Assembly (NCBI GenBank): GCA_041690595.1
Contig: JAWLHB010000010.1
Coordinates: 1 to 64,000, forward strand
Direction: 5' to 3'
DNA from: Lentisphaeria bacterium
Lineage (GTDB): Bacteria; Verrucomicrobiota; Lentisphaeria; JABSQK01; JAWLHB01
Length of the DNA stretch: 64,000 bases
In this document: positions 1 to 64,000 of the stretch, one piece after another
Position numbering within the stretch: position 1 is the stretch's first letter
Layout: each line of letters opens with the position of its first letter
The notes under the pieces: model-generated
The model's database searches: none
Seen by the model: only the letters and a program-made list of their open reading frames with translations
Told to the model about the DNA's origin: nothing
Position numbers and translations under genes: made by a program

Positions 1-97
1 GCTCATCCTCATGATCTCCTGTAGGGGGTTCAAGTCACAGGAGATACTGTGCGCACGAGCAAGCGAATATTCACCATGGGGTATTTTTGACGCTTAC
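1..97 (-). mobile_element. Probable left end of an IS66-family element inserted in istA; element continues beyond the left edge
   Basis: Minus strand from 97 reads GTAAGCGTCAAAAATACCCC (IS66 ends typically begin GTAA/GTAAGCG). An AGGAG RBS and ATG (12..10) follow, heading out of the window. The istA frame is broken exactly here (in-frame TGA at 88-90). Confidence 0.6.
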
Positions 98-927
98 GTC
101 ACTACGGCACCGTGCTGCTGCCGTCTAAGCCTGGCGTACCCCGGCATAAGGGGAAGGTGGAAAACAGCGTCAAGTACGTTCAGAACAACGCGCTGAAGGC
201 ACGCACGTTCCCCTCGCTGCAAGCTCAGAACGAGTACCTGGCTTATTGGGATCGCAATGTGGCCGACACCCGCCTTCACGGCACCAGTCGGGAGCAGGTC
301 ATGGCTGCCTTCAAGCGGGAGAAGTCCCACCTGCAGCCACTCCCCGACACGCTCTTTCCGGTCTTCGAAGAAGGCGAGCGCAAGGTCCACCGCGATGGCC
401 ACGTGGAGGTCGCCAAAAGCTACTATTCGGTGCCCCCGGAGTATGTTCATCGCACCGTCTGGGTCCGCTGGGACATCCGCACCGTGCGCATCTTCCACCC
501 GCGCAATCGCGAGCAGATCAAGGTGCATGCACGGGTCGAGCCGGGCCGCACGCAGACCGATCCACACGACATCCCAGCCAGCAAGATATCCGGCATCGAA
601 AAGGACAACGCCTACTGGCTCAAGCAGATCGAATTGGCCATCGGAAATGAAGCGCTGCGCTGGTCCCACGCCATGCTCAAGGACCGCGGTATCATTGGCA
701 AGCGCCTGCTCCTGGGGCTGATCGGCCTGAGCCGCAAGCACGCCGCTGACGTCCTCGATGCCGCTTGTCTGGAAGCTCGAAAGCGGCAACTGTGGCGCCT
801 GCATGATCTGCGCGAACTGCTCAAACAAGACATCATCGACCAACCCGAACTGGAGCTCCAACAAGAACACGAGATCATCCGCAGCCTCGACACTTACCAA
901 CAACTCATCGGCGACTTCGCCTCCTGA
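98..927 (+). pseudogene. istA: IS21 transposase IstA, 5'-interrupted fragment
   Basis: HYGTVLLPSKPGVPRHKGKVENSVKYV (DDE-region E motif), RKVHRDGHVEV..SYYSVP Mu-transposase C-terminal motif. Frame opens only after TGA at 88-90, so the N-terminal HTH/DD part is missing here. Confidence 0.85.
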
Positions 928-945
928 ATGAAAGGACATCCAGCC

Positions 946-1713
946 ATGCCCATCCCGGACACTATCCAACACACGCTCCGCACACTCCGCCTTAGCGGCC
1001 TGCATGTGACACTCGAACAGCGGCTGCAGGAAGCCCGCGGCAACCAGCTCGACTACCTCGAGTTCCTCGAACTACTCCTGCAGGACGAACTGCATCTGCG
1101 CCGGCAGCGTCAACTACAGCGCCGGCTCAACAAGGCCAGCTTCCGCGACCACCGCACCCTTGAAGACTTCGACTATGCCTTCAACGGCTCCATCGACCGC
1201 CGACAGATCGACCAACTTGCCACTTGCCAGTTCATCGACCAACAGCGCGATATCCTCCTGGTAGGCCCGCCAGGCGTCGGCAAAAGCCACCTCGCCCAGG
1301 CTCTTGGCCGCGCTGCCATTCGCCAAGGCCACGGCGTTCTCTACAAGTCCATCTTCGACGTCGCCCGCGACCTGGCCCGCCACGACGACGAGCGGCTCCT
1401 GCGCGACTACCTCAAAACCGACCTGCTCATCATCGACGACATGGGCATGAAAGAGCTCACCCGCCAAGGTGGTGAAGCCCTGCTGGAAATCATCATGCGC
1501 CGCCACGGCTTGCGCTCCACCATTATGACCACCAACCGCCCCCTCGATGACTGGGGAAAGCTTCTCGGCGACACCGCCACCGCCAGCGCCGTCCTCGACC
1601 GTCTACTGGGCTCCGCCCAACTCATCGTCATCAAGGGCCGAAGCTACCGACTCAAAGACACCGCTTGCAACAACCAACTCAAGGAATTATCCGTACCGAA
1701 CATCAACCAATAG
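946..1713 (+). CDS. istB: IS21 helper ATPase IstB
   Basis: Walker A GPPGVGKSHLA, Walker B LLIIDDMG, TTNRP..W, LDRL, GRSYR. AAAGGA RBS before ATG at 946. Confidence 0.95.
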   Translation: MPIPDTIQHTLRTLRLSGLHVTLEQRLQEARGNQLDYLEFLELLLQDELHLRRQRQLQRRLNKASFRDHRTLEDFDYAFNGSIDRRQIDQLATCQFIDQQRDILLVGPPGVGKSHLAQALGRAAIRQGHGVLYKSIFDVARDLARHDDERLLRDYLKTDLLIIDDMGMKELTRQGGEALLEIIMRRHGLRSTIMTTNRPLDDWGKLLGDTATASAVLDRLLGSAQLIVIKGRSYRLKDTACNNQLKELSVPNINQ

Positions 1714-1766
1714 GTGGCACAGTTTGGGGTGCCCACAAGTGGCCCACTTTGGGGTGCCCGGTGACA
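1714..1766 (+). repeat. IS21 right end: two 21-bp direct repeats plus terminal CA
   Basis: GTGGCACAGTTTGGGGTGCCC (1714-1734) and GTGGCCCACTTTGGGGTGCCC (1739-1759), then GGTGACA. Confidence 0.85.
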
Positions 1767-1974
1767 GCCGCGAGTAGGCTTTGTCGTCCAGCCTGATGGT
1801 TCTGTCAAGAACATGCACTGACAACCGTTCCTGCCTGAGCCAGCATCGCCACCGGTTCGTCAGGTTGTTGGTGCTCTGCTGCCGAACCCGCCCGTGAATT
1901 GTGCGCACTCCAAGCCGACAGGGCACGGCGCGGGAGCAGGGAGCCCGACAATGAATAATCCCGAGGAACCAAAC

Positions 1975-2421
1975 ATGACCCTCCATGAGTTTACTGCGCT
2001 GGTCGCTGAAGCTGAGGCCGCACACCCGGTGTGGTTCGGGTTGGCCTCGGATTCAGTGCCTGCCGACTCCGGTCTTGCCGCCGCTGAAGCGAGTCTGGGG
2101 GCGGTATTGCCGGAGCAGTACAAAGAGTTCCTTCGCCATTACGGAGGTGGCGATTTTGCCTTTACCAACATCTTTTCCCTGGACGAAGCCAGCGATTGGA
2201 ACCTGCTGCGGATTCATGCCGATATCGGCCTGCTTGCCGACCGTTTCCTCGCCATCTCCGACAATCAAGCAGGCGATTACTATGGATTCATCGTGGCAGA
2301 CGGTTGTTGCTCTACGGAGCTTTATTTTTACGATCACGAGGATGGTCAGATCCGCGCGACTCAATACGAAGACATCTTCTCCTACATCGCGCAAGTTGGG
2401 CTTAGGTTAGCCCAGGCTTGA
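1975..2421 (+). CDS. SMI1/KNR4 (SUKH) family immunity-like protein
   Basis: AEASLGAVLPEQYKEFLRHYGGG, LAISDNQAGDYYGF, YFYDHE; GAGGA RBS before ATG 1975. Confidence 0.85.
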   Translation: MTLHEFTALVAEAEAAHPVWFGLASDSVPADSGLAAAEASLGAVLPEQYKEFLRHYGGGDFAFTNIFSLDEASDWNLLRIHADIGLLADRFLAISDNQAGDYYGFIVADGCCSTELYFYDHEDGQIRATQYEDIFSYIAQVGLRLAQA

Positions 2422-2643
2422 GTCCTCCAGAGAGGGTCTGAGTATACTCCCCGCCTCAGCGACCGCTGAAACACCTGTGTCATCTCCCCCACCGCAACCA
2501 CCCACATCATCCGTCAATGCGGTCAACACGGTCAATGAGGTCCTGCGCTCCCACCCGTCGACCATGCTTCCCCTTATTCCCATTCTTCCCACCTGCTGTC
2601 GCCATTACCCTCTCCGCTCGCTGAGCATGGGATCCGCAGGCAT

Positions 2644-2680
2644 AAAAAAGAGGCCCCGGGTGCCATGCATCCGGGGCCTC
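2644..2680 (-). terminator. Rho-independent terminator of the apgM transcript
   Basis: Minus strand GAGGCCCCGG...CCGGGGCCTC stem followed by TTTTTT, 20 bp after the apgM stop. Confidence 0.85.
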
Positions 2681-2699
2681 TCTCATTTACGCTTTCAGA

Positions 2700-3923
2700 C
2701 TATGCGCCGAATTTCGCCAGGCGTCCGGCATGTCCCATCGCCATCGGCAGGATATCCGCCGCCATAAAGTGGCCGAGACCGCCGTTCATGCAGGCGCGCT
2801 CGCCAAAAGTGGTGGCGTTGTCGGGCCGAACCAGTTCTCCCCGGAAGAGCACGGGCACTTCGTGGAACGAGTGGGCCTTCATGGCTGCCGGCGTGGAATG
2901 GTCGCCGGTGACCACGAGAACGGAAGGATTCAGCTCGGCGATCTGGCCGATATAGTCGTCTACTTCTTCAATGACCTTGACCTTGGCATCGAAGTCGCCA
3001 TCTTCACCCCGGCTGTCGGTATACTTGAAGTGGACGAAGAAGAAGTCGTAGTCGTTCCAGTGCTTGCGGAGGGTATCGATCTCCGATGCCATGGAATCAC
3101 CGGTAGGCAGGATATCCATGCCACACAGACTGCCGACACCACGGTACATGGGGTAGACGGCCACCGCGGCGGCGTTCAGCTTGTAAACGTCGCGGAAGGT
3201 GGGAAGCCCAGGATCCTTGGCCAGGCCGCGAAGATTGCAGGCGTTGGCCTTCTTCTCGTCCTTCAGAACGTCCGTCGCCTGTTTGACCCAGTCATTGAGC
3301 AGCTCGGCCGTGCGCTTGGTATTCGGATCGTCATTGGTCGGTTCGATCGGCAGCCGCGGTACTCCGGTCTGCTGCGGATCCGTCTCCGTCAAACCGTCGC
3401 GGAGGTTCGGACCGCGCATGACAAGGACGAAGCGGTACTCCTTCACCGGACGCACAAAGATCTCGTAGCCGGGAATGGAAGTATGCTTCTGCAGCTTTTC
3501 GCAGATGCGCTTCCCTTCTTCCGAGGGGATGCGGCCGGCGCGACGGTCGGTGATGTTGCCACTGGCGTCAATAGTGCAGAAGTTGCCGCGGGCCGCGAGA
3601 TCGTCGGCCTTGAGGGGAAAGTCGATACCAACTGCTTCCAGAACGCCACGACCGATTTCGTACTGCAGGGGATCGTACCCAAAAAGGCCGAGATGGCCCG
3701 GGCCGCTGCCGGGGGTAACCCCGCGAGAAACGGGAATGCTCTGCCCGCACGACCCTTCTCCGGCGAGGCGATCCAGGTTGGGCGTCTTGGCGGCTTCCAG
3801 TTCGGTGGGGCCGCCGGCTTTCATCGGCATGCCGCCGAGGCCGTCGAGGACGGCAAGAACGATCTTGCCGCCACTGGGCAGTGTGCTTTTCTGGGCGAGG
3901 CGTTTCATCAGATCGAGACTCAT
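2700..3923 (-). CDS. apgM: 2,3-bisphosphoglycerate-independent phosphoglycerate mutase (ApgM type)
   Basis: LDGLGG, TELEAAKTPNLD, PGSGPGHLGLFGYDP, DRRAGRI, TGDHSTP; CAGGAG RBS before ATG 3923. Confidence 0.93.
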   Translation of the reverse strand: MSLDLMKRLAQKSTLPSGGKIVLAVLDGLGGMPMKAGGPTELEAAKTPNLDRLAGEGSCGQSIPVSRGVTPGSGPGHLGLFGYDPLQYEIGRGVLEAVGIDFPLKADDLAARGNFCTIDASGNITDRRAGRIPSEEGKRICEKLQKHTSIPGYEIFVRPVKEYRFVLVMRGPNLRDGLTETDPQQTGVPRLPIEPTNDDPNTKRTAELLNDWVKQATDVLKDEKKANACNLRGLAKDPGLPTFRDVYKLNAAAVAVYPMYRGVGSLCGMDILPTGDSMASEIDTLRKHWNDYDFFFVHFKYTDSRGEDGDFDAKVKVIEEVDDYIGQIAELNPSVLVVTGDHSTPAAMKAHSFHEVPVLFRGELVRPDNATTFGERACMNGGLGHFMAADILPMAMGHAGRLAKFGA

Positions 3924-3963
3924 GCGGAACTCCTGCTGAAGGGGTGTTGCTTTTCGGTTCAGA

Positions 3964-4785
3964 TCAAGGGGTAGGGGAGAGTGCCTGGTCGTCCCAGTAG
4001 ACGTCGCTGGCCATGAAGACGGGACCGTCCATGCAGGTGCGGATATATTCCCATCCATCGGCATTGTCGGCCTTCAGCTTGACGACGCAGGTGAAGCATG
4101 CGCCGACGCCGCAACCCATATGCATGTCCATGCTGAGCGCGGCATCGTAGCCGCGCGGCAGGCAAAGATCGCTGACGGCGCGCAGCATCGCGTTCGGGCC
4201 GCAGGCGTAGATGGCCGCCGGCCCAGATTCCTTGTCCAGCTCGTCCAGAAGCAGGTCGGTGACCAGCCCCTGGTGGCCGAGGGAGCCGTCATTGGTGGAA
4301 GGTCGCACGGAGAAACCAGTGGCCGCAAACTCCTCCTGTACCAGAATATCGCCGGCGCTGCGCCCGCCAAGCATGGCAACGCCGGGACGCTGCGCACCTT
4401 TCGCGATCAGGTAGGTGGCGGCACAGCCGTATCCTCCGGCCACGATCAGGATGCGCTGATCAGCGGTCGCGGGTGGAAAGCCGTTGCCGAGCGGCCCAAG
4501 AAGGTTGACCATCTGGCCCGGCTGGAGCTTCGCCATCGCACGGGTGCCGACGCCGATCGCCTTGTAGATGAGCGTAAGCACACCCAGGGATGGATCCGCA
4601 TCGAAAATGCTGAAGGGACGACGCAAAGTCAGGTGCGGGTGATCGGGAACCATCAGGTGCACGAACTGGCCAGCCTTGACCAGCGGCACGATGGAAGGCG
4701 CGGAGAAGCTGATCCGGAAATAGTCACCGCGATAGTTCTGGTTGACCAGTATCTCCGCATCTTCCTGGCATCTAGTCGGCTGCAT
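3964..4785 (-). CDS. pyrK: Dihydroorotate dehydrogenase electron-transfer subunit (FAD/2Fe-2S)
   Basis: LRRPFSI, GPLGNGF, AGGYG, ACGP, MGCGVGACFTC...CMDGPVF. Confidence 0.85.
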   Translation of the reverse strand: MQPTRCQEDAEILVNQNYRGDYFRISFSAPSIVPLVKAGQFVHLMVPDHPHLTLRRPFSIFDADPSLGVLTLIYKAIGVGTRAMAKLQPGQMVNLLGPLGNGFPPATADQRILIVAGGYGCAATYLIAKGAQRPGVAMLGGRSAGDILVQEEFAATGFSVRPSTNDGSLGHQGLVTDLLLDELDKESGPAAIYACGPNAMLRAVSDLCLPRGYDAALSMDMHMGCGVGACFTCVVKLKADNADGWEYIRTCMDGPVFMASDVYWDDQALSPTP

Positions 4786-5044
4786 TCCGCACTTTCTGTT
4801 TTTCGCGTTCGCATTTCTCGCGCAACGATGTCAGCTCGGCTGCGAGACGCTCAGCTATCTCGCGCTGACGATCGCGATTGTTTGACGCCGCGGCCAGCGC
4901 ATCCTTGGCGCTCAGCTCGGCTTGGGCGATCCGGGCTGTATAGGTACGCTCCACCTCCGCGATGGCCGCCTTCTGTGCATCGTTCAACTTCTGCACGGGA
5001 TCATTGCCAAAGCGCTCGAGGGCGCGATCATAAGCACTTTTCAT
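4772..5044 (-). CDS. Small helical hypothetical protein
   Basis: 90 aa, MKSAYDRALERF..., AGGAG RBS, overlaps the pyrK start; in-operon position. Confidence 0.75.
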   Translation of the reverse strand: MKSAYDRALERFGNDPVQKLNDAQKAAIAEVERTYTARIAQAELSAKDALAAASNNRDRQREIAERLAAELTSLREKCEREKQKVRNAAD

Positions 5045-5067
5045 GTTCTGCTACTCCTGGCTGTATC

Positions 5068-5352
5068 TTAGGCATCGCCGCGAGGCGGAAAATCGAAATG
5101 TCGCTCGAACAACTCCAGCATCTTGTCTGCCATCTGCTCGTCGTCCGGCCCATCTACCGTTATCGTGATCGGTTCACCCTCCTGAAGCCCCAGTGAGAGT
5201 AGATCCAACAGGGAGGAAATGGTGATCTCCCCTTTCCCATCAGCGCTTAGCATAACGGTACCGGCGTAAGGACGGCATTCGTTGATGATGATCGCCGACG
5301 GACGGCAGTGGATGCCGTGCGCGTTTCGAATGGTTGCCTTGCGAATGGCCAT
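5068..5352 (-). CDS. ptsH: HPr phosphocarrier protein
   Basis: NAHGIHCRPS (His15 motif), SLLDLLSLG, DGPDDE. Confidence 0.9.
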   Translation of the reverse strand: MAIRKATIRNAHGIHCRPSAIIINECRPYAGTVMLSADGKGEITISSLLDLLSLGLQEGEPITITVDGPDDEQMADKMLELFERHFDFPPRGDA

Positions 5353-5396
5353 GTCCGCTCCATGACAAATGGTAATGAAGGAAGAAGCGGAAACCG

Positions 5397-5888
5397 TCAG
5401 GGCGTCGTTTCTGGAGCTGCTTCGGTCGCTTCTGGAGCTGCTTCGGTCGCTTCTGGAGCTGCTTCGGTCGCTTCTGGAGCCGCTTCGGTCGCTTCTGGAG
5501 CCGCTTCGGTCGCTTCTGATGCGGGAGCAGGAGCTGACGGCAGCACGGGCGGCGCAGCTTCCTCGGCGGCATCCTCCAACCCAGGGACCGGAGTCGTTCC
5601 ACTCTCGATCAGCTCTTCCACCTTTGTCGAAGATTCCCGATCGATACGCTGAAAAACCGTCAGCGCCAGCGTGTTCACCAGAAAAAATAGCGCCAGCACG
5701 ACGGTGGATTTCGTCAGAATATTGCCTGTCTGCGCGCCGAAGACTTCCTCCGTGGCACCGCCACCGCCGCCGGCGATACCGCCAAGGCCGCCGCCACTTT
5801 TGCTTTTCTGCAGAAGCACGAGAACGATGATGAGCAGAGCCACGATCACCTCGAGCGCGGTCATCAGCCAGATAAGCGCGTTGAACAT
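5397..5888 (-). CDS. secG: Preprotein translocase subunit SecG with acidic repeat tail
   Basis: TM-VLLQKSKSGGGLG..FG..LTKST-TM pattern; directly downstream of tpiA. Confidence 0.92.
   Translation of the reverse strand: MFNALIWLMTALEVIVALLIIVLVLLQKSKSGGGLGGIAGGGGGATEEVFGAQTGNILTKSTVVLALFFLVNTLALTVFQRIDRESSTKVEELIESGTTPVPGLEDAAEEAAPPVLPSAPAPASEATEAAPEATEAAPEATEAAPEATEAAPEATEAAPETTP
5409..5518. repeat. 21-bp tandem repeat, 5 copies plus partial, encoding (EATEAAP)n in SecG
   Basis: Unit TTCTGGAGC(T/C)GCTTCGGTCGC. Confidence 0.95.
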
Positions 5889-6054
5889 ATGCTTGCCGGT
5901 ACCTGTACTATGTGGAGATTGAATTCAGGGAAATAGCGTAAACGAGAACTATAGAGGCAGTATGCAGCTTTTCAAGGCTTACCGAAAAGCCATTGTACCT
6001 TTTCGAAGCCGCCTCCCCCGAGAAGAGGGAGACGGCTCTCCAAAGATTCGCCGC

Positions 6055-6810
6055 TTACTGCGCGTTATGGAGCAGTTGGCTGAAGTCTTCAGCCTTGAGA
6101 CTGGCTCCGCCAACCAACGCGCCGTCGATATCCGGGCAGCTCATCAGCTCGGCAACATTGCTTGCCTTCACGGAGCCGCCGTACTGAATCCGCACCTTGT
6201 CGGCGACGGCGCCGTACATCTCGCGGACCAGGTTGCGGATCAGCGCGTGCACGTCCTGTGCCTGCTGAGGAGACGCGGTAAGGCCCGTGCCGATTGCCCA
6301 GACCGGTTCATAGGCGATGACGATTCCGGCCATCTGCGCGTCGGTCAAACCGGCAAGTCCAGCCTTGATCTGTGCCGAAACGATCGCTTCGGTCTCGTCG
6401 CCCTGTCGCTGGGCATACGTTTCGCCACAGCAGACCATGGGCTTGAGCCCGGCGGCCAACGCGGCATGCAGCCGCTGATTGACGCTCTCATTCGTCTCCC
6501 CGAAGAACTGGCGGCGCTCGCTGTGTCCGATGATGACGTACTCGACGGCCAGCTCGCGCAACATCTCGGTCGAGATCTCGCCGGTGAAGGCGCCGCTTGC
6601 TTCCCAGTGCACATTCTGGGCGCCGATGCCGACATTGCTGCCGCGACAAACCTCGACTGCCGTCGCGAGCGAGGTAAAGGTCGGGCAGATGGCAATATCG
6701 ATGCTCTTGATATCGGCAACCTTGGCCTTCAGTTCCGTCAGCATGGCTTTCGTTTCAGCCATCGTGTAATTCATCTTCCAGTTGCCGGCGATGATCAGTT
6801 TTCTCGACAT
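6055..6810 (-). CDS. tpiA: Triosephosphate isomerase
   Basis: AGNWKMN, IIGHSERR, AYEPVWAIGTG, YGGSV, GALVGGASL. Confidence 0.98.
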   Translation of the reverse strand: MSRKLIIAGNWKMNYTMAETKAMLTELKAKVADIKSIDIAICPTFTSLATAVEVCRGSNVGIGAQNVHWEASGAFTGEISTEMLRELAVEYVIIGHSERRQFFGETNESVNQRLHAALAAGLKPMVCCGETYAQRQGDETEAIVSAQIKAGLAGLTDAQMAGIVIAYEPVWAIGTGLTASPQQAQDVHALIRNLVREMYGAVADKVRIQYGGSVKASNVAELMSCPDIDGALVGGASLKAEDFSQLLHNAQ

Positions 6811-6897
6811 GGTTTTCCCCTTCTCTCGTTGTGCCCGGAAGTGGCGCGCATGGCTCCTCCCCCAATGGGCGTTAGGCTGACTTTACGGCAGCTCCTG

Positions 6898-8142
6898 CTA
6901 CTTGTTGTCCAGAACGGCGACGCCTGGCAATTCCTTCCCTTCCAAAAACTCCAGCGAGGCTCCGCCGCCGGTCGAGATGTGGCTCATTTTGTCCGCCATC
7001 CCGCTCTTGTTGACCGCACTGACGGAATCGCCACCGCCTATGATCGATACGGCATCGGCATCGGCGACCGCCTGGCAGACTGCCAGAGTTCCCTTCGCAA
7101 AGGCGTCCATTTCAAACACGCCCATCGGTCCGTTCCACACGATCATCTTCGCATCCTTGATGGCAGCCGTGAAGCGCTCGATGCTCTTCGGACCGATATC
7201 CATCCCCTGCCATCCCTCTGGAATATTTCCTTCCACCGTTTGCGTATTCGCATCCGCCTTGAAGTCGTCAGCAATCACCGTGTCGACCGGCAGCAGGAAG
7301 TTGACCCCCTTTGTCTTGGCCTTCTCCATCACCGCCATGGCGGTGTCGAGCAGATCGTCTTCATGAATGGACCCGCCGATGGTTTGCCCCTGTGCCTTGA
7401 AGAAAGTGTAGGCCATGCCGCCGCCCACGATCAGCGTGTCGACCTTGTTAAGCAGGCTTTCCAGCACTTCCAGTTTGCCCGAGATCTTGGCTCCGCCAAT
7501 GATCGCCACATACGGATGCTCCGGACTTTCCACTGCTTTGCCCAGATAGTCGATCTCCTTCTGCATGAGAAAACCGGCGACGGCGGTATCGATGAAGTCC
7601 GCAATCACTGCCGTCGAGGCATGCGCGCGATGCGCCGTGCCAAAGGCATCGTTGACGTAAACGTCGGCCAACTCGGCAAGCTGGTGAGCCATGATCCGCT
7701 GCTTTTCCTTCATCTCCTGCTTGGCCTGCTTGGCTTCGGCATCCGACATCCCATCAGTCTTCGCCTTCCCTTCTTCCGCAGCGTGAAAACGGGTATTCTC
7801 GAGCATCAGGATCTGACCCGCCTTCAGCTCGGCGGCCTGGCTGCTCACCTCATCTCCAACGCAGTCCTTCGCCATCTTGACCTCCTTGCCGAGAAGGTCG
7901 GCCAGGTAGGAGGCAACGGGCGCGAGGCTCATTTCGGCATTGCGCTTCCCTTTCGGCCGCCCGAGATGGCTCATCAGGATGAGGCTGGCGCCCTGCTCGA
8001 GGATGTAGTTGATGCTGGGGAGGGCGGCGCGGATGCGGGTGTCGTCGGTAATCTTGCCGTCTTGCAGGGGGACATTGAAGTCCACGCGCATGATCACTTT
8101 CTTGCCGGTGAGGTCGATGTCTTTGATCGTCTTCTTATTCAT
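6898..8142 (-). CDS. pgk: Phosphoglycerate kinase
   Basis: [45 protein letters not shown]. Confidence 0.98.
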
Positions 8143-8337
8143 GCTGGAATCCTCTGGGTAGGTACTGATGGCGGTTTACGCAGGTACCGCGAGTCGAACA
8201 GTGAAAATAGCACCAATTTGCCCGGTTGCCTGCTCATTTCAGCGCATTTTCTTTGCCTTCAGGCAAAATTATTCGGCCCAGCGCGAGGGAAGACCCATCA
8301 GCGGCCATCCAACCGTTCCCTCCCCAAGGCTACAACC

Positions 8338-8973
8338 TCACACCCGAGAGGCTGTCTTGAGCGCAACGGCCGCTTCGGCGGTCAGCGGCTTTACCCGCTC
8401 TCCTCCTTCGACGATGATCCGGCAGGCCAGCTCGAAAAAGACCGCATTCTGAATGGCCAGATCGAGGCTTCGCGCCGCGGTTACCATCCCATGGCTGTGC
8501 AGCACCGCCAGGTTGTGCGTGAGCATCGTCTTGACCACCGCATCCGCAAGCTCCGGCGATCCGGGAGTGATATAGGGAACCATCCCGATCTCCCCGATAT
8601 AATACGGTATCTCCGGCACCATGAAATAGTTGATGTCCTCCGGTGAGCCGCACGCCAACGTCGTGGCATGGGGCGACTGAAAATGCAGAACCGCCTGTAT
8701 CTCCGGTCGCGCTTGCAGGATCCCCAAATGAAAGCGAGATTCCACTGACGGTGTTAAACCATTTAACACGATTCCATCGCTCAGGCGACAGATCGCGATC
8801 TGATCCGCACGAATGTCCGCCATCCACGTCCGAGAGGCCGTGATCAGAACATGGTCGCGATCGGCGCGATACGAAAAATTGCCGCTGCTGCATTGCATGA
8901 GCTGGTAGTCGAGAGCGGCGCGGCGAGAGGCTCGAACAAGTTGCTCGATCTGAGGCATGAAAGCTGAGAGCAT
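8338..8973 (-). CDS. Class II aldolase/adducin family protein (FucA/AraD-like)
   Basis: SSGNFS, PSVESRFH, AVLHFQSP, LHSHG; start uncertain (8973 or 8958). Confidence 0.85.
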   Translation of the reverse strand: MLSAFMPQIEQLVRASRRAALDYQLMQCSSGNFSYRADRDHVLITASRTWMADIRADQIAICRLSDGIVLNGLTPSVESRFHLGILQARPEIQAVLHFQSPHATTLACGSPEDINYFMVPEIPYYIGEIGMVPYITPGSPELADAVVKTMLTHNLAVLHSHGMVTAARSLDLAIQNAVFFELACRIIVEGGERVKPLTAEAAVALKTASRV

Positions 8974-9081
8974 GGAGGCTTCCGGAATTGGTGGTTGTAA
9001 AGCTGACAACGCTGCCTACTATACCCATTGGTGGAACGATTTCGATGACAACTGCCGTGGTTCCCGTTGAAGAGGTGAACA

Positions 9082-10809
9082 ATGGACGAGTACCAGGATC
9101 TTCTTGAGGCTGTCGCGAACCGAAACCAGAGTGTTTATCAGCGGCGACGACTCCTCGACAGACTCGTGGCGGAAGAGGCGGATGGGACCGCCGATGCCCT
9201 TCGTCTGCTCCTGCGCGACGACGACCGCTATTTTCGCCGGGATGTCGTAACCGCACTGGCAAAGCTGACCGCGCCGGCTGCCGTCGATGCTCTCATGGTC
9301 GCATGTGACGATGAAGACGAGTATGTGCGGCGCGATGCCGTGGAAGCACTGGCCGAGCGCGGCGACGGCCGCTGCATACGTAAACTGGAGGCCATGGCTG
9401 ACGACTCGTATTATGGTGTGCGCGAAGCCGTCAAGACGACCCTGACACGCCTGCGCGAGCGGGGGGAGGTGATGCCGGCGGATGCATCAGCGGATACGCC
9501 CGCGCCTGTCGCCAATCGCCGGCAAGAGCCGGTGCGAATTCCCGCCAGTCAGGACATCCCCGGCCTGAAAGACGAGGAGACGACCAAACCAACTCCTGAT
9601 GCCCCGCGGCTGGAGAGATCCACGGCTCCGCCTCCCGCACCCGGCCTGGAGGGTGGGGCGCTCTTTCATCTCGATCTCAGCAGAGCGCCCGACTGGCAGC
9701 GCATGCCCCGCCTCAAAAGCTTCTTCGGCGACCGGCTCGACGCGGCCCGAACTCTCTATGAGCGGCTGCGCGCTGTGCAACTGCGCCTCCCCCAACTGGC
9801 TGAGAGTATCCAGGGCACACTGGCCGAGCTGACTTGGCATCGGGCCGACCTGGAAGACGATCTTGCCGACTGCAAACGGCGCATGGCGGAAACAGTGACC
9901 AAGCGGCAGGAGGCCGAAGTGCATGAGCGCACCGCCCGCGTGACGCTGGCCGCGGAGCAGAGCCGAGGCGCTGCCTGGTGGTTTCGCGCTCTCTCCAGCA
10001 TACACTCCCGCATGGCGGTCGACCATGGAATCCGTATTGCCGAATTCGAAGAGGAGCTGAAGTGCGCCGTGGCCGATGTGGACGAAGCTCGCCAGGCCGT
10101 GGCGGCACTGGAGACGGAGACGCAGCGTCTGGCCGAGCCGATCGAGAAGCGCCGCGAAGCACTGAAAGCGCAACAGGATACCCACACCGGACTGGCTGAC
10201 GAGTTGATGGCCGCCGATTCCGCCATCGATCTCCTGGTGCTCGACATCTTTCTGCGGACTCCGGAACTGGAGATTGACAGCCGCTTGGCCCCTCTTCTTG
10301 CCAATGCCGCCAATCCCACCTTCTTCAGGCAGGGAAAAGAGCATCTGTTGCGCCTGCTGGCGGAACTCAAGCAGGCACGGCGCCAACTCGTTATCGCCGA
10401 AGCAGAGGATGACAAGGGTGAAGGAGCCGTTCGCGATGCTCTCGATGCGCTCGGCAAAGAAATAACGGACGCCTTTCAGCTCGGTGAGCGGGAAGTGTCC
10501 GTGGTGACGCGGCTGCATGGACAGGTGGAATTCAGCCGGGGGCCACTCTCCATAGGTGTCGCTGGAACCGGAGTGGCGACGGGAAAAGCCAAGGCCACCT
10601 TTATGGTGACCGAGGTCGAATGGCGGGCTCCAGCGGAACTCGAGCCACGCATCGTCGCCTGTTCGGAAGCCTGGCGCGAGCTGGGGAAGCGTGCCACCAA
10701 CGCCAGGGCAGCCATCGCCGGCCGTGATGCCGCCAGGCGCAAGCTCCTCGAATGGATCCGCTTCGTACGCCTCGAACTGGAGCGCGATTTTGCGGAGAGC
10801 AAACCATGA
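9082..10809 (+). CDS. HEAT-repeat protein with Pro-rich linker and long coiled-coil domain
   Basis: Repeats LRDDDRYFRRDVVTAL, DDEDEYVRRDAVEAL, DDSYYGVREAV, then a ~370-aa helical region; GAGGTG RBS. Confidence 0.8.
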   Translation: MDEYQDLLEAVANRNQSVYQRRRLLDRLVAEEADGTADALRLLLRDDDRYFRRDVVTALAKLTAPAAVDALMVACDDEDEYVRRDAVEALAERGDGRCIRKLEAMADDSYYGVREAVKTTLTRLRERGEVMPADASADTPAPVANRRQEPVRIPASQDIPGLKDEETTKPTPDAPRLERSTAPPPAPGLEGGALFHLDLSRAPDWQRMPRLKSFFGDRLDAARTLYERLRAVQLRLPQLAESIQGTLAELTWHRADLEDDLADCKRRMAETVTKRQEAEVHERTARVTLAAEQSRGAAWWFRALSSIHSRMAVDHGIRIAEFEEELKCAVADVDEARQAVAALETETQRLAEPIEKRREALKAQQDTHTGLADELMAADSAIDLLVLDIFLRTPELEIDSRLAPLLANAANPTFFRQGKEHLLRLLAELKQARRQLVIAEAEDDKGEGAVRDALDALGKEITDAFQLGEREVSVVTRLHGQVEFSRGPLSIGVAGTGVATGKAKATFMVTEVEWRAPAELEPRIVACSEAWRELGKRATNARAAIAGRDAARRKLLEWIRFVRLELERDFAESKP

Positions 10810-11957
10810 GCTGCCCACCCAGATTGATCCGATTCTTTGGCGCCGACGTGTGCGGTGTGCTCGCCACCTGGCGCGCCCTCCAACAGAGTCGTCAACTCCT
10901 GACGGCGGTGCGGCGGGACAAGGATGCGCTGCAACGTGAGTTCGAGACCATGGCGGCTCGGGACCAGGGAGGCGTGACAGAGCTGCAGGACGCACTGAAA
11001 CTCAGCGCCGAAAAAGAACTGGCGGCGCGAGAGCGACTCGGTGTACTTGAGCAGGAGATTGCCGGGCTCCAACACTCCATCTCCACCCCCACGCGACGCT
11101 TTGGACTCAGCATGACCAGCATGTTCGACAAGCGTAACCTCTCCGTGCCCCAGATCATGCTCCAGATCCGACAGCGGGAAGGAAAGCTCGGTGAGCTGCG
11201 CGAGAAACTGCGCAAAGCCGAAATCCGCGTTCGCAACCAACGCGATCAGCTTCAGAAGCTGGCAAACCCTTTGGATAGCCTGCGCTTCGCCATCGACTTC
11301 TGTGCCGAGCGCGAAGCAGCGGAAGTCGACACCCAGGAGCGACTGCAGAGGCAACTGGAAGAGGCTGTCCTGCACACTGCCCGCGATAATTCCGTTCACA
11401 TGCTGATGACCAAGGCGCATTCCCTCGCTGAGTTCTGCGACAGCGAAAAGCTGCTGCGCGACCTGATCGAGATGAAAGAAATCGACGTGGAGTTGCAGTC
11501 GCATCACGGGCTTCTGGAGGTGGAGGCGGACTCCGGCGAAGCAATCGGCCATGAGGCGCTTGCATGGGCCATCGTCCGCGGCTTTCGTCCCCATGATGGC
11601 GAGCTCAAAGGCACGGTGACCATCAGAGGTATAGCCACCCTTTCCGAGCGCAAGCGCTATCGCGATATACATGGGCACTCACGAACCCGCATCGTCCCGC
11701 GTCAAGTTGACGTCGATGAGGATTTTCGTGTCGCAGACGAGTTCACCACCACGAGGTGGCAAGCGACCGAAACGGCCGATGTTCTCGTACTCCTTGCAAG
11801 AGTCGCCTATCGAGACGGGAGGCGACAGGCAATCACCGAGCACCTCGCGCCCATGCTCACATCGCTCGGCCAACGTGCGCAACTCCTCTGTCGGGAGCTG
11901 TTGAGCACGCTTGAACATGATTTTTCTTCGGAACAAGAACCAAAGGACATGAGATGA
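10806..11957 (+). CDS. Hypothetical coiled-coil protein, apparent paralog of the C-terminal part of 9082..10809
   Basis: ATGA overlap with upstream stop; heptad-rich; shared motifs PRL..FFG, LA.P(I/L), LE.DF. Confidence 0.75.
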   Translation: MSCPPRLIRFFGADVCGVLATWRALQQSRQLLTAVRRDKDALQREFETMAARDQGGVTELQDALKLSAEKELAARERLGVLEQEIAGLQHSISTPTRRFGLSMTSMFDKRNLSVPQIMLQIRQREGKLGELREKLRKAEIRVRNQRDQLQKLANPLDSLRFAIDFCAEREAAEVDTQERLQRQLEEAVLHTARDNSVHMLMTKAHSLAEFCDSEKLLRDLIEMKEIDVELQSHHGLLEVEADSGEAIGHEALAWAIVRGFRPHDGELKGTVTIRGIATLSERKRYRDIHGHSRTRIVPRQVDVDEDFRVADEFTTTRWQATETADVLVLLARVAYRDGRRQAITEHLAPMLTSLGQRAQLLCRELLSTLEHDFSSEQEPKDMR

Positions 11958-12697
11958 ATGAGAAGATCCGTGATCACCGCAGTTCCGACTGGCAAAGCTA
12001 TACGATGGTCTACGCCGAGCCCCATCAGGAACTGGAGCCGGTGCGAAGAGAAGTACTGGTGGTCGAGCAGGCGCTGCGTTCCCTTCGGCAGGCGGGCATC
12101 CTGCCCCACATTATCTATGATCGGGAGAAAATGCTGGCCCATCGTCAAGCCGTCCGCGAGCTCTTCGAGATCCCATGGACCGCCATTACGCCCCGCCTGC
12201 AGCGTCTGCTCTATGCGATAAATGCGATTCACCAGCCGGCCAACCTGCTGGCGGCCGGCATCTTCTGCGGCAACACCTTCATCTCGAATGCAGGCGCCGC
12301 GATCGGGCCAGGCAGCTGCTATCGCGCCAACCGTCTCGTCGGTGTCGAAATCAAGCCCGAAGAAGCCGAGCGAGCCGCGCGAAACGTTGCCCGCATCGAT
12401 ACGCTCGGCGAGGCGCAAATCCTGGCTGCTGATGCGGTGCAGGTGGCGCGTGACTGGGAGGGCCCGATCGATCTTCTCTATCTGGATGCCGACGGCCAGG
12501 GCAAGCGCGTCTACCTCGACATTCTGGAAGCCGCTTATCCCAAGCTGAGTCCAGGGGCGCTGATCCTGGCGCACAACAGCATCAACGCGGCGGAACGGCT
12601 GTCGGAGTATCTCGCCTTTGTCCGGGACGAGAGCAAGTGCCAGGCCAGCGTCAACATCATGATCGATGGCGAAGGACTCGAGGTCAGTTGCCGGTAG
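11954..12697 (+). CDS. Class I SAM-dependent methyltransferase (O-MTase/Methyltransf_24-like)
   Basis: LAAGIFCGNT, VGVEIKPE, GPIDLLYLDAD, LSPGALILAHN; ATGA overlap. Confidence 0.8.
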   Translation: MNEKIRDHRSSDWQSYTMVYAEPHQELEPVRREVLVVEQALRSLRQAGILPHIIYDREKMLAHRQAVRELFEIPWTAITPRLQRLLYAINAIHQPANLLAAGIFCGNTFISNAGAAIGPGSCYRANRLVGVEIKPEEAERAARNVARIDTLGEAQILAADAVQVARDWEGPIDLLYLDADGQGKRVYLDILEAAYPKLSPGALILAHNSINAAERLSEYLAFVRDESKCQASVNIMIDGEGLEVSCR

Positions 12698-12699
12698 CG

Positions 12700-14325
12700 C
12701 TACCCCGACTTCCCCAGTTCAGCACGCACCGACCTGTCAGCCCCGTCATCCGATCCGTCCGAGCCGTCCGATCCGTCCGATCCCTCGGGACCAGCCGCCT
12801 TGGCATGCAGCCGGCAGAAGGTAAAGTAAAGCGGAAAGAAGTTATCCACCCCGATCGGGATCTGCAGGACGGATTTCTCCTGGCCTTCCGCAAAAAGGTG
12901 GAAGACACCTTCATGCAGCGTATGGCCAGGGATCTCATGCCAGCTCAGACTGAGCGTCTCTCCCTTGCCGAAGAGCTTTGACTTGGTGAAGGTCAATCCG
13001 TCCTGCCCGAGCTGCGCGCGTGGCCCCCAATTGACGGATTGCCCCGCAAGGATCTGGTCATGAAACCTGGCTGCAAGCACAGCGCTGATATGGTCACGCA
13101 GGCTGTCGAGGTCGTCATCGGCATTACGGATCGTGGTGGAATACGAGATACGTGTGCTCTTGCCCCCTTCCGTGCCCCCAAAGGTCATGGCGAGCGCCGT
13201 GCCGATGTAACCGCCATTGTAGTATTGGCGGGTGGCGCTGTACTTGAAGAGGGTCATGTCACGATAGGCGATCGAACGCTGCCTGAAGAGCTTGCGGCGG
13301 CGCACGCCCCCCTCCCGGATGTCCAGATTTAAGCGCCACATTCGCACCCCGAGAAGCGCGGCCGCAACCCCCGGAATGATCATGAGCGACCAAGTCGAGA
13401 AGCTGCCGGCATGGATCTGTATCACCAGCCCGCCCGCAACCCCTGCCACACCAATGATAACAAGAAGCAAAGCGCCCAAGCGCGAGCAGGGACGGCGAAA
13501 AAGAATACGGCCAAAAGATGTATCGTCCGACTCCACGACAGGCTCATCACGGTCGATATCCTCCTTGACAAGAGAGAAGAAGACACAGGCGTTCGGCTGA
13601 TCCGGATCGAGGCGAAGAAAAGGCTCACTTTCCGCCTTTCGCCAGAAGCACAGCTTCTTGTCAAAAATCCCTACCGAGACGATCTCCGCCAAGGGAAACT
13701 GCAGGTTCCGGGTTCGAAGGATGCCCCGTTCGATGGTGATCTGTCTGCCCAGCATCAGTCGCTTGCCGCTGGCGATCTGTCCTCGCATGCTTACGGTGAG
13801 GCTATCCAGAATCTTCTCGTTCATGGCGCCGAACACGCTGAGTGCGGGATCCTCGCTCTTGAATCTGCCGTCGATGATGCACGTCGCCCTCGGGTGTGTC
13901 AGGGGATCATGACGCCAGAGCCGTGTGCGCAGGTAGTGCCCTTTGAACAAGCCGTTGGCATAGAGGTTTTCCGATTGCAGCGATGCCGCCTGGATCTGGT
14001 CGAAGGGTATCCGCATCTGACGGCCACCACGGCTGAACACAATGCCCGACTCAAAGAGATCCAGCGTCAGGGGCCTGAAGAGATGGACGATCAGCGGCAA
14101 GAGCCTGAGCAGCAACAGGCTGCCAGCCGCAACAGCATAGATGAGCGTCCGGGTAGGCTGCATCTGGACGAATGCGTGGATCGCCAGGCCGATAGCAACT
14201 GCCACACCGATCAGGAGGAGAATGCCGGCGCTCCCCATGGAGGGCGCTTTACCTTTGAACCGGATCGGTCCCGCAACATGTTCCCCGATATGCGTTGTTG
14301 CCACTCGAAGTCCTCCACTTGCCAT
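12700..14325 (-). CDS. Hypothetical membrane protein with two-fold internal repeat (TM hairpin plus beta-rich domains)
   Basis: Two TM hairpins each followed by similar segments (LDLFESGI/LDIREGGV; LYANGLFKG/QYYNGGYIG; PDQPNACVF/IGVDNFFPL). Confidence 0.75.
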   Translation of the reverse strand: MASGGLRVATTHIGEHVAGPIRFKGKAPSMGSAGILLLIGVAVAIGLAIHAFVQMQPTRTLIYAVAAGSLLLLRLLPLIVHLFRPLTLDLFESGIVFSRGGRQMRIPFDQIQAASLQSENLYANGLFKGHYLRTRLWRHDPLTHPRATCIIDGRFKSEDPALSVFGAMNEKILDSLTVSMRGQIASGKRLMLGRQITIERGILRTRNLQFPLAEIVSVGIFDKKLCFWRKAESEPFLRLDPDQPNACVFFSLVKEDIDRDEPVVESDDTSFGRILFRRPCSRLGALLLVIIGVAGVAGGLVIQIHAGSFSTWSLMIIPGVAAALLGVRMWRLNLDIREGGVRRRKLFRQRSIAYRDMTLFKYSATRQYYNGGYIGTALAMTFGGTEGGKSTRISYSTTIRNADDDLDSLRDHISAVLAARFHDQILAGQSVNWGPRAQLGQDGLTFTKSKLFGKGETLSLSWHEIPGHTLHEGVFHLFAEGQEKSVLQIPIGVDNFFPLYFTFCRLHAKAAGPEGSDGSDGSDGSDDGADRSVRAELGKSG

Positions 14326-14405
14326 GAAACGTCAAGCACGTCCAGGCAGAAGTCTGCCTTGACAGGGAGAATAGCGTCTCAGCCCGCAACTTTCCACCAC
14401 GAAAT

Positions 14406-15176
14406 CTAACGCACGGCCACTTTTTTCAGGCTTTTCAGGGCCGTGTCCAGATGCGTGAAATAGATGCTGATGATGTCGTCGTTCAGGCCGAGCGGCCCAG
14501 AACAGGTGACTCGGTGGACACCCACATCGCTCTTCCAGGAATGATCGCCATCGCCCAGCACATCATTGCCGATATGGCTGCCCGCCACGAGCATCAGCGG
14601 CACGAAGTGCACCGCGTCGACAGCCGCCGCCGCGCTCTTGATCTCCTGCAACGGCGCCCGACCCGGCATCCCTTCGAGGCTCGCCACCACCACATTCTTG
14701 AAGCGCTGCCGAAGACGGACGTCAAGCAGTATGTTCTGCTCGTTGTACGCCGGGAACCGGTCATTGCCGTGTGCGACCACCACATTGGGAATATCCGGCT
14801 CGAAGCTTTCCGCCATGGCATCGATCACCGTATCCAGATCCGACTCCTGGGAGAGGAGCGGAGTACCTACCGCGACATCCATGCCAAGATGATCCAGCTC
14901 TTCCAGATGGGCGTATTCCTCACCGGGAACCACATGAAAAGATTGAATCACCACCTGGTCATGACCGGCTGCCCGCAACCGCGCCAGAGCTTCCTGAGGA
15001 CTCAGAACGGGTTGCTCATGCTTCTCCATGTGCCGTCGTACCGAGCTGGCGGTGAAGCCCCAGATCACCTCATGACCCATATAACGCACGCGGGCGCGGC
15101 TCTCCAGATGGTCATAGACCCGCCGTGCTTTGGGCATGATCGTGCCGAAAGCGACGAGAATGATGGGTGGCTTCAT
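14406..15176 (-). CDS. cbiK: Sirohydrochlorin cobaltochelatase
   Basis: ILVAFGT, FTASSVR, HVVPGEEY, AHG, PLMLVAGSHIGND. Confidence 0.88.
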   Translation of the reverse strand: MKPPIILVAFGTIMPKARRVYDHLESRARVRYMGHEVIWGFTASSVRRHMEKHEQPVLSPQEALARLRAAGHDQVVIQSFHVVPGEEYAHLEELDHLGMDVAVGTPLLSQESDLDTVIDAMAESFEPDIPNVVVAHGNDRFPAYNEQNILLDVRLRQRFKNVVVASLEGMPGRAPLQEIKSAAAAVDAVHFVPLMLVAGSHIGNDVLGDGDHSWKSDVGVHRVTCSGPLGLNDDIISIYFTHLDTALKSLKKVAVR

Positions 15177-15281
15177 GGGGTCTCCGTACTGGTTCTTCCG
15201 TTAGGCAACAACGAGCCTTTACAGTAGCAGCCCTTTGCCCATACTTCCAGTCAGACCGACACATTCAGCCGCGCCCTCGCC

Positions 15282-16499
15282 TCAGGAGGCGGGGAAACGA
15301 TCGTAGTCACGCAGATCGATGCGCTTCCCTGGACGCGTCCACGGGAACGCTTTGCGCTCAGCCGGCAACTGCTCGTCATCGAAGCACGACTGCCAGGCTT
15401 CATGCAGACCCTGCACATAAAGCAGCTGCTCTCCGGATCCGCCTACGCGATGGATCATTTCCGGCGGAACGGCCACCGGCTCAACGATCGATTCCTGCAG
15501 GCCATTGACCACGAGAGTATGGGATGCCGCGGCCAGCGCATTGCACCGAATCGGCCCCTCGCCGCGCGCGGCCTTCACGGCCTGCGCGAACTTCCCCTGC
15601 TGGTCGAGGTTTGGCGTGCCGTAGCTCTTGCGCGAGCCGTCCGTGAAGACCGCCGTGAACTCCGCATCGGCGGTGGCGGCGTCGATCCGCACCGTCGCAT
15701 TTGAAAACCGATACTCCGCGACAGGTCCAATCTGCTCGCTCACGCAATGGGCCGTGTAGAAGAGGATCGGGACACCGCTCTGCGTGGTGCAGCGCAGGGC
15801 GGCAGCATCGTAATTCTGGATGGGATTGGCGCGATAGGCCTCGCCAATGACGTCGCGGGGTAGGGCACTGGTGCATTCGCTCTCCCCAAGAACGTAGAGC
15901 ATGTTGTGAAGGTAGTGCGCGGTCGCATTGTTGACGGGGCTGTCAAGCACCCAGCTCCCATCGGCCGCACGCAGCGCCCCAGCCCAGTTGCTCCGCTTGA
16001 AATAGCTCTCCTGCCGGGGCCAGCAGACAAGGGTCTTGAGCAACTCCGGCGTGCCGAGCGTACCGTTGAGGATGTCCGCCTTCAGCCGGTGCACCGAATC
16101 CGAAAAGGACCACTGGTAGCCGATCGCCACAAACTTGCCTGCCCTGTCGGCGGTCTCCTGCATCTGCCTGGCTTCCTGAATGGTGGCCGCCACCGGTTTC
16201 TCACAGAGTACGTTGGCGCCGCGTTCAAGCGCCTGACAGCTCTGGCGGCAGTGCCATTGGATGGGGGAAGAAATGATGACCAGGTCAGCGGTATGCTCGG
16301 CAAAGAAGGAATCGAGGTCGCTGTAGATGGGGATCTGGCGATCCTTGATCGCCTGAAGATAGGTGCATTTCTCCGGAGAGACATCGATTACCCCCACAAG
16401 CTGAATAGAATCGTCCGTGGGTTCGTCGAAGAAGTAGCGCAGGTATGAACTGCCATAGCCACAGATGCCAACCAGTGCTATCTTAACGCTTCCAAACAT
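15282..16499 (-). CDS. Gfo/Idh/MocA family oxidoreductase
   Basis: LVGICGYG, NVLCEKP, IGYQ, NATAHY; GAGGGAG RBS. Confidence 0.9.
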   Translation of the reverse strand: MFGSVKIALVGICGYGSSYLRYFFDEPTDDSIQLVGVIDVSPEKCTYLQAIKDRQIPIYSDLDSFFAEHTADLVIISSPIQWHCRQSCQALERGANVLCEKPVAATIQEARQMQETADRAGKFVAIGYQWSFSDSVHRLKADILNGTLGTPELLKTLVCWPRQESYFKRSNWAGALRAADGSWVLDSPVNNATAHYLHNMLYVLGESECTSALPRDVIGEAYRANPIQNYDAAALRCTTQSGVPILFYTAHCVSEQIGPVAEYRFSNATVRIDAATADAEFTAVFTDGSRKSYGTPNLDQQGKFAQAVKAARGEGPIRCNALAAASHTLVVNGLQESIVEPVAVPPEMIHRVGGSGEQLLYVQGLHEAWQSCFDDEQLPAERKAFPWTRPGKRIDLRDYDRFPAS

Positions 16500-16715
16500 G
16501 AGAACTCCCTCATTTTCAGGCTGGATGGCCTGTTTAATTCCGAGCAGACGGGTGAGCGCTCGCCATGGATGCGGGCGCCAGTGCAAAAATAAGAATGCCC
16601 CCGCAGAGCCAGTTTTGCAACTGGGATTTCATCCTTTGGGGAACCTTTACCCTGAAGCAGTATCCATACATGAGAAGTATCAGACGATGCGGAACGACAA
16701 GGAATCGGTAGGATA

Positions 16716-17756
16716 ATGATCAAGTTTGCGCAACAGGGTGTCGTCCTTGTCTTCCTCCTCTGCCTCACTCGGAGTGGGACGGCCATCGCCGGGAACGAGG
16801 AAGCAGAGCAGGGACCGCCGCAAATCTCCGCCTATATCGACTATGCGCGTACCACGGCGGCACTTGTCGATGGGGTCATGAGTGACGATCTGCACAAGCG
16901 GCGCGGATCCTATGCCCATGCTGTCGACGTTTTTCGGCAGACGTGCCGGGAGCGTGGCAGGAAAAAGGAGATTGACCGCGGCCTCGCCGCCAGTGCCTAT
17001 GACATCGCCGGCATCCTCCTGGACGTTCTCGACGAGTGGGAGGATTACCAGCAGAATCTGGAACGCGTGCGCAACGACAAGACCTTGCTCAAGACTGCCG
17101 ATGCCGAGCGCAACCGCAAGGAACGCGATGAACGCATCGCCCGCAAGACGCAGAATCTCGAGAACCTCTGGAAGCAGTATATCAGGGAAAAGGAGCTGCT
17201 GATTCAGCCGTTCAAGGCCAAGCTGGACAGCCTTCAGGAGAAGCTCGATGGTGCTATCCAGGAGCGGCAGGTGCTGGTTCAAACCAAGGACACTCCACCA
17301 ATCGCCGCCGCGCGCGAGGAGAAAACAGAGCCTCCCCCCAGGCAGGAAAAGGAGGAGACCGCGGAGCCGCCCGCGGCCGACCCGCCCGCCGTCAGAATGG
17401 GAGACGAGCTGAAGACTCCGGAGCATCTGCTGCCGGTGGTCAAGGAGCTTGCCCAATGGTTGTCCATGCAGCAGCGGCGCGTCGGCGGACAACTTGCCAG
17501 CCGGATGTATGCCATGAACACCGGCAACCGCTGTTACCTCTACATACAGATGACGGATGTCTTCAGCCAGAATGTTGGCCATGCCGACAAGCTGCAGTTC
17601 GGCACCAGCGTCCAGCATTTCTGGGCGATGAAGTGTACCCAGTACAGAAAGGTCGGCAGCGAGCGCCATGCCCATATCATCATGGTCGACGCCCAGGACA
17701 ATGTCCTGGTAGCCTCCGATTCGACCGATGCAACCCTGATCCGCGTCATCCGCTGA
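16716..17756 (+). CDS. Hypothetical exported protein (signal peptide, coiled coil, Pro/Glu linker, small C-terminal domain)
   Basis: Hydrophobic N-terminus ending AIA; AGGA RBS; plausible composition. Confidence 0.7.
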   Translation: MIKFAQQGVVLVFLLCLTRSGTAIAGNEEAEQGPPQISAYIDYARTTAALVDGVMSDDLHKRRGSYAHAVDVFRQTCRERGRKKEIDRGLAASAYDIAGILLDVLDEWEDYQQNLERVRNDKTLLKTADAERNRKERDERIARKTQNLENLWKQYIREKELLIQPFKAKLDSLQEKLDGAIQERQVLVQTKDTPPIAAAREEKTEPPPRQEKEETAEPPAADPPAVRMGDELKTPEHLLPVVKELAQWLSMQQRRVGGQLASRMYAMNTGNRCYLYIQMTDVFSQNVGHADKLQFGTSVQHFWAMKCTQYRKVGSERHAHIIMVDAQDNVLVASDSTDATLIRVIR

Positions 17757-17760
17757 CCAC

Positions 17761-19161
17761 TCAGGTCACCCGCATCTCGCGCCAGGCACCGTTATGGAAA
17801 CGCCAGTAGAAGACCCCGCCAAGCGCAATGATGTAGACCGTCAGAATCGTCCAGATCGCGTAAATGCCCGCATCGAAGAGGATGATGGCGGCAAGGGAGG
17901 GCAGCACCAGCCCCACCAGGCTCATGCCGAGCATCAAGTGCATGACAAAGCGCGTGTCGCCAGCACCCTTGATGGCGGAAATGAAGATGATATTGAGCGC
18001 ATCGAAGACGCAGTAGACCGCCACGAAGCGGAGCAGCACGATCGTCAGCCGGCGTACTTCCGGCAGGGTGGTCGGATCGGCCTTCGCGGCAAAGGGATGA
18101 ATATAAAGGTCGGGTAGAAGAACATAGGTGGCCGCGATCACCGTCATGTAGATTGCCGTCAGGTGAAAGCCGGAGTAGACGCCATACTGCGCATTGTCGG
18201 GATCGTTGCTGCCCAGGCAGCGCCCCACCACCACCGATACCGCGATACCCATACCCATCATCGGCATGAACGCCAGCATGTTCACGTTGAACGCAAGCGT
18301 CGACGCTGCCAGCTCCACCGTGCCCAGACGTCCGATCAGCAGGATGAAGACCGAAAAACCGACTATGTCGACGAAGAACTGTATCCCCGAAGGCAGACCG
18401 AATTTCAGCAGCCTCCAGAATAGCACGGGGTTCGGGCGCCAGCCGCGGCGGACGTAGAAACGGGTATCGTGCTTGCGCTGACTCAGCATGATCATGAAGC
18501 AGATGCAGCTGAAGGTGCCGGCAATGACGGTCGCCAGCGCGGCCCCGGTGATTCCCAGCGCCGGCAAGCCGAAGCGACCGAAAATCAGCGCGTAGTCAAG
18601 GATGATGTTGACCAACGTGGCGGCAAGGCTGACCCACATGATCGGTGCGGTGCGCCCCAAACCGGTATAGAAGCTGTCTAACGAGCAGGCGAGGAGGGTC
18701 GGTACCGCCCCCAGGCACAGAATGCGGAAGTAGATGACCTCTTCCGCCTGCACCGCGGCTTCATGCCCCACGAGCGCGAAGAGTGCCGGGCTGACGAACC
18801 AGAGCAGCATGATCAGAAATCCACTGACAACGGCCACGTAGATGGATTGCCAGAGGACTGGCCCCACCTGATCGTCTCGCCCGCTGCCGAAATACTGCGC
18901 GATGAAGACGTTGACGTAACGCACCGTCCCCATCGCCAGGCTCACAACCGTAAAAAAGAGCACACCCGCCGACATCGAAGCCCCCACCGAAACGTCCGAA
19001 TGCCAGAAGAGGAACATGCGGTCGACGAAATGCTGTATCGAGAAGGCGCTCGTCGTAACTACCAGCGGCCCAGCGATCACCAGCAGCTCCCGATAGCCGC
19101 AAGTACTCGACCAACGCTTGGCGATGGATTGCGAAAATGACCGAAAGAATGGCATCGACAT
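17761..19161 (-). CDS. MATE family efflux transporter
   Basis: ~12 TM; FVDRMFL, NIILDYALIFGRFGLPALGITGAALAT, KGAGDT; start approximate. Confidence 0.92.
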   Translation of the reverse strand: MSMPFFRSFSQSIAKRWSSTCGYRELLVIAGPLVVTTSAFSIQHFVDRMFLFWHSDVSVGASMSAGVLFFTVVSLAMGTVRYVNVFIAQYFGSGRDDQVGPVLWQSIYVAVVSGFLIMLLWFVSPALFALVGHEAAVQAEEVIYFRILCLGAVPTLLACSLDSFYTGLGRTAPIMWVSLAATLVNIILDYALIFGRFGLPALGITGAALATVIAGTFSCICFMIMLSQRKHDTRFYVRRGWRPNPVLFWRLLKFGLPSGIQFFVDIVGFSVFILLIGRLGTVELAASTLAFNVNMLAFMPMMGMGIAVSVVVGRCLGSNDPDNAQYGVYSGFHLTAIYMTVIAATYVLLPDLYIHPFAAKADPTTLPEVRRLTIVLLRFVAVYCVFDALNIIFISAIKGAGDTRFVMHLMLGMSLVGLVLPSLAAIILFDAGIYAIWTILTVYIIALGGVFYWRFHNGAWREMRVT

Positions 19162-19226
19162 GTTCAGCTTGTCCCGACGGCATGAAAAAAAGCGCACCGG
19201 GATTGAAAGCCGCCAGTGCGCATGAA

Positions 19227-22157
19227 CTAGCTAACCGTAACCTGCATGCCGGAATCCGCAACCGCGAAATCGACAAAGCGCGCAAGCGGATTGGGGGGAT
19301 TGGCGAGAAGCCGTCGGCGAATCCGTTCGCCTCCTTCCGGAGACGAGGCGCAGATGAACATGTAGCCGCCTCCACCGGCGCCAAGCAGTTTGGCTGCGGC
19401 AAGATCCTCCCCGCAGGTCGCGAAGATGGCCTCGATCTGATCCGTGGTCGTGTGCGGATCCAGGCGTCTGTTCAGGTGCCACGAACGATCGATCCCCCGC
19501 AGCAGCGCCGCCTGCTCGGAGGTGAGAATGGCATTGTAGACCTGTTCGGCATTGGCGCGTATGAGCGAGAGTGTATTCAGCGTCTCCCGTTCGCCAAGAA
19601 ACATGTTGCGGACGATCTTCTGCAGGATGTCCTTCGCCAGTCGGGTCAGGCCGGTGTAGTAGAGAAGGCAGGTGCGATTGGCGTGGACCGGCGAAAAGAG
19701 GAACTCGGGGAGGTAATGAACGACCGGGTGCTGCCCCGGCCCAGGCTGCGTCTCGATTCGCTTGATGCCGCGGTAAAGCGCGCCCGCCTGATCCTGCCAG
19801 CCACCACCCGTCGTCAGCAACTGCTCCATCGCCAGCACCCGATGGTAAAGCTCTTCCGGCCCGAAATCGAGGTTGCAGGCGCGGCCGAGGGCGCCCAGCA
19901 GGGTGGCGGCCAGTACGCTGCTCGTGCCAAGCCCGGATCCTTTGGGCACCGCGCAAAGCAGCGATAGCTCCAGCCCGCCACCGAAAGCCTCCAACTGCTC
20001 ACGCAGGCTGCGATACGGCGATCCGTCGTAGAAGCGTGGATGAAAGCCGCACAGGTACAGGGCCGCCTTGGGCAGGCTGAATGCCGCACCCGGTTGGTTG
20101 AAGTCGGCTAGATCGTCGAAGTCGTGCAGCACCTGTTCGAAGCCCAGATCGATGGAGCGCAGGCGAAGCTCCGGCTCTTCCAGCACCCGCGCGATGACCT
20201 GGATCGGCGGCTGCCCATTGAGCATCACGGCCATATTGACAACCGAACCGCCGAACTCGATGCAGTAGGGCGGGGTATCCGTCCACCCGCCCGCCAGATC
20301 GAGACGAAGCGGACTTCGCGCCCAGACGATCTGATCCCGCTTGAGCGCAAGTTCCGGTATGACGCTGCCGACATGGCTCTCGTGGGTGATGGCCTCCCGC
20401 AACTGCCGGAAACCCTCTTGCGTCAGTGCCTCTTCCTCGTCAGCTGAACCGGCCAGTCCAGCCAGAAACAGATAGAGCCTGGCGCGATTGCTGGGGCGCC
20501 AGGTGCTGTCGACGAACGCATCGCGATGCGAAAGCAGGTACTGGCGAAGCTCGGGAAGATCGTCGCGGATGAACTCTGCCAACGCGGCAAAGTCCTGATG
20601 AAAGAACCGTTCCGAGACAAGGCGGTCCAACTGCCGGAAGCGGCGGTCGATGGTCGCCGCAAGGCACTGCTGCCGGTTCGCCAACTGGCGCGCAATATCC
20701 GCATCCTCACCGATCTGACGACTCGATCGGCGCGGCCACTCCCGAACCTGCTGGCTGATCTGGTGGTCGGGTTCGACGGCAAAGAACCAGTCGACGAGGG
20801 ATTGGCTGATCTGCTCCGGCCGCAGGATGGGATAGATGGTCAGATTGAAGACGTCGGTGTCACAGGCTGGAAAGCCGCGTGCGCGCAGCCAGTGAGGCGC
20901 GGGCAGGCCGCAGATGGTCGACGCCTCGTCGTTGGCGGGGCCGCGAAAGTTGTCCTCCAGGTGATACGGCCTCAGGGCGTAGCCGCTGCCATCTACCATG
21001 GGCGTGACGTCCACGCACCAGCCGCGATCGAGGGAATCGACGGCGTTGCCGGCCGGAAGGCCGGTAAGCATGTTGTTGCCATTTGTATGGATCGGCGCCG
21101 CGAAACTGCACGAGTCTGCCCAGACCGGGGACTTTGAGTCGGGACGCAGACTGTCATCAGGTGTGCCAATAAAGTAATATTCCTGGCGCTGGTGCCCGGC
21201 CAGTTGACTTTCTTCCAGAAAGGAGAAGATCTGCTGCGACGAGCCCAGATGAAAAAATCGCGCCGCCGGCAGGGGGACAACGCTTCGCGTGAGATCACCG
21301 AAACCCGCCTCGGCAAGGCGGGGGGGCAAGTCACCATCACCCAGACTGGTGCCGATATCGGTGTAGAGGTCGAGAAAGGCCGGATAGCCATCTGGTGTGG
21401 CGAAGGTGCCATTCTTCTCGTTCCAGCCACAAGCGCGGAAAAGCACCTCGACCGCTTTGGCCGAGAGCAGCCACATGCCGGTATCGACATAAAACTCATG
21501 CTCGGCAAGCCTGCCGCGTATGTCGTCGACTGACGGCTTCTGCAGGAAAAGCGCGATCTCTTTTTCGGGCTGGCGCACCGGTACGCGGCGATCGATGAAG
21601 AAGACGCCGAAGTGCTGGGCAAGCGTCGGCGATACCCGCATCCCCAGCCCCACTATATCCGCCTGCACCTCCGGTATCGACAGCGGATTGAACTGCAGCA
21701 GCACGTCGCCCGAATTGATCATGATGGCGGGCTTGCTGCCGGCTTCATGCAGGACTTGCCGGTAGGGGGGGATCTGGAAGTCAGCCAGAATCTGATCGAA
21801 GCGCTGATGCGAGAGGCCGTCGATGAAGGGGACGGGCAGAAAAAGCTTGCCGATGGACGCGTACGCTGGCAGCCGGCGACTCTGCCCCCCCGCGTGGATG
21901 ATCAGGCGCTGACGCTGGCTCAACCAGTCGCCCAACGGCTTGTCGCAGGAGCCTTGCTGGCGCTTGCATTCGTGGAGCAGGTGAATCGTCCCCCCGCCAG
22001 AGCCAAGGCGCGAACCCGCCGGGTCGCTGGTTACGAAGACTTCCGCATCGGCATCGGCCCGAAGACGTCGACGACACCAGTCCGACTGCTGCTCGTTGAG
22101 ATACTCAGACATCCCCGGCGGAACCGATATGAGCGTTTCTATTGTCTTCAAAACCAA
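19227..22157 (-). CDS. fkp: Bifunctional L-fucose-1-P guanylyltransferase / L-fucokinase
   Basis: DPAGSRLGSGGGT, HAGGQSRRLPAY, RLDLAGGWTDTPPY, PKGSGLGTSS (GHMP), GGWQDQ, KLLGAGGGG. Confidence 0.92.
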   Translation of the reverse strand: MVLKTIETLISVPPGMSEYLNEQQSDWCRRRLRADADAEVFVTSDPAGSRLGSGGGTIHLLHECKRQQGSCDKPLGDWLSQRQRLIIHAGGQSRRLPAYASIGKLFLPVPFIDGLSHQRFDQILADFQIPPYRQVLHEAGSKPAIMINSGDVLLQFNPLSIPEVQADIVGLGMRVSPTLAQHFGVFFIDRRVPVRQPEKEIALFLQKPSVDDIRGRLAEHEFYVDTGMWLLSAKAVEVLFRACGWNEKNGTFATPDGYPAFLDLYTDIGTSLGDGDLPPRLAEAGFGDLTRSVVPLPAARFFHLGSSQQIFSFLEESQLAGHQRQEYYFIGTPDDSLRPDSKSPVWADSCSFAAPIHTNGNNMLTGLPAGNAVDSLDRGWCVDVTPMVDGSGYALRPYHLEDNFRGPANDEASTICGLPAPHWLRARGFPACDTDVFNLTIYPILRPEQISQSLVDWFFAVEPDHQISQQVREWPRRSSRQIGEDADIARQLANRQQCLAATIDRRFRQLDRLVSERFFHQDFAALAEFIRDDLPELRQYLLSHRDAFVDSTWRPSNRARLYLFLAGLAGSADEEEALTQEGFRQLREAITHESHVGSVIPELALKRDQIVWARSPLRLDLAGGWTDTPPYCIEFGGSVVNMAVMLNGQPPIQVIARVLEEPELRLRSIDLGFEQVLHDFDDLADFNQPGAAFSLPKAALYLCGFHPRFYDGSPYRSLREQLEAFGGGLELSLLCAVPKGSGLGTSSVLAATLLGALGRACNLDFGPEELYHRVLAMEQLLTTGGGWQDQAGALYRGIKRIETQPGPGQHPVVHYLPEFLFSPVHANRTCLLYYTGLTRLAKDILQKIVRNMFLGERETLNTLSLIRANAEQVYNAILTSEQAALLRGIDRSWHLNRRLDPHTTTDQIEAIFATCGEDLAAAKLLGAGGGGYMFICASSPEGGERIRRRLLANPPNPLARFVDFAVADSGMQVTVS

Positions 22158-22160
22158 CCT

Positions 22161-24050
22161 CTACGAGTTCGTTACCGGCGCCGGCGCCGCGCTTACCATC
22201 TGACGCTGGCGCATCTTCATTTCGAGTATGGTGCGCATCACCCGGTTCTTCTCTTCCAGATCGGCGGCTCTGGCCAACTCCTGGCCGAGGATGCTCAGTT
22301 CCTGCGCAAAATAGTTGTCAATCAAGCGCTTCCGGCAATCGCGATAGGCTATGGCAAGGCGCTTCGGTGCGGCGTCGCGGCCATATTGTGGTGCGACCAG
22401 AATGCGGCTGATGGCGGGAACCTGTTTTGCCGCCAGGGACTCGCGCAAGGCGTCTTCGCAATCCTCCCACTCGCCTTGCGCTGTCAACGCGATGCACAGA
22501 TTGAGCGCCTTGCCTACCTCGCCCTCGCTGATGTACTCGCGCGGCACCTCCTCAAAAAGGCGCCTGGCGTAATCCTGGTGGTTGAGCGCGATATCGAGTA
22601 GATCGGCTTCGGCCTTTTCGGTGACGGACTCCTCCGTCGCCGGAGGGGTGGCAGAGGCAGCCGGCGCGGCATCTTCCTGCTGCGACCGGTGCTGTTGCTG
22701 CCGATAGTGCTGGGTGCGCTTGTGCCGGTTGACGATACCGTTGAGCTGCTGGAAGACATAATCTTCAGGAACGCCCAGCCGGTCGGCAAGCCGCCGGCAG
22801 TATTCCGCGCGAGTCACCATGTTCTCGATGTTGGAGATTGCCTGCAGGTAGGCAGCGGCAATCTCCCCCTTCCCTTGCGGCGTGGCCGGATCGTGCTCGC
22901 GAATCAGACAATCCAGAAGAAACTCGAAGAAGTCCTGCGCCACCTCGATGCGTGCCTGCAGCGCCTCCGGACCCGCCGTGCGAACGAGACTGTCGGGATC
23001 TTCCCCTTCACCCAGCAGCACCACCTTGGCACTCAGGCCGGCGGGGACGAAAATCTCCACGCTGCGCATCGCTGCATGAATACCCGCATTGTCGGTGTCG
23101 AAGCAGATGACAAGCTGCTCGGTATGCCGCTTGAGCTGCCGAGCCTGCTGCTCGGTGAAGGCCGTCCCCTGCGGAGCCACAGCATTGGTGAAGCCGGCCC
23201 CATGGCAGGCGATGACGTCCATCTGCCCCTCGCACAACAGCGCATACCCGCGTTCGCGGATCCCTTGACGCGCCAGCGAAAGCCCATAGAGAACGCTGCT
23301 CTTGTCGAAAATCAGCGTCGCCGGAGTATTCAAGTACTTTGGCCCGGAATCCTCGGCAAGTGCGCGGCCGCTGAAGCCGACCGTGTGCCCCTGTGGATTG
23401 GTTATCGGGAACATCAGGCGGTTGCGGAAGAGGTCATAGGCGCCATCCTCGGGGCGATCCGGGTTGCGAGGCTTCAGAACTCCCGCATCCAGCATCGCCT
23501 CATAGGGGATCCCCTGCCGCGATCCCCACTGGCAGCAGGCATCCCAGCTGTCCGGCGCATAGCCGATCCCAAAGGTCACCATCAGATCATCCGTCAGCCC
23601 TCGCTTGCGCACATAGGCAAGGGCTTCCCTCCCTGCCTCTGAACGAAGGTTGCTTTGATACCAGCCGACCAACCGCTCGTGGAGGTCATAAAGCACCTCC
23701 TTCTTGTCGCGATGCACTTTGGCCTTGACCGGGTCGAAGTTCCCGCCAGACCGCAATTCTTCCTCTTCGAACGGTATCCCGGCAACCCGCGCCAGGATGC
23801 GCAGCGCCCCGATGAAGTCGACCCCTTCGTACTCCATGACAAAGGTGAAGATATCTCCCCCCTTGCCGCAACCGAAGCAATGGAACATCTGCTTGCTGGA
23901 GTTGACGTTGAAGGAGGGGGTCTTTTCCTGGTGGAACGGGCAGCAGGCAACATGATTCGCTCCGGCCCGCTTCAAAGGCACGTAGCCGTTGATGACGTCC
24001 ACCACGTCGCATCTGGCGCGAAGCTCTTCCTTGATCTCTTCAAAAGTCAT
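22161..24050 (-). CDS. dnaG: DNA primase
   Basis: CPFHQEKTPSF..CFGC zinc finger, FRNRLMFPI, PKYLN, EGQMDVI, FDTDNAG. Confidence 0.97.
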   Translation of the reverse strand: MTFEEIKEELRARCDVVDVINGYVPLKRAGANHVACCPFHQEKTPSFNVNSSKQMFHCFGCGKGGDIFTFVMEYEGVDFIGALRILARVAGIPFEEEELRSGGNFDPVKAKVHRDKKEVLYDLHERLVGWYQSNLRSEAGREALAYVRKRGLTDDLMVTFGIGYAPDSWDACCQWGSRQGIPYEAMLDAGVLKPRNPDRPEDGAYDLFRNRLMFPITNPQGHTVGFSGRALAEDSGPKYLNTPATLIFDKSSVLYGLSLARQGIRERGYALLCEGQMDVIACHGAGFTNAVAPQGTAFTEQQARQLKRHTEQLVICFDTDNAGIHAAMRSVEIFVPAGLSAKVVLLGEGEDPDSLVRTAGPEALQARIEVAQDFFEFLLDCLIREHDPATPQGKGEIAAAYLQAISNIENMVTRAEYCRRLADRLGVPEDYVFQQLNGIVNRHKRTQHYRQQQHRSQQEDAAPAASATPPATEESVTEKAEADLLDIALNHQDYARRLFEEVPREYISEGEVGKALNLCIALTAQGEWEDCEDALRESLAAKQVPAISRILVAPQYGRDAAPKRLAIAYRDCRKRLIDNYFAQELSILGQELARAADLEEKNRVMRTILEMKMRQRQMVSAAPAPVTNS

Positions 24051-24052
24051 AG

Positions 24053-24805
24053 TCAGTAAGCGAGTCGTTCGAGCCGAGCCTGCACTTTGGCGCGATCTTC
24101 CGATTCCGCGGCAGGAAGGGCTTCAAGATACATCTGGTAATAGCGATGGGCAGCTTTCTGCACCTGGTCCCCATCGAAGATGACGGCGATATTCCGGTAA
24201 ATGACGGGCGGTACCTCACCAAACGTTCGCGTCTCGATCAGCTTCTCCAACGCTTCTCTGGAACGTCCGCGTCTGAGTAGCCAGATCGCCCATTCATTAT
24301 AGATGAAGCTGTCGCGGCGAAACTGATCCATCTGCGTCAGGCTCTCGAAGTAGGTGCCTGCCTCGATATGATCGGCGCGCCGCGCCGCCAGCGCGAGCAG
24401 CAGGCGAGCATCGGTACTCTCTGGATTGAGCTGGACGGAAGTCTGCAATTTGGGAACGGCTTCGGTGTAGTTCGCTTTCATGTAATTGGCTTGCCCCATA
24501 ACATAGTTCAGGATGAAGCTCCCCGGAAAATGCTCCAATCCATCACGGCTCACATCCAGGGCCCGATGATACTCCGCGAGCCGCGTAAGGCAGAGCGCTT
24601 CCAGCTCGAATACCTGCTGATTCGGCTGCTCGATCCCGCCCCGGATACGCTCCACCTGCTCCAGCGCTTTCTTCAGATCTTTTTCTTTACCACCAGCCGC
24701 AAGTTTCAGGCACTCCCGCAGGGAAACATCGCCGGAGTTGATTCCGCAGCCGCTCAGCGTCAGCATGGTCAGCATCAGTACCGCTGTAAATATACGCATC
24801 ATCAC
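24053..24805 (-). CDS. TPR-repeat lipoprotein
   Basis: Lipobox LSGC; TPR-like helices. Confidence 0.75.
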   Translation of the reverse strand: MMMRIFTAVLMLTMLTLSGCGINSGDVSLRECLKLAAGGKEKDLKKALEQVERIRGGIEQPNQQVFELEALCLTRLAEYHRALDVSRDGLEHFPGSFILNYVMGQANYMKANYTEAVPKLQTSVQLNPESTDARLLLALAARRADHIEAGTYFESLTQMDQFRRDSFIYNEWAIWLLRRGRSREALEKLIETRTFGEVPPVIYRNIAVIFDGDQVQKAAHRYYQMYLEALPAAESEDRAKVQARLERLAY

Positions 24806-24922
24806 ACTATCCCCTCCCGTTTTGGCCTTCTACACTTCGGTGCGAACCTCACCATACTGTAGCCGTCGACGGCCAAATTGGTACCGCCGTCCAGCAATTA
24901 AGTCGGGACGATTTCGCAACCT

Positions 24923-26956
24923 TCAGGACGATGCCATCGCCTTGTAGCCGCGCGGCTCCATCGAGAAGCTGCCGCGACCGCCGGTCAGCTTGGGGAGCGC
25001 CTTGCTGAAGCCGAACATCTCCGCCAGCGGCACTTCGCAGATGACTCGCTTGAGGTCCACGACATCGATGACGTTGTGGATCAGGCCGCGCCGCGTGTGG
25101 ACATCGTTGGTGATATCGCCAAGGTGGCTGTCCGGCGTAAGGATGTCCAGTGTCATGATCGGCTCCAGAATATGCGTGCCGACATCGTTGACGGCTTTGT
25201 CAAGCGCCTGGAGAACAGCGCCGAGAACTGCCCCTTCGGTCGTCTTGCCTGGCTGCACGTCGAGTTCGTTCAACTCAGCCGAAACATAGATCAGCGGATA
25301 CCCGGAATGCCCTCCGGTCTTGATGCCGTCCGTCAACGCGTCAACCGCGGCCCGCAGGAGCTTCTTGTCGAGATTAGGGGTCCGCACCTTGTTCTCGATC
25401 AGGAATGGCGGGTCCTGCTGTTCCTTCGGGCGCAGGGTGAGCGTCACCTTGGCGTAAAGCTCGGCCTCCCCAGCCATGCGTTCGAAGGTGAACGCCGCGG
25501 TCACCTGCCGATTGATGGTTTCCCGGTAGGCGACACGTGGCTCGCCGCACCGCACCTGCAGGTGGAACTCCTGCTCGATACGGTTGGTGTTGATCTCCAG
25601 GTGCAGCTCCCCCATGCCACTCAGGATCCGCTGCCCAGTATTCTCGTCCCGGCTGACGGCCAGCGTCGGATCTTCGCGAGCCAGCAACTGAAGCGCCTCG
25701 TCAAGGTGATCCTTGTCCTTGCTCGATCGCGGCTCCACCGCCATCGAAAGCACCGGTTCCGGAAACTTCATCTGCTCGAAGTAGACCGCCTGATGGCGGG
25801 TGCAGAGCGTATCGCCGGTCATGATCTCCCGGGGGCCGGATATGCCGACAATGTCCCCTGGACCCACTTGCTCGATCGGTTCGATCTGCTTGGCGTAGAG
25901 ACGCAGAATGCGCTTGACCCGAATCGTCTCCCTGGTGCGCGGCACGTAGAGACTATCCCCCGCCTTGAGCGTGCCGCGGTAGGTTCGCAGGTAGTACAGG
26001 TCGGCCGTGGTGCTGGCGATCAACTTGAAGACGAAGCCCGCAAAAGGAGCAGAAGGATCGGGAGCGATGGTCACGGGTTCGTCATCCGCGGCGGAAAAAG
26101 CAGGACTCTCGGCTGCCTCGGCAGGATTGGGCAGATAGCGGAGCACCGCATCCATGAGGGGCTGAATCCCGATGTTGCGCTTGGCGGAACCAGCCAATAC
26201 CGGGACAATGGTCGTGGCAATTGTCAAGCGGCGAATCTCGTCGGCAATCATCTCGACGGTGATCTCGCTCCCTTCGAGAAACCTCTCGGCAAGCGCATCC
26301 GAATGATCGGCCAATCGCTCGATGAGATGCTCGCGTTGACGTTGCGCGTTCTCCTTCTCGGCCGCGGGAATCTCGACGGACTCAACACGCTCACCCGCTT
26401 CCCCGCCGAAGGTCAGCATCCGCATCGACAGCAGGTCGATAACCCCGCCAAGCTCGTTCTCGATACCAACCGGCACTTGGAGCGGAACAGCCTTCCCGCC
26501 AAACTTGGCATTGATTTCCTCAAGCACCCGCGGAAAGGATGCGCCAATCCGGTCCAGCTTGTTGATGAAGGCCAGGCGCGGCAACGCGTACAGGTTGGCC
26601 TGATGCCAGACCTTCTCGCTCTGCGCTTCGACCCCTTCAACTCCGCTGAATATCACCACCGCGGCATCGATGACCCGCAGCGAACGCTCCACTTCCGCCG
26701 TGAAATCGATATGCCCCGGCGTGTCGATCAGATGGACGAGATGCTCACGCCAGGGAAAGGAGGCGGCCGCCGAGACGATCGTGATGCCGCGCTTGCGCTC
26801 TTCGTCGAGATAATCCATGACGGTGCTGCCGTCATCGATGTCGCCGATCCGGTGCGTCCTGCCGGAGTAATACAGCATGCGCTCGGTCGTTGTCGTCTTG
26901 CCTGCATCGATGTGAGCGATGATGCTGATGTTACGAATGGTTCGTATGTCATCCAT
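24923..26956 (-). CDS. Elongation factor G-like GTPase (divergent EF-G paralog)
   Basis: AHIDAGKTT, RGITI, DTPGHIDF, NKLD, GMGELHL, PLAEMFG; domain IV loops diverged. Confidence 0.9.
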   Translation of the reverse strand: MDDIRTIRNISIIAHIDAGKTTTTERMLYYSGRTHRIGDIDDGSTVMDYLDEERKRGITIVSAAASFPWREHLVHLIDTPGHIDFTAEVERSLRVIDAAVVIFSGVEGVEAQSEKVWHQANLYALPRLAFINKLDRIGASFPRVLEEINAKFGGKAVPLQVPVGIENELGGVIDLLSMRMLTFGGEAGERVESVEIPAAEKENAQRQREHLIERLADHSDALAERFLEGSEITVEMIADEIRRLTIATTIVPVLAGSAKRNIGIQPLMDAVLRYLPNPAEAAESPAFSAADDEPVTIAPDPSAPFAGFVFKLIASTTADLYYLRTYRGTLKAGDSLYVPRTRETIRVKRILRLYAKQIEPIEQVGPGDIVGISGPREIMTGDTLCTRHQAVYFEQMKFPEPVLSMAVEPRSSKDKDHLDEALQLLAREDPTLAVSRDENTGQRILSGMGELHLEINTNRIEQEFHLQVRCGEPRVAYRETINRQVTAAFTFERMAGEAELYAKVTLTLRPKEQQDPPFLIENKVRTPNLDKKLLRAAVDALTDGIKTGGHSGYPLIYVSAELNELDVQPGKTTEGAVLGAVLQALDKAVNDVGTHILEPIMTLDILTPDSHLGDITNDVHTRRGLIHNVIDVVDLKRVICEVPLAEMFGFSKALPKLTGGRGSFSMEPRGYKAMASS

Positions 26957-26995
26957 AAGGAGCCTTTCTCCTTGAGGTGCCTGTGGGCGGCCACA

Positions 26996-27892
26996 TCAGA
27001 CGGGCAGGGTGATTCCCTCGCGTGCCCAGAAGAAGTTGAGCTGATTGTCGCCGGTGTCGAAGCGTTCTTCCAGTTCGAGCAAATACTCGTCGAGCATCGT
27101 ATCCGAATGCTGCGGATCGTGATGGAAGATAGCCAATTGCTTGACCTGAGCCTGCTGGGCAAGCTCGATCAACACCGGGACCGTCGTATGCCCGAAGTTC
27201 TGCTTGCTGATGTACTCGTCGTCCGTATACTGGCCATCGCCGATCAGAAGGTCCGCCCCCTCGATGAAGGCGAGGTAATCGCTCAGCTGCTGGCGCTGCG
27301 CTGGATCGTTGGCATCGAGTTCCTTGTTCAGTTCCACATCGGAAGCATAGACGATCCGCTTGCCGTTCACCGTGAACCGATACCGCACACACCCCCCCGG
27401 ATGATGGATCTGCTCTTCCCAGTCGACCCGAACGTCGCCGATCTGAAAGGTCGAATGGCTGAGTTCCTGCACATGCAACTCCGCCCCAAGCGCCGACATG
27501 CTCACCGGAAAATACTCTTCGTCCATCTGACCGCGAAGAATGGATTCGAGGAAGCCGCCTTTGTGCGCCGTTCCATAGATGCGCAGCTTGATGCCGGGGC
27601 GATAGGCCGGCTGAAAAAACGGGAGTCCCTGGATGTGATCCCAGTGGGTATGACTCAGGAGCAGATGCAGCTCGGATCCCTCCGAAGCGTCGGCATGCTC
27701 TTCGAGATAGTCGATGCCAAAGTTGCGGATCCCCGTGCCCGCATCGATGATGATGATGGTACCCTCATGCTCGATGGTGATGCAGGGGGTATTGCCGCCA
27801 TACTTCTCGGTCGCTCTGCCCGGGGTCGAGATCGAGCCGCGCGTACCCCAGAAGGTCAACTGCGTCGGGCCAGGCGCATCGGGCTCCATCAT
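26996..27892 (-). CDS. MBL-fold metallo-hydrolase (RNase Z-like subgroup)
   Basis: FWGTRGS, YGGNTPC, DAGTG, SHTHWDHIQG, HHDP. Confidence 0.9.
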   Translation of the reverse strand: MMEPDAPGPTQLTFWGTRGSISTPGRATEKYGGNTPCITIEHEGTIIIIDAGTGIRNFGIDYLEEHADASEGSELHLLLSHTHWDHIQGLPFFQPAYRPGIKLRIYGTAHKGGFLESILRGQMDEEYFPVSMSALGAELHVQELSHSTFQIGDVRVDWEEQIHHPGGCVRYRFTVNGKRIVYASDVELNKELDANDPAQRQQLSDYLAFIEGADLLIGDGQYTDDEYISKQNFGHTTVPVLIELAQQAQVKQLAIFHHDPQHSDTMLDEYLLELEERFDTGDNQLNFFWAREGITLPV

Positions 27893-28353
27893 GGCTTACC
27901 TACCGTCTTCTCTTCCAGATAGTGGATTCTGGCTTCCCCGATTTCAATCTGGTCGTTGTTGCGCAAGACGCATTTCTTTACGCGAACGCCGTTGAGGTAA
28001 GTGCCATTGGTGCTGTCCATATCTTCAAGATAATACTCATCCTTTCGAAAAACCACCTGCGCATGCTGGCGCGAGATGTTGGCAAGCGGCAAATGCACCT
28101 CGCATTCCGGGCTGCGGCCAATGGTCACAATCTGGTCGCCCAGCTCGATCGCTTTTACCCCTTCCTCCAGCCCGTGAATCTCAAGCACCACCTTGTTGGA
28201 GACCTTCGGACGCGAGTAGATGGTCTTGCGTGAAATCGGCATGGTGTTGCTCAACGGATGATTGCGCACACCACCCCGATTGGCAAGCGGGTGTGGAATG
28301 CCTACTTCCGTATCATGGCGATCCGCCTTGTCGGATTTGTCCTTATCTTCCAT
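27889..28353 (-). CDS. FHA domain protein
   Basis: IGR...ISRQHA...DMDSTNGTYLNG; stop overlaps the MBL start. Confidence 0.9.
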   Translation of the reverse strand: MEDKDKSDKADRHDTEVGIPHPLANRGGVRNHPLSNTMPISRKTIYSRPKVSNKVVLEIHGLEEGVKAIELGDQIVTIGRSPECEVHLPLANISRQHAQVVFRKDEYYLEDMDSTNGTYLNGVRVKKCVLRNNDQIEIGEARIHYLEEKTVGKP

Positions 28354-28450
28354 AGTGCCAAGTATACAATGCTGCGCCACCTTTGTCAACAGTGGCGCAA
28401 CGTTCCAGCTTTAGCCCCCCTCATCACATCAGGACGCCGAATCTCCCGGA

Positions 28451-28879
28451 TTACCCCCGGGACGAATGCCGCATCTCGGTACTTGTCCCGCTCAAACGCT
28501 CCACGGGCAAAGGACGGACCTGCGGCGCAGGCTCCACCTGCACCTCCCAGAGGTGAATCGCCATGCCTGACGAATTCACCGCTTCCAGCCGAATCAAGTG
28601 TCGCCCCCGAACCGGGACCTGCCAATAGAGCATGCCGCCTGGCGTCACCTCGATGCCGCTATGGCTGCAACGAAAGACCGGGGCCGGAAAACCATTGGCG
28701 GCCAGTTGTATCTGCAACGGTACGCCCGCGATCACGCGGGCCGGCAACTCCATCGTGAAATCCGGACTCACCTGCGCCGACGACGTCGACATCCCCTTTG
28801 CCAAAGCCCAGCCCAGCAGCAGCGCCACGCCAAATCCCAATACGATATCAATCTGACTGCGATGGACGCGGCTCCCCAT
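28451..28879 (-). CDS. Small membrane-anchored protein with putative Ig-like domain
   Basis: One TM, then LAANGFPAPVF...G.LYW...LEAVNSSG; GGAG RBS before 28879. Confidence 0.6.
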   Translation of the reverse strand: MGSRVHRSQIDIVLGFGVALLLGWALAKGMSTSSAQVSPDFTMELPARVIAGVPLQIQLAANGFPAPVFRCSHSGIEVTPGGMLYWQVPVRGRHLIRLEAVNSSGMAIHLWEVQVEPAPQVRPLPVERLSGTSTEMRHSSRG

Positions 28880-28976
28880 GGAATCTCCGGTGTTTGCGGT
28901 CAACTGAAAGCACTTTGTCTCCCCTTTGACGCGCCAAGCCATCAGTATGTTCATCGCACGGCGATACTATTTTCGA

Positions 28977-30389
28977 TCATCCCATGCGGCTGCGCACCAC
29001 CACAAAGTACACGACCAGCACCAGCGCGAGCAGGTACATGAGCCATTTCACCTCACGCCCGCGCCCACTGCCGAACTTGATGATCGGATAGCTGATGAAG
29101 CCCAGCGCCAGACCATCGGCGATGGAAAAGGTGAGGGGGATGCCCAGCACGATGAGGAAAGCTGGTATCGCCTCGCTGTAGTCTGCCCAGTCAATCCGCG
29201 TCACATTATGGATCATCATCGACCCGACAATAACCAGAGCGGGGGCGGTGATGGGGGCATAGCTCCCCACCATCTCCACCAGCGGACTGAAGAAGAGCGC
29301 GATCAGGAACAAGGCCGCCACCGTGAGGCTCGTTAACCCCGTGCGACCGCCTTGCTCGACCCCCGATGCACTCTCGATGAAGCTGGTGACGGTGCTCGTC
29401 CCCAGGCAGGCGCCGACTACCGTGCCGACAGCATCCGAAAGCATCGCCTCCTTGGCGCGCGGCAGTTTGTTGTCCTTCATGAAGCCGGCCTGTTCACTGA
29501 CGCCGATCAGCGTGCCGATCGTGTCGAACATATCCATGAAGACAAAGATGACGATGAAGGGCAGCATGGCAAGGGTGCAGGCGCCCACCAGATCCATCTG
29601 GAAGAGGGTGGGGGAGAGCGGTGGCGGCGTGGAGACGATCCCCGAGGCCACAACGAACTGGGTCATCAGCCCCGAGTCCTTCACCGCCTCCAGGTTCGCC
29701 ACGGCGGGAAAGCTGCCTGCCGTCAGCTTCATGACCAGCGCCAGCATGGTGCCGCCGACAATTCCCCAGAGTATGGCGCCGCGCACTCGCCGCGTGTGCA
29801 GTATGGCCGTCAACAGCAGGCCAAAAAAGAAGATCAGAAGATCCGGCGAGAAAAAGTCCGGATTTAGCATGACCAATGCCCCCGGATTCTCCACGATCAG
29901 CCCCGCCTTGTTCAAGCCGATGAACGCGATGAAGAGGCCAATCCCTGCCGCCATCGCATTCTTCATGCTGGGGCTGATCGCGTTGAGCAGCATCTCCCGG
30001 ACTCCCACCAGTGTCAGCAGCAGAAAGATCAGCCCGGAGATGAAGACGACACCAAGAGCTACCGCCCAGCCATTGGCGAAGCCCGCCGCCGTTGCCGCCG
30101 GCACCACCGACAACACAAAGACGAAGTTCTCGCCCATGCCCGGCGCCTGCGCAATCGGGTACTTCGCGTAAAGTCCCATGATCGCCGTCGCCAGCGCCGC
30201 CGCAAGACACGTCGCCACCATCACCGCCCCGGCATCCATCCCATTCGAGAAGCCGAACAACGCCCCCGTCAGGATCGCCGGCTGCAGGAAAATGATGTAC
30301 GACATCGTCAGAAAGGTCGTCAGCCCCGCCAGCACTTCGATACGTACCGACGTCCCGTTCGCGCTCAGCTTGAAATACCGCTCCAGCAT
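28977..30389 (-). CDS. NCS2/AzgA family purine permease
   Basis: EVLAGLTTFLTMSYI, APGMG, FDTIGTL, FIESASGVEQGGRTGLT, SIADG. Confidence 0.93.
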   Translation of the reverse strand: MLERYFKLSANGTSVRIEVLAGLTTFLTMSYIIFLQPAILTGALFGFSNGMDAGAVMVATCLAAALATAIMGLYAKYPIAQAPGMGENFVFVLSVVPAATAAGFANGWAVALGVVFISGLIFLLLTLVGVREMLLNAISPSMKNAMAAGIGLFIAFIGLNKAGLIVENPGALVMLNPDFFSPDLLIFFFGLLLTAILHTRRVRGAILWGIVGGTMLALVMKLTAGSFPAVANLEAVKDSGLMTQFVVASGIVSTPPPLSPTLFQMDLVGACTLAMLPFIVIFVFMDMFDTIGTLIGVSEQAGFMKDNKLPRAKEAMLSDAVGTVVGACLGTSTVTSFIESASGVEQGGRTGLTSLTVAALFLIALFFSPLVEMVGSYAPITAPALVIVGSMMIHNVTRIDWADYSEAIPAFLIVLGIPLTFSIADGLALGFISYPIIKFGSGRGREVKWLMYLLALVLVVYFVVVRSRMG

Positions 30390-30473
30390 CCGGTCCCCCT
30401 GATGAATTCTTCTCATATTCGACTACTTTATTGAACCTGCCACGATTTTTCCACTCAGTACAGAGAGTAAACA

Positions 30474-30923
30474 ATGCGCTTGATCATGATGGTTGTCGGC
30501 ATTCTCGGTTGTATGGCAAGTCAGGCAGTGGATGAGGCCGAAAAGAACTTCGTCTTGGTAATCGAACCCTATCGACACTACGAAACATGGGTATTCGACG
30601 ATAAGGCCGCGGGACTCGATAAGGAGCCCTTCTTTGCCGGCGTTCCCAGGATAATCGACAAACTGGTCGAGGACATCCCCGACGCGGACAAGGGGTTCCG
30701 GCTGCTGTTCTCGGCAAAGGCATTTCATGGCGCGACGCATGTCTTCCACTGGCGGCGGGGTGAGCAGCAGGGAAATTGGTATTATTCCAAAGAACTGGAC
30801 ATGGAGGGATGGCTTTGCCCCGCCCTTTTCAAGTACTTTCGCGAAGCTCCCAGAAAGATCTACGTCAAGGCAGAGCCGCGGCAAGCGGCCGAAGACCCTC
30901 CCCGCGAAGAAATCGTACCGTAA
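30474..30923 (+). CDS. DUF6717-like protein with N-terminal signal
   Basis: WVFDD..GL.KEPF..G, GWLCPALFKYF..AP..IY. Confidence 0.7.
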   Translation: MRLIMMVVGILGCMASQAVDEAEKNFVLVIEPYRHYETWVFDDKAAGLDKEPFFAGVPRIIDKLVEDIPDADKGFRLLFSAKAFHGATHVFHWRRGEQQGNWYYSKELDMEGWLCPALFKYFREAPRKIYVKAEPRQAAEDPPREEIVP

Positions 30924-30957
30924 GCCTGTCTGCTGGCAGCTTCCCTGAGGAGAACTC

Positions 30958-31836
30958 ATGCTCATCGATGTACACGCTCACATCGGACAGGTTCGACCAT
31001 GCCCCGAGTGTATTCTGGACGCTGACGATTTGCTCCGCAAGATGGACGCCTGGCAGATTGATCGCTCCTGCATTCTGCCGCTCAGCGAGCATCCCGACCC
31101 GAATTACTGTAATTCCGATACCGAGGATATTCTCGCTGCCTGTTCTCGCCATCCAGACCGGCTGACGCCCTTCTGCCTTATCGACCCCCGTATCACCTCG
31201 GACAACCGGGAGAGACTCCTTCGCGAGCGGCTTACGGATTACACCGATCGAGGCTGCAGGGGGCTGGGCGAATTACTCCCTGACATCCCTTTTGACGACC
31301 CTCGCTGCATTGAGCTTTACTGCCTGGCCGGCGAGTACGCTCTGCCGGTCCTCTTCGACCTGCACGATGTGCCGGGCGAATACGGCCTGCGGGACAGCGC
31401 CGGTCTCCCTGCCATGGAGCGCGCCCTGCGCGCGTGTCCGGATACCATTTTCATCGGCCATGGTCCGACCTTCTGGGCTGAGCTCTCTGCCGATGTAACC
31501 GCTTCGCAGCGGGAAGGATGGCCCTGGCCAAACGGTCCAGTGAAACCCGGCGGCGCAGTCCCCCGACTCATGGCGGCATACGACAATCTCTGGGCCGATA
31601 TCTCCGCCGGCAGCGGATTCAACGCCCTGAAACGCGATCCCTCCTTTGCCGTCAGCTTTCTTACCACCTTCCAGGACAAGATCCTCTTCGGCACCGATTC
31701 CTGCCGGAGGTTCGATGCTGAACCTCTTTCTCCCAACCGGGAATGGATGCGCCGAATGCGCGATGAACGACTCCTCGACGAGGAGGTCTGTTCGAAGATC
31801 GAATCCGGGAACGCACGTCGACTGCTGCATCTCTGA
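30958..31836 (+). CDS. Amidohydrolase family 2 protein
   Basis: IDVHAH, GLGE, FIGHG, ADIS, LFGTD. Confidence 0.88.
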   Translation: MLIDVHAHIGQVRPCPECILDADDLLRKMDAWQIDRSCILPLSEHPDPNYCNSDTEDILAACSRHPDRLTPFCLIDPRITSDNRERLLRERLTDYTDRGCRGLGELLPDIPFDDPRCIELYCLAGEYALPVLFDLHDVPGEYGLRDSAGLPAMERALRACPDTIFIGHGPTFWAELSADVTASQREGWPWPNGPVKPGGAVPRLMAAYDNLWADISAGSGFNALKRDPSFAVSFLTTFQDKILFGTDSCRRFDAEPLSPNREWMRRMRDERLLDEEVCSKIESGNARRLLHL

Positions 31837-31939
31837 GCCAGGGACTCTGCTTTCCTGAGAAATTATCATCAGTATATGCTGGACAATTCCGGAATTAAAA
31901 GTATGGTATCGCCAACATTCACCTGAACGAGGGGCGGCC

Positions 31940-32566
31940 ATGGGCATGGCAACGGCAAGGAAAGCTCTCGCACGGCTGCGAGAGGGAAATGAGCGCTTCG
32001 CGGCAGACGTCCGCGAGCACCGAACCGGCATTGACGAAAGCCGGCGCAGCGAGCTGGTCGCGGGGCAGGAGCCTTTCGCCATCATCCTTGGCTGCTCCGA
32101 TTCGCGGGTGCCCGCCGAGATCGTCTTCAATCAGGGACTGGGGGATCTCTTCGTCATTCGCGTCGCCGGCAACATTGTGGCACCATCGCAGGTCGGCAGC
32201 ATCGAATTTGCCGCCGAGCGCTTCGGCACGCGTCTGGTTGTCGTCCTGGGCCATACGCAATGCGGTGCCATAGCGGCGACGATCGAAGAGTTGGAGAGAC
32301 CCGAGGAGATGCGCTCTCCCAATCTGGGCTCTATCGTCAATCGTATTCGTCCATCCGTTGAAAGTCTGCTGAACGCGGAAGACGAGTACGATCATGATAC
32401 CTTGGTTCACCACGCCGTGCGCGCCAATATCCGCGCTTCAGCCGACCACCTGCGCCATGGTTCCGCCATTCTCGAGCAGCTTATCCGGGAACAGAACCTC
32501 CTCGTCGTCGGCGCCGAGTACTCCCTCGAAACCGGCATCGTCGACTTCTTCGACGGCCTCCCATAG
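31940..32566 (+). CDS. Beta-class carbonic anhydrase
   Basis: LREGNERF, GCSDSRVP, RVAGN, LGHTQCGA. Confidence 0.95.
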   Translation: MGMATARKALARLREGNERFAADVREHRTGIDESRRSELVAGQEPFAIILGCSDSRVPAEIVFNQGLGDLFVIRVAGNIVAPSQVGSIEFAAERFGTRLVVVLGHTQCGAIAATIEELERPEEMRSPNLGSIVNRIRPSVESLLNAEDEYDHDTLVHHAVRANIRASADHLRHGSAILEQLIREQNLLVVGAEYSLETGIVDFFDGLP

Positions 32567-32578
32567 CGTCGGCGCGCG

Positions 32579-33544
32579 TCAGTCGATGGCGTGGCAGGCG
32601 GCCCAGTGGTTGGGGCGATGCTCGCGCAGAGGCGGGATGTCGTGCGGGCAGCTATCCACACGAATCGGGCAACGAGGATGGAAGGCGCAGCCTGGAGGAA
32701 GATGCATGGGACTGGGAAGATCGCCGATCTCCTCGGTCATCCTGAGACGCGAATCCGGATCGGCCACCGGAACGGACTTGAGCAGCAGCCGCGTATAAGG
32801 ATGAATGGGATCGGCGAAAAGGTCGTCGGCATTCGCCAACTCGACGATGCGCCCGAGATACATCACGGCGATCCGGTCGCTGATGTAGCGCACCACGCTC
32901 AGGTCATGGGCTATGAAGAGCATCGTCAGTTGCTCGGATTCCTGAAGGTCCTTGAGCAGGTTGAGGATCTGCGCCTGGATCGAGACATCCAAGGCGGAGA
33001 CCGGCTCGTCAGCAACAAGTAGAGTTGGATGCAGGGCGAGCGCCCGGGCTATGGCAATCCTCTGGCATTGCCCCCCGGAAAACTGGTGAGGATGCTTCCG
33101 CAGGGCAGACTCCGGCATCGCCACCAGCTCGAGGAGTTCCCGGATGCGATCTTCCCGATCGGATCGGCTCCAGCCATGGGTGGACAGCGGTTCGTGGAGA
33201 GCCCGGCGGATGGACATGCGTGGATTGATCGACGCGTAGGGATCTTGGAAGATCAGCTGCGCCTGGCGGCGGTGGGCCTTGAGCCGGCGCCCGCGTATAT
33301 GCGTGATGTCCGAACCATCGAAGCCGATCGTGCCCCCATCGATATCGAGGAGGCGGAGGAGGCAACGGGCAAGCGTGGACTTGCCACAGCCGGATTCACC
33401 GACAAGGCCGAGAATCTCCCCCCGGCGCACCCCGAGCGTCACGTCGTTGACGGCACGCACAACGCTGTCGGCTCGCCCCAGACCCCCACGGCTGGTGAAT
33501 TCCTTGGTGATGTTGTGTGCATCGAGCAGGTAGTCATTGGACAT
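32579..33544 (-). CDS. Peptide ABC transporter ATPase (OppF/DppF-like)
   Basis: [37 protein letters not shown]. Confidence 0.95.
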   Translation of the reverse strand: MSNDYLLDAHNITKEFTSRGGLGRADSVVRAVNDVTLGVRRGEILGLVGESGCGKSTLARCLLRLLDIDGGTIGFDGSDITHIRGRRLKAHRRQAQLIFQDPYASINPRMSIRRALHEPLSTHGWSRSDREDRIRELLELVAMPESALRKHPHQFSGGQCQRIAIARALALHPTLLVADEPVSALDVSIQAQILNLLKDLQESEQLTMLFIAHDLSVVRYISDRIAVMYLGRIVELANADDLFADPIHPYTRLLLKSVPVADPDSRLRMTEEIGDLPSPMHLPPGCAFHPRCPIRVDSCPHDIPPLREHRPNHWAACHAID

Positions 33545-34517
33545 CGCGCACCTCCCTTTCCCAGCATGCAACCTGATGGTCGGGAGTACCTTCCAGCGGC
33601 GGATGCCTTTCCCCGCAGTGAGGTTGAGCCAAGTCGCAACGTGGAGCAAAAGGACAGCCTGCGCCAAGCGACTTGAGTTCTGGAGGCTGGCCGGGGATGG
33701 CAGGAAGACGGTCGGGCGGATCGTCCCCGGGGATCGTCGCGAGCAACCCTCTGGTGTAGGGATGTGTCGGGTGCTTGAACACCTCCTTGACTGGACCTTG
33801 CTCGGCAATGCGGCCGGCATACATGACCATGACTCGGTCGCAGGTCTGCGCGACCACGGCAAGATCGTGCGTGATCAGCAGGATGCCGCAATTGGTCTGC
33901 TGCCGCATGTCGAGCATCAACTTCATGATCTGCGCCTGGATGGTGACGTCGAGGGCTGTGGTCGGTTCATCCGCGATAAGGACGTCCGGACTGCCGATGG
34001 TCGCCATCGCAATGACGACGCGCTGCCGCATGCCGCCGCTGAACTCGTATGGGTATTGATCGGCACGCTCGGCGGGGGAGGGAATGCCCACGCCACCAAG
34101 GCTCTCCACCGCCTGCCGCCAGGCGTCGCGACGATCCACCCCGCCATGCAGGCAAGGAACCTCCGCGACCTGGGCGCCAATTCGGTAGACAGGATTCAGC
34201 GAACTCATCGGATCCTGGAAAACCATCCCGAGGCGATCGCCGCGCAACGCGCACCAGTCGCGCTCGGTTTTTCCCGCCAGCTCATCGCCGCGAAGGCGGA
34301 TACTGCCGCTGACTTGCGCTTCCGGCGTTTGCTCGTGGAGGCCCATGATGGCACGCGACAGCGTCGACTTGCCGCAGCCGGACTCGCCGACCACGGCAAG
34401 CATCTCTCCGGGATGCAGGTCGAGATCGATGTTGTCCACGGCGCGCAATCTTCCCTGCCGCGTCTGGAAATCCACGCTGAGACCGCGGACGATTAAAATC
34501 GGTGCTTGTTCGTTCAT
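33534..34517 (-). CDS. Peptide ABC transporter ATPase (OppD/DppD-like)
   Basis: [42 protein letters not shown]. Confidence 0.95.
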
Positions 34518-34519
34518 GA

Positions 34520-35356
34520 TCAGGAGGCCTTGCGGGCTTTTGGATCGAGCAGATCGCGGAGTCCGTCGCCCAGCAGGTTGCAGCTCAGAACCGCCAGGGT
34601 AATGGCGATCCCAGGAAAGAAGGCGATCCACCATGCTTCGCCCATCCAGTCCTTGCCGCGGCTGAGCAGGATTCCCCAGGAGGGCGTGTCCGGCTCCACC
34701 CCGAGCCCGAGAAAACTGAGCGCGGCTTCCGCCAGAATGGCAAAAGCAAACGACAGCGTCGCCTGAACAATGAGCGGCGCGCTGATGTTCGGAAGAATGT
34801 GGCGGCGGATGATCGTGAAGTTGCTGACGCCCATCGAATGGGCCGCCTCGACAAAGGACTCATGTTTGACCGAAAGGGCTGAGCCGCGCGCCACGCGGGC
34901 AAAGATGGGGATGTAGACGATTCCGATCGCGATCATCACGTTAGTCAGGCTGGGGCCAAGGATGGCCATGATCGCCAACGCCAGAAGGATATCCGGGAAG
35001 GCAAAAAGTACATCGACTACTCGCGAAAGCAGAAAATCGACGATGCCCCCGTAGTAGGCGGCAATGAGGCCGATGGCCGTGCCGGCGAAAAGCGCGATCG
35101 TCACGGCAATACTGCCTACCTTGAACGAGATGCGTGCCCCGTGAAGAACCCGGCTGAAAATGTCCCGCCCCTTCTGATCCGTGCCCATGAGGTACTGAGG
35201 AGTCGGGCTGCCCAGAACATGCTCCACCTGCATGGCGTACGGATCGTGCGGGCTCAACCATGGTGCGCCGATGGCCGCCACCGCCATGAGCGACAGCACC
35301 ACCAGACCCAGCATGGCGGGCTTGTGACGACGAAGTTGGTACCAGAATTCACGCAT
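34520..35356 (-). CDS. Peptide ABC transporter permease (OppC/DppC-like)
   Basis: GTDQKGRDIFSR, FVEAAHSMG, EAALSFLGLG, GDGLRDLLDP. Confidence 0.95.
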   Translation of the reverse strand: MREFWYQLRRHKPAMLGLVVLSLMAVAAIGAPWLSPHDPYAMQVEHVLGSPTPQYLMGTDQKGRDIFSRVLHGARISFKVGSIAVTIALFAGTAIGLIAAYYGGIVDFLLSRVVDVLFAFPDILLALAIMAILGPSLTNVMIAIGIVYIPIFARVARGSALSVKHESFVEAAHSMGVSNFTIIRRHILPNISAPLIVQATLSFAFAILAEAALSFLGLGVEPDTPSWGILLSRGKDWMGEAWWIAFFPGIAITLAVLSCNLLGDGLRDLLDPKARKAS

Positions 35357-35359
35357 GGG

Positions 35360-36301
35360 TCAGAGACGGATCCGGGGGTTGAGCCAGGCATACAGGATAT
35401 CCACGATCAGGTTGATGAAGACAAAGCTGACCGCTACGAAAAGAATCACTCCCTGCAGCATCGGATAGTCACGCGCATTGATCGACTGCACGGCCAGCCG
35501 GCCAATGCCTGGAAGCGTGAAGATCTGCTCGATGACCACAGAGCCGCCCAGCAGATAGCCAATCTGAATGCCGACGATGGTGAGCACGGGAATCAGGGCA
35601 TTCTTCAGGGCATGCACCCAAACGACCCGCCGCGGTGACGCCCCTTTTGCGCGGGCCATGTCGATGTAGTCCATGCGAATGACCTCGAGCATCGACGAGC
35701 GCGTCATGCGCAGGATGACTGCGGCGACTGCACCGCTCAGCGCAAGCGTCGGCAGCAGCATGTAACGCAGATTGCCGACCAGATCCTCCGTTGGCGATAT
35801 GTAGCCCCCCGACGGCAGCCAGCCCAACACCAGCGCAAAGAGCAGCGTGAGCATGGTTCCCAGCCAGAAGTTGGGAATCGAGATGCCGAGCAGCCCGAAG
35901 GTACTGGCCAGGATGTCCGGCGCCCGATGTTGGCGCATGGCGGCGGCGATTCCAAGCGGCACGCTGACCACCAGCGCCAGAAGCACGCTGCCCACGGCAA
36001 GCTGCAGGGTTACCGGCAACCTCTCGAGGATGGCACGCGCTACCGATTGATCATGAAGCATCGAATGGCCGAGATCGCCCGTCAGGACATGCCGCAGCCA
36101 GACCAGATACTGCACCACCATCGGTTTATCGAGCCCATATTGCGCCCGCAGCTCGATGGCCTGCTCTTCGTTATACTGGATTCCCAGCATTGCCGTCACC
36201 GGGTCCCCAGGCACCAGGTGAATCAAGGCAAAGGCAAGCATCGAAATACCCAGCAGAACCGGCAGCGCCACAGCAAGTCGTTTGGCTATGTAGACGATCA
36301 T
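35360..36301 (-). CDS. Peptide ABC transporter permease (OppB/DppB-like)
   Basis: VPGDP, GLDKP..QY, ARAKG, NALIP, DILYAWLNPRIR. Confidence 0.95.
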   Translation of the reverse strand: MIVYIAKRLAVALPVLLGISMLAFALIHLVPGDPVTAMLGIQYNEEQAIELRAQYGLDKPMVVQYLVWLRHVLTGDLGHSMLHDQSVARAILERLPVTLQLAVGSVLLALVVSVPLGIAAAMRQHRAPDILASTFGLLGISIPNFWLGTMLTLLFALVLGWLPSGGYISPTEDLVGNLRYMLLPTLALSGAVAAVILRMTRSSMLEVIRMDYIDMARAKGASPRRVVWVHALKNALIPVLTIVGIQIGYLLGGSVVIEQIFTLPGIGRLAVQSINARDYPMLQGVILFVAVSFVFINLIVDILYAWLNPRIRL

Positions 36302-36323
36302 GACCTGATGCTCACCTCTCCCA

Positions 36324-37907
36324 TCACTCGTCCAGCCAGGTGTCGCGGAGGAAGATCGAGCTGACGGTGGCATGCGGCACAAAGCCGTAAACGGTCCCCT
36401 GCATGGCGACGGTGCGCGCATTCGCATAGAGGAAGGCCATCGGGGCATCGCGTGCAATACGCGCCTGCACCTTCTGATATATGTCGCGGCGGGCGCTGCG
36501 ATCGAAGGTGCGGCGTCCTGCCTCCAGCCAGCCATCCACCTCGCTGTCGCTGTAGCCCTGTTGATTCCACTGGGCGTCCGTGTGGAAGATCGGGTACGTA
36601 AACTCGTCCGGATCGACTGCCCCCAGCCAGCCAACGAGGGTCATGTCGAAGTTGCCGCTGCCAAGTGAGTCGAAGAAGAGACTCGACTCCATGGCCTGGA
36701 CGCGCACATCGATGCCGACCTCCTGCAGAAACTGCTTCACCGCTTCGGCGGCATTCACTTGATACGAATAGTCCGACCCGACCTTCAGCACCGTGTCGAA
36801 GCCATCCGGGTAGCCAGCCTCGGCAAGAAGCTCCCGAGCCTTCTGAAGATCGCGCTCAGGATAAGTCTCCAACTCCTCGGCATGCGCCCAGTGACCCGGG
36901 GGAATGTGGCCGCCCATCAAGGGGATCGCCTGGTCGAACTTGACCAGCTTGTTGAGCATCGCCCGATCGATCGCCCAGGCGACCGCCTGACGCACCTTGA
37001 CCTGATCAAACGGCTTGCGAGTCGTGTTCATCCCGAGGTATTCCCAGAACGTTCCGGGAACCGTTTCGAGCTTTACCGACGGCACGTTGCTGAGCGTACG
37101 CTGATTTCTGGCGGCAACATCGAGAATCATGTGGATCTCGTTGTTCCGCAGCGCGATCATGCGGGCCGTGTCGTCCGGAATCGGCCGAAAAGTCAGCGTG
37201 TCGAGAAAAGGGCGGTTCTCGACGTGGTAGTCATCGAACCTCTTCATCTTACAGTGCAGGTCGTTCTTCCATTCGACGAGACTGAATGGACCGCTTCCAG
37301 CATCGACGCGATCGATGTTGCCGTCGTGCTTCTCGACCAGCTCCTGGTCGAGAATGGCACTCATCGGGTGAGCGAGAAACGTGAGCAGGGGCGCCATCGG
37401 CTGAGAGAGCGTGAGGCGTACCTTGTCCGGTGCGAGCACCTCAACCGAATCCAATGCGGTGAACTGCTGCCGGCGACCGGCGCTCGTCTTCATGCGAAGG
37501 AGCGAGAACTGCACATCGCTGGCCCGCAGAACCCGGCCGCTGTGGAAGCGAATCCCGGAATGCAGAGTCAGGTCGAGCTGCAGATGATCATCGCTGAAAG
37601 CGTAGTCGGCAACCAGGTGCGGCTCGATCTCGCCATACTCCGGTGCATAGCGGAAGAGCGTGCAGTAGAGATTCTCAGAGAGGCGCATACTGGCGGCATC
37701 CGATGCCTTGTGCGGATCCAGCGTCTTGCCGTCCGCCTGCAGAGCGACCAGAAGGTCACCGCCCGGCTCGGGCTCCCCTTCCGGCTGGCGATCCGCCGCG
37801 GCCTGAGGAGAACTTTCCGTTGACTTGCCGCAGCCGGCAACCGCCAGCAACAAGGTTGCCAGCACAATGGCGAGAATAGAACGATTGGAAGGGGCTTCAA
37901 TGATCAT
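36324..37907 (-). CDS. Peptide ABC transporter substrate-binding lipoprotein (SBP family 5)
   Basis: Lipobox VAGC, TLDPH, GSGPF, KVRQAVAWAIDR, ARELLAEAGY; start overlaps the M42 peptidase stop by 11 bp. Confidence 0.93.
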   Translation of the reverse strand: MIIEAPSNRSILAIVLATLLLAVAGCGKSTESSPQAAADRQPEGEPEPGGDLLVALQADGKTLDPHKASDAASMRLSENLYCTLFRYAPEYGEIEPHLVADYAFSDDHLQLDLTLHSGIRFHSGRVLRASDVQFSLLRMKTSAGRRQQFTALDSVEVLAPDKVRLTLSQPMAPLLTFLAHPMSAILDQELVEKHDGNIDRVDAGSGPFSLVEWKNDLHCKMKRFDDYHVENRPFLDTLTFRPIPDDTARMIALRNNEIHMILDVAARNQRTLSNVPSVKLETVPGTFWEYLGMNTTRKPFDQVKVRQAVAWAIDRAMLNKLVKFDQAIPLMGGHIPPGHWAHAEELETYPERDLQKARELLAEAGYPDGFDTVLKVGSDYSYQVNAAEAVKQFLQEVGIDVRVQAMESSLFFDSLGSGNFDMTLVGWLGAVDPDEFTYPIFHTDAQWNQQGYSDSEVDGWLEAGRRTFDRSARRDIYQKVQARIARDAPMAFLYANARTVAMQGTVYGFVPHATVSSIFLRDTWLDE

Positions 37908-39093
37908 CGGATTTGGGTTTCTTTCCTTCTGGTTGATCGACGAGAAAGCCTTCCGGTGCTTCCTTGACGAGCACCTGGTCGGCATCGGGTTGGGTGGAAA
38001 AGCCTTCGAGCGGCGCCAGCCGCATGCGGTCGCGGGCAAAGGTGAGCGGCGATTGCACGTAATACGTGAGCAATTCGGCCAGAGAAGCCAGCGAATCCAT
38101 GTGGGTGCGCTCATAGCCGTGCGATCCATCGACACCGAAGCAGACCAACGACGAACGGATGTCGTTCCCTGCCTCGATGGCTGAAGCAGAGTCGCAGCGG
38201 TAATACTTGAAGACATCACGGGTAAAGGGTATGGCGTTTGTCTCGCAAAGGTGCATCAGTTTCTTGTTCAGGTGATAGTCGAAAGGACCGCTCGAGTCCA
38301 TCATGGCGATGGTTACCCCGTACTCAGAGGAGTTCTGATTGGGAGCGACCGTGTTGTTGTCGACACTGACCATTTCCGCCACCTCGCCGTGAAGAATACT
38401 GGAAGCTCCGCTACCAACCTCTTCAAAGATGGTGAAGAGCAGAAAGCACTTCACCGGCAACGGCACCTTGTTGTCAAGAAGCCACTTCGCGGCAGTCAGC
38501 ACAACGGCGACACCCGCCTTGTTATCGAGATGGCGGGAGTTGATGAAGCCGTTCTTGTTGATCTCCGGCAGTGGATCCAGCGCGACATAATCACCGACGT
38601 CTATAGCCAACTCCCGAACATCTTCGGCTGTACAGACCTTCTCGTCGAGTCGGATCTCCGTCTGCTCCCAGGTTGTGGGTTGGGTGTCGACCAGCAGGTT
38701 GTAGGTATGGCCCGAAGCCAGGAGCGGCAGTATCGTGCCCCGGTGACTGCCTCGCGTCGTGAAGACGGTGACTCGCCCCCCTTCCGCAAAACGCGACGAC
38801 CAGGAGCCGACGGGGACGATGGCGAGGCGGCCATTCGCTTTCACTTCGCGCACCATGGCCCCCGTCGTATCAAGATGCGCGACCAGGGCGCGATGAGGTT
38901 GTTTGGCTTTCTCGGTGCCCATCCTCGCGCGGATCGCCCCGCGCCGGGTCAGTTCAAACGGGATGCCGAGTTCTTCGAGCTTCTCGCCGACCTTGTGGAC
39001 GATGAGGTCTGTGTAGCCTGACGGGCTGGGGATGTGCAGCAGCTCGAAAAGGGTCTCTACAAGGTAATTCTTGTCAATATGCACACTGGACAT
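37897..39093 (-). CDS. M42 family peptidase of the NAGGN osmoprotectant trio
   Basis: PSPSG, AHLDT, RHLDNKAG, EEVGSG, HGYERTH; third gene after asnO-ngg. Confidence 0.9.
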   Translation of the reverse strand: MSSVHIDKNYLVETLFELLHIPSPSGYTDLIVHKVGEKLEELGIPFELTRRGAIRARMGTEKAKQPHRALVAHLDTTGAMVREVKANGRLAIVPVGSWSSRFAEGGRVTVFTTRGSHRGTILPLLASGHTYNLLVDTQPTTWEQTEIRLDEKVCTAEDVRELAIDVGDYVALDPLPEINKNGFINSRHLDNKAGVAVVLTAAKWLLDNKVPLPVKCFLLFTIFEEVGSGASSILHGEVAEMVSVDNNTVAPNQNSSEYGVTIAMMDSSGPFDYHLNKKLMHLCETNAIPFTRDVFKYYRCDSASAIEAGNDIRSSLVCFGVDGSHGYERTHMDSLASLAELLTYYVQSPLTFARDRMRLAPLEGFSTQPDADQVLVKEAPEGFLVDQPEGKKPKSDDH

Positions 39094-39097
39094 GACT

Positions 39098-40876
39098 TCA
39101 GCCGTTGACGGGAGGTGGGACAGGCTGCTGCACGGTCTGCGGAAAAAGCAGATCGATGAAACGCTGCGCGGTTGGCTGGGGCTCGTGATTGGCAAGCCCG
39201 GGGCGCTCGTTCGCCTCGATCGTCACATAGTCCGGCTGGCGGTGATCCTGAACAATGAAATCCATCCCCACCACCGGAATCTCAAGTGCCGCCGCTGCCG
39301 CTACCGCTGCCTGTGCAAGGTGCGGATTCAGCTCTGCCGTCACATCCTGCAGGATGCCGCCCGTGTGCAGATTGGCCGTCTTGCGCACATGCAGACTCTT
39401 TCCCTCCTCCAGGACGTCATCGAGATCATGGCCGCAACGGCGCACGCAGCGTTCCGTCTCGTCATCGAGGGGTATCGTGCTTTCGCCGCAGGTCGCCGCC
39501 GCTCGACGCCGGCTCTGCTTCTCGATCAGCTTGCGTATGGGATGCTGACCGTTGCCGACCACCGAAGGAGGAATCCGCAAGGCCGCCGCAACGACCTTGT
39601 AGCCGATCACCACAATGCGCAGATCGCAGCCGCTCACACATTGTTCCAGGACCACGTCGTCACAGATCCGCGATGCACAATCGATGGCTGCGCGCATCTC
39701 GTCCGCGGTCGTCACATCGACGGCTACACCCCGTCCCTGTTCGCCGCGGGCAGGTTTCACGACGATACTGCCTGCGGTCTTCAGGAAAGCCTCATTCTCG
39801 GCATTGCTGCCGACTGACTGCTGGGCGGGTACGCTCAGCCCGGCACGCTGAAGTATGCGGCGCGTAATGCGCTTGTCGTCGCAACAGGTCATGGTGACCG
39901 CCGAAGTCAGATCCGTGAGCGATTCATGACAACGGATCGTACGTCCACCCCAGGTCAGGTTGAATATACCACTCTCTTTGTCCAGCACCTCCACCTGGAT
40001 GCCTCGCCGCCGTGCTTCCGTCACGATGATTTCCGCATACGGGTTGAACGACACGCTCGGCTCCTGAGCCGTGAAGAGTGGTTCATTGATCGGGTTCTTC
40101 CGCTTGATGGTGAAGACGGGCACCCGTTGGAAGTTCAGCTTCCTGTAGAGATGAATAGCGGCCTTGTTGTCATGCATGACGGAAAGATCCATGAACCGGC
40201 GCCCGCGGGAGTGGAACTCCCGGGCCATGTACTGAACCAGGGCACGACCGATTCCGGGGTAGGGCGCTTCCGGCGCAACCGCCAGGCACCACAGGCTGCT
40301 CCCCTGCTCCGGATCCCCGAAAGCGGCTACATGATCCACCCCCGTCACGGTTCCCAGCACATCTCCCGACTTCTCATCCACCGCCACCACGTGACAGACG
40401 GCATCGGATTGGCGACAGTCCAGAATAAAGGTCGTGGGCGCCTTGACCATGCCGTTTGCCGCATAGATGCGGTTCAGTGCCTTGCCGTCTGCGACAGTCT
40501 GAACGCCGCGCATGTGAAAGCCGGCCGGCTCGGGATCCAGCCTCTGCGCCTCGTTGAACCACAGGCGAAAGGTGTGGGAGGGGTCGAGAAAGAGTTGATC
40601 AGGCGCATACGAGAGCACCACATGGGGATCCGGCAGATAGAAGGCGATATCCCGCTCGTTCGGCTTCTCCTCGCAGAGGATACCGGCCAGCTTCCCGGAG
40701 TCCTTGAAGGTGTGGGCAAAGATCAGGCGCCCCCATCCCATGTCAAGTGTCACGTCGCTTTGTGGCCGTCGATGATCGCTGGCATCGTCGCCATCGTCCA
40801 AGGCCGACCAGTGCCGAAGGGACGGGGGAACCGCACGCTCCAGATCCGTCCTTTCCTTTTGTTGCTTCTTCGTCAT
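39098..40876 (-). CDS. ngg: N-acetylglutaminylglutamine synthetase (GNAT plus ATP-grasp)
   Basis: MGWGRLIFAHTF, LFLDPSHTFR, GSSLWCLAV, KPARGEQG, EANERPGLANHEPQPTA. Confidence 0.93.
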   Translation of the reverse strand: MTKKQQKERTDLERAVPPSLRHWSALDDGDDASDHRRPQSDVTLDMGWGRLIFAHTFKDSGKLAGILCEEKPNERDIAFYLPDPHVVLSYAPDQLFLDPSHTFRLWFNEAQRLDPEPAGFHMRGVQTVADGKALNRIYAANGMVKAPTTFILDCRQSDAVCHVVAVDEKSGDVLGTVTGVDHVAAFGDPEQGSSLWCLAVAPEAPYPGIGRALVQYMAREFHSRGRRFMDLSVMHDNKAAIHLYRKLNFQRVPVFTIKRKNPINEPLFTAQEPSVSFNPYAEIIVTEARRRGIQVEVLDKESGIFNLTWGGRTIRCHESLTDLTSAVTMTCCDDKRITRRILQRAGLSVPAQQSVGSNAENEAFLKTAGSIVVKPARGEQGRGVAVDVTTADEMRAAIDCASRICDDVVLEQCVSGCDLRIVVIGYKVVAAALRIPPSVVGNGQHPIRKLIEKQSRRRAAATCGESTIPLDDETERCVRRCGHDLDDVLEEGKSLHVRKTANLHTGGILQDVTAELNPHLAQAAVAAAAALEIPVVGMDFIVQDHRQPDYVTIEANERPGLANHEPQPTAQRFIDLLFPQTVQQPVPPPVNG

Positions 40877-40886
40877 GATAATACCT

Positions 40887-42659
40887 TCACAGCGCATGGG
40901 TTTGCAGCCATAATTCCAGCAGGGCAATCTGCCAGAGTTTGGAGCCGCGGAGTGGCGTAATGTGCGACTCGGGATCTTTCAGCAGGGTACTGACATAATC
41001 CTGCCGGAAAATCCCTCGTTGACGGGCAGCGGGGTCTTCCAGGATGGTGCGAACGAAGCCGAGATAATCCCCGCGCAGATACTTGAGTGCGGGGACCGGA
41101 AAATAACCCTTCGGTCGATCGATGACGGCGGCGGGTATCACCTGCCGCGCCGCTTCCTTGAGAACATGCTTGCCACTCCCCTTTACCTTCAGCTCCGCGG
41201 GCACACGCGCCGCGAGCTCCACCAATTCATGATCGAGAAAGGGTACGCGTGCTTCCAGCCCCCAGGCCATGGTCATGTTGTCCACCCGCTTCACTGGGTC
41301 ATCGACCAGCATGATGCCGGTGTCCAGGCGTAACGTCTTGTCGATGGCGCGCGTGGCGCCGGGTAGGGCAAAGTGGTCGCGAACGAAGTCCATGGCAAAG
41401 TCTTCCGTGGCCAGACCCGCTTCCACCACCTGCGAGTACTCCGCAAAATCGCGGTCGAAGAAGACGCTTGCGTAGTCGCTGACGGGCGAACTGCTTTCCA
41501 GCATGGGCGGATACCAGTGATACCCGGCAAACACTTCGTCAGCCCCCTGACCGCTCTCCACCACCTTCACATGTCGGGCGACCTCCTGCGACAGAAGGTA
41601 GAAACCGATCAGGTCATGGCTCACCATCGGCTCCGACGACGCGGCCACCGCATCCGGCAGGGCCGTCAGCGTGGGGGCTGCATCGATACGAATCTGGTGA
41701 TGGCGCGTCTCGAATTCCCGTGCAATGATATCGGAGTACTTGAACTCGTCCCCTGCCTCCTCGTCGACCGAATCGAACCCGATAGAGAAGGTCTCGATAT
41801 GATTGTGCCCACATTCCGCCAGCAGGCCGACGATGAGGCTTGAATCCAATCCGCCCGAAAGCAGGACACCGACGGGCACGTCGGCGGTCAGCCGGCGTTC
41901 CACCGCCCGCCGCAACTCCCCGAGCACGCACTCCTGCCATTCCTCCTCGGATCGGCCCGCTTCCCCAGCTCTGGGGCCGAAATGGGGCTGCCACCACGTA
42001 CGAATCTGCCGTTTTCCGCCCGGCTCGATTGTCAGGGTGGAAGCAGGCGGCAGCTTTCGTATGCCATTCACGATGGTGTGCGGGGCCGGTACGACTGCAT
42101 GGAACGACATGTAGCAGTTCAACGCGACAGGGTCGATGCTCGTGTCGAGACCATCCACATGAAGCAGCGCCGGAAGCGTCGAGGCAAAGTGGAAGACGTC
42201 GCCGGAATCGGCATAATAGAATGGCTTGATGCCCAGCCGATCACGCGCCATGAAGACGCGATTGGAATCGCGCTCGTGTATGGCAAATGCAAACATGCCA
42301 TTGAAGCGTTCAACGCAGGATTCGCCCCATTCGGCGTACGCTTTGAGGATAACCTCGGTATCTCCCTTGGAAAAGAAGAGATGCCCCTTGGCCCGAAGCT
42401 CCTCGCGCAGTTCCACATAGTTGTAGATCGCCCCATTGTAGACAATCGTCAGCCCGAGGGCGCTGTCCACCATCGGCTGGCGGGAGTGCTCGCTCAGGTC
42501 GATGATTTTGAGGCGACGGTGGCCGAAAGCCACATTGTCAAAATGTACAACACCGCTGCCATTCGGTCCCCGCCGCGCCATGGCATGCGTCATCTTCTCC
42601 ACGGTTACAGACGAGGCGGCATTCTTATCGAAGCGGATCTCTCCGCAAATCCCACACAT
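40887..42659 (-). CDS. asnO: N-acetylglutaminylglutamine amidotransferase (AsnB-like)
   Basis: MCGICG, GHRRLKIIDL, LLSGGLDSS, SGQGADEVFAGYHWY, DDPVKRVDNMTM; adjacent to ngg. Confidence 0.93.
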   Translation of the reverse strand: MCGICGEIRFDKNAASSVTVEKMTHAMARRGPNGSGVVHFDNVAFGHRRLKIIDLSEHSRQPMVDSALGLTIVYNGAIYNYVELREELRAKGHLFFSKGDTEVILKAYAEWGESCVERFNGMFAFAIHERDSNRVFMARDRLGIKPFYYADSGDVFHFASTLPALLHVDGLDTSIDPVALNCYMSFHAVVPAPHTIVNGIRKLPPASTLTIEPGGKRQIRTWWQPHFGPRAGEAGRSEEEWQECVLGELRRAVERRLTADVPVGVLLSGGLDSSLIVGLLAECGHNHIETFSIGFDSVDEEAGDEFKYSDIIAREFETRHHQIRIDAAPTLTALPDAVAASSEPMVSHDLIGFYLLSQEVARHVKVVESGQGADEVFAGYHWYPPMLESSSPVSDYASVFFDRDFAEYSQVVEAGLATEDFAMDFVRDHFALPGATRAIDKTLRLDTGIMLVDDPVKRVDNMTMAWGLEARVPFLDHELVELAARVPAELKVKGSGKHVLKEAARQVIPAAVIDRPKGYFPVPALKYLRGDYLGFVRTILEDPAARQRGIFRQDYVSTLLKDPESHITPLRGSKLWQIALLELWLQTHAL

Positions 42660-42876
42660 TCTGAGAGTATCTCCTTGGCAATTCGAGGCCAGTCAGAAGG
42701 CCATGCTTGCGGTTCTCGCTGGCACCTCCGACATAAACGAAATCGCCACACCGCCCTGAAGTGTGAATATAATAGCGATTTTGACGATCCGCAAATGCTT
42801 AATCACCAAACTAGACGTTTTTGACTATTTTAAGATCGTTTTATCCGTGAAAGCCGATACCGGATTAGGTCAGCTG

Positions 42877-42900
42877 AAAAGCGACGAATAATTGTCGCTT
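42877..42900 (-). terminator. Possible terminator or operator palindrome
   Basis: AAGCGAC-8nt-GTCGCTT; the minus strand ends GCTTTTC (short U tract). Confidence 0.4.
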
Positions 42901-43158
42901 AAGATCGCTGAGTTACGCCAGCTTCTACTTCCGAATGCAGGCGAGACGATGTACTGGCCCATCTGCTGATCGATAACCGACTCCGAGCCCGATTCATCAC
43001 TCAAGATCCCTTCAGTTCCTGCCGCGGCAGCGCAAGGCAGACCACGATCGCCGGCGTCCGCGAATGGACGCCGTCACCCACGATACGGCGCAGACGCGCC
43101 GGATGATCCGCACACAGCCCAGTCAGGTGTGCGAATCAAGTAGGGACGCAGTCGTGGT

Positions 43159-45270
43159 TCAGAGAATGCGGAGCATCTCGTCGAAGGAGGTGGTGCCTTC
43201 GAGGACATGATGGATGATGTGAGTACGCAGGGGGATCATCTCCGCATCGAAGGCGGCCTTCTTGAGATTCGCCAGCGACGGATCGTCAACGATCGCCTGA
43301 CGATAGCTGTCGTTGAGCTTGAGGATCTCATAGACGCCGATGCGCCCGTGATAGCCGGTCTGCAGGCAGTTGGAGCAACCTTTGCCGCGGTGGAGCTTTA
43401 CCTCCTTGTCCGGGGCAATGCCCAGCTCCTCTTTCTCCTTCGCCGATGCATCATAGGCTTCCTTGCACTCCGCGCAGACGCGTCGCACAAGCCGCTGAAA
43501 GATGATGCCCGCCACCGCATGGCTGACCATGAATGGCCGCACGCCAAGCTGAATGAACGACGAAATGCAGGTAGTCGCGGAATTCGCATGAATGGTCGAC
43601 AGCACCAACGAACCCGTCATGGCGGCTCGAACCGCAATCTCGGCGGTTTCGTCATCACGGATTTCGCCCACCATGATGACATCCGGATCTTGCCGAAGGA
43701 TCGCCCGCAGGCCCAAGGCAAAGGTGACACCACGCTTGAGGTTGACCTGCATCTGGTTGATGCCCGCAATGTCGAACTCCACCGGATCCTCGATGGCCAC
43801 GATATTGTGCGTGAAGCAATCCAGGGCGTTGAGACACGAATAGAGGGTGGTCGTCTTGCCGCTGCCGACCGGGCCGGTGGTTACCACCAGGCCATTTGGC
43901 AGGCTGAGTATGGAACTCAGCAACTTGCGCTGCTCCGCGGTCATGCCGAGCTGCTCAAAGCTGCTGGAGGCCATATCCGACTGCACCAGGCGCATGGCGA
44001 TCTTTTCACCGTAGATGGTCGGGATCGTGCTGATGCGGAAATTCCGCTGCCGTTCCTGTACAGTCAGAATGAGATGGCCATCCTGCGGCAGGTGGCGCTG
44101 GGCGATATCCATGCCTGCCAGCGACTTGATGCGCGAAATCACTTTGCGCGATGTACTGAGGTCCAGGGTCATCACGTCGTGCAGAATGCCATCGACGCGA
44201 TAGCGGACGCGGGCCGCGTCTTTCTGCGGCTCAATGTGGATATCGGTCCCTTCGCTCTTCAGGACGCCGCGGACGATGACCGTCACCAGCTCGACCGCAG
44301 GCGTGACGCTCCCCGACTCGTCGACGTGAACGGACTCCTCGTCCTCTCCGACGGCCAGCTTCGAGTCATCCTTAGGCACGTGGCTCTCCATCAGCGAGTC
44401 GACCATGGAAGCAGGAGCAATGACCGGCTGCAAGTCCGATTCGAGCAGAAGCCCCATCTTGGCGAACTCGTGCACGTGGTGCGCTTCCTTGAACGCGACA
44501 TGCAGCGTATTCTCCACCAGTTTGTAGGGAAGCGCCTGGTGGCGGCGCAGCAGGAATGGCGGCAGCATGCGAACGATACGCGGTGGAATGTCCATTACCT
44601 CCTCCAGCGAATCAAAGGGCAGGTCGAGATCGTACGCAAGGGCGCTGGCGTACTGGACTTCAGTCACCTTGCCTTCCTTCAGCAGGCGATGCCGGAACTC
44701 TTCCTTGGCGCTGCTGGCCGCTTTCCAATGCGCATCCAGCTCATCTTCCGTCAGGATATTCTGATCGATGAGATAGGTGCAGAACTTGTCCCGCGGGCGG
44801 TTGCCGAAGGGCAGGCGAATCGGCGTGGAGAGTACATCCACCACATCCTGGGGTAACGCCATCTTGAGCTGCATGAGCGTGCGGTAAAGGGGCTGCCCAG
44901 TCCGCTTCTTCTGCTGCTGCGCTTCCTCCAGCTGCTGCGCATTGATGATGCCGCGATCGAGCAGCACCTGGCCGATAGAGTCGCGGACCGCATCGCGGTT
45001 CTCCCGCAGCTCGTGCAGTTGCTCTTCCGTGATCCACCCTTGCTCCAGCGCAATGTCGGCGATATCCTTGCCCTCCTGAGTGGAAATCGGCATCGGGATC
45101 TCGTACGACAGGACGTCCTTGATCGACTGCCAGGAGACATCCTTCTTCAGCAGCGCATAAAGAGTAGGCTGCTTGGCGCTCGTGCTGCTCTTGCCGACAG
45201 GCTGTGCGCCAGCCTGCCGCGTCGTATCCTGCGTCTCCTGTTTCTCGTCAGGGGTTGTATTCTCATTCAT
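43159..45270 (-). CDS. GspE/PilB family secretion/pilus ATPase with extended MshEN-like N-terminus
   Basis: DIHIEP, RYRVDG, PQDG, GPVGSGKTTT, EDPVE, LRQDPDVIMVGEIRD, CxxC pairs. Confidence 0.93.
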   Translation of the reverse strand: MNENTTPDEKQETQDTTRQAGAQPVGKSSTSAKQPTLYALLKKDVSWQSIKDVLSYEIPMPISTQEGKDIADIALEQGWITEEQLHELRENRDAVRDSIGQVLLDRGIINAQQLEEAQQQKKRTGQPLYRTLMQLKMALPQDVVDVLSTPIRLPFGNRPRDKFCTYLIDQNILTEDELDAHWKAASSAKEEFRHRLLKEGKVTEVQYASALAYDLDLPFDSLEEVMDIPPRIVRMLPPFLLRRHQALPYKLVENTLHVAFKEAHHVHEFAKMGLLLESDLQPVIAPASMVDSLMESHVPKDDSKLAVGEDEESVHVDESGSVTPAVELVTVIVRGVLKSEGTDIHIEPQKDAARVRYRVDGILHDVMTLDLSTSRKVISRIKSLAGMDIAQRHLPQDGHLILTVQERQRNFRISTIPTIYGEKIAMRLVQSDMASSSFEQLGMTAEQRKLLSSILSLPNGLVVTTGPVGSGKTTTLYSCLNALDCFTHNIVAIEDPVEFDIAGINQMQVNLKRGVTFALGLRAILRQDPDVIMVGEIRDDETAEIAVRAAMTGSLVLSTIHANSATTCISSFIQLGVRPFMVSHAVAGIIFQRLVRRVCAECKEAYDASAKEKEELGIAPDKEVKLHRGKGCSNCLQTGYHGRIGVYEILKLNDSYRQAIVDDPSLANLKKAAFDAEMIPLRTHIIHHVLEGTTSFDEMLRIL

Positions 45271-45386
45271 TGCGCCTATTTCTCCGAGTGCGGGTTGACC
45301 ATCTCGTGTGCCAGAGTCACCATAACATAAAGAGCGAAACTTGCATTCCAAGTGCATCATGAGCAGAGGATAACGGTTGTGCTACC

Positions 45387-46211
45387 ATGACAGACCATGA
45401 AACCAGAGACCGTGAAAGTGCCGCCAACCGGATGTACTGGAACGAGCTTGCAGCTGACTATCAGCGGGTCACCCGCATAAATTGTACCGGCTTTCACCTG
45501 GGGCCCCTGCTGCCCGATGCGGCAGAGCTGAAGCTCTTGCCGGAGGTCGGCGGCAGACGTTGCCTGGAGCTAGGCTGCGGAGCCGGCCAGAACAGCATCT
45601 ATCTGGCATCGCGGGGAGCCCGTTGCGTGGCGGTGGACGTGTCGGACGAGCAACTCGCTCATGGGCGAGGGCTTGCCGCGGCGCACAAGGTCGAGGTCAA
45701 TTTCCGGCAGGCCTCACTGGATGCCCTGCCGCTGGCCGAACTGGGCACCTTCCACTTCATACACTCCACCTTTGCACTGCCTTTCGCCAGCGACCCCGCC
45801 GCCGTGCTGCGGGACATCGCAAGCCTGCTGGAACCGGGGGGAACCCTCCTCCTGTCGACGGCGCACCCGGTCTTCGCCGGCGAATGGCTGGAGATCGAGG
45901 AGGAAGGCGAGGGGCTCTTCCTCGGCAACTATTTCGAGCCGCCGCCCGATGTGCGTTTCAGCGAGATGAATGACGGCCAGGTCTTTATCTGCAGCCGGGC
46001 TTATCCTCTGGGGGTGACCATCGACTGGATTCTCGACGCGGGGTTGACCCTGCGGCGCCTGCTGGAACCACGCCCCCTGCCCATCCCGACAATGTCGGAA
46101 GCCGAGATTCGACGCCAGGTCCCCTACGACAGCCCTTCCTGGCGCGAGCTGTACGGGCAGATTGCGCGGGTGCCCGTGGTGGCCGTCTTCCTCGCCGTGC
46201 GCCAAGAGTGA
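45387..46211 (+). CDS. Class I SAM-dependent methyltransferase
   Basis: LELGCGAG, VDVS, LEPGG. Confidence 0.88.
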   Translation: MTDHETRDRESAANRMYWNELAADYQRVTRINCTGFHLGPLLPDAAELKLLPEVGGRRCLELGCGAGQNSIYLASRGARCVAVDVSDEQLAHGRGLAAAHKVEVNFRQASLDALPLAELGTFHFIHSTFALPFASDPAAVLRDIASLLEPGGTLLLSTAHPVFAGEWLEIEEEGEGLFLGNYFEPPPDVRFSEMNDGQVFICSRAYPLGVTIDWILDAGLTLRRLLEPRPLPIPTMSEAEIRRQVPYDSPSWRELYGQIARVPVVAVFLAVRQE

Positions 46212-46251
46212 ACTATAGTAAATCCCCAGCAGGAACAACAAGGAGGACATA

Positions 46252-47175
46252 GTGTCGGAACTGGTCGTAATCGGGCTCAACCCGGCGCTGCAGAAGGCGC
46301 TGATCTTCGACCATCTGCAGGTGGGGGAGGTGAATCGCGCCCGCCACATGAACCGGGTGCCCGGTGGCAAAGGCTATCACTGCGCCCGGGCCGCCGCCAC
46401 CATCGCTCCCGCAAGCTGCACTGTTGCCCACTTCCTGGGCGGAGAGACCGGGCGCTTTGTCTCCGATTTCCACGACCGTCTCGGCATCCGCCAGGCGACC
46501 GTCGAGATCGAGGGGGAAACCCGTACCTGCACAACCATTCTCGATCAAGCCACCGGCCAGATGACGGAGTTGATCGAGCCTTCAGCGACGGTGCCCCCGA
46601 TAGCCGTCGACGCCATGCGGGAGAAACTCGAGCCGCTGCTTGCCGGGGCGCGCGCCATCGCCCTCTGCGGCACCTATCCGCCAGGCGTCGATGATGATTT
46701 TTATGCCTGGGTCGCTCGAAAAAAGAGCCAATCCCTTCTCTTGCTGGACGGCTATCGGGGTGTTGATACCACCCTGGCCACGGGCAAGGTGGACATCCTC
46801 AAGATCAATGCACGCGAATTGCGGGCCTTGATGAACGAGGACGATCTCGATCGGGCGGCGCGTGCCGCCATGGAGAAGCACGCTCTTGCCTGTGTTGCGA
46901 TCACCGACGGACCGCATACCGCACACCTTTGGACGCCGCGAGCACACTGGCAGTGGCAACTTCCAGAGCTTGACCAAGTCGTTAATCCAATCGGCGCGGG
47001 CGATACCGTGGCCGGCGTCATGCTGGTATATTGTCTGCGGGGTGCCGCGGTAGAGGATGCCTTTGGGTGGGGACTTGCCGCCGCTTCCGCCTCCTGCCGG
47101 CATCTGGAAGGCGCCCGTTTCGACCTCGATTCCATGGCTCGGGTACATGCACAGATCATTCGGAAATCCATTTAG
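46252..47175 (+). CDS. PfkB family (1-phosphofructokinase-like) sugar kinase
   Basis: LNPAL, PGGKG, ETRTC, LKINARE, NPIGAGD; GTG start with AAGGAGG RBS. Confidence 0.9.
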   Translation: MSELVVIGLNPALQKALIFDHLQVGEVNRARHMNRVPGGKGYHCARAAATIAPASCTVAHFLGGETGRFVSDFHDRLGIRQATVEIEGETRTCTTILDQATGQMTELIEPSATVPPIAVDAMREKLEPLLAGARAIALCGTYPPGVDDDFYAWVARKKSQSLLLLDGYRGVDTTLATGKVDILKINARELRALMNEDDLDRAARAAMEKHALACVAITDGPHTAHLWTPRAHWQWQLPELDQVVNPIGAGDTVAGVMLVYCLRGAAVEDAFGWGLAAASASCRHLEGARFDLDSMARVHAQIIRKSI

Positions 47176-47179
47176 AACC

Positions 47180-49012
47180 ATGAGCACCGCATCGCCACGC
47201 AAGCATCGCCCGAGCACACCGTCACGTCAAGCGCTCGTCTTTGAAGTCGCCTGGGAAATCTGCCAGCAGCTCGGTGGCATCTATACCGTGATGCGCACCA
47301 AAGTGCCGGCCATGAAGGAACACCTTGGCGACCGCTACGTGATGGTTGGCCCCTACAGCCCACGCCTCTCGCCCATGGAATTCGAACCCGCCGAGCCGGA
47401 AGGCATGCTCAGTGACGCCATCGAACGGCTGGCCGGGGAAGGCGTAAAGGCACACTTCGGCTACTGGCTCTGTACGGGACGACCGGCGGTTGTCTTGCTG
47501 GACATCGCCACCGATCCAAAAGAGCTGGAGAGCATCAAGTATCATTACTGGCGCAATCATTCGATCAACCTGCCGGGTGGGGATCAGTTGCTGGACAATG
47601 TTCTGGTCTTCGGCGATCGCGTTCGCGCCTTCTTCAAAGCCGTGGCGGAAGCGGCGACAGAGACGCCCCTGCTGGCCCATTTCCATGAATGGATGTCCAG
47701 TACCGCCATCGCCGAGATCCGGCGCCTGCAACTCCCTGTTGCCACCGTCTTCACGACCCATGCAACGCTGCTCGGCAGACACCTCGCCATGCGCAACCCA
47801 TGGTTCTACAACAGCCTGGAAACCACCAACTGGCTGCAGGAAGCACAATCCTTCGGAATCGAAACACAGGTGCGCCTCGAACGCACGGCGGCAACCCATT
47901 GCACGACCTTCACCACCGTCAGCGAGGTAACCGGACAGGAGTGCCAGTACCTGCTGGGACGCAAGCCGGACGTCATCCTGCCGAACGGCCTGAACATCGA
48001 ACGCTACGCCGCCGTCCACGAGTTCCAGAACCTCCACCGGATCAACAAGGAACGCCTGCATCAGTTCGTCATGGGCCATTTCTTCCCCAGCTACACCTTC
48101 GATCTGGAGACCACCAGCTACTTCTTCACCTCCGGAAGGTATGAGTACCACAACAAAGGCTTCGACCTGACACTCGAGGCGCTCTCGCGGCTCAACCTGC
48201 GCCTTCGTCAGGCCAACAGCGATCGCACCGTCGTCTTCTTCCTCGTGACGCGCCGCGATTTCCATTCGATCAATCCGGACGTGCTCAACCGGCGGGCCAT
48301 GATGGAGGAGATGCGCAACACCTGTGAAGAGGTGCAGCGACAGGTGGGTGAGCGGCTATTTCAGGCTGTTGCCGCACGCCGGTCGCCCAGTCTCGACTCT
48401 CTGGTGGACGAACGCTGGAAGCTCCGTCTGCGCCAGTTCATGTATGCGTGGCAGACGGAGCAGTTGCCGCCCATCGTAACGCACAACCTTCATGACGACC
48501 GCCACGATCAGGTTCTCAATCAGCTTCGCGCGAGCAACCTCATCAATCTGCCCGAAGACCGAGTGAAGGTCGTCTACCATCCAGACTTCGTCACCCCCAG
48601 CAGCCCCCTTTTCGGGATGGACTATCCGCAGTTCGTGCGTGGCTGTCACATGGGTATCTTCCCCAGCTGCTACGAACCGTGGGGCTATACGCCAATGGAG
48701 TGCGTGGCCAGCGGCATCCCCGCGATCACCAGCGATTTTAGCGGCTTTGGCGCTTACCTGCTGAACAACCTGCCAACCTGCCAGCGCAACGGCTTGTACG
48801 TCGTGCGGCGGCGAAACCTGGATTTTGCCGGTGCCGCCGACGATCTTGCCGATTATCTGTGGCGCTACCTCAAGATGGGACTCCGCGACCGCATTACCAT
48901 GCGCAATCGCGTGGAGGCTTTCTCCGAGAACTTCGGTTGGGTGAAGCTGGTCAAGTTCTACCTGCAGGCGCACGATGATGCGCTGCGAAAGGAGGCCAAT
49001 GGCGGAGCCTGA
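47180..49012 (+). CDS. Glycogen synthase, GT3 (eukaryote-like) family
   Basis: FEVAWE..QLGGIYTV, HFHEW, FTTHATLLGR, SGRYEYHNKG, RVKVVYHPDF, GCHMGIFPSCYEPWGYTP.EC. Confidence 0.92.
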   Translation: MSTASPRKHRPSTPSRQALVFEVAWEICQQLGGIYTVMRTKVPAMKEHLGDRYVMVGPYSPRLSPMEFEPAEPEGMLSDAIERLAGEGVKAHFGYWLCTGRPAVVLLDIATDPKELESIKYHYWRNHSINLPGGDQLLDNVLVFGDRVRAFFKAVAEAATETPLLAHFHEWMSSTAIAEIRRLQLPVATVFTTHATLLGRHLAMRNPWFYNSLETTNWLQEAQSFGIETQVRLERTAATHCTTFTTVSEVTGQECQYLLGRKPDVILPNGLNIERYAAVHEFQNLHRINKERLHQFVMGHFFPSYTFDLETTSYFFTSGRYEYHNKGFDLTLEALSRLNLRLRQANSDRTVVFFLVTRRDFHSINPDVLNRRAMMEEMRNTCEEVQRQVGERLFQAVAARRSPSLDSLVDERWKLRLRQFMYAWQTEQLPPIVTHNLHDDRHDQVLNQLRASNLINLPEDRVKVVYHPDFVTPSSPLFGMDYPQFVRGCHMGIFPSCYEPWGYTPMECVASGIPAITSDFSGFGAYLLNNLPTCQRNGLYVVRRRNLDFAGAADDLADYLWRYLKMGLRDRITMRNRVEAFSENFGWVKLVKFYLQAHDDALRKEANGGA

Positions 49013-49466
49013 TGCCAACAAGAACCCTTTCCGTCGTCTGCGCCAGGCGCATCTGCGCTTGGGACGGCGCGGTGAGGCCGTCGCCTGCAGGCTGCTGAAG
49101 CAGCGGGGCATGGAGATCATTACCCGAAACTATGTCGGTCCACATGGCGAAATCGATATCGTCGCCCGTGATGGTGCCACACTATGTTTCGTGGAGGTGA
49201 AGACGCGTCATCGCCCCGTCAACTCCCGGCCGGCCGATGCCGTGACGCCGCGCAAGAAGCACAACCTCATCCATACCGGCAATCGTTACCTTCGCCTGCT
49301 CGGTTCGCCCGAGCTGAGGCATCGCTTCGACATCGTCGAGGTCATCTACGAAGGGCGGCGCCTTCTCGAACTGCGCCACTGGCCCAATGAATTCACCCGC
49401 GAAGATATTCGCTACTTCATGGACGACAAGGTTTACATTCTGGATGACAGCGGTGAGATCCGCTGA
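48999..49466 (+). CDS. YraN family PD-(D/E)XK nuclease-like protein
   Basis: LGRRGE, GEIDIVA, FVEVKTR, RFDIV; AGGAGG RBS. Confidence 0.9.
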   Translation: MAEPDANKNPFRRLRQAHLRLGRRGEAVACRLLKQRGMEIITRNYVGPHGEIDIVARDGATLCFVEVKTRHRPVNSRPADAVTPRKKHNLIHTGNRYLRLLGSPELRHRFDIVEVIYEGRRLLELRHWPNEFTREDIRYFMDDKVYILDDSGEIR

Positions 49467-49492
49467 TCCAGGCAAACGACAAGGGATTCTTC

Positions 49493-50344
49493 ATGGTGAC
49501 TTGCAGAGTGATCGCGGTGGCAGTGGTGGCATTTCTGCAGCTTGCCGCTGGACAGGATACCGATGTGAAGGAGCATATTCCCGGTATTCGATTCAGCCGC
49601 GAAGTGCTGGCGGAACCGCGGCCGCTGAACATCTGCCGCCTGCGTATCGATCTGACCGATGAGCGCGTGAGACTGGCGGCGGTGGTCACACCCGATCCGG
49701 ATGGCGACGGTCCTGCCGAAGCTGTCCTCCAGGAGCCGCTCATCCTTGCGGAGGAAGCGCAGTTGGCGGTGGCCATCAACACCAATGCCTTTCGGGTCCT
49801 CAGTGACGATCCCACGGTGCAGGCCGTCAAGTACCTCATCGGGGTACATGCGGACATCCTTGGCCTCGCCGTCGACTCCGGCGAGATCCGCAGCCAGGCG
49901 CAGGCCAACTACTTCTCGCTCTGGCAGGGTCAGGATGGCAGGTTACACCTTGGCCATCCACCCGAATCGGCAACGATCATCCAGGGCGCCGCCGGCTTTG
50001 GCAGCATCCTGGAGAAAGGCAGGCTGCTCGGTAGTGACGGCCCACGGCATCCGCGCACCGCGGTTGGGCTGGACCGGGACGGCACCACATTATGGCTGGT
50101 CGTGGTCGATGGGCGACAGCAGGGCTTCAGCGAGGGGATGACCACCGCCGAGCTTGCCGCCTATATGCTGGCGCTTGGATGCCACGATGCGGCGAATCTC
50201 GACGGCGGCGGCAGCAGTATCATGCTGATGACCGATCCTGAAGGCAAGCTGCGCGTGATGAACAGACCTTCAACTCGCATTGCCGGCATCTCCCTCAACC
50301 GACCGATCCCCATGCTCTTCGGCGTGCGGCGGCTCCTCCAATGA
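49493..50344 (+). CDS. Phosphodiester glycosidase (NAGPA/DUF2233) family protein
   Basis: HPRTAVG, VVDGR, ANLDGGGSS; signal peptide. Confidence 0.88.
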   Translation: MVTCRVIAVAVVAFLQLAAGQDTDVKEHIPGIRFSREVLAEPRPLNICRLRIDLTDERVRLAAVVTPDPDGDGPAEAVLQEPLILAEEAQLAVAINTNAFRVLSDDPTVQAVKYLIGVHADILGLAVDSGEIRSQAQANYFSLWQGQDGRLHLGHPPESATIIQGAAGFGSILEKGRLLGSDGPRHPRTAVGLDRDGTTLWLVVVDGRQQGFSEGMTTAELAAYMLALGCHDAANLDGGGSSIMLMTDPEGKLRVMNRPSTRIAGISLNRPIPMLFGVRRLLQ

Positions 50345-50353
50345 ACCAGCCGG

Positions 50354-50866
50354 ATGGCCCCAGCCATGTGTGAACAACCGTCCGCCAGGATCTACCCGGT
50401 CAGCCTGCTGCTGGCGAATCGCTCGTGTGTCGTGGTCGGCGGTGGCCCCGTGGCGGAGCGTAAGGTGCAAAGCCTGCTGGCGGCTGAAGCCAATGTAACC
50501 CTGGTGAGCCCCGAGGCAACATCTCTCTTGCATCAATTGGCTGGCGAGTCACGGATTCTCTGGAAGGAGCGGAGCTTTCAGCAGGACGATGTGAGCGGGG
50601 CGCGACTGGTCATCGCGGCGACCAATCTCCAGGAAGTCAATCGACGGGTCCTGGAGTGTTGTGCCCGCTCCGGCATTCTGGCCTCGTCGGTCGACGGTAG
50701 CTGGCCGGAGGGCGATTTCATCTCACCCGCCGTCGTTCGCCACGGCGACTGGACGGTGGCCGTGAGTTCTGGCGGCAGCGACCCGGCAAAGGTGAAGGCA
50801 CTTGCGGCTCGCCTGCGTCACTGGCTGGCGGAAGGCGCGGAAGACTCTGGAGCCGGGGAAGGGTAG
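50354..50866 (+). CDS. Precorrin-2 dehydrogenase/ferrochelatase (SirC/Met8/CysG N-terminal-like)
   Basis: YPVSLLL, VVGGGPVAERK, LVIAAT, DFISPA, AVSSGG..P. Confidence 0.85.
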   Translation: MAPAMCEQPSARIYPVSLLLANRSCVVVGGGPVAERKVQSLLAAEANVTLVSPEATSLLHQLAGESRILWKERSFQQDDVSGARLVIAATNLQEVNRRVLECCARSGILASSVDGSWPEGDFISPAVVRHGDWTVAVSSGGSDPAKVKALAARLRHWLAEGAEDSGAGEG

Positions 50867-52077
50867 GGGGCTTCCTGGGCTTGAACCGGCAAGTGGGGCC
50901 GAATCCACTTGGTGTACCAGGCCGCGTGCGTGGCGTGGCCAAGAATCAGGGCCACAAGGATGATCGCGAGGATGATCGGGACCAGGCGCCAAAGCCAGAG
51001 CCCCAGCGTCACCAGCGGCGGGCGTGGCGGCGTCGGCGCGGGAAGGCTGCTCAACGCGCTTTGCGGGTTCAAGACGGGAATCGGCTGATTCCTGGGGGAG
51101 ACGACCAGCTTCTTGCGTCGATGGCTTCTGGTGGTGGGTGCCTGCCGCGGCGAACGGCGGGCAGTCTCCAGATCGGCAACCACCTCCAGAACATCCCCGT
51201 AATCGCCAGGGCGTTCCGTCGGGGTCAAGGTAAGCATGCGCAAAAGGAGCGTGGCCAGAGGGGCAGGGATCTCACTGCGCAGCTCCCGCGGATCCTTCGG
51301 CGGACCGGCAAAACATCGCTGCATGATCTCGTGCAGAGTCGCGCCGGGAAAGGGCGGTTGCCCACAGATGGCGTGATAGAAAGTGGCACCCAGGCCGTGC
51401 ATGTCCATGGCGAGCCCCTGCTGACCGGTCGTCACCCGTTCCGGCGCAAGGTACCAGGCCCGGGGCGGCTGAAGCAGCGCATCGAATGCCTCCGAATCGA
51501 TCGGTCCCTTCGGCATGATCAGGTTGGCCAGGCCGAAGTCGGCCACCTTGAGGTTGCCGTCGAGGTCGAGGAGCAAGTTGGCCGGAATGATATCCAGGTG
51601 TGGGATCTCCCGTTCGCGCGCCGAGGCAAGTGCTCTCGTTGTCGCGCCCAGCCAGGCGACCGTCTGCGTTACGGGCAGAAGTTCCTTCTCTTCATGCAGG
51701 CGTCGTTCCAGGCTTCTTCCCGGCATATACTGCATGATCAGAAAGACGCTGCCCTCCACCTCACCGCAGGAGTAAATCGGAAGCACATGAGGGTTGCTCA
51801 GGCTCGAGACCGCACGAGCCGCCTTGATGAAATCCGAGCGTACACCCTTATGCTCTTCCTTGAGCACCTTAACCGCAACCTCTCGATCCAGCGCCACGTC
51901 CATGCCCTTATAGACGGTCGACAGAAGACCGCTGCCAATCTCCTTCTCGAGCAGCAGGTCGCCGAATACCTTCGGCACCACCATATCCGCCTGGCAGACC
52001 GGGCAGGCAATGGACGTGAGTGGCGGGACGTCGCTGACGTCGAGCTTCTGGTTGCAGGAAAAACAGCGGATTTTCAT
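50818..52077 (-). CDS. Hanks-type Ser/Thr kinase with N-terminal CxxC..CxxC ribbon and C-terminal TM
   Basis: VAVK, HLDIIPAN, DFGLA, YLAPE, DMHGLG. Confidence 0.88.
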   Translation of the reverse strand: MKIRCFSCNQKLDVSDVPPLTSIACPVCQADMVVPKVFGDLLLEKEIGSGLLSTVYKGMDVALDREVAVKVLKEEHKGVRSDFIKAARAVSSLSNPHVLPIYSCGEVEGSVFLIMQYMPGRSLERRLHEEKELLPVTQTVAWLGATTRALASAREREIPHLDIIPANLLLDLDGNLKVADFGLANLIMPKGPIDSEAFDALLQPPRAWYLAPERVTTGQQGLAMDMHGLGATFYHAICGQPPFPGATLHEIMQRCFAGPPKDPRELRSEIPAPLATLLLRMLTLTPTERPGDYGDVLEVVADLETARRSPRQAPTTRSHRRKKLVVSPRNQPIPVLNPQSALSSLPAPTPPRPPLVTLGLWLWRLVPIILAIILVALILGHATHAAWYTKWIRPHLPVQAQEAPYPSPAPESSAPSASQ

Positions 52078-52108
52078 GAGAGGAAGACTCGCCGGCTACA
52101 CTGCTCGA

Positions 52109-53146
52109 TCAGCTGAAAGCCGTGGGGTTTGCATTGTCGGGCGAGCACAGCGCGATCAACGGCTCCAGGTTGTCCATGAATGCCTTGAACTCGCTGCTGC
52201 GGATCTGCTGAGCCGCATCGCTGCACGCTTCAGGTGGATTCGGGTGCGTCTCGACGATGAGACCGTCGGCGCCGCACGCAATGCTGGCCCGCGACAGCGG
52301 CAGGACCAGATCGGCAACTCCGGCCGGATGACTCGGATCCACGATCACCGGCAGATGTGACTCCCGCTTCGCTATGGCCACCGCACCAAGATCGAGCGTG
52401 AAACGGGTGGCATTCTCGAAGGTGCGAATGCCACGTTCGCATAGAATCACGTTCTGGCAGCCATGCACCATCAGGTACTCGGCGGCAAGCAACCATTCCT
52501 CGATCTTCGTGGCCATGCCGCGCTTGAGGAGGACTGGGCGCCCCATGTCGGCAACCATCTCCAGCAGGTGATAGTTCTGGCAGTTGCGAGCCCCGATTTG
52601 AAGCACGTCCGCAACTTCGGCGGCAGCCTTCAGGTGAGTGACGGCGAGAACCTCGGTGACGATGGCAACCCCGAATTCATCGCGAACCTCCGCCATCAAC
52701 TTCAGCCCCTCCTCTCCCATGCCCTGAAAGTCGTACGGCGAAGTGCGCGGCTTGAAGACGCCGCCGCGAATGACCTTCACCCCCGCCGCCACCGCATCCT
52801 TCGTCACCTGGCGCAGCTGCTCACGGCTCTCCACCGCGCAGGGACCCGCAATCATCATGAAATGACCCGCCCCTATCTTTGCAGGTCCCAGATCGATGAT
52901 CGAGTTCGAAGGGTGAAACTCCCGGCTGACCACCTTGAAACGTTTCTGTACGGGGATGACGCGTTCGATGAAGGGCAGCACCTGGAGAGCCTCCAGGGAC
53001 TGATGCTCGATCTCATCGCCCACACAGGCAATCACCGTGCGTTCTACGCCGCGAATGATGCGTGGCTCGTAGCCATATTCCAGCACCTTGGCTTCAATCG
53101 CCCGAACATCCGCTTCGTCCGGATGCGGTTTGAAAACGATGATCAT
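52109..53146 (-). CDS. aroF: DAHP synthase, type I-beta with N-terminal regulatory domain
   Basis: IAGPCAVES, FKPRTSPY.FQG, QIGARN, LCERGIRTF, DPSH. Confidence 0.95.
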   Translation of the reverse strand: MIIVFKPHPDEADVRAIEAKVLEYGYEPRIIRGVERTVIACVGDEIEHQSLEALQVLPFIERVIPVQKRFKVVSREFHPSNSIIDLGPAKIGAGHFMMIAGPCAVESREQLRQVTKDAVAAGVKVIRGGVFKPRTSPYDFQGMGEEGLKLMAEVRDEFGVAIVTEVLAVTHLKAAAEVADVLQIGARNCQNYHLLEMVADMGRPVLLKRGMATKIEEWLLAAEYLMVHGCQNVILCERGIRTFENATRFTLDLGAVAIAKRESHLPVIVDPSHPAGVADLVLPLSRASIACGADGLIVETHPNPPEACSDAAQQIRSSEFKAFMDNLEPLIALCSPDNANPTAFS

Positions 53147-53259
53147 AAATCGATTACCCGCGTAAGGTTGTAGATACAGTGGGGAAACGATACTATACAA
53201 AGCGCCAGCTCTTTGTCCATGCGTTTGCACCTCTCTCTTCCCAATCGCCGACAACTCCC

Positions 53260-54783
53260 ATGATCAAATTCCCGATCCGCAGGATCATACTCCTCTTCGT
53301 CTGCCTTGGTCCACTGTTCTTGGGGGCGGAAGTCCAGCTCACCATTCTCCACACTACCGATATTCATGCCCACCTTGCTGATCATGTCTCCTCGGAAAAT
53401 GGGGGCGACTGGCTCCGTCTGGCGACGCTTCTGCGCCGCGAACGGGCTGAAGCCGGCCCCGGCAACATGCTGCTCATCGACACCGGCGATACCATCCAGG
53501 GAACACTTGTGGGTACACTATCACAGGGGGCGGTGGCGCTACCCGTGCTGGCCGCGCTCGAGGTGGATGCCTGGGTAATCGGCAATCACGAGTTGGATTT
53601 CGGCTTGCAGCGCCTTCGGGAACTGACGAAGCTGGTGCAGGTGCCTGTGCTGGCCGGCAATCTGACGCTGGAAAACGGACGTCCGCTACCGGCATACCGC
53701 ATCTGCGAAAAGGGTGGGGCGCGTATTGCGATCATCGGCATGACCAGCGGTTACCTCCACAACTGGTTCACGGGCCCCGATTACGACGGCTTCACCGTCG
53801 AAGACGCCACTCTGGCCATCGAGCGAATCATGCCGGAAGTGATGCGCCACAAGCCGGACATGATCGTGCTGGGCATTCACCAGGGATTCCAATACCGCGA
53901 CACGCGCGGTGTAAACGAGGTCAGAAGCATTGCTTACCGCTTCCCGCAGATCGACCTGATCCTTGGCGCACATACCCATCAGCAGTATGGCGGTCAGCGG
54001 ATCGGGGGAAGCTGGTACGTACAGCCAGCGGAGCACGCCGCCGAGTACGCGCGCATTCAGGTCCGCATCGACATTCGCCGGAAAAAAGTCCTGGACATCT
54101 CCTCCACTCTGGTGAAGGTGCCCGGCGACACACCACGCGATCCCCTGGCCGAGGAAGCTGCCGCCGCCTGGCTGCAAGTGGCTGACCGGGAGGCGATACG
54201 CACCATTGCCACCCCGGCCAGAGCCGTCACCAGCAAGGGGACTCCAGGCATCGACTGTCAGATCAGCGACATGGTTTGCCGTGCCATGATGAAGCAAACC
54301 GGCGCCGTGGCCGCGCTCCATGGCGTTCTGGCCAGACTCTACTGGCCGGCAGGAAAGCCCGTCACCCGGGGCGATCTCTTTCGGGCAATGCCATACGAGA
54401 ACAAGGTCTGCGTGGTGAACCTGACCCGCCTGGAACTGGCGGACGTAATCGGCGAGCAATTGGCGCTGCGCCAGGCTTACACGTATAACGGGATCCATGG
54501 CGTGCATGTCGTAGCTGACCGGGAAAGCGGACGCGTGATCAACGTGACTCCTGCCCACGGAGTGTGGCCGGAGGATGAACGGCGCCCGGTTGCCATAACC
54601 AGTTACAATGCCGCTGGAGGCGGGGGACGGTATCCTCGGTTGCGGGAATTGTGCGCTCGCCCGGAGAGCGGGCTGCAGGTGGAGCCCAGCGATGCCAGAG
54701 AGATTGTTCGGCGGTACATGGAAGAGAACCGCGAGTGGACCGCGCCACCGACTCGCTGGATCACCTGGCAGCCTGGAGGGTAG
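53260..54783 (+). CDS. Bifunctional metallophosphatase / 5'-nucleotidase
   Basis: LHTTDIH, DTGDTIQG, GNHELD, GAHTH, MPYEN; signal peptide. Confidence 0.9.
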   Translation: MIKFPIRRIILLFVCLGPLFLGAEVQLTILHTTDIHAHLADHVSSENGGDWLRLATLLRRERAEAGPGNMLLIDTGDTIQGTLVGTLSQGAVALPVLAALEVDAWVIGNHELDFGLQRLRELTKLVQVPVLAGNLTLENGRPLPAYRICEKGGARIAIIGMTSGYLHNWFTGPDYDGFTVEDATLAIERIMPEVMRHKPDMIVLGIHQGFQYRDTRGVNEVRSIAYRFPQIDLILGAHTHQQYGGQRIGGSWYVQPAEHAAEYARIQVRIDIRRKKVLDISSTLVKVPGDTPRDPLAEEAAAAWLQVADREAIRTIATPARAVTSKGTPGIDCQISDMVCRAMMKQTGAVAALHGVLARLYWPAGKPVTRGDLFRAMPYENKVCVVNLTRLELADVIGEQLALRQAYTYNGIHGVHVVADRESGRVINVTPAHGVWPEDERRPVAITSYNAAGGGGRYPRLRELCARPESGLQVEPSDAREIVRRYMEENREWTAPPTRWITWQPGG

Positions 54784-54792
54784 GGCGGCTGA

Positions 54793-55824
54793 CTATCCCG
54801 GATGTGGAAAGCCTTCGTGGCGAATGCGCCTGCCGACCTCCAGCAGGGTCTTTTCGTCACCCAGATCTATCGCTCCATCGGGCAGGGGGCCGGTGTTGAG
54901 TAGCAGATTGCCCCCCTTGCCCACGGATTGACGCAACATGGTCCAGACTTCTTCCGGGGAACGGCCGGGCATGCCGGCAGTATAACCCCATCCACCGCCA
55001 AGATGGCCACAAAGCTCCCACGGACGGTCCTCCCTGTCAGGCGGCTCGAAATCCCAGTTCATCTCGGGGGCCAGATAATCCTCCGTACCGGTGAGCCCAT
55101 CCTTGTAGGCGACCAGCACCTGCGGCTGGAGCACCCGCAGATGATCGTAGAGCTCCTGGCATCTGAAGGCCTGCCAGTCGCCGGCTCGTGGTGTGCCGAT
55201 CCCGTCCAGCCAGATCGAAGCGACTGGCCCATACTGAGTCAGCAACTCCGTGAGCTGCTCCCTCACGAAATCGAGGTAAATCCTCAGGTTGTGAGCGGGA
55301 GTGACTGCGTAAGCTGCCTCCGGCGGATCATACTGGGGCCGCGCCGTCGGACCGTACTTATCGTTGTTCGGAGCATGCGGATGCCGCCAGTCGCGACCAT
55401 GTGAGTAGTAGAGGCAGAGTCCCAGTGCCCGTTCTTCGCAGGCCTCGGCCAGCGCCCATACCAAGTCTCGGCCGCACGGCGCGACGACGGAATTGAACGT
55501 GGTCTGGGCCGTATCCCACAGGCAGAAGGAGTCGTGATGGCGCGTGGTCAGGCAGATGTATTTCATCTCCGCGCGTACAGCCAGATCGGCAATCGCTTCC
55601 GCATCGAAGGCATCCGCCAGGAAGTACTGCTGCAGCGTGGCGTAATCCGCCACTCGGATCTTTTCGCGGTACTGAACCCATTCATGCCGGCCCAGCAGCG
55701 AATACAGCCCGTAGTGAATGAACATCCCGTACTTGGCGTCTCTCAGCCACTGACGACAGGCCTGACGCGGATCCTCTTTGTATTGAGTGGCGTAGTTCTC
55801 CAGGAAGGAAGGAATGCTGCTCAT
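54793..55824 (-). CDS. Alpha-L-fucosidase (GH29), no signal peptide
   Basis: AKYGMFIHYGLYS, TTRHHDSFCLW, IWLDG, GGNLLLNTGP. Confidence 0.9.
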   Translation of the reverse strand: MSSIPSFLENYATQYKEDPRQACRQWLRDAKYGMFIHYGLYSLLGRHEWVQYREKIRVADYATLQQYFLADAFDAEAIADLAVRAEMKYICLTTRHHDSFCLWDTAQTTFNSVVAPCGRDLVWALAEACEERALGLCLYYSHGRDWRHPHAPNNDKYGPTARPQYDPPEAAYAVTPAHNLRIYLDFVREQLTELLTQYGPVASIWLDGIGTPRAGDWQAFRCQELYDHLRVLQPQVLVAYKDGLTGTEDYLAPEMNWDFEPPDREDRPWELCGHLGGGWGYTAGMPGRSPEEVWTMLRQSVGKGGNLLLNTGPLPDGAIDLGDEKTLLEVGRRIRHEGFPHPG

Positions 55825-55982
55825 GGGGTGCGCCCTCCGTGTCCAGCGTTGCAGAGAAGGATCTTCATGAAGATACCCGATGCACGCCGATTTCGCAATC
55901 TTCACGCCGCCAACTCTCCATTTCGCTCTCCCGGACCACCTTCCCACCACCGACCCGATTCAGCCTGAAAGTTCCCGACAGC

Positions 55983-56039
55983 TTATCAACAGGTCGCAGG
56001 GAAAACTTATCAACAATTTCCATAAGTCCATTATCCACA
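55983..56039 (+). promoter_or_regulatory. Three co-oriented DnaA-box-like 9-mers at 24-bp period
   Basis: TTATCAACA 55983, TTATCAACA 56007, TTATCCACA 56031 (perfect consensus). Confidence 0.7.
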
Positions 56040-56080
56040 GTCACTTATGGATTTTCCATCCGAATTACGGTGACTACCCT

Positions 56081-56108
56081 CGTCGACATAACATATATTA
56101 TGCGACGT
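56081..56108 (-). other. dif-like XerC/XerD recombination site
   Basis: Minus strand ACGTCGCATAA-TATATG-TTATGTCGACG has the 11-6-11 architecture; E. coli dif is GGTGCGCATAA-TGTATA-TTATGTTAAAT. Intergenic and AT-rich. Confidence 0.75.
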
Positions 56109-56225
56109 GACAGTAGAGCCTTTCTTGCCCCGGTTTTCATTCTGCTTCGATTCATGTACTTTATGAAGTGCGATCACCGATTCGGCGGAGTATGCAAATC
56201 TTGCGAGTTCTACAGGAGGGCTGGA

Positions 56226-57137
56226 ATGGCTAAGTTGCTGACACGGGTCATGGGGACGCTGGTTCCGGGTGTCTATGCGGCTGTGATAATTCTTTTAACA
56301 AGTTGTGTGGGGTCGGGCGTATCCAGTCAGCATCTGGCGGAACTATCTCTCGGCAACGAACGGCCGACGCATTACGCGCTGCTCTATTATCCGTACTCGG
56401 TCTCGCTGACGCACATTGCGGCCATGCCGCATCCGCTTTATTCCGGCTGGCCGCAGCATCGCATGCGCCAGGATCTGCGCCGGATCAGGGAAACCGGAAC
56501 CGATCTGCTCCTGCTGCATACCGATGCAGCCAAGGTGTTGCAGGATCGAGATCTGGCTCAGCTTTACACGGCATTCATCGGGTATGCGGCTGAAGCCGGG
56601 GTCGATTGTGCGCTTTATCTGGACTGCGAAAAGCTTGACGACGGTCAGGCAACAGCGCTTGTCCAATGGCTGCTGGCGCTGAACCTGAACAACGCTTCCG
56701 CCTACTGGAAGGATGCCGGGCGGCCTATCGTGGTGCTCGTCAATGCGGCTGAGATCGAGCAGATTCGCCATATCGGCTTCGATTTCCGCCGCTGGGAATG
56801 GCAGCCTGCCTCACGACTGGCACGTGTGTCGGGTCTCTCCATGCCAATGCTTGCCGATCAAGGGCGCGTCTTGCGTGTGCGGGCCGGCTGGATCAGAAAC
56901 GGCGCGAGCAGCCCCGACGACGTCAAGTGGGCCGTGAAACGCCGCAACGGAGATACCATCTTCGAGGCGGTCACCGTCGGTGCGCGGTTGAATCCGCGGA
57001 TACTGGTGGTAGACAGCTGGAATGACTATGCGCACGGCAGCTTTGTCGAACCGAACAGCCTGGATCAGGAGCAGGCGCTGATGCGGTTGCGCGAGGCCAT
57101 CCGCGATGCAAGGACTCCGATAGCGGAGACGCCTTGA
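56226..57137 (+). CDS. Putative lipoprotein with GH99/GH71-like fold
   Basis: Lipobox-like LTSC, YYPY, GRPIV, SWNDYAHGSFVEP; AGGAGG RBS. Confidence 0.65.
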   Translation: MAKLLTRVMGTLVPGVYAAVIILLTSCVGSGVSSQHLAELSLGNERPTHYALLYYPYSVSLTHIAAMPHPLYSGWPQHRMRQDLRRIRETGTDLLLLHTDAAKVLQDRDLAQLYTAFIGYAAEAGVDCALYLDCEKLDDGQATALVQWLLALNLNNASAYWKDAGRPIVVLVNAAEIEQIRHIGFDFRRWEWQPASRLARVSGLSMPMLADQGRVLRVRAGWIRNGASSPDDVKWAVKRRNGDTIFEAVTVGARLNPRILVVDSWNDYAHGSFVEPNSLDQEQALMRLREAIRDARTPIAETP

Positions 57138-57233
57138 TTTGCCACCATCGAGGTTATAGAATAGGTGCTTCATACAGACGCATTACGGCAATCGGCATCA
57201 GGCTATTCTCAGGTTAATGGATCATTCCGCCCC

Positions 57234-58991
57234 ATGAAACGACTACTGATCGCGGGCACCGAAGCTGCCGGAAGAAGCTTTCACGAGCAACTTCTCAAAC
57301 TCGACTTCGACCTCACTTACCTCCCGGATCCCCTGCGTGTGGTGGGGCTGGTGCGGGAAGGACGGGTGGATGTCCTCATCATCCCCCCCTACCCTTACTG
57401 TGCTCAGCCGGAGTTGATTCTGCGCGAATGCGGCGATCATAATTGCGAGACATCCGTCCTGCTATTTGCTGCGTCGCAATGCAGCGACACGCAGCTTTCT
57501 CCCGCGATTCGGGCACTGGCGTACCAGGTGCTGCTGCCGGAAACCCCCGCGGAAGAGATCGTGGCCGCTGTGGTCCGCGCGTCGGAACGGACTTCGCTGC
57601 TGGGCAATGTCGACTATCTCAAGCAGCAGGCCACTGGCTTGCAGCTCAGCCTGGCTCGGGCTCGGGATATCCGCCAGGCACTATATCGACCGATCGGAAG
57701 CCGTGCCGCCGCCGGCTTCGCCATGGAAGGTTTCGATATCGGTGTTTTCGAGCGGCCGGCAGAGGGTGCGGGCGGTGATTTCAATGGCTGGTTCGTCTTG
57801 CCCGGAAACAAGCTGGTCGTATACCTTGGCGACGCGGCAGGTCATGATCTGGCGGCCACGGTCATCCGCGATTATGTGACCCATGAGCTGGATCTGATGT
57901 ATGCGCGCGAAAGCTGGGAGCTGCTGGGAGATCCGGCCCGACTGCTCGCCCATCTGAATGCCCTCATGCACCCAGCGCGCCAGGTTCACGCCTCCATGCT
58001 CTACATGGTCATCGATCAGTCATCGCACAAGGTCACGTACGCTTCGGCCGGCCATACCCCCTTTGTTGCCCGCACAGCCCAGTGTGACATCAATCTTTAC
58101 TTCAGCAATTCCGTCATGCTGGGCATGGAAGCACAGCCATCCTACAAGACCGCCCAGATTCTCCTCGACCATTATACCCACTTGACCCTATACAGCGACG
58201 GCTTGCTCGACGCACGCGAGCTGGTTCGACGCGAACAGCGTCATGGCTACGATATGGAGGACCTCAAGTACTTCCAGCGCTTCGCCACCGAAGATCCGCG
58301 ACCTTTCGCCCAGATGATCTTCCGGCATTTCCTCCAGATCTCCGGCGTCAATCGACCCCAGACCGACGATATCTCCATCATGGTCATTCGCACCGGTATC
58401 TCTTACAATCAACAACCCTTCGAGGAAGAGCTGCCGGCCATCCCAAGCAGCAGTCAGCAGATGGCTGACGATCTACTCGGCATCAACCGCAGCATCGGTG
58501 CGGAAGCCGGCTACGATGCCGAGAAGGCCGCCTACTACGTGGCGATTCATGGCAAGGCGGACTATGGCATCGCCAACGCCTTGATGCCGAAGATCGAACA
58601 GGCACTGCAGCAGGGCATGCGAACCCTGATTCTCGACTGCTTTGACATGACCGCGCTCGACAGCTGCTTCATGGGAACCTTGCAGGAGTTGAATATCCTC
58701 TGCCGGGCGAACGACATCAGGCTGCACATCAGCATCGGCAAGCGCGAGTTCATCGACAACCTCAAAGAGCTATACCTGACTGAGGTTGTGCAGCAGAGTT
58801 CGCCGGAGCGTTGGGAATGGCACAAACAGCTGCGCCCCATTTGTCGCGAACGCAATCTGGACAGCCGTCGCGCCGCGGAACACCTCTTCCGTACACACGA
58901 ACTCCTGGCCGAACAGAGTCCGCAGAACCGGCAGCGTTTCGAGCAGCTTCTGGCCTTGCTCCAGGCCGAACTCAGGAAGTTCGATGATTGA
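57234..58991 (+). CDS. Receiver-like / SpoIIE (PP2C) phosphatase / STAS fusion protein
   Basis: GGDF, GDAAGHD, YASAGH, YSDGL, DDISI; C-terminal STAS LILDC..M..LDSCFMG. Confidence 0.85.
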   Translation: MKRLLIAGTEAAGRSFHEQLLKLDFDLTYLPDPLRVVGLVREGRVDVLIIPPYPYCAQPELILRECGDHNCETSVLLFAASQCSDTQLSPAIRALAYQVLLPETPAEEIVAAVVRASERTSLLGNVDYLKQQATGLQLSLARARDIRQALYRPIGSRAAAGFAMEGFDIGVFERPAEGAGGDFNGWFVLPGNKLVVYLGDAAGHDLAATVIRDYVTHELDLMYARESWELLGDPARLLAHLNALMHPARQVHASMLYMVIDQSSHKVTYASAGHTPFVARTAQCDINLYFSNSVMLGMEAQPSYKTAQILLDHYTHLTLYSDGLLDARELVRREQRHGYDMEDLKYFQRFATEDPRPFAQMIFRHFLQISGVNRPQTDDISIMVIRTGISYNQQPFEEELPAIPSSSQQMADDLLGINRSIGAEAGYDAEKAAYYVAIHGKADYGIANALMPKIEQALQQGMRTLILDCFDMTALDSCFMGTLQELNILCRANDIRLHISIGKREFIDNLKELYLTEVVQQSSPERWEWHKQLRPICRERNLDSRRAAEHLFRTHELLAEQSPQNRQRFEQLLALLQAELRKFDD

Positions 58992-59039
58992 AGCATCTGG
59001 TGCTGGCATTCCTCCCGTTGCCCTCCGGAGGCGCAGCCA

Positions 59040-59600
59040 ATGAAGATCATTTCCCTGGCTCTGCCCGAGGTGAAGATCATCGAGCCTCGGATCTTTGCCG
59101 ATGAACGGGGCGTTTTCCTCGAAAGCTACAATTACCGTCGCTTCAGCGAACACGGCATCCCGGAAGTTTTCGTTCAGGATAATCATTCCCAATCCGTCTG
59201 CGGGACCATCCGGGGCCTCCATTACCAGAAACTGCCCGGCCAGGCGAAGCTGGTGCGAGTGGTGCGAGGGAGCATCCTCGATGTGGCTGTCGACGTGCGT
59301 CTGCGATCCCCCACCTTCGGCGCGGTCGTGACGTGCAGGCTGTCCGCCGAGAACCGGCGGATGCTCTACGTTCCCGTCGGCTTCGCGCACGGCTTCTGCG
59401 TGCTCGATGGACCGGCGGATGTCGTCTACAAGGTGGATACCTATTACGATCCTGCGCTTGAGCGCGGCATCCGGTATGACGATCCCGCTCTGGACATAGA
59501 GTGGCCGACGGATCACCCTGTCGTTTCCGACCGGGATCGCGAGCTGCCTTTCCTGGCGGACGCGGATCTCGACTTTCGCTACGAAGGTGCCACGATCTGA
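59040..59600 (+). CDS. rfbC: dTDP-4-dehydrorhamnose 3,5-epimerase
   Basis: DERG.F.E, QDNHS.S, RGLHYQ, GFAHGF. Confidence 0.95.
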   Translation: MKIISLALPEVKIIEPRIFADERGVFLESYNYRRFSEHGIPEVFVQDNHSQSVCGTIRGLHYQKLPGQAKLVRVVRGSILDVAVDVRLRSPTFGAVVTCRLSAENRRMLYVPVGFAHGFCVLDGPADVVYKVDTYYDPALERGIRYDDPALDIEWPTDHPVVSDRDRELPFLADADLDFRYEGATI

Positions 59601-59685
59601 ATGAGGGCGCCCCACCCTCTTCTGCTTGCGCTGACGCTCCCAGCCGGTACATTAACGGCTCCTGTAACCTGATCCATGGAGAAGC

Positions 59686-60585
59686 ATGAAATCGATCCTG
59701 CATACATCGCGAATCGCCATAGTCGGTCTTGGGCAACTGGGCACCTCCCTGGCGCTGGCCATCAAGGAGATCGGCTGCCGCGAACTGCTGGCCGTCGCCC
59801 GCCGTCCCGAATCACTGCAACGGGCCGTGGATAAAGGGATTATCGATGCCGGCAGCACCGAAGCCAAAGACGTGCTGCCCGTTGTCGATCTGGTCTTTCT
59901 CTGCCTGCCGCTGACCCCTTCCATCGACTTCGTCAGGGAGAACCTGGAGCACTTCCGCTTCGGGGGGCTGGTCACCGATGTGGGCAGCGTCAAGGGCGAG
60001 ATCGTTCGCGAGGTACGCCCCCTTCTGGCGAAGCACGGAACCTGGTTTATTGGCTCGCATCCCATGGCCGGCAGCGAGAAATCCGGCATGGATGCGGCGC
60101 GTGCGGATCTCTATCGCGACGCCATTGTCTTTGTCACCCCCACGGCCGACGATGATGAAGACGCCATACGGCTGCTCATCACCTTCTGGGAGGCCATCGG
60201 TTGCCAGCCCTACGAACTCGATGCCGAACGCCATGACCTGGCCGTCGCCAACAGCAGTCATCTGGCGCACGTGGTTTCGGCAGCCATCGTCCGCGGTGTG
60301 CTTGGTCAGGGCGACAGCGAGGCGAACCGGCTGGCATGCGCGGGTGGCTTCCGGGATGTCTCTCGGATCGCTGCCAGCAATGTCGACATGTGGACCGATA
60401 TCTGCCGCCAGAATGGTACCGCCATCCTGCGCAGTCTGGATGCATTCCAGGACGAGCTGCATGAGATACGGAGCGCGCTCGAAGCCCAGGACTGGGAGAA
60501 GGTCGCCGCCTTCCTGGCCGCGGGCAAGGCCTTGCGCGACGACTGGTTCGAACACTTTGGCAAACCACGAGGCTACTCCGCATGA
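59686..60585 (+). CDS. tyrA: Prephenate/arogenate dehydrogenase
   Basis: IVGLGQLG, TDVGSVK, HPMAGSEKSG, SHLAH, GFRDVSRIA. Confidence 0.92.
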   Translation: MKSILHTSRIAIVGLGQLGTSLALAIKEIGCRELLAVARRPESLQRAVDKGIIDAGSTEAKDVLPVVDLVFLCLPLTPSIDFVRENLEHFRFGGLVTDVGSVKGEIVREVRPLLAKHGTWFIGSHPMAGSEKSGMDAARADLYRDAIVFVTPTADDDEDAIRLLITFWEAIGCQPYELDAERHDLAVANSSHLAHVVSAAIVRGVLGQGDSEANRLACAGGFRDVSRIAASNVDMWTDICRQNGTAILRSLDAFQDELHEIRSALEAQDWEKVAAFLAAGKALRDDWFEHFGKPRGYSA

Positions 60586-61025
60586 CCGACGACAAGCGCA
60601 CCGGCCGCGAAACTCTATCCATCCTGGGCAGCGGCGAACGCACCTACCCGCAAAATCCGGATGAGGCGCGGCTGGAAATCTTCGACAACCGCTATCCCGA
60701 ACGCGACTACTGGATCACCTTCGACTGTCCGGAGTTCACCTCCCTCTGTCCGGTCACCAATCAGCCGGACTTCGGGCACATCGTCATCCGCTATGTGCCG
60801 AACCGGTCGTGCGTCGAGAGCAAATCGCTCAAGCTCTACCTCTTTTCCTACCGCAATCACAACACCTTTCACGAAGAAGCAGCCAACCGGATACTCGATG
60901 ATGTGGTCGCCGCGTGCCAACCGCGTCGGGCGACGGTGATCGGTGACTTCAATCCGCGTGGCGGCATCAGCATCAAAATAGAAGCATCGTATGAAGACCC
61001 TGCTGGAGATACTCCAAGCGAGTGA
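60582..61025 (+). CDS. queF: preQ0 reductase (type I QueF)
   Basis: PEFTSLCPVTNQPDFG, VESKSLKLYL.SYRN, FHE, RGGI. Confidence 0.96.
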   Translation: MTDDKRTGRETLSILGSGERTYPQNPDEARLEIFDNRYPERDYWITFDCPEFTSLCPVTNQPDFGHIVIRYVPNRSCVESKSLKLYLFSYRNHNTFHEEAANRILDDVVAACQPRRATVIGDFNPRGGISIKIEASYEDPAGDTPSE

Positions 61026-61842
61026 ACGTTATCTTTCCGGCAGAGGCTTTGCCAGTGCCCGAAGCGATGTGGAGTGGCTGATAGCCCATGCGCTTGGCAT
61101 CCGCCGCATCGATCTCTACCTGCAGTTCGAGCGTCCATTGACGGAAGCAGAGCTGGATGCCACGCGGCCATTGCTGCGCCGGCGCGGCAGTGGCGAACCA
61201 CTGCAGTACATTCTGGGGACGACTCAATTCTATAACTGTGAACTGAGCATCGGTCCGGGCGTGCTGGTGCCGCGTCCGGAAACGGAGCGCCTCGTCGAAG
61301 TGGCCCTCAAGCAGTACTCCGGAGAAGGTCCCATTCTCGATCTCTGCACGGGAAGCGGGGCGATCCTCTTCGCTCTGGCGGGGGAATTGACCGCCCCACC
61401 CTGCATGCTTGGTGTCGATATTTCGGAAGATGCGCTGGCGTGGGCGCGACGCAATCGGGAAGCGCTGGGCTTTTCCACCATCGACTTACGCTGTGGAGAT
61501 CTCTTTGCACCAGTGGATCGGAAGGACTTCAGCCTGATCACCGCCAATCCGCCCTACGTCACGGAGTCGGAATATGCGATCCTGCCCGATGAGGTGCGAG
61601 CGCATGAGCCGGCAGGGGCGCTCCTGGCAGGCAGTGATGGCCTGGCGGTGATCCGGCGCATCGCCGCTGAAGGACTCGATTACCTGGCCGATGGCGGGTC
61701 TCTGGTCATGGAAATCGGGGAGCGTCAGGCAAGTGCGGTTACCGAACTCCTTCGAGAGCTGCAATGGCAGGATGTGCGCATCGTCCAAGACTATACCCGG
61801 CGGGACCGAATCGCCGTCGCCCGCAAAGCGGCGGCCGACTAA
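60991..61842 (+). CDS. prmC: Release factor glutamine methyltransferase
   Basis: GEPLQYILG, VLVPRPETE, DLCTGSG, NPPY. Confidence 0.95.
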   Translation: MKTLLEILQASERYLSGRGFASARSDVEWLIAHALGIRRIDLYLQFERPLTEAELDATRPLLRRRGSGEPLQYILGTTQFYNCELSIGPGVLVPRPETERLVEVALKQYSGEGPILDLCTGSGAILFALAGELTAPPCMLGVDISEDALAWARRNREALGFSTIDLRCGDLFAPVDRKDFSLITANPPYVTESEYAILPDEVRAHEPAGALLAGSDGLAVIRRIAAEGLDYLADGGSLVMEIGERQASAVTELLRELQWQDVRIVQDYTRRDRIAVARKAAAD

Positions 61843-61844
61843 CC

Positions 61845-63011
61845 ATGAACCTGTATCGGCTCTTTCTGCTCTGTCTGATGCATTTTCTGGTCGACGCCCT
61901 GGCATCGTTCCTGACCCCGGTGATGCCGAGCCTCGAAGAGCGGCTGCAGGTGAGCGGCGCCCTGATCGGCATCATGGCGGCGGCACAGATTCTGGCGGCC
62001 AGCTTCAGTCAGCCCTTCTGGGGTACACTCAGTGATCGCTGGGGGCGCGGCAATCTGGTGCTCTTCGGGCCGCTGATCGCGTTGATCATGCTGAGCCTGG
62101 TGGGACTTACCTTCTCGTATTGGATGGTGCTGGTTCTGGTGATCGGTTCAGGACTTGGAGTTGCCATGTTCCATCCCGAAGCTACGGCGCACGCCGGTGC
62201 CGCCAGCGCCCGCTTCCGCTCTGCCGGTGTGGCGCTCTTCGTCATCAGCGGCCACGTTGGCTTGGGCGCCGGACCGATGCTGTCGGGTTGGCTGACCGAG
62301 GCGCATGGTCTGGAAAAGAGCTGGTGGCTGCTGGCGCCCGGCCTGCTGCTCTGCGGTGCAGCGGCATTGGGGCTGCATCGTTCCCGACCGGTCACCAAAC
62401 GACGCCCGCTGCCGATCCATGCGGCCTGGGGCAGTCATCGCCGGGTCATGATGCCCCTTCTGATTCTCTCCACGCTGCGAGCCTTTGTGGGAACCTCACT
62501 CAGTTTCGGCATGCCCTTCTGGTGGAAGGATCTGGGTATGAATCCCCAGCAGATCGGCCTGCTGAGCGGGCTCTTTCTCTTCAGCGGCGGCGTCACGGGC
62601 TTCTTCTGCGGTCTGATCGTGCGGGATGGCCGAGAGAAACCATGGATCGTATGGAGTTTCCTGGTGACCCTGCCGGCTCTCTACTGGCTCTCACGGCAGA
62701 ATGCCTATGGCGCCATGATTCTGGGGGTCATTCTTGCCGGTGCCGCCCTCAATGCGACGATCCCCATGGTGCTGGTGCGGGCGCAGCGGGAGATGCCCGG
62801 CGGTGAGAGCGCGGCCGCATCGCTGATTCTGGGGGTGGCGTGGGGCCTCGGGGGAGCGATCGCCCCGCCGCTGATGCGCCTGGCTCAGCCACATCTGGGG
62901 CACATCGCCACTATCCAATGGCTCTCCATCGGGCTGATCGGGGCGATCGCGAGCAGCCTCATCCTGCCTCGTCGCCCGCTGGCGGCGCCACTCGACGCCA
63001 CTGCTTCGTGA
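61845..63011 (+). CDS. MFS transporter (Fsr-like)
   Basis: HFLVD, QPFWGTLSDRWGR, G.AMFHPE; ~12 TM. Confidence 0.88.
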   Translation: MNLYRLFLLCLMHFLVDALASFLTPVMPSLEERLQVSGALIGIMAAAQILAASFSQPFWGTLSDRWGRGNLVLFGPLIALIMLSLVGLTFSYWMVLVLVIGSGLGVAMFHPEATAHAGAASARFRSAGVALFVISGHVGLGAGPMLSGWLTEAHGLEKSWWLLAPGLLLCGAAALGLHRSRPVTKRRPLPIHAAWGSHRRVMMPLLILSTLRAFVGTSLSFGMPFWWKDLGMNPQQIGLLSGLFLFSGGVTGFFCGLIVRDGREKPWIVWSFLVTLPALYWLSRQNAYGAMILGVILAGAALNATIPMVLVRAQREMPGGESAAASLILGVAWGLGGAIAPPLMRLAQPHLGHIATIQWLSIGLIGAIASSLILPRRPLAAPLDATAS

Positions 63012-63155
63012 TGATCTGGCACGCTCTTCGCGATCTGGGTATCGTTCTTGATGTTTGGTCAGGCTACACTATTAGTAAGAACAGTGAGCTTGACAGCCAC
63101 CCACTCTGACCTCTATCTCCCGCCACCGACGCTTTGACAACCAGGCAGAGGGTTC

Positions 63156-64000
63156 ATGAAGCACGACCTGAAGATTCTGGTGATCGACGATAGCAAGACA
63201 AGCAGAAAGCTACTCAGGACTTACGCCTGCGCAACGGACTTCAAGGTGGAAATGGCTGAGGCCGATGATGGACGTACCGGGCTCAGGCTTCTGGCTGAAG
63301 ACCATTATGACTGCGTCTTTCTTGACTATATCCTGCCGGACCTGGATGGTCTTCAGGTGCTGCGGCAGATCAAGCTTGGCGGCATGGACATCCCGGTGAT
63401 CGTCCTGACGGGCCAGGGCAGCGAGCCGCTCGCCGTCGAGATGATGAAGGCCGGCGCCGACGATTACGTCCCCAAGTGTGATCTGACGCCGGATGTCCTC
63501 TACCGCTGCCTGCGCAACGCGCAGCAGTTGGCGGAGGTCCGCAAGGATTTTCGCGAGGCCAACGCCAACATGGTCATCGCCCAGAACGAAGCGGCGCAGG
63601 CCCATCGCGCGCAGAGTGAATTCTTTACGCGGATGAGTCATGAGATCCGGACCCCGCTCAATGTCATCCTGGGTACCACTGACCTTCTCAAACAAACTCA
63701 GCTTACGCATGAGCAGCATGGTCTGGTCGAGACATGCGAGCGAGCCAGCAGCATGCTGATGGTGCTGATCAACGACATCCTTGACCTCTCGAAGGTGCAG
63801 TCGGGTGAACTCGAATTGAAGAGCGTGGCCTTCAACCTGCGGAACAGCTTTATCAATACATGCAAGATGATGGCGGTACAGGCCAAAGGCAAGGGGCTGG
63901 TCTTTCAGCATGAATTCGGCCCGGAACTGCCGGAGATGGTGGTGGGGGATTCAGACCGTCTGACCCAGATCCTGGTCAACCTGACCGGCAACGCGATCAA
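63156..64000 (+). CDS. Hybrid sensor histidine kinase (N-terminal receiver), partial; absent from the ORF track because it has no stop in the window
   Basis: Own translation: MKHDLKILVIDDS...FLDYILPDLDG...LTGQG...KAGADDYVPK...MSHEIRTPLN...GDSDRLTQILVNLTGNAI. Confidence 0.92.
   Translation, partial: MKHDLKILVIDDSKTSRKLLRTYACATDFKVEMAEADDGRTGLRLLAEDHYDCVFLDYILPDLDGLQVLRQIKLGGMDIPVIVLTGQGSEPLAVEMMKAGADDYVPKCDLTPDVLYRCLRNAQQLAEVRKDFREANANMVIAQNEAAQAHRAQSEFFTRMSHEIRTPLNVILGTTDLLKQTQLTHEQHGLVETCERASSMLMVLINDILDLSKVQSGELELKSVAFNLRNSFINTCKMMAVQAKGKGLVFQHEFGPELPEMVVGDSDRLTQILVNLTGNAI

Follow-up and report, generated by a model that had tools for sequence, protein, structure and literature searches.

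The 28-bp dif site of this Lentisphaeria bacterium is part of a larger element: together with a phased IHF-like palindrome and candidate DnaA boxes on its XerD side it makes up what, judged by comparison among relatives, is a real, class-conserved cis element. By its place in relatives, this module sits at the replication terminus and not at oriC. The window analysed here is a stretch of 64,000 nucleotides (positions 1-64000 of contig C10) from a genome of 8.1 Mb in 99 contigs, 97% complete. The original prediction, made from the window, had drawn attention to the dif-like site and to three phased boxes nearby, and had left a choice between a DnaA titration or timing locus at the terminus, an origin next to dif and the remnant of a Xer-integrated replicon; the IHF-like palindrome and the fixed spacing to dif had been overlooked.

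There is good evidence that the site at 56081-56108 is the dif toward which FtsK is steered. The predicted 28-bp 11-6-11 Xer site is borne out, its core having a single exact match in all 99 contigs (8.1 Mb); a scan for a better dif elsewhere found none, the runner-up carrying five mismatches on a different contig. The core is present in 45 of 61 relatives. XerC and XerD are encoded outside the window (326 bits each, slightly below the equivalog cut-offs and above the PRK00283 cut-off), and an FtsK with a gamma domain is encoded elsewhere in the genome. The five KOPS (GGGNAGGG) nearest to dif on its left are all on the plus strand and the six nearest on its right all on the minus strand. Since KOPS orientation tracks local GC skew genome-wide, this dependence was modelled before convergence was tested, and the skew-corrected convergence peaks at C10:56,000, with 15 of 18 motifs within 30 kb pointing inwards vs 8.3 expected (z 3.2, rank 1 of 1727 positions), which is good evidence, from the source genome alone, for an FtsK-targeted dif. 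The arm names in Table 1 are those we take from likeness to the E. coli type of dif. The site thus shares with the E. coli-type XerCD-dif system with FtsK and KOPS (Kono et al. 2011, PMC3025954; Castillo et al. 2017, PMC5357621) a single intergenic 28-bp 11-6-11 copy, encoded XerC, XerD and FtsK, converging KOPS and, in relatives, a terminus position, and differs from it by an extra conserved extension of ~100 bp with IHF-like and DnaA-type sites. In the accessible parts of these and related sources, accessory sequences are described for plasmid Xer sites only, and an Azospirillum preprint reports that no conserved accessory sequence was found next to dif.

Table 1. Features of the module and its flanks in the window. 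Offsets (+) run toward the XerD arm, with the G of the core sequence GCATAA as their starting point.
Feature	Position	Strand	Remarks
Alpha-L-fucosidase gene	54793..55824	-	Flank only; PF01120, E 1.6e-60
Possible weak partner box, offset +123, uncertain	55972..55980	+	Degenerate 9-mer, 11 bp beyond the +112 box; relatives show a minor peak at +123 to +126
Candidate DnaA box, offset +112, first of tandem pair	55983..55991	+	Relatives peak at +112 to +115; 22.5 bits, rank 4 genome-wide
Candidate DnaA box, class type TTAT(C/T)AACA, offset +88	56007..56015	+	Box at +88 to +90 in 9/15 genomes of own order
25-bp palindrome, IHF-like	56023..56047	.	Consensus TAA-N4-TTGAT-W-ATCAA-N4-TTA; two overlapping IHF-consensus half-sites, degenerate in this copy
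Perfect E. coli-type DnaA box, offset +64, at palindrome centre	56031..56039	+	Probably lineage-specific or incidental
Chromosomal dif	56081..56108	-	28-bp 11-6-11 site; intergenic
XerD arm of dif	56081-56091	-	Arm name presumed from E. coli-type likeness
6-bp dif spacer	56092-56097	-	Between XerC and XerD arms
XerC arm of dif	56098-56108	-	Arm name presumed from E. coli-type likeness
Hypothetical gene	56226..57137	+	Flank only; GH99/GH71-like from language-model features; Atlas look-alikes 0.93-0.96, a lead only
Nearest KOPS	54778, 54880, 57387 (span 54778..57394)	+, +, -	All point at dif

In the gap between the divergent flanking genes (55825-56225), the 9-mers TTATCAACA (at 55983 and 56007) and TTATCCACA (at 56031) follow one another on one strand in 24-bp steps, the last of them 41 bp from dif, which agrees with the ~40 bp first noted. 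The positions and the strand of the three-box array stand. Taken singly, boxes are no more frequent across the window than chance predicts (15 matches allowing one mismatch vs 17.8 expected); it is their clustering that is in excess, ~0.005 same-strand triples within 60 bp being expected genome-wide by a simple Poisson estimate. The exact 24-bp period of three boxes fares less well: the box at 56031 coincides with the palindrome's degenerate centre, and its offset, +64, does not recur in 57 loci, so the period amounts to two conserved boxes plus a coincidence. The only other clusters of three boxes within 300 bp are two GC-rich intergenic repeats of ~100-130 bp (C61:36765-36970 and C66:26026-26190), and an exact same-strand box pair within 30 bp is found solely at dif, both in the source genome and in the relative G004. 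The palindrome copy scores 9.7 bits with a matrix built without it, and its better half-site agrees with the IHF consensus at 6/9 positions. The gap had been called AT-rich; it is indeed below the genome in GC content, but only moderately so (gap 50%, module 41%, genome ~61%). Rfam gave no match across 55000-57200, the gene at 56226..57137 has no match in Pfam or NCBIfam, and, in line with the original statement, none of the 56 ORFs scanned (of 226 in the window) is a dnaA, xer, par or rep gene. Both flanking frames (55839-57137 on the plus strand and 54793-55950 on the minus strand) remain open upstream of their likely starts, the plus frame running without a stop through boxes and dif, probably by chance given the GC content. 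At the contig end (112-1713), the window carries an IS21-type transposase fragment and IstB.

Of 351 genomes of the class, 189 have an exact dif core followed, after 60-90 bases, by an exact class-type box; the misses under this strict pattern include incomplete genomes and one-base variants. The reversed pattern gave 0 matches, a weak control because a reversed dif does not exist; mirror controls are the meaningful ones. Among the difs of 60 relatives taken without selection (leaving out G017, not a chromosomal-type site, G055, at a contig end, and G042), a box with at most one mismatch at +85 to +130, on the same side and in the same orientation, accompanies 15/15 in the own order and 18/20 in other families, 33/35 in total, vs 1, 1 and 1 of 35 in the mirror controls. 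In families f9 and f12 it accompanies 0/10. The module is therefore absent at 10/10 difs in these two families and at 2/20 of the others, where Xer works without it, and four genomes of the order (G001, G009, G011 and G013) keep boxes at shifted offsets with a poor palindrome. All these relatives are non-independent samples, and XerD and DnaA trees leave the deep forks open and are not a basis for counting losses. In an alignment of XerD, compared by eye, nothing obvious set lineages that have the module apart from those that lack it.

In 57 aligned loci, most of them selected on one box, box offsets peak at +88/89, +100-102, +112-115 and +123-126, with a best period of 11.5-12 bp (R=0.72), and 93 boxes lie on the XerD side in a single orientation vs 5, 2 and 2 in three mirror controls. 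The palindrome has a symmetry of r=0.92 (across related loci). Of the 47 loci in which it scores, with a matrix trained on the same loci, 44 have its first base at +56/57; its best half-site agrees with the IHF consensus at a mean of 6.9/9 positions (controls 3.4). It is also a common element, with 52 sites of at least 10 bits in the source genome. In 24 loci, identity is 0.84 for dif, 0.95 for the first box (which was selected for), 0.55 for the second box and 0.45 for the palindrome, and drops to 0.33 and 0.29 in the spacers vs 0.27-0.28 in the flanks. Spacer length is conserved and spacer sequence is not, the offsets of the putative protein sites being fixed to a base or two. The comparison with relatives that had been suggested thus upholds dif, the boxes at 55983 and 56007 and the overall layout, but not the box at 56031.

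Some relatives carry more than one site. Three genomes of family f9 (G025, G028 and G034) have two chromosomal-type difs each, on separate large contigs and without the module, consistent with two chromosomes. In G035, a second dif-like site away from the terminus (C1:114332, L027) is accompanied by IHF-like sequence without boxes; it adjoins a helix-turn-helix-like ORF and possibly belongs to a Xer-using mobile element.

What could bind these sites is suggested by where else they occur. With a class box-pair matrix built without the source genome, the dnaA promoter ranks first in that genome (31.6 bits) and a dif box fourth; the E. coli motif finds no boxes at dnaA, while the class matrix has the dnaA promoter as its top match. 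The class-type motif is visible upstream of dnaA in several relatives, and class-type 9-mers dominate the origin regions upstream of dnaN. The DNA-binding domain of the class DnaA is intact and reads RNHAT where those of E. coli and B. subtilis read RDHTT, a change that could explain the variant class box; these recognition residues hardly vary within the class, which leaves no covariation with box type to follow. Two proteins of the HU/IHF family are encoded, one of them nearer IHF than HU, although it scores below the curated IHF cut-offs. As to other controls of DnaA, Hda was not found in any of five class genomes searched (5/5) and ParB (E<=1e-25) in only 2 of 41; two common DnaA controls are thus missing from these searches, which leaves room for another. 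Lineages without the module are also without Hda and ParB, and in the same 5 and 41 genomes loss of the module does not track gain of either protein. No canonical parS was found in the source genome or G035, and elsewhere matches were no better than in the control.

Further strong class-type box pairs in the source genome lie at C29:45720, after a tmk-holB-like gene pair, and at C1:150889, upstream of a pyruvate oxidoreductase-like gene, these genes being named by eye from their N-termini. In G035, a converging box pair around an IHF-like stretch (C1:673,164-673,330, L194) could be an analogue of datA or DARS, many GC-rich repeats carry DnaA-box-like 9-mers, with arrays of perfect boxes at a ~128-bp period, and a perfect box lies ~530 bp upstream of two of the three 16S genes.

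The position of the module on the chromosome is read most clearly in relatives. In 7/7 of those with long contigs (two of them not closed) it lies 45-50% of the genome away from dnaN, and 13 of 14 rRNA and rplB genes in relatives point toward it, one rplB pointing away. In G035, skew and KOPS both turn from plus to minus at the dif with the module, near 5.10 Mb, dnaA being at neither pole; in sampled 20-kb stretches the same turn of skew is found at the corresponding dif of G004 and G164, and weakly in G129. The source genome is different. Around dif its skew is close to zero, passing gradually from minus to plus, so that the GC-skew check that had been proposed gives a terminus in relatives and, in the source genome, a mosaic of 74 switches. 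Its third-position skew is strand-real, opposite-strand neighbours correlating at -0.67. Among sequencing runs, none of RNA was listed, and four DNA runs with small shares yielded scattered short pieces, with no coverage gradient and nothing on the module.

The mosaic itself is marked: third-position skew reaches ~0.6 and flips every ~70 kb, with 41 plus-to-minus and 33 minus-to-plus switches over 5.3 Mb (28 contigs of at least 100 kb), and the flips rarely lie near repeats (5% and 18% vs 8% background). Sampled relatives mostly have two replichores. A heavy history of inversions, dispersed initiation or assembly error would each be a reading of it.

The oriC of the class apparently lies upstream of dnaN (dnaN-recF in G035), far from dnaA (loci L264-L293, L314-L318 and L189), and a candidate in the source genome is found at C18:37997-38151 (L265). 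The basal unwinding system (PMC10721633, PMC10225481) is the point of reference for it. Origin regions upstream of dnaN carry boxes, then the same palindrome (p<=0.05 in 10/24), then a box, a GC run and DnaA-trios. The strict box-GC-trio pattern, hand-made after origins had been inspected, is present in 9/36 of these regions (shuffles: mean 0.9, maximum 4) vs 0/57 dif flanks, and no period-3 signal follows the box; a looser unwinding-element pattern does not discriminate (18/36 dnaN regions, 31/57 dif flanks, shuffles mean 10). Origin and module have in common the DnaA box type, the 25-bp palindrome and 11-bp box steps, but beyond the palindrome the origin has the box-GC-trio unwinding element where the module has dif, and the register from box to palindrome is off by ~7 bp. 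By its sequence, the module would correspond to the left part of the origin kit, dif replacing the unwinding element. The idea of an origin next to dif is not supported, given this separate origin, opposite dif in relatives. The wider possibility that dif carries an origin, be it a second or backup one that finishes or re-fires the terminus or the principal one of a chromosome with unusual replication, draws on the shared kit, on an AT-rich dif that could melt, on the skew of the source genome and on unidirectional Pseudoalteromonas chromids in which dif lies 4-27 kb from ori (PMC7858055). Set against the distance from dnaN, the gene orientations, the skew switches, the confinement of the strict trio pattern to dnaN-upstream regions and the source genome's own oriC candidate, it is very unlikely.

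Nor do the neighbouring genes account for the boxes. On another reading, a DnaA operator for an adjacent gene, or what is left of a Xer-integrated element, lies by dif accidentally. DnaA-type pairs do occur in source-genome promoters, and the minus strand has a weak sigma-70-like match across part of the palindrome (2 such matches vs 0.5 expected). However, box-side genes vary: among 41 scanned of 49 called, the commonest is miaA (6), followed by gltX, gidA, GH2 and IGPS (2 each), 26 point away from the boxes and 23 toward them, and miaA presents its 3' end to the boxes. An integrated element would need a second dif-like site and element genes, and neither was found, the ORFs scanned nearby including no rep or integrase gene. 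Dif is single and lacks a partner attachment site, its neighbours are unrelated housekeeping genes and the module is conserved throughout the class, so that the replicon remnant originally envisaged is not supported; the neighbour survey largely refutes operator and remnant alike, and we consider both highly improbable.

Sequence comparison establishes the identity of dif, its terminus position in relatives, the conservation and fixed spacing of the predicted sites and a box type that oriC and the dnaA promoter share with the module. We infer that DnaA and the IHF-like protein bind the module, and propose the following scheme. An IHF-type bend ~60 bp from the dif centre would be followed by two or three co-oriented DnaA boxes in helical phase, and a U-turn at the palindrome may fold the DnaA array back onto XerD-bound dif, because in the common layout the outer box lies ~49 bp and the XerD arm ~51 bp from the palindrome centre. 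It is from the XerD side that FtsK brings about activation, and FtsK is able to displace proteins bound to DNA. The DnaA-IHF complex would stand in the path along which FtsK reaches XerD, and its most likely job would be to couple the end of the cycle to DnaA control. Either FtsK/XerCD action at division would clear or remodel the DnaA complex, or the complex would gate Xer activation in the way of the accessory proteins of the plasmid sites cer and psi; between clearing of DnaA and gating of Xer, the data make no distinction. A titration site needs no fixed distance, whereas the module keeps one and lies on the XerD side throughout, a spacing that speaks for a role beyond titration; of the titration or timing locus first proposed, the place and the parts are supported. 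That a DnaA-IHF complex in register with XerCD-dif and in the path of FtsK links dimer resolution to DnaA control seems to us about as probable as its opposite. Against such coupling, fixed spacing could serve DnaA-IHF geometry together with selection against insertions beside dif, the two families and four order genomes mentioned above do without the module or its usual offsets, the palindrome is common in the genome, the IHF-like protein falls short of the IHF cut-offs and the sister class has no box enrichment. A bolder version, which we put forward tentatively and think more doubtful, would have the initiator work directly with the chromosome-dimer resolvase: a DnaA filament, bent by IHF, would dock on XerCD-dif and be cleared by FtsK at division, licensing the next initiation (or the DnaA-ATP level would gate Xer), as a cis-encoded switch from termination to initiation, ancestral in Lentisphaeria and present or re-evolved in scattered lineages.

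Should the coupling hold, it would bear on a long-open question, namely how the next initiation is tied to the end of the previous cycle in bacteria, the known DnaA-control sites (datA, DARS and DnaA-box clusters, or DBCs) not being linked to the resolution machinery. An element of 130 bp whose geometry is fixed across the class would offer a direct handle on Xer activity vs initiation timing. As far as open-access and preprint full text shows, the module would also be the first instance of accessory sites conserved at a chromosomal dif, a search there having found no description of DnaA boxes at a set distance from one. There is a practical warning too: since the only exact same-strand pair within 30 bp sits at dif in the source genome and G004, origin finders keyed to DnaA-box clusters may pick the terminus in Lentisphaeria.

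The main rival to coupling is a DnaA sink or ATP-hydrolysis site of the datA or DBC kind at the last-replicated locus, for which dif would only mark the place, with no contact between the two; being replicated last, the copy number of such a sink would double at termination. In datA itself, two essential boxes flank the IHF site. E. coli datA is made up of co-oriented DnaA boxes and a single IHF site (PMC5742627), and datA and the B. subtilis DnaA-box clusters share with the module co-oriented boxes and one IHF site in non-coding DNA that is not an origin. A B. subtilis cluster near terC partly suppresses over-initiation, although the terC-proximal insertion was weaker than oriC-proximal ones (both from PMC3245932), and the missing Hda and rare ParB would suit an extra sink. 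Yet datA is oriC-proximal (94.6 vs 84.6 min) and not tied to dif, where the module is opposite dnaN and phase-locked to dif; relative to the datA layout, the conserved boxes of the module all lie on the side of the palindrome away from dif, hence on one side of the bend only. datA stimulates DnaA-ATP hydrolysis, an activity that would be putative for the module. Two or three boxes at the locus of lowest dosage would make a weak sink, and neither a distance to dif that holds to ~1 bp nor the constant XerD side is explained by one. We regard the sink as unlikely, but the most serious of the alternatives. Appreciably less probable is that another protein occupies the boxes, or that DnaA acts there as a structural tether, organising or anchoring the terminus in the manner of matS/MatP or of decatenase loading near dif. 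Fixed geometry suits any protein scaffold, the class 9-mer differs from the E. coli box, and in one genus the dif 9-mers differ from the genus's own origin 9-mers; but the same motif recurs at the dnaA promoter and at dnaN-upstream origins, the class DnaA keeps an intact DNA-binding domain with altered recognition residues, and a canonical box stands at a like position in other lineages.

Among known systems, the plasmid sites cer (PepA and ArgR) and psi (PepA and ArcA) come closest to the proposed coupling, with a Xer core, accessory sites on one side for unrelated regulatory or DNA-bending proteins and fixed spacing. They span ~180 bp on plasmids, the module ~100 bp on a chromosome, FtsK-polarised and with DnaA and the IHF-like protein as putative factors; cer and psi accessory proteins are required for recombination or direct it, a control that is putative for the module. 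E. coli DARS1 and DARS2 likewise fit three DnaA boxes into a short length of non-coding DNA at a distance from oriC, and DARS2 uses IHF, but in the DARS core box I is opposed to boxes II and III, whereas all boxes of the module are co-oriented. The iss region of T5-like phages (bioRxiv 10.1101/866236, Davison) has paired DnaA boxes, including TTATCAACA and TTATTAACA variants, in a conserved non-origin region, but it belongs to a phage terminal repeat with an inverted-repeat layout, and the word dif is absent from the text of that paper.

Beyond the class, the strict pattern is found in 7 of 267 genomes of the phylum. Across all GTDB species, dif with a canonical box gave 44 matches vs roughly 8-20 by chance; 29 of these resemble true difs, and around them lie 23 additional boxes on the XerD side and 3 on the other. 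Nine loci from Verrucomicrobia and Kiritimatiellia (by title) have the canonical box at exactly +95 and four from other groups at +100, while rumen Alphaproteobacteria, Bacilli and a Gallionella have several boxes each by dif. Between one and four canonical boxes accompany dif on its XerD side at L222, L242, L248, L230, L240, L262, L225, L243, L232, L221, L224, L227 and L235, loci that belong, by title, to unrelated lineages, namely Alphaproteobacteria, Bacilli/Clostridium, Gallionella, Chlamydiae, Theseobacter and Marinamargulisbacteria. The distribution is patchy, since 30 unselected difs of the sister class show no box enrichment (11 in the same orientation, 12 opposite, 10 on the other side).

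The sister class (Kiritimatiellia-titled; L319-L348 and L200-L206) has a motif of its own beside dif. The NrdR box is described as C-A-AT-T-G at six named positions (PMC13584703). Of the 30 unselected difs, 14 have an NrdR-box-like motif, at an offset of exactly +41. NrdR normally needs two boxes and these difs carry a single one, which stands where the IHF-like palindrome would be.
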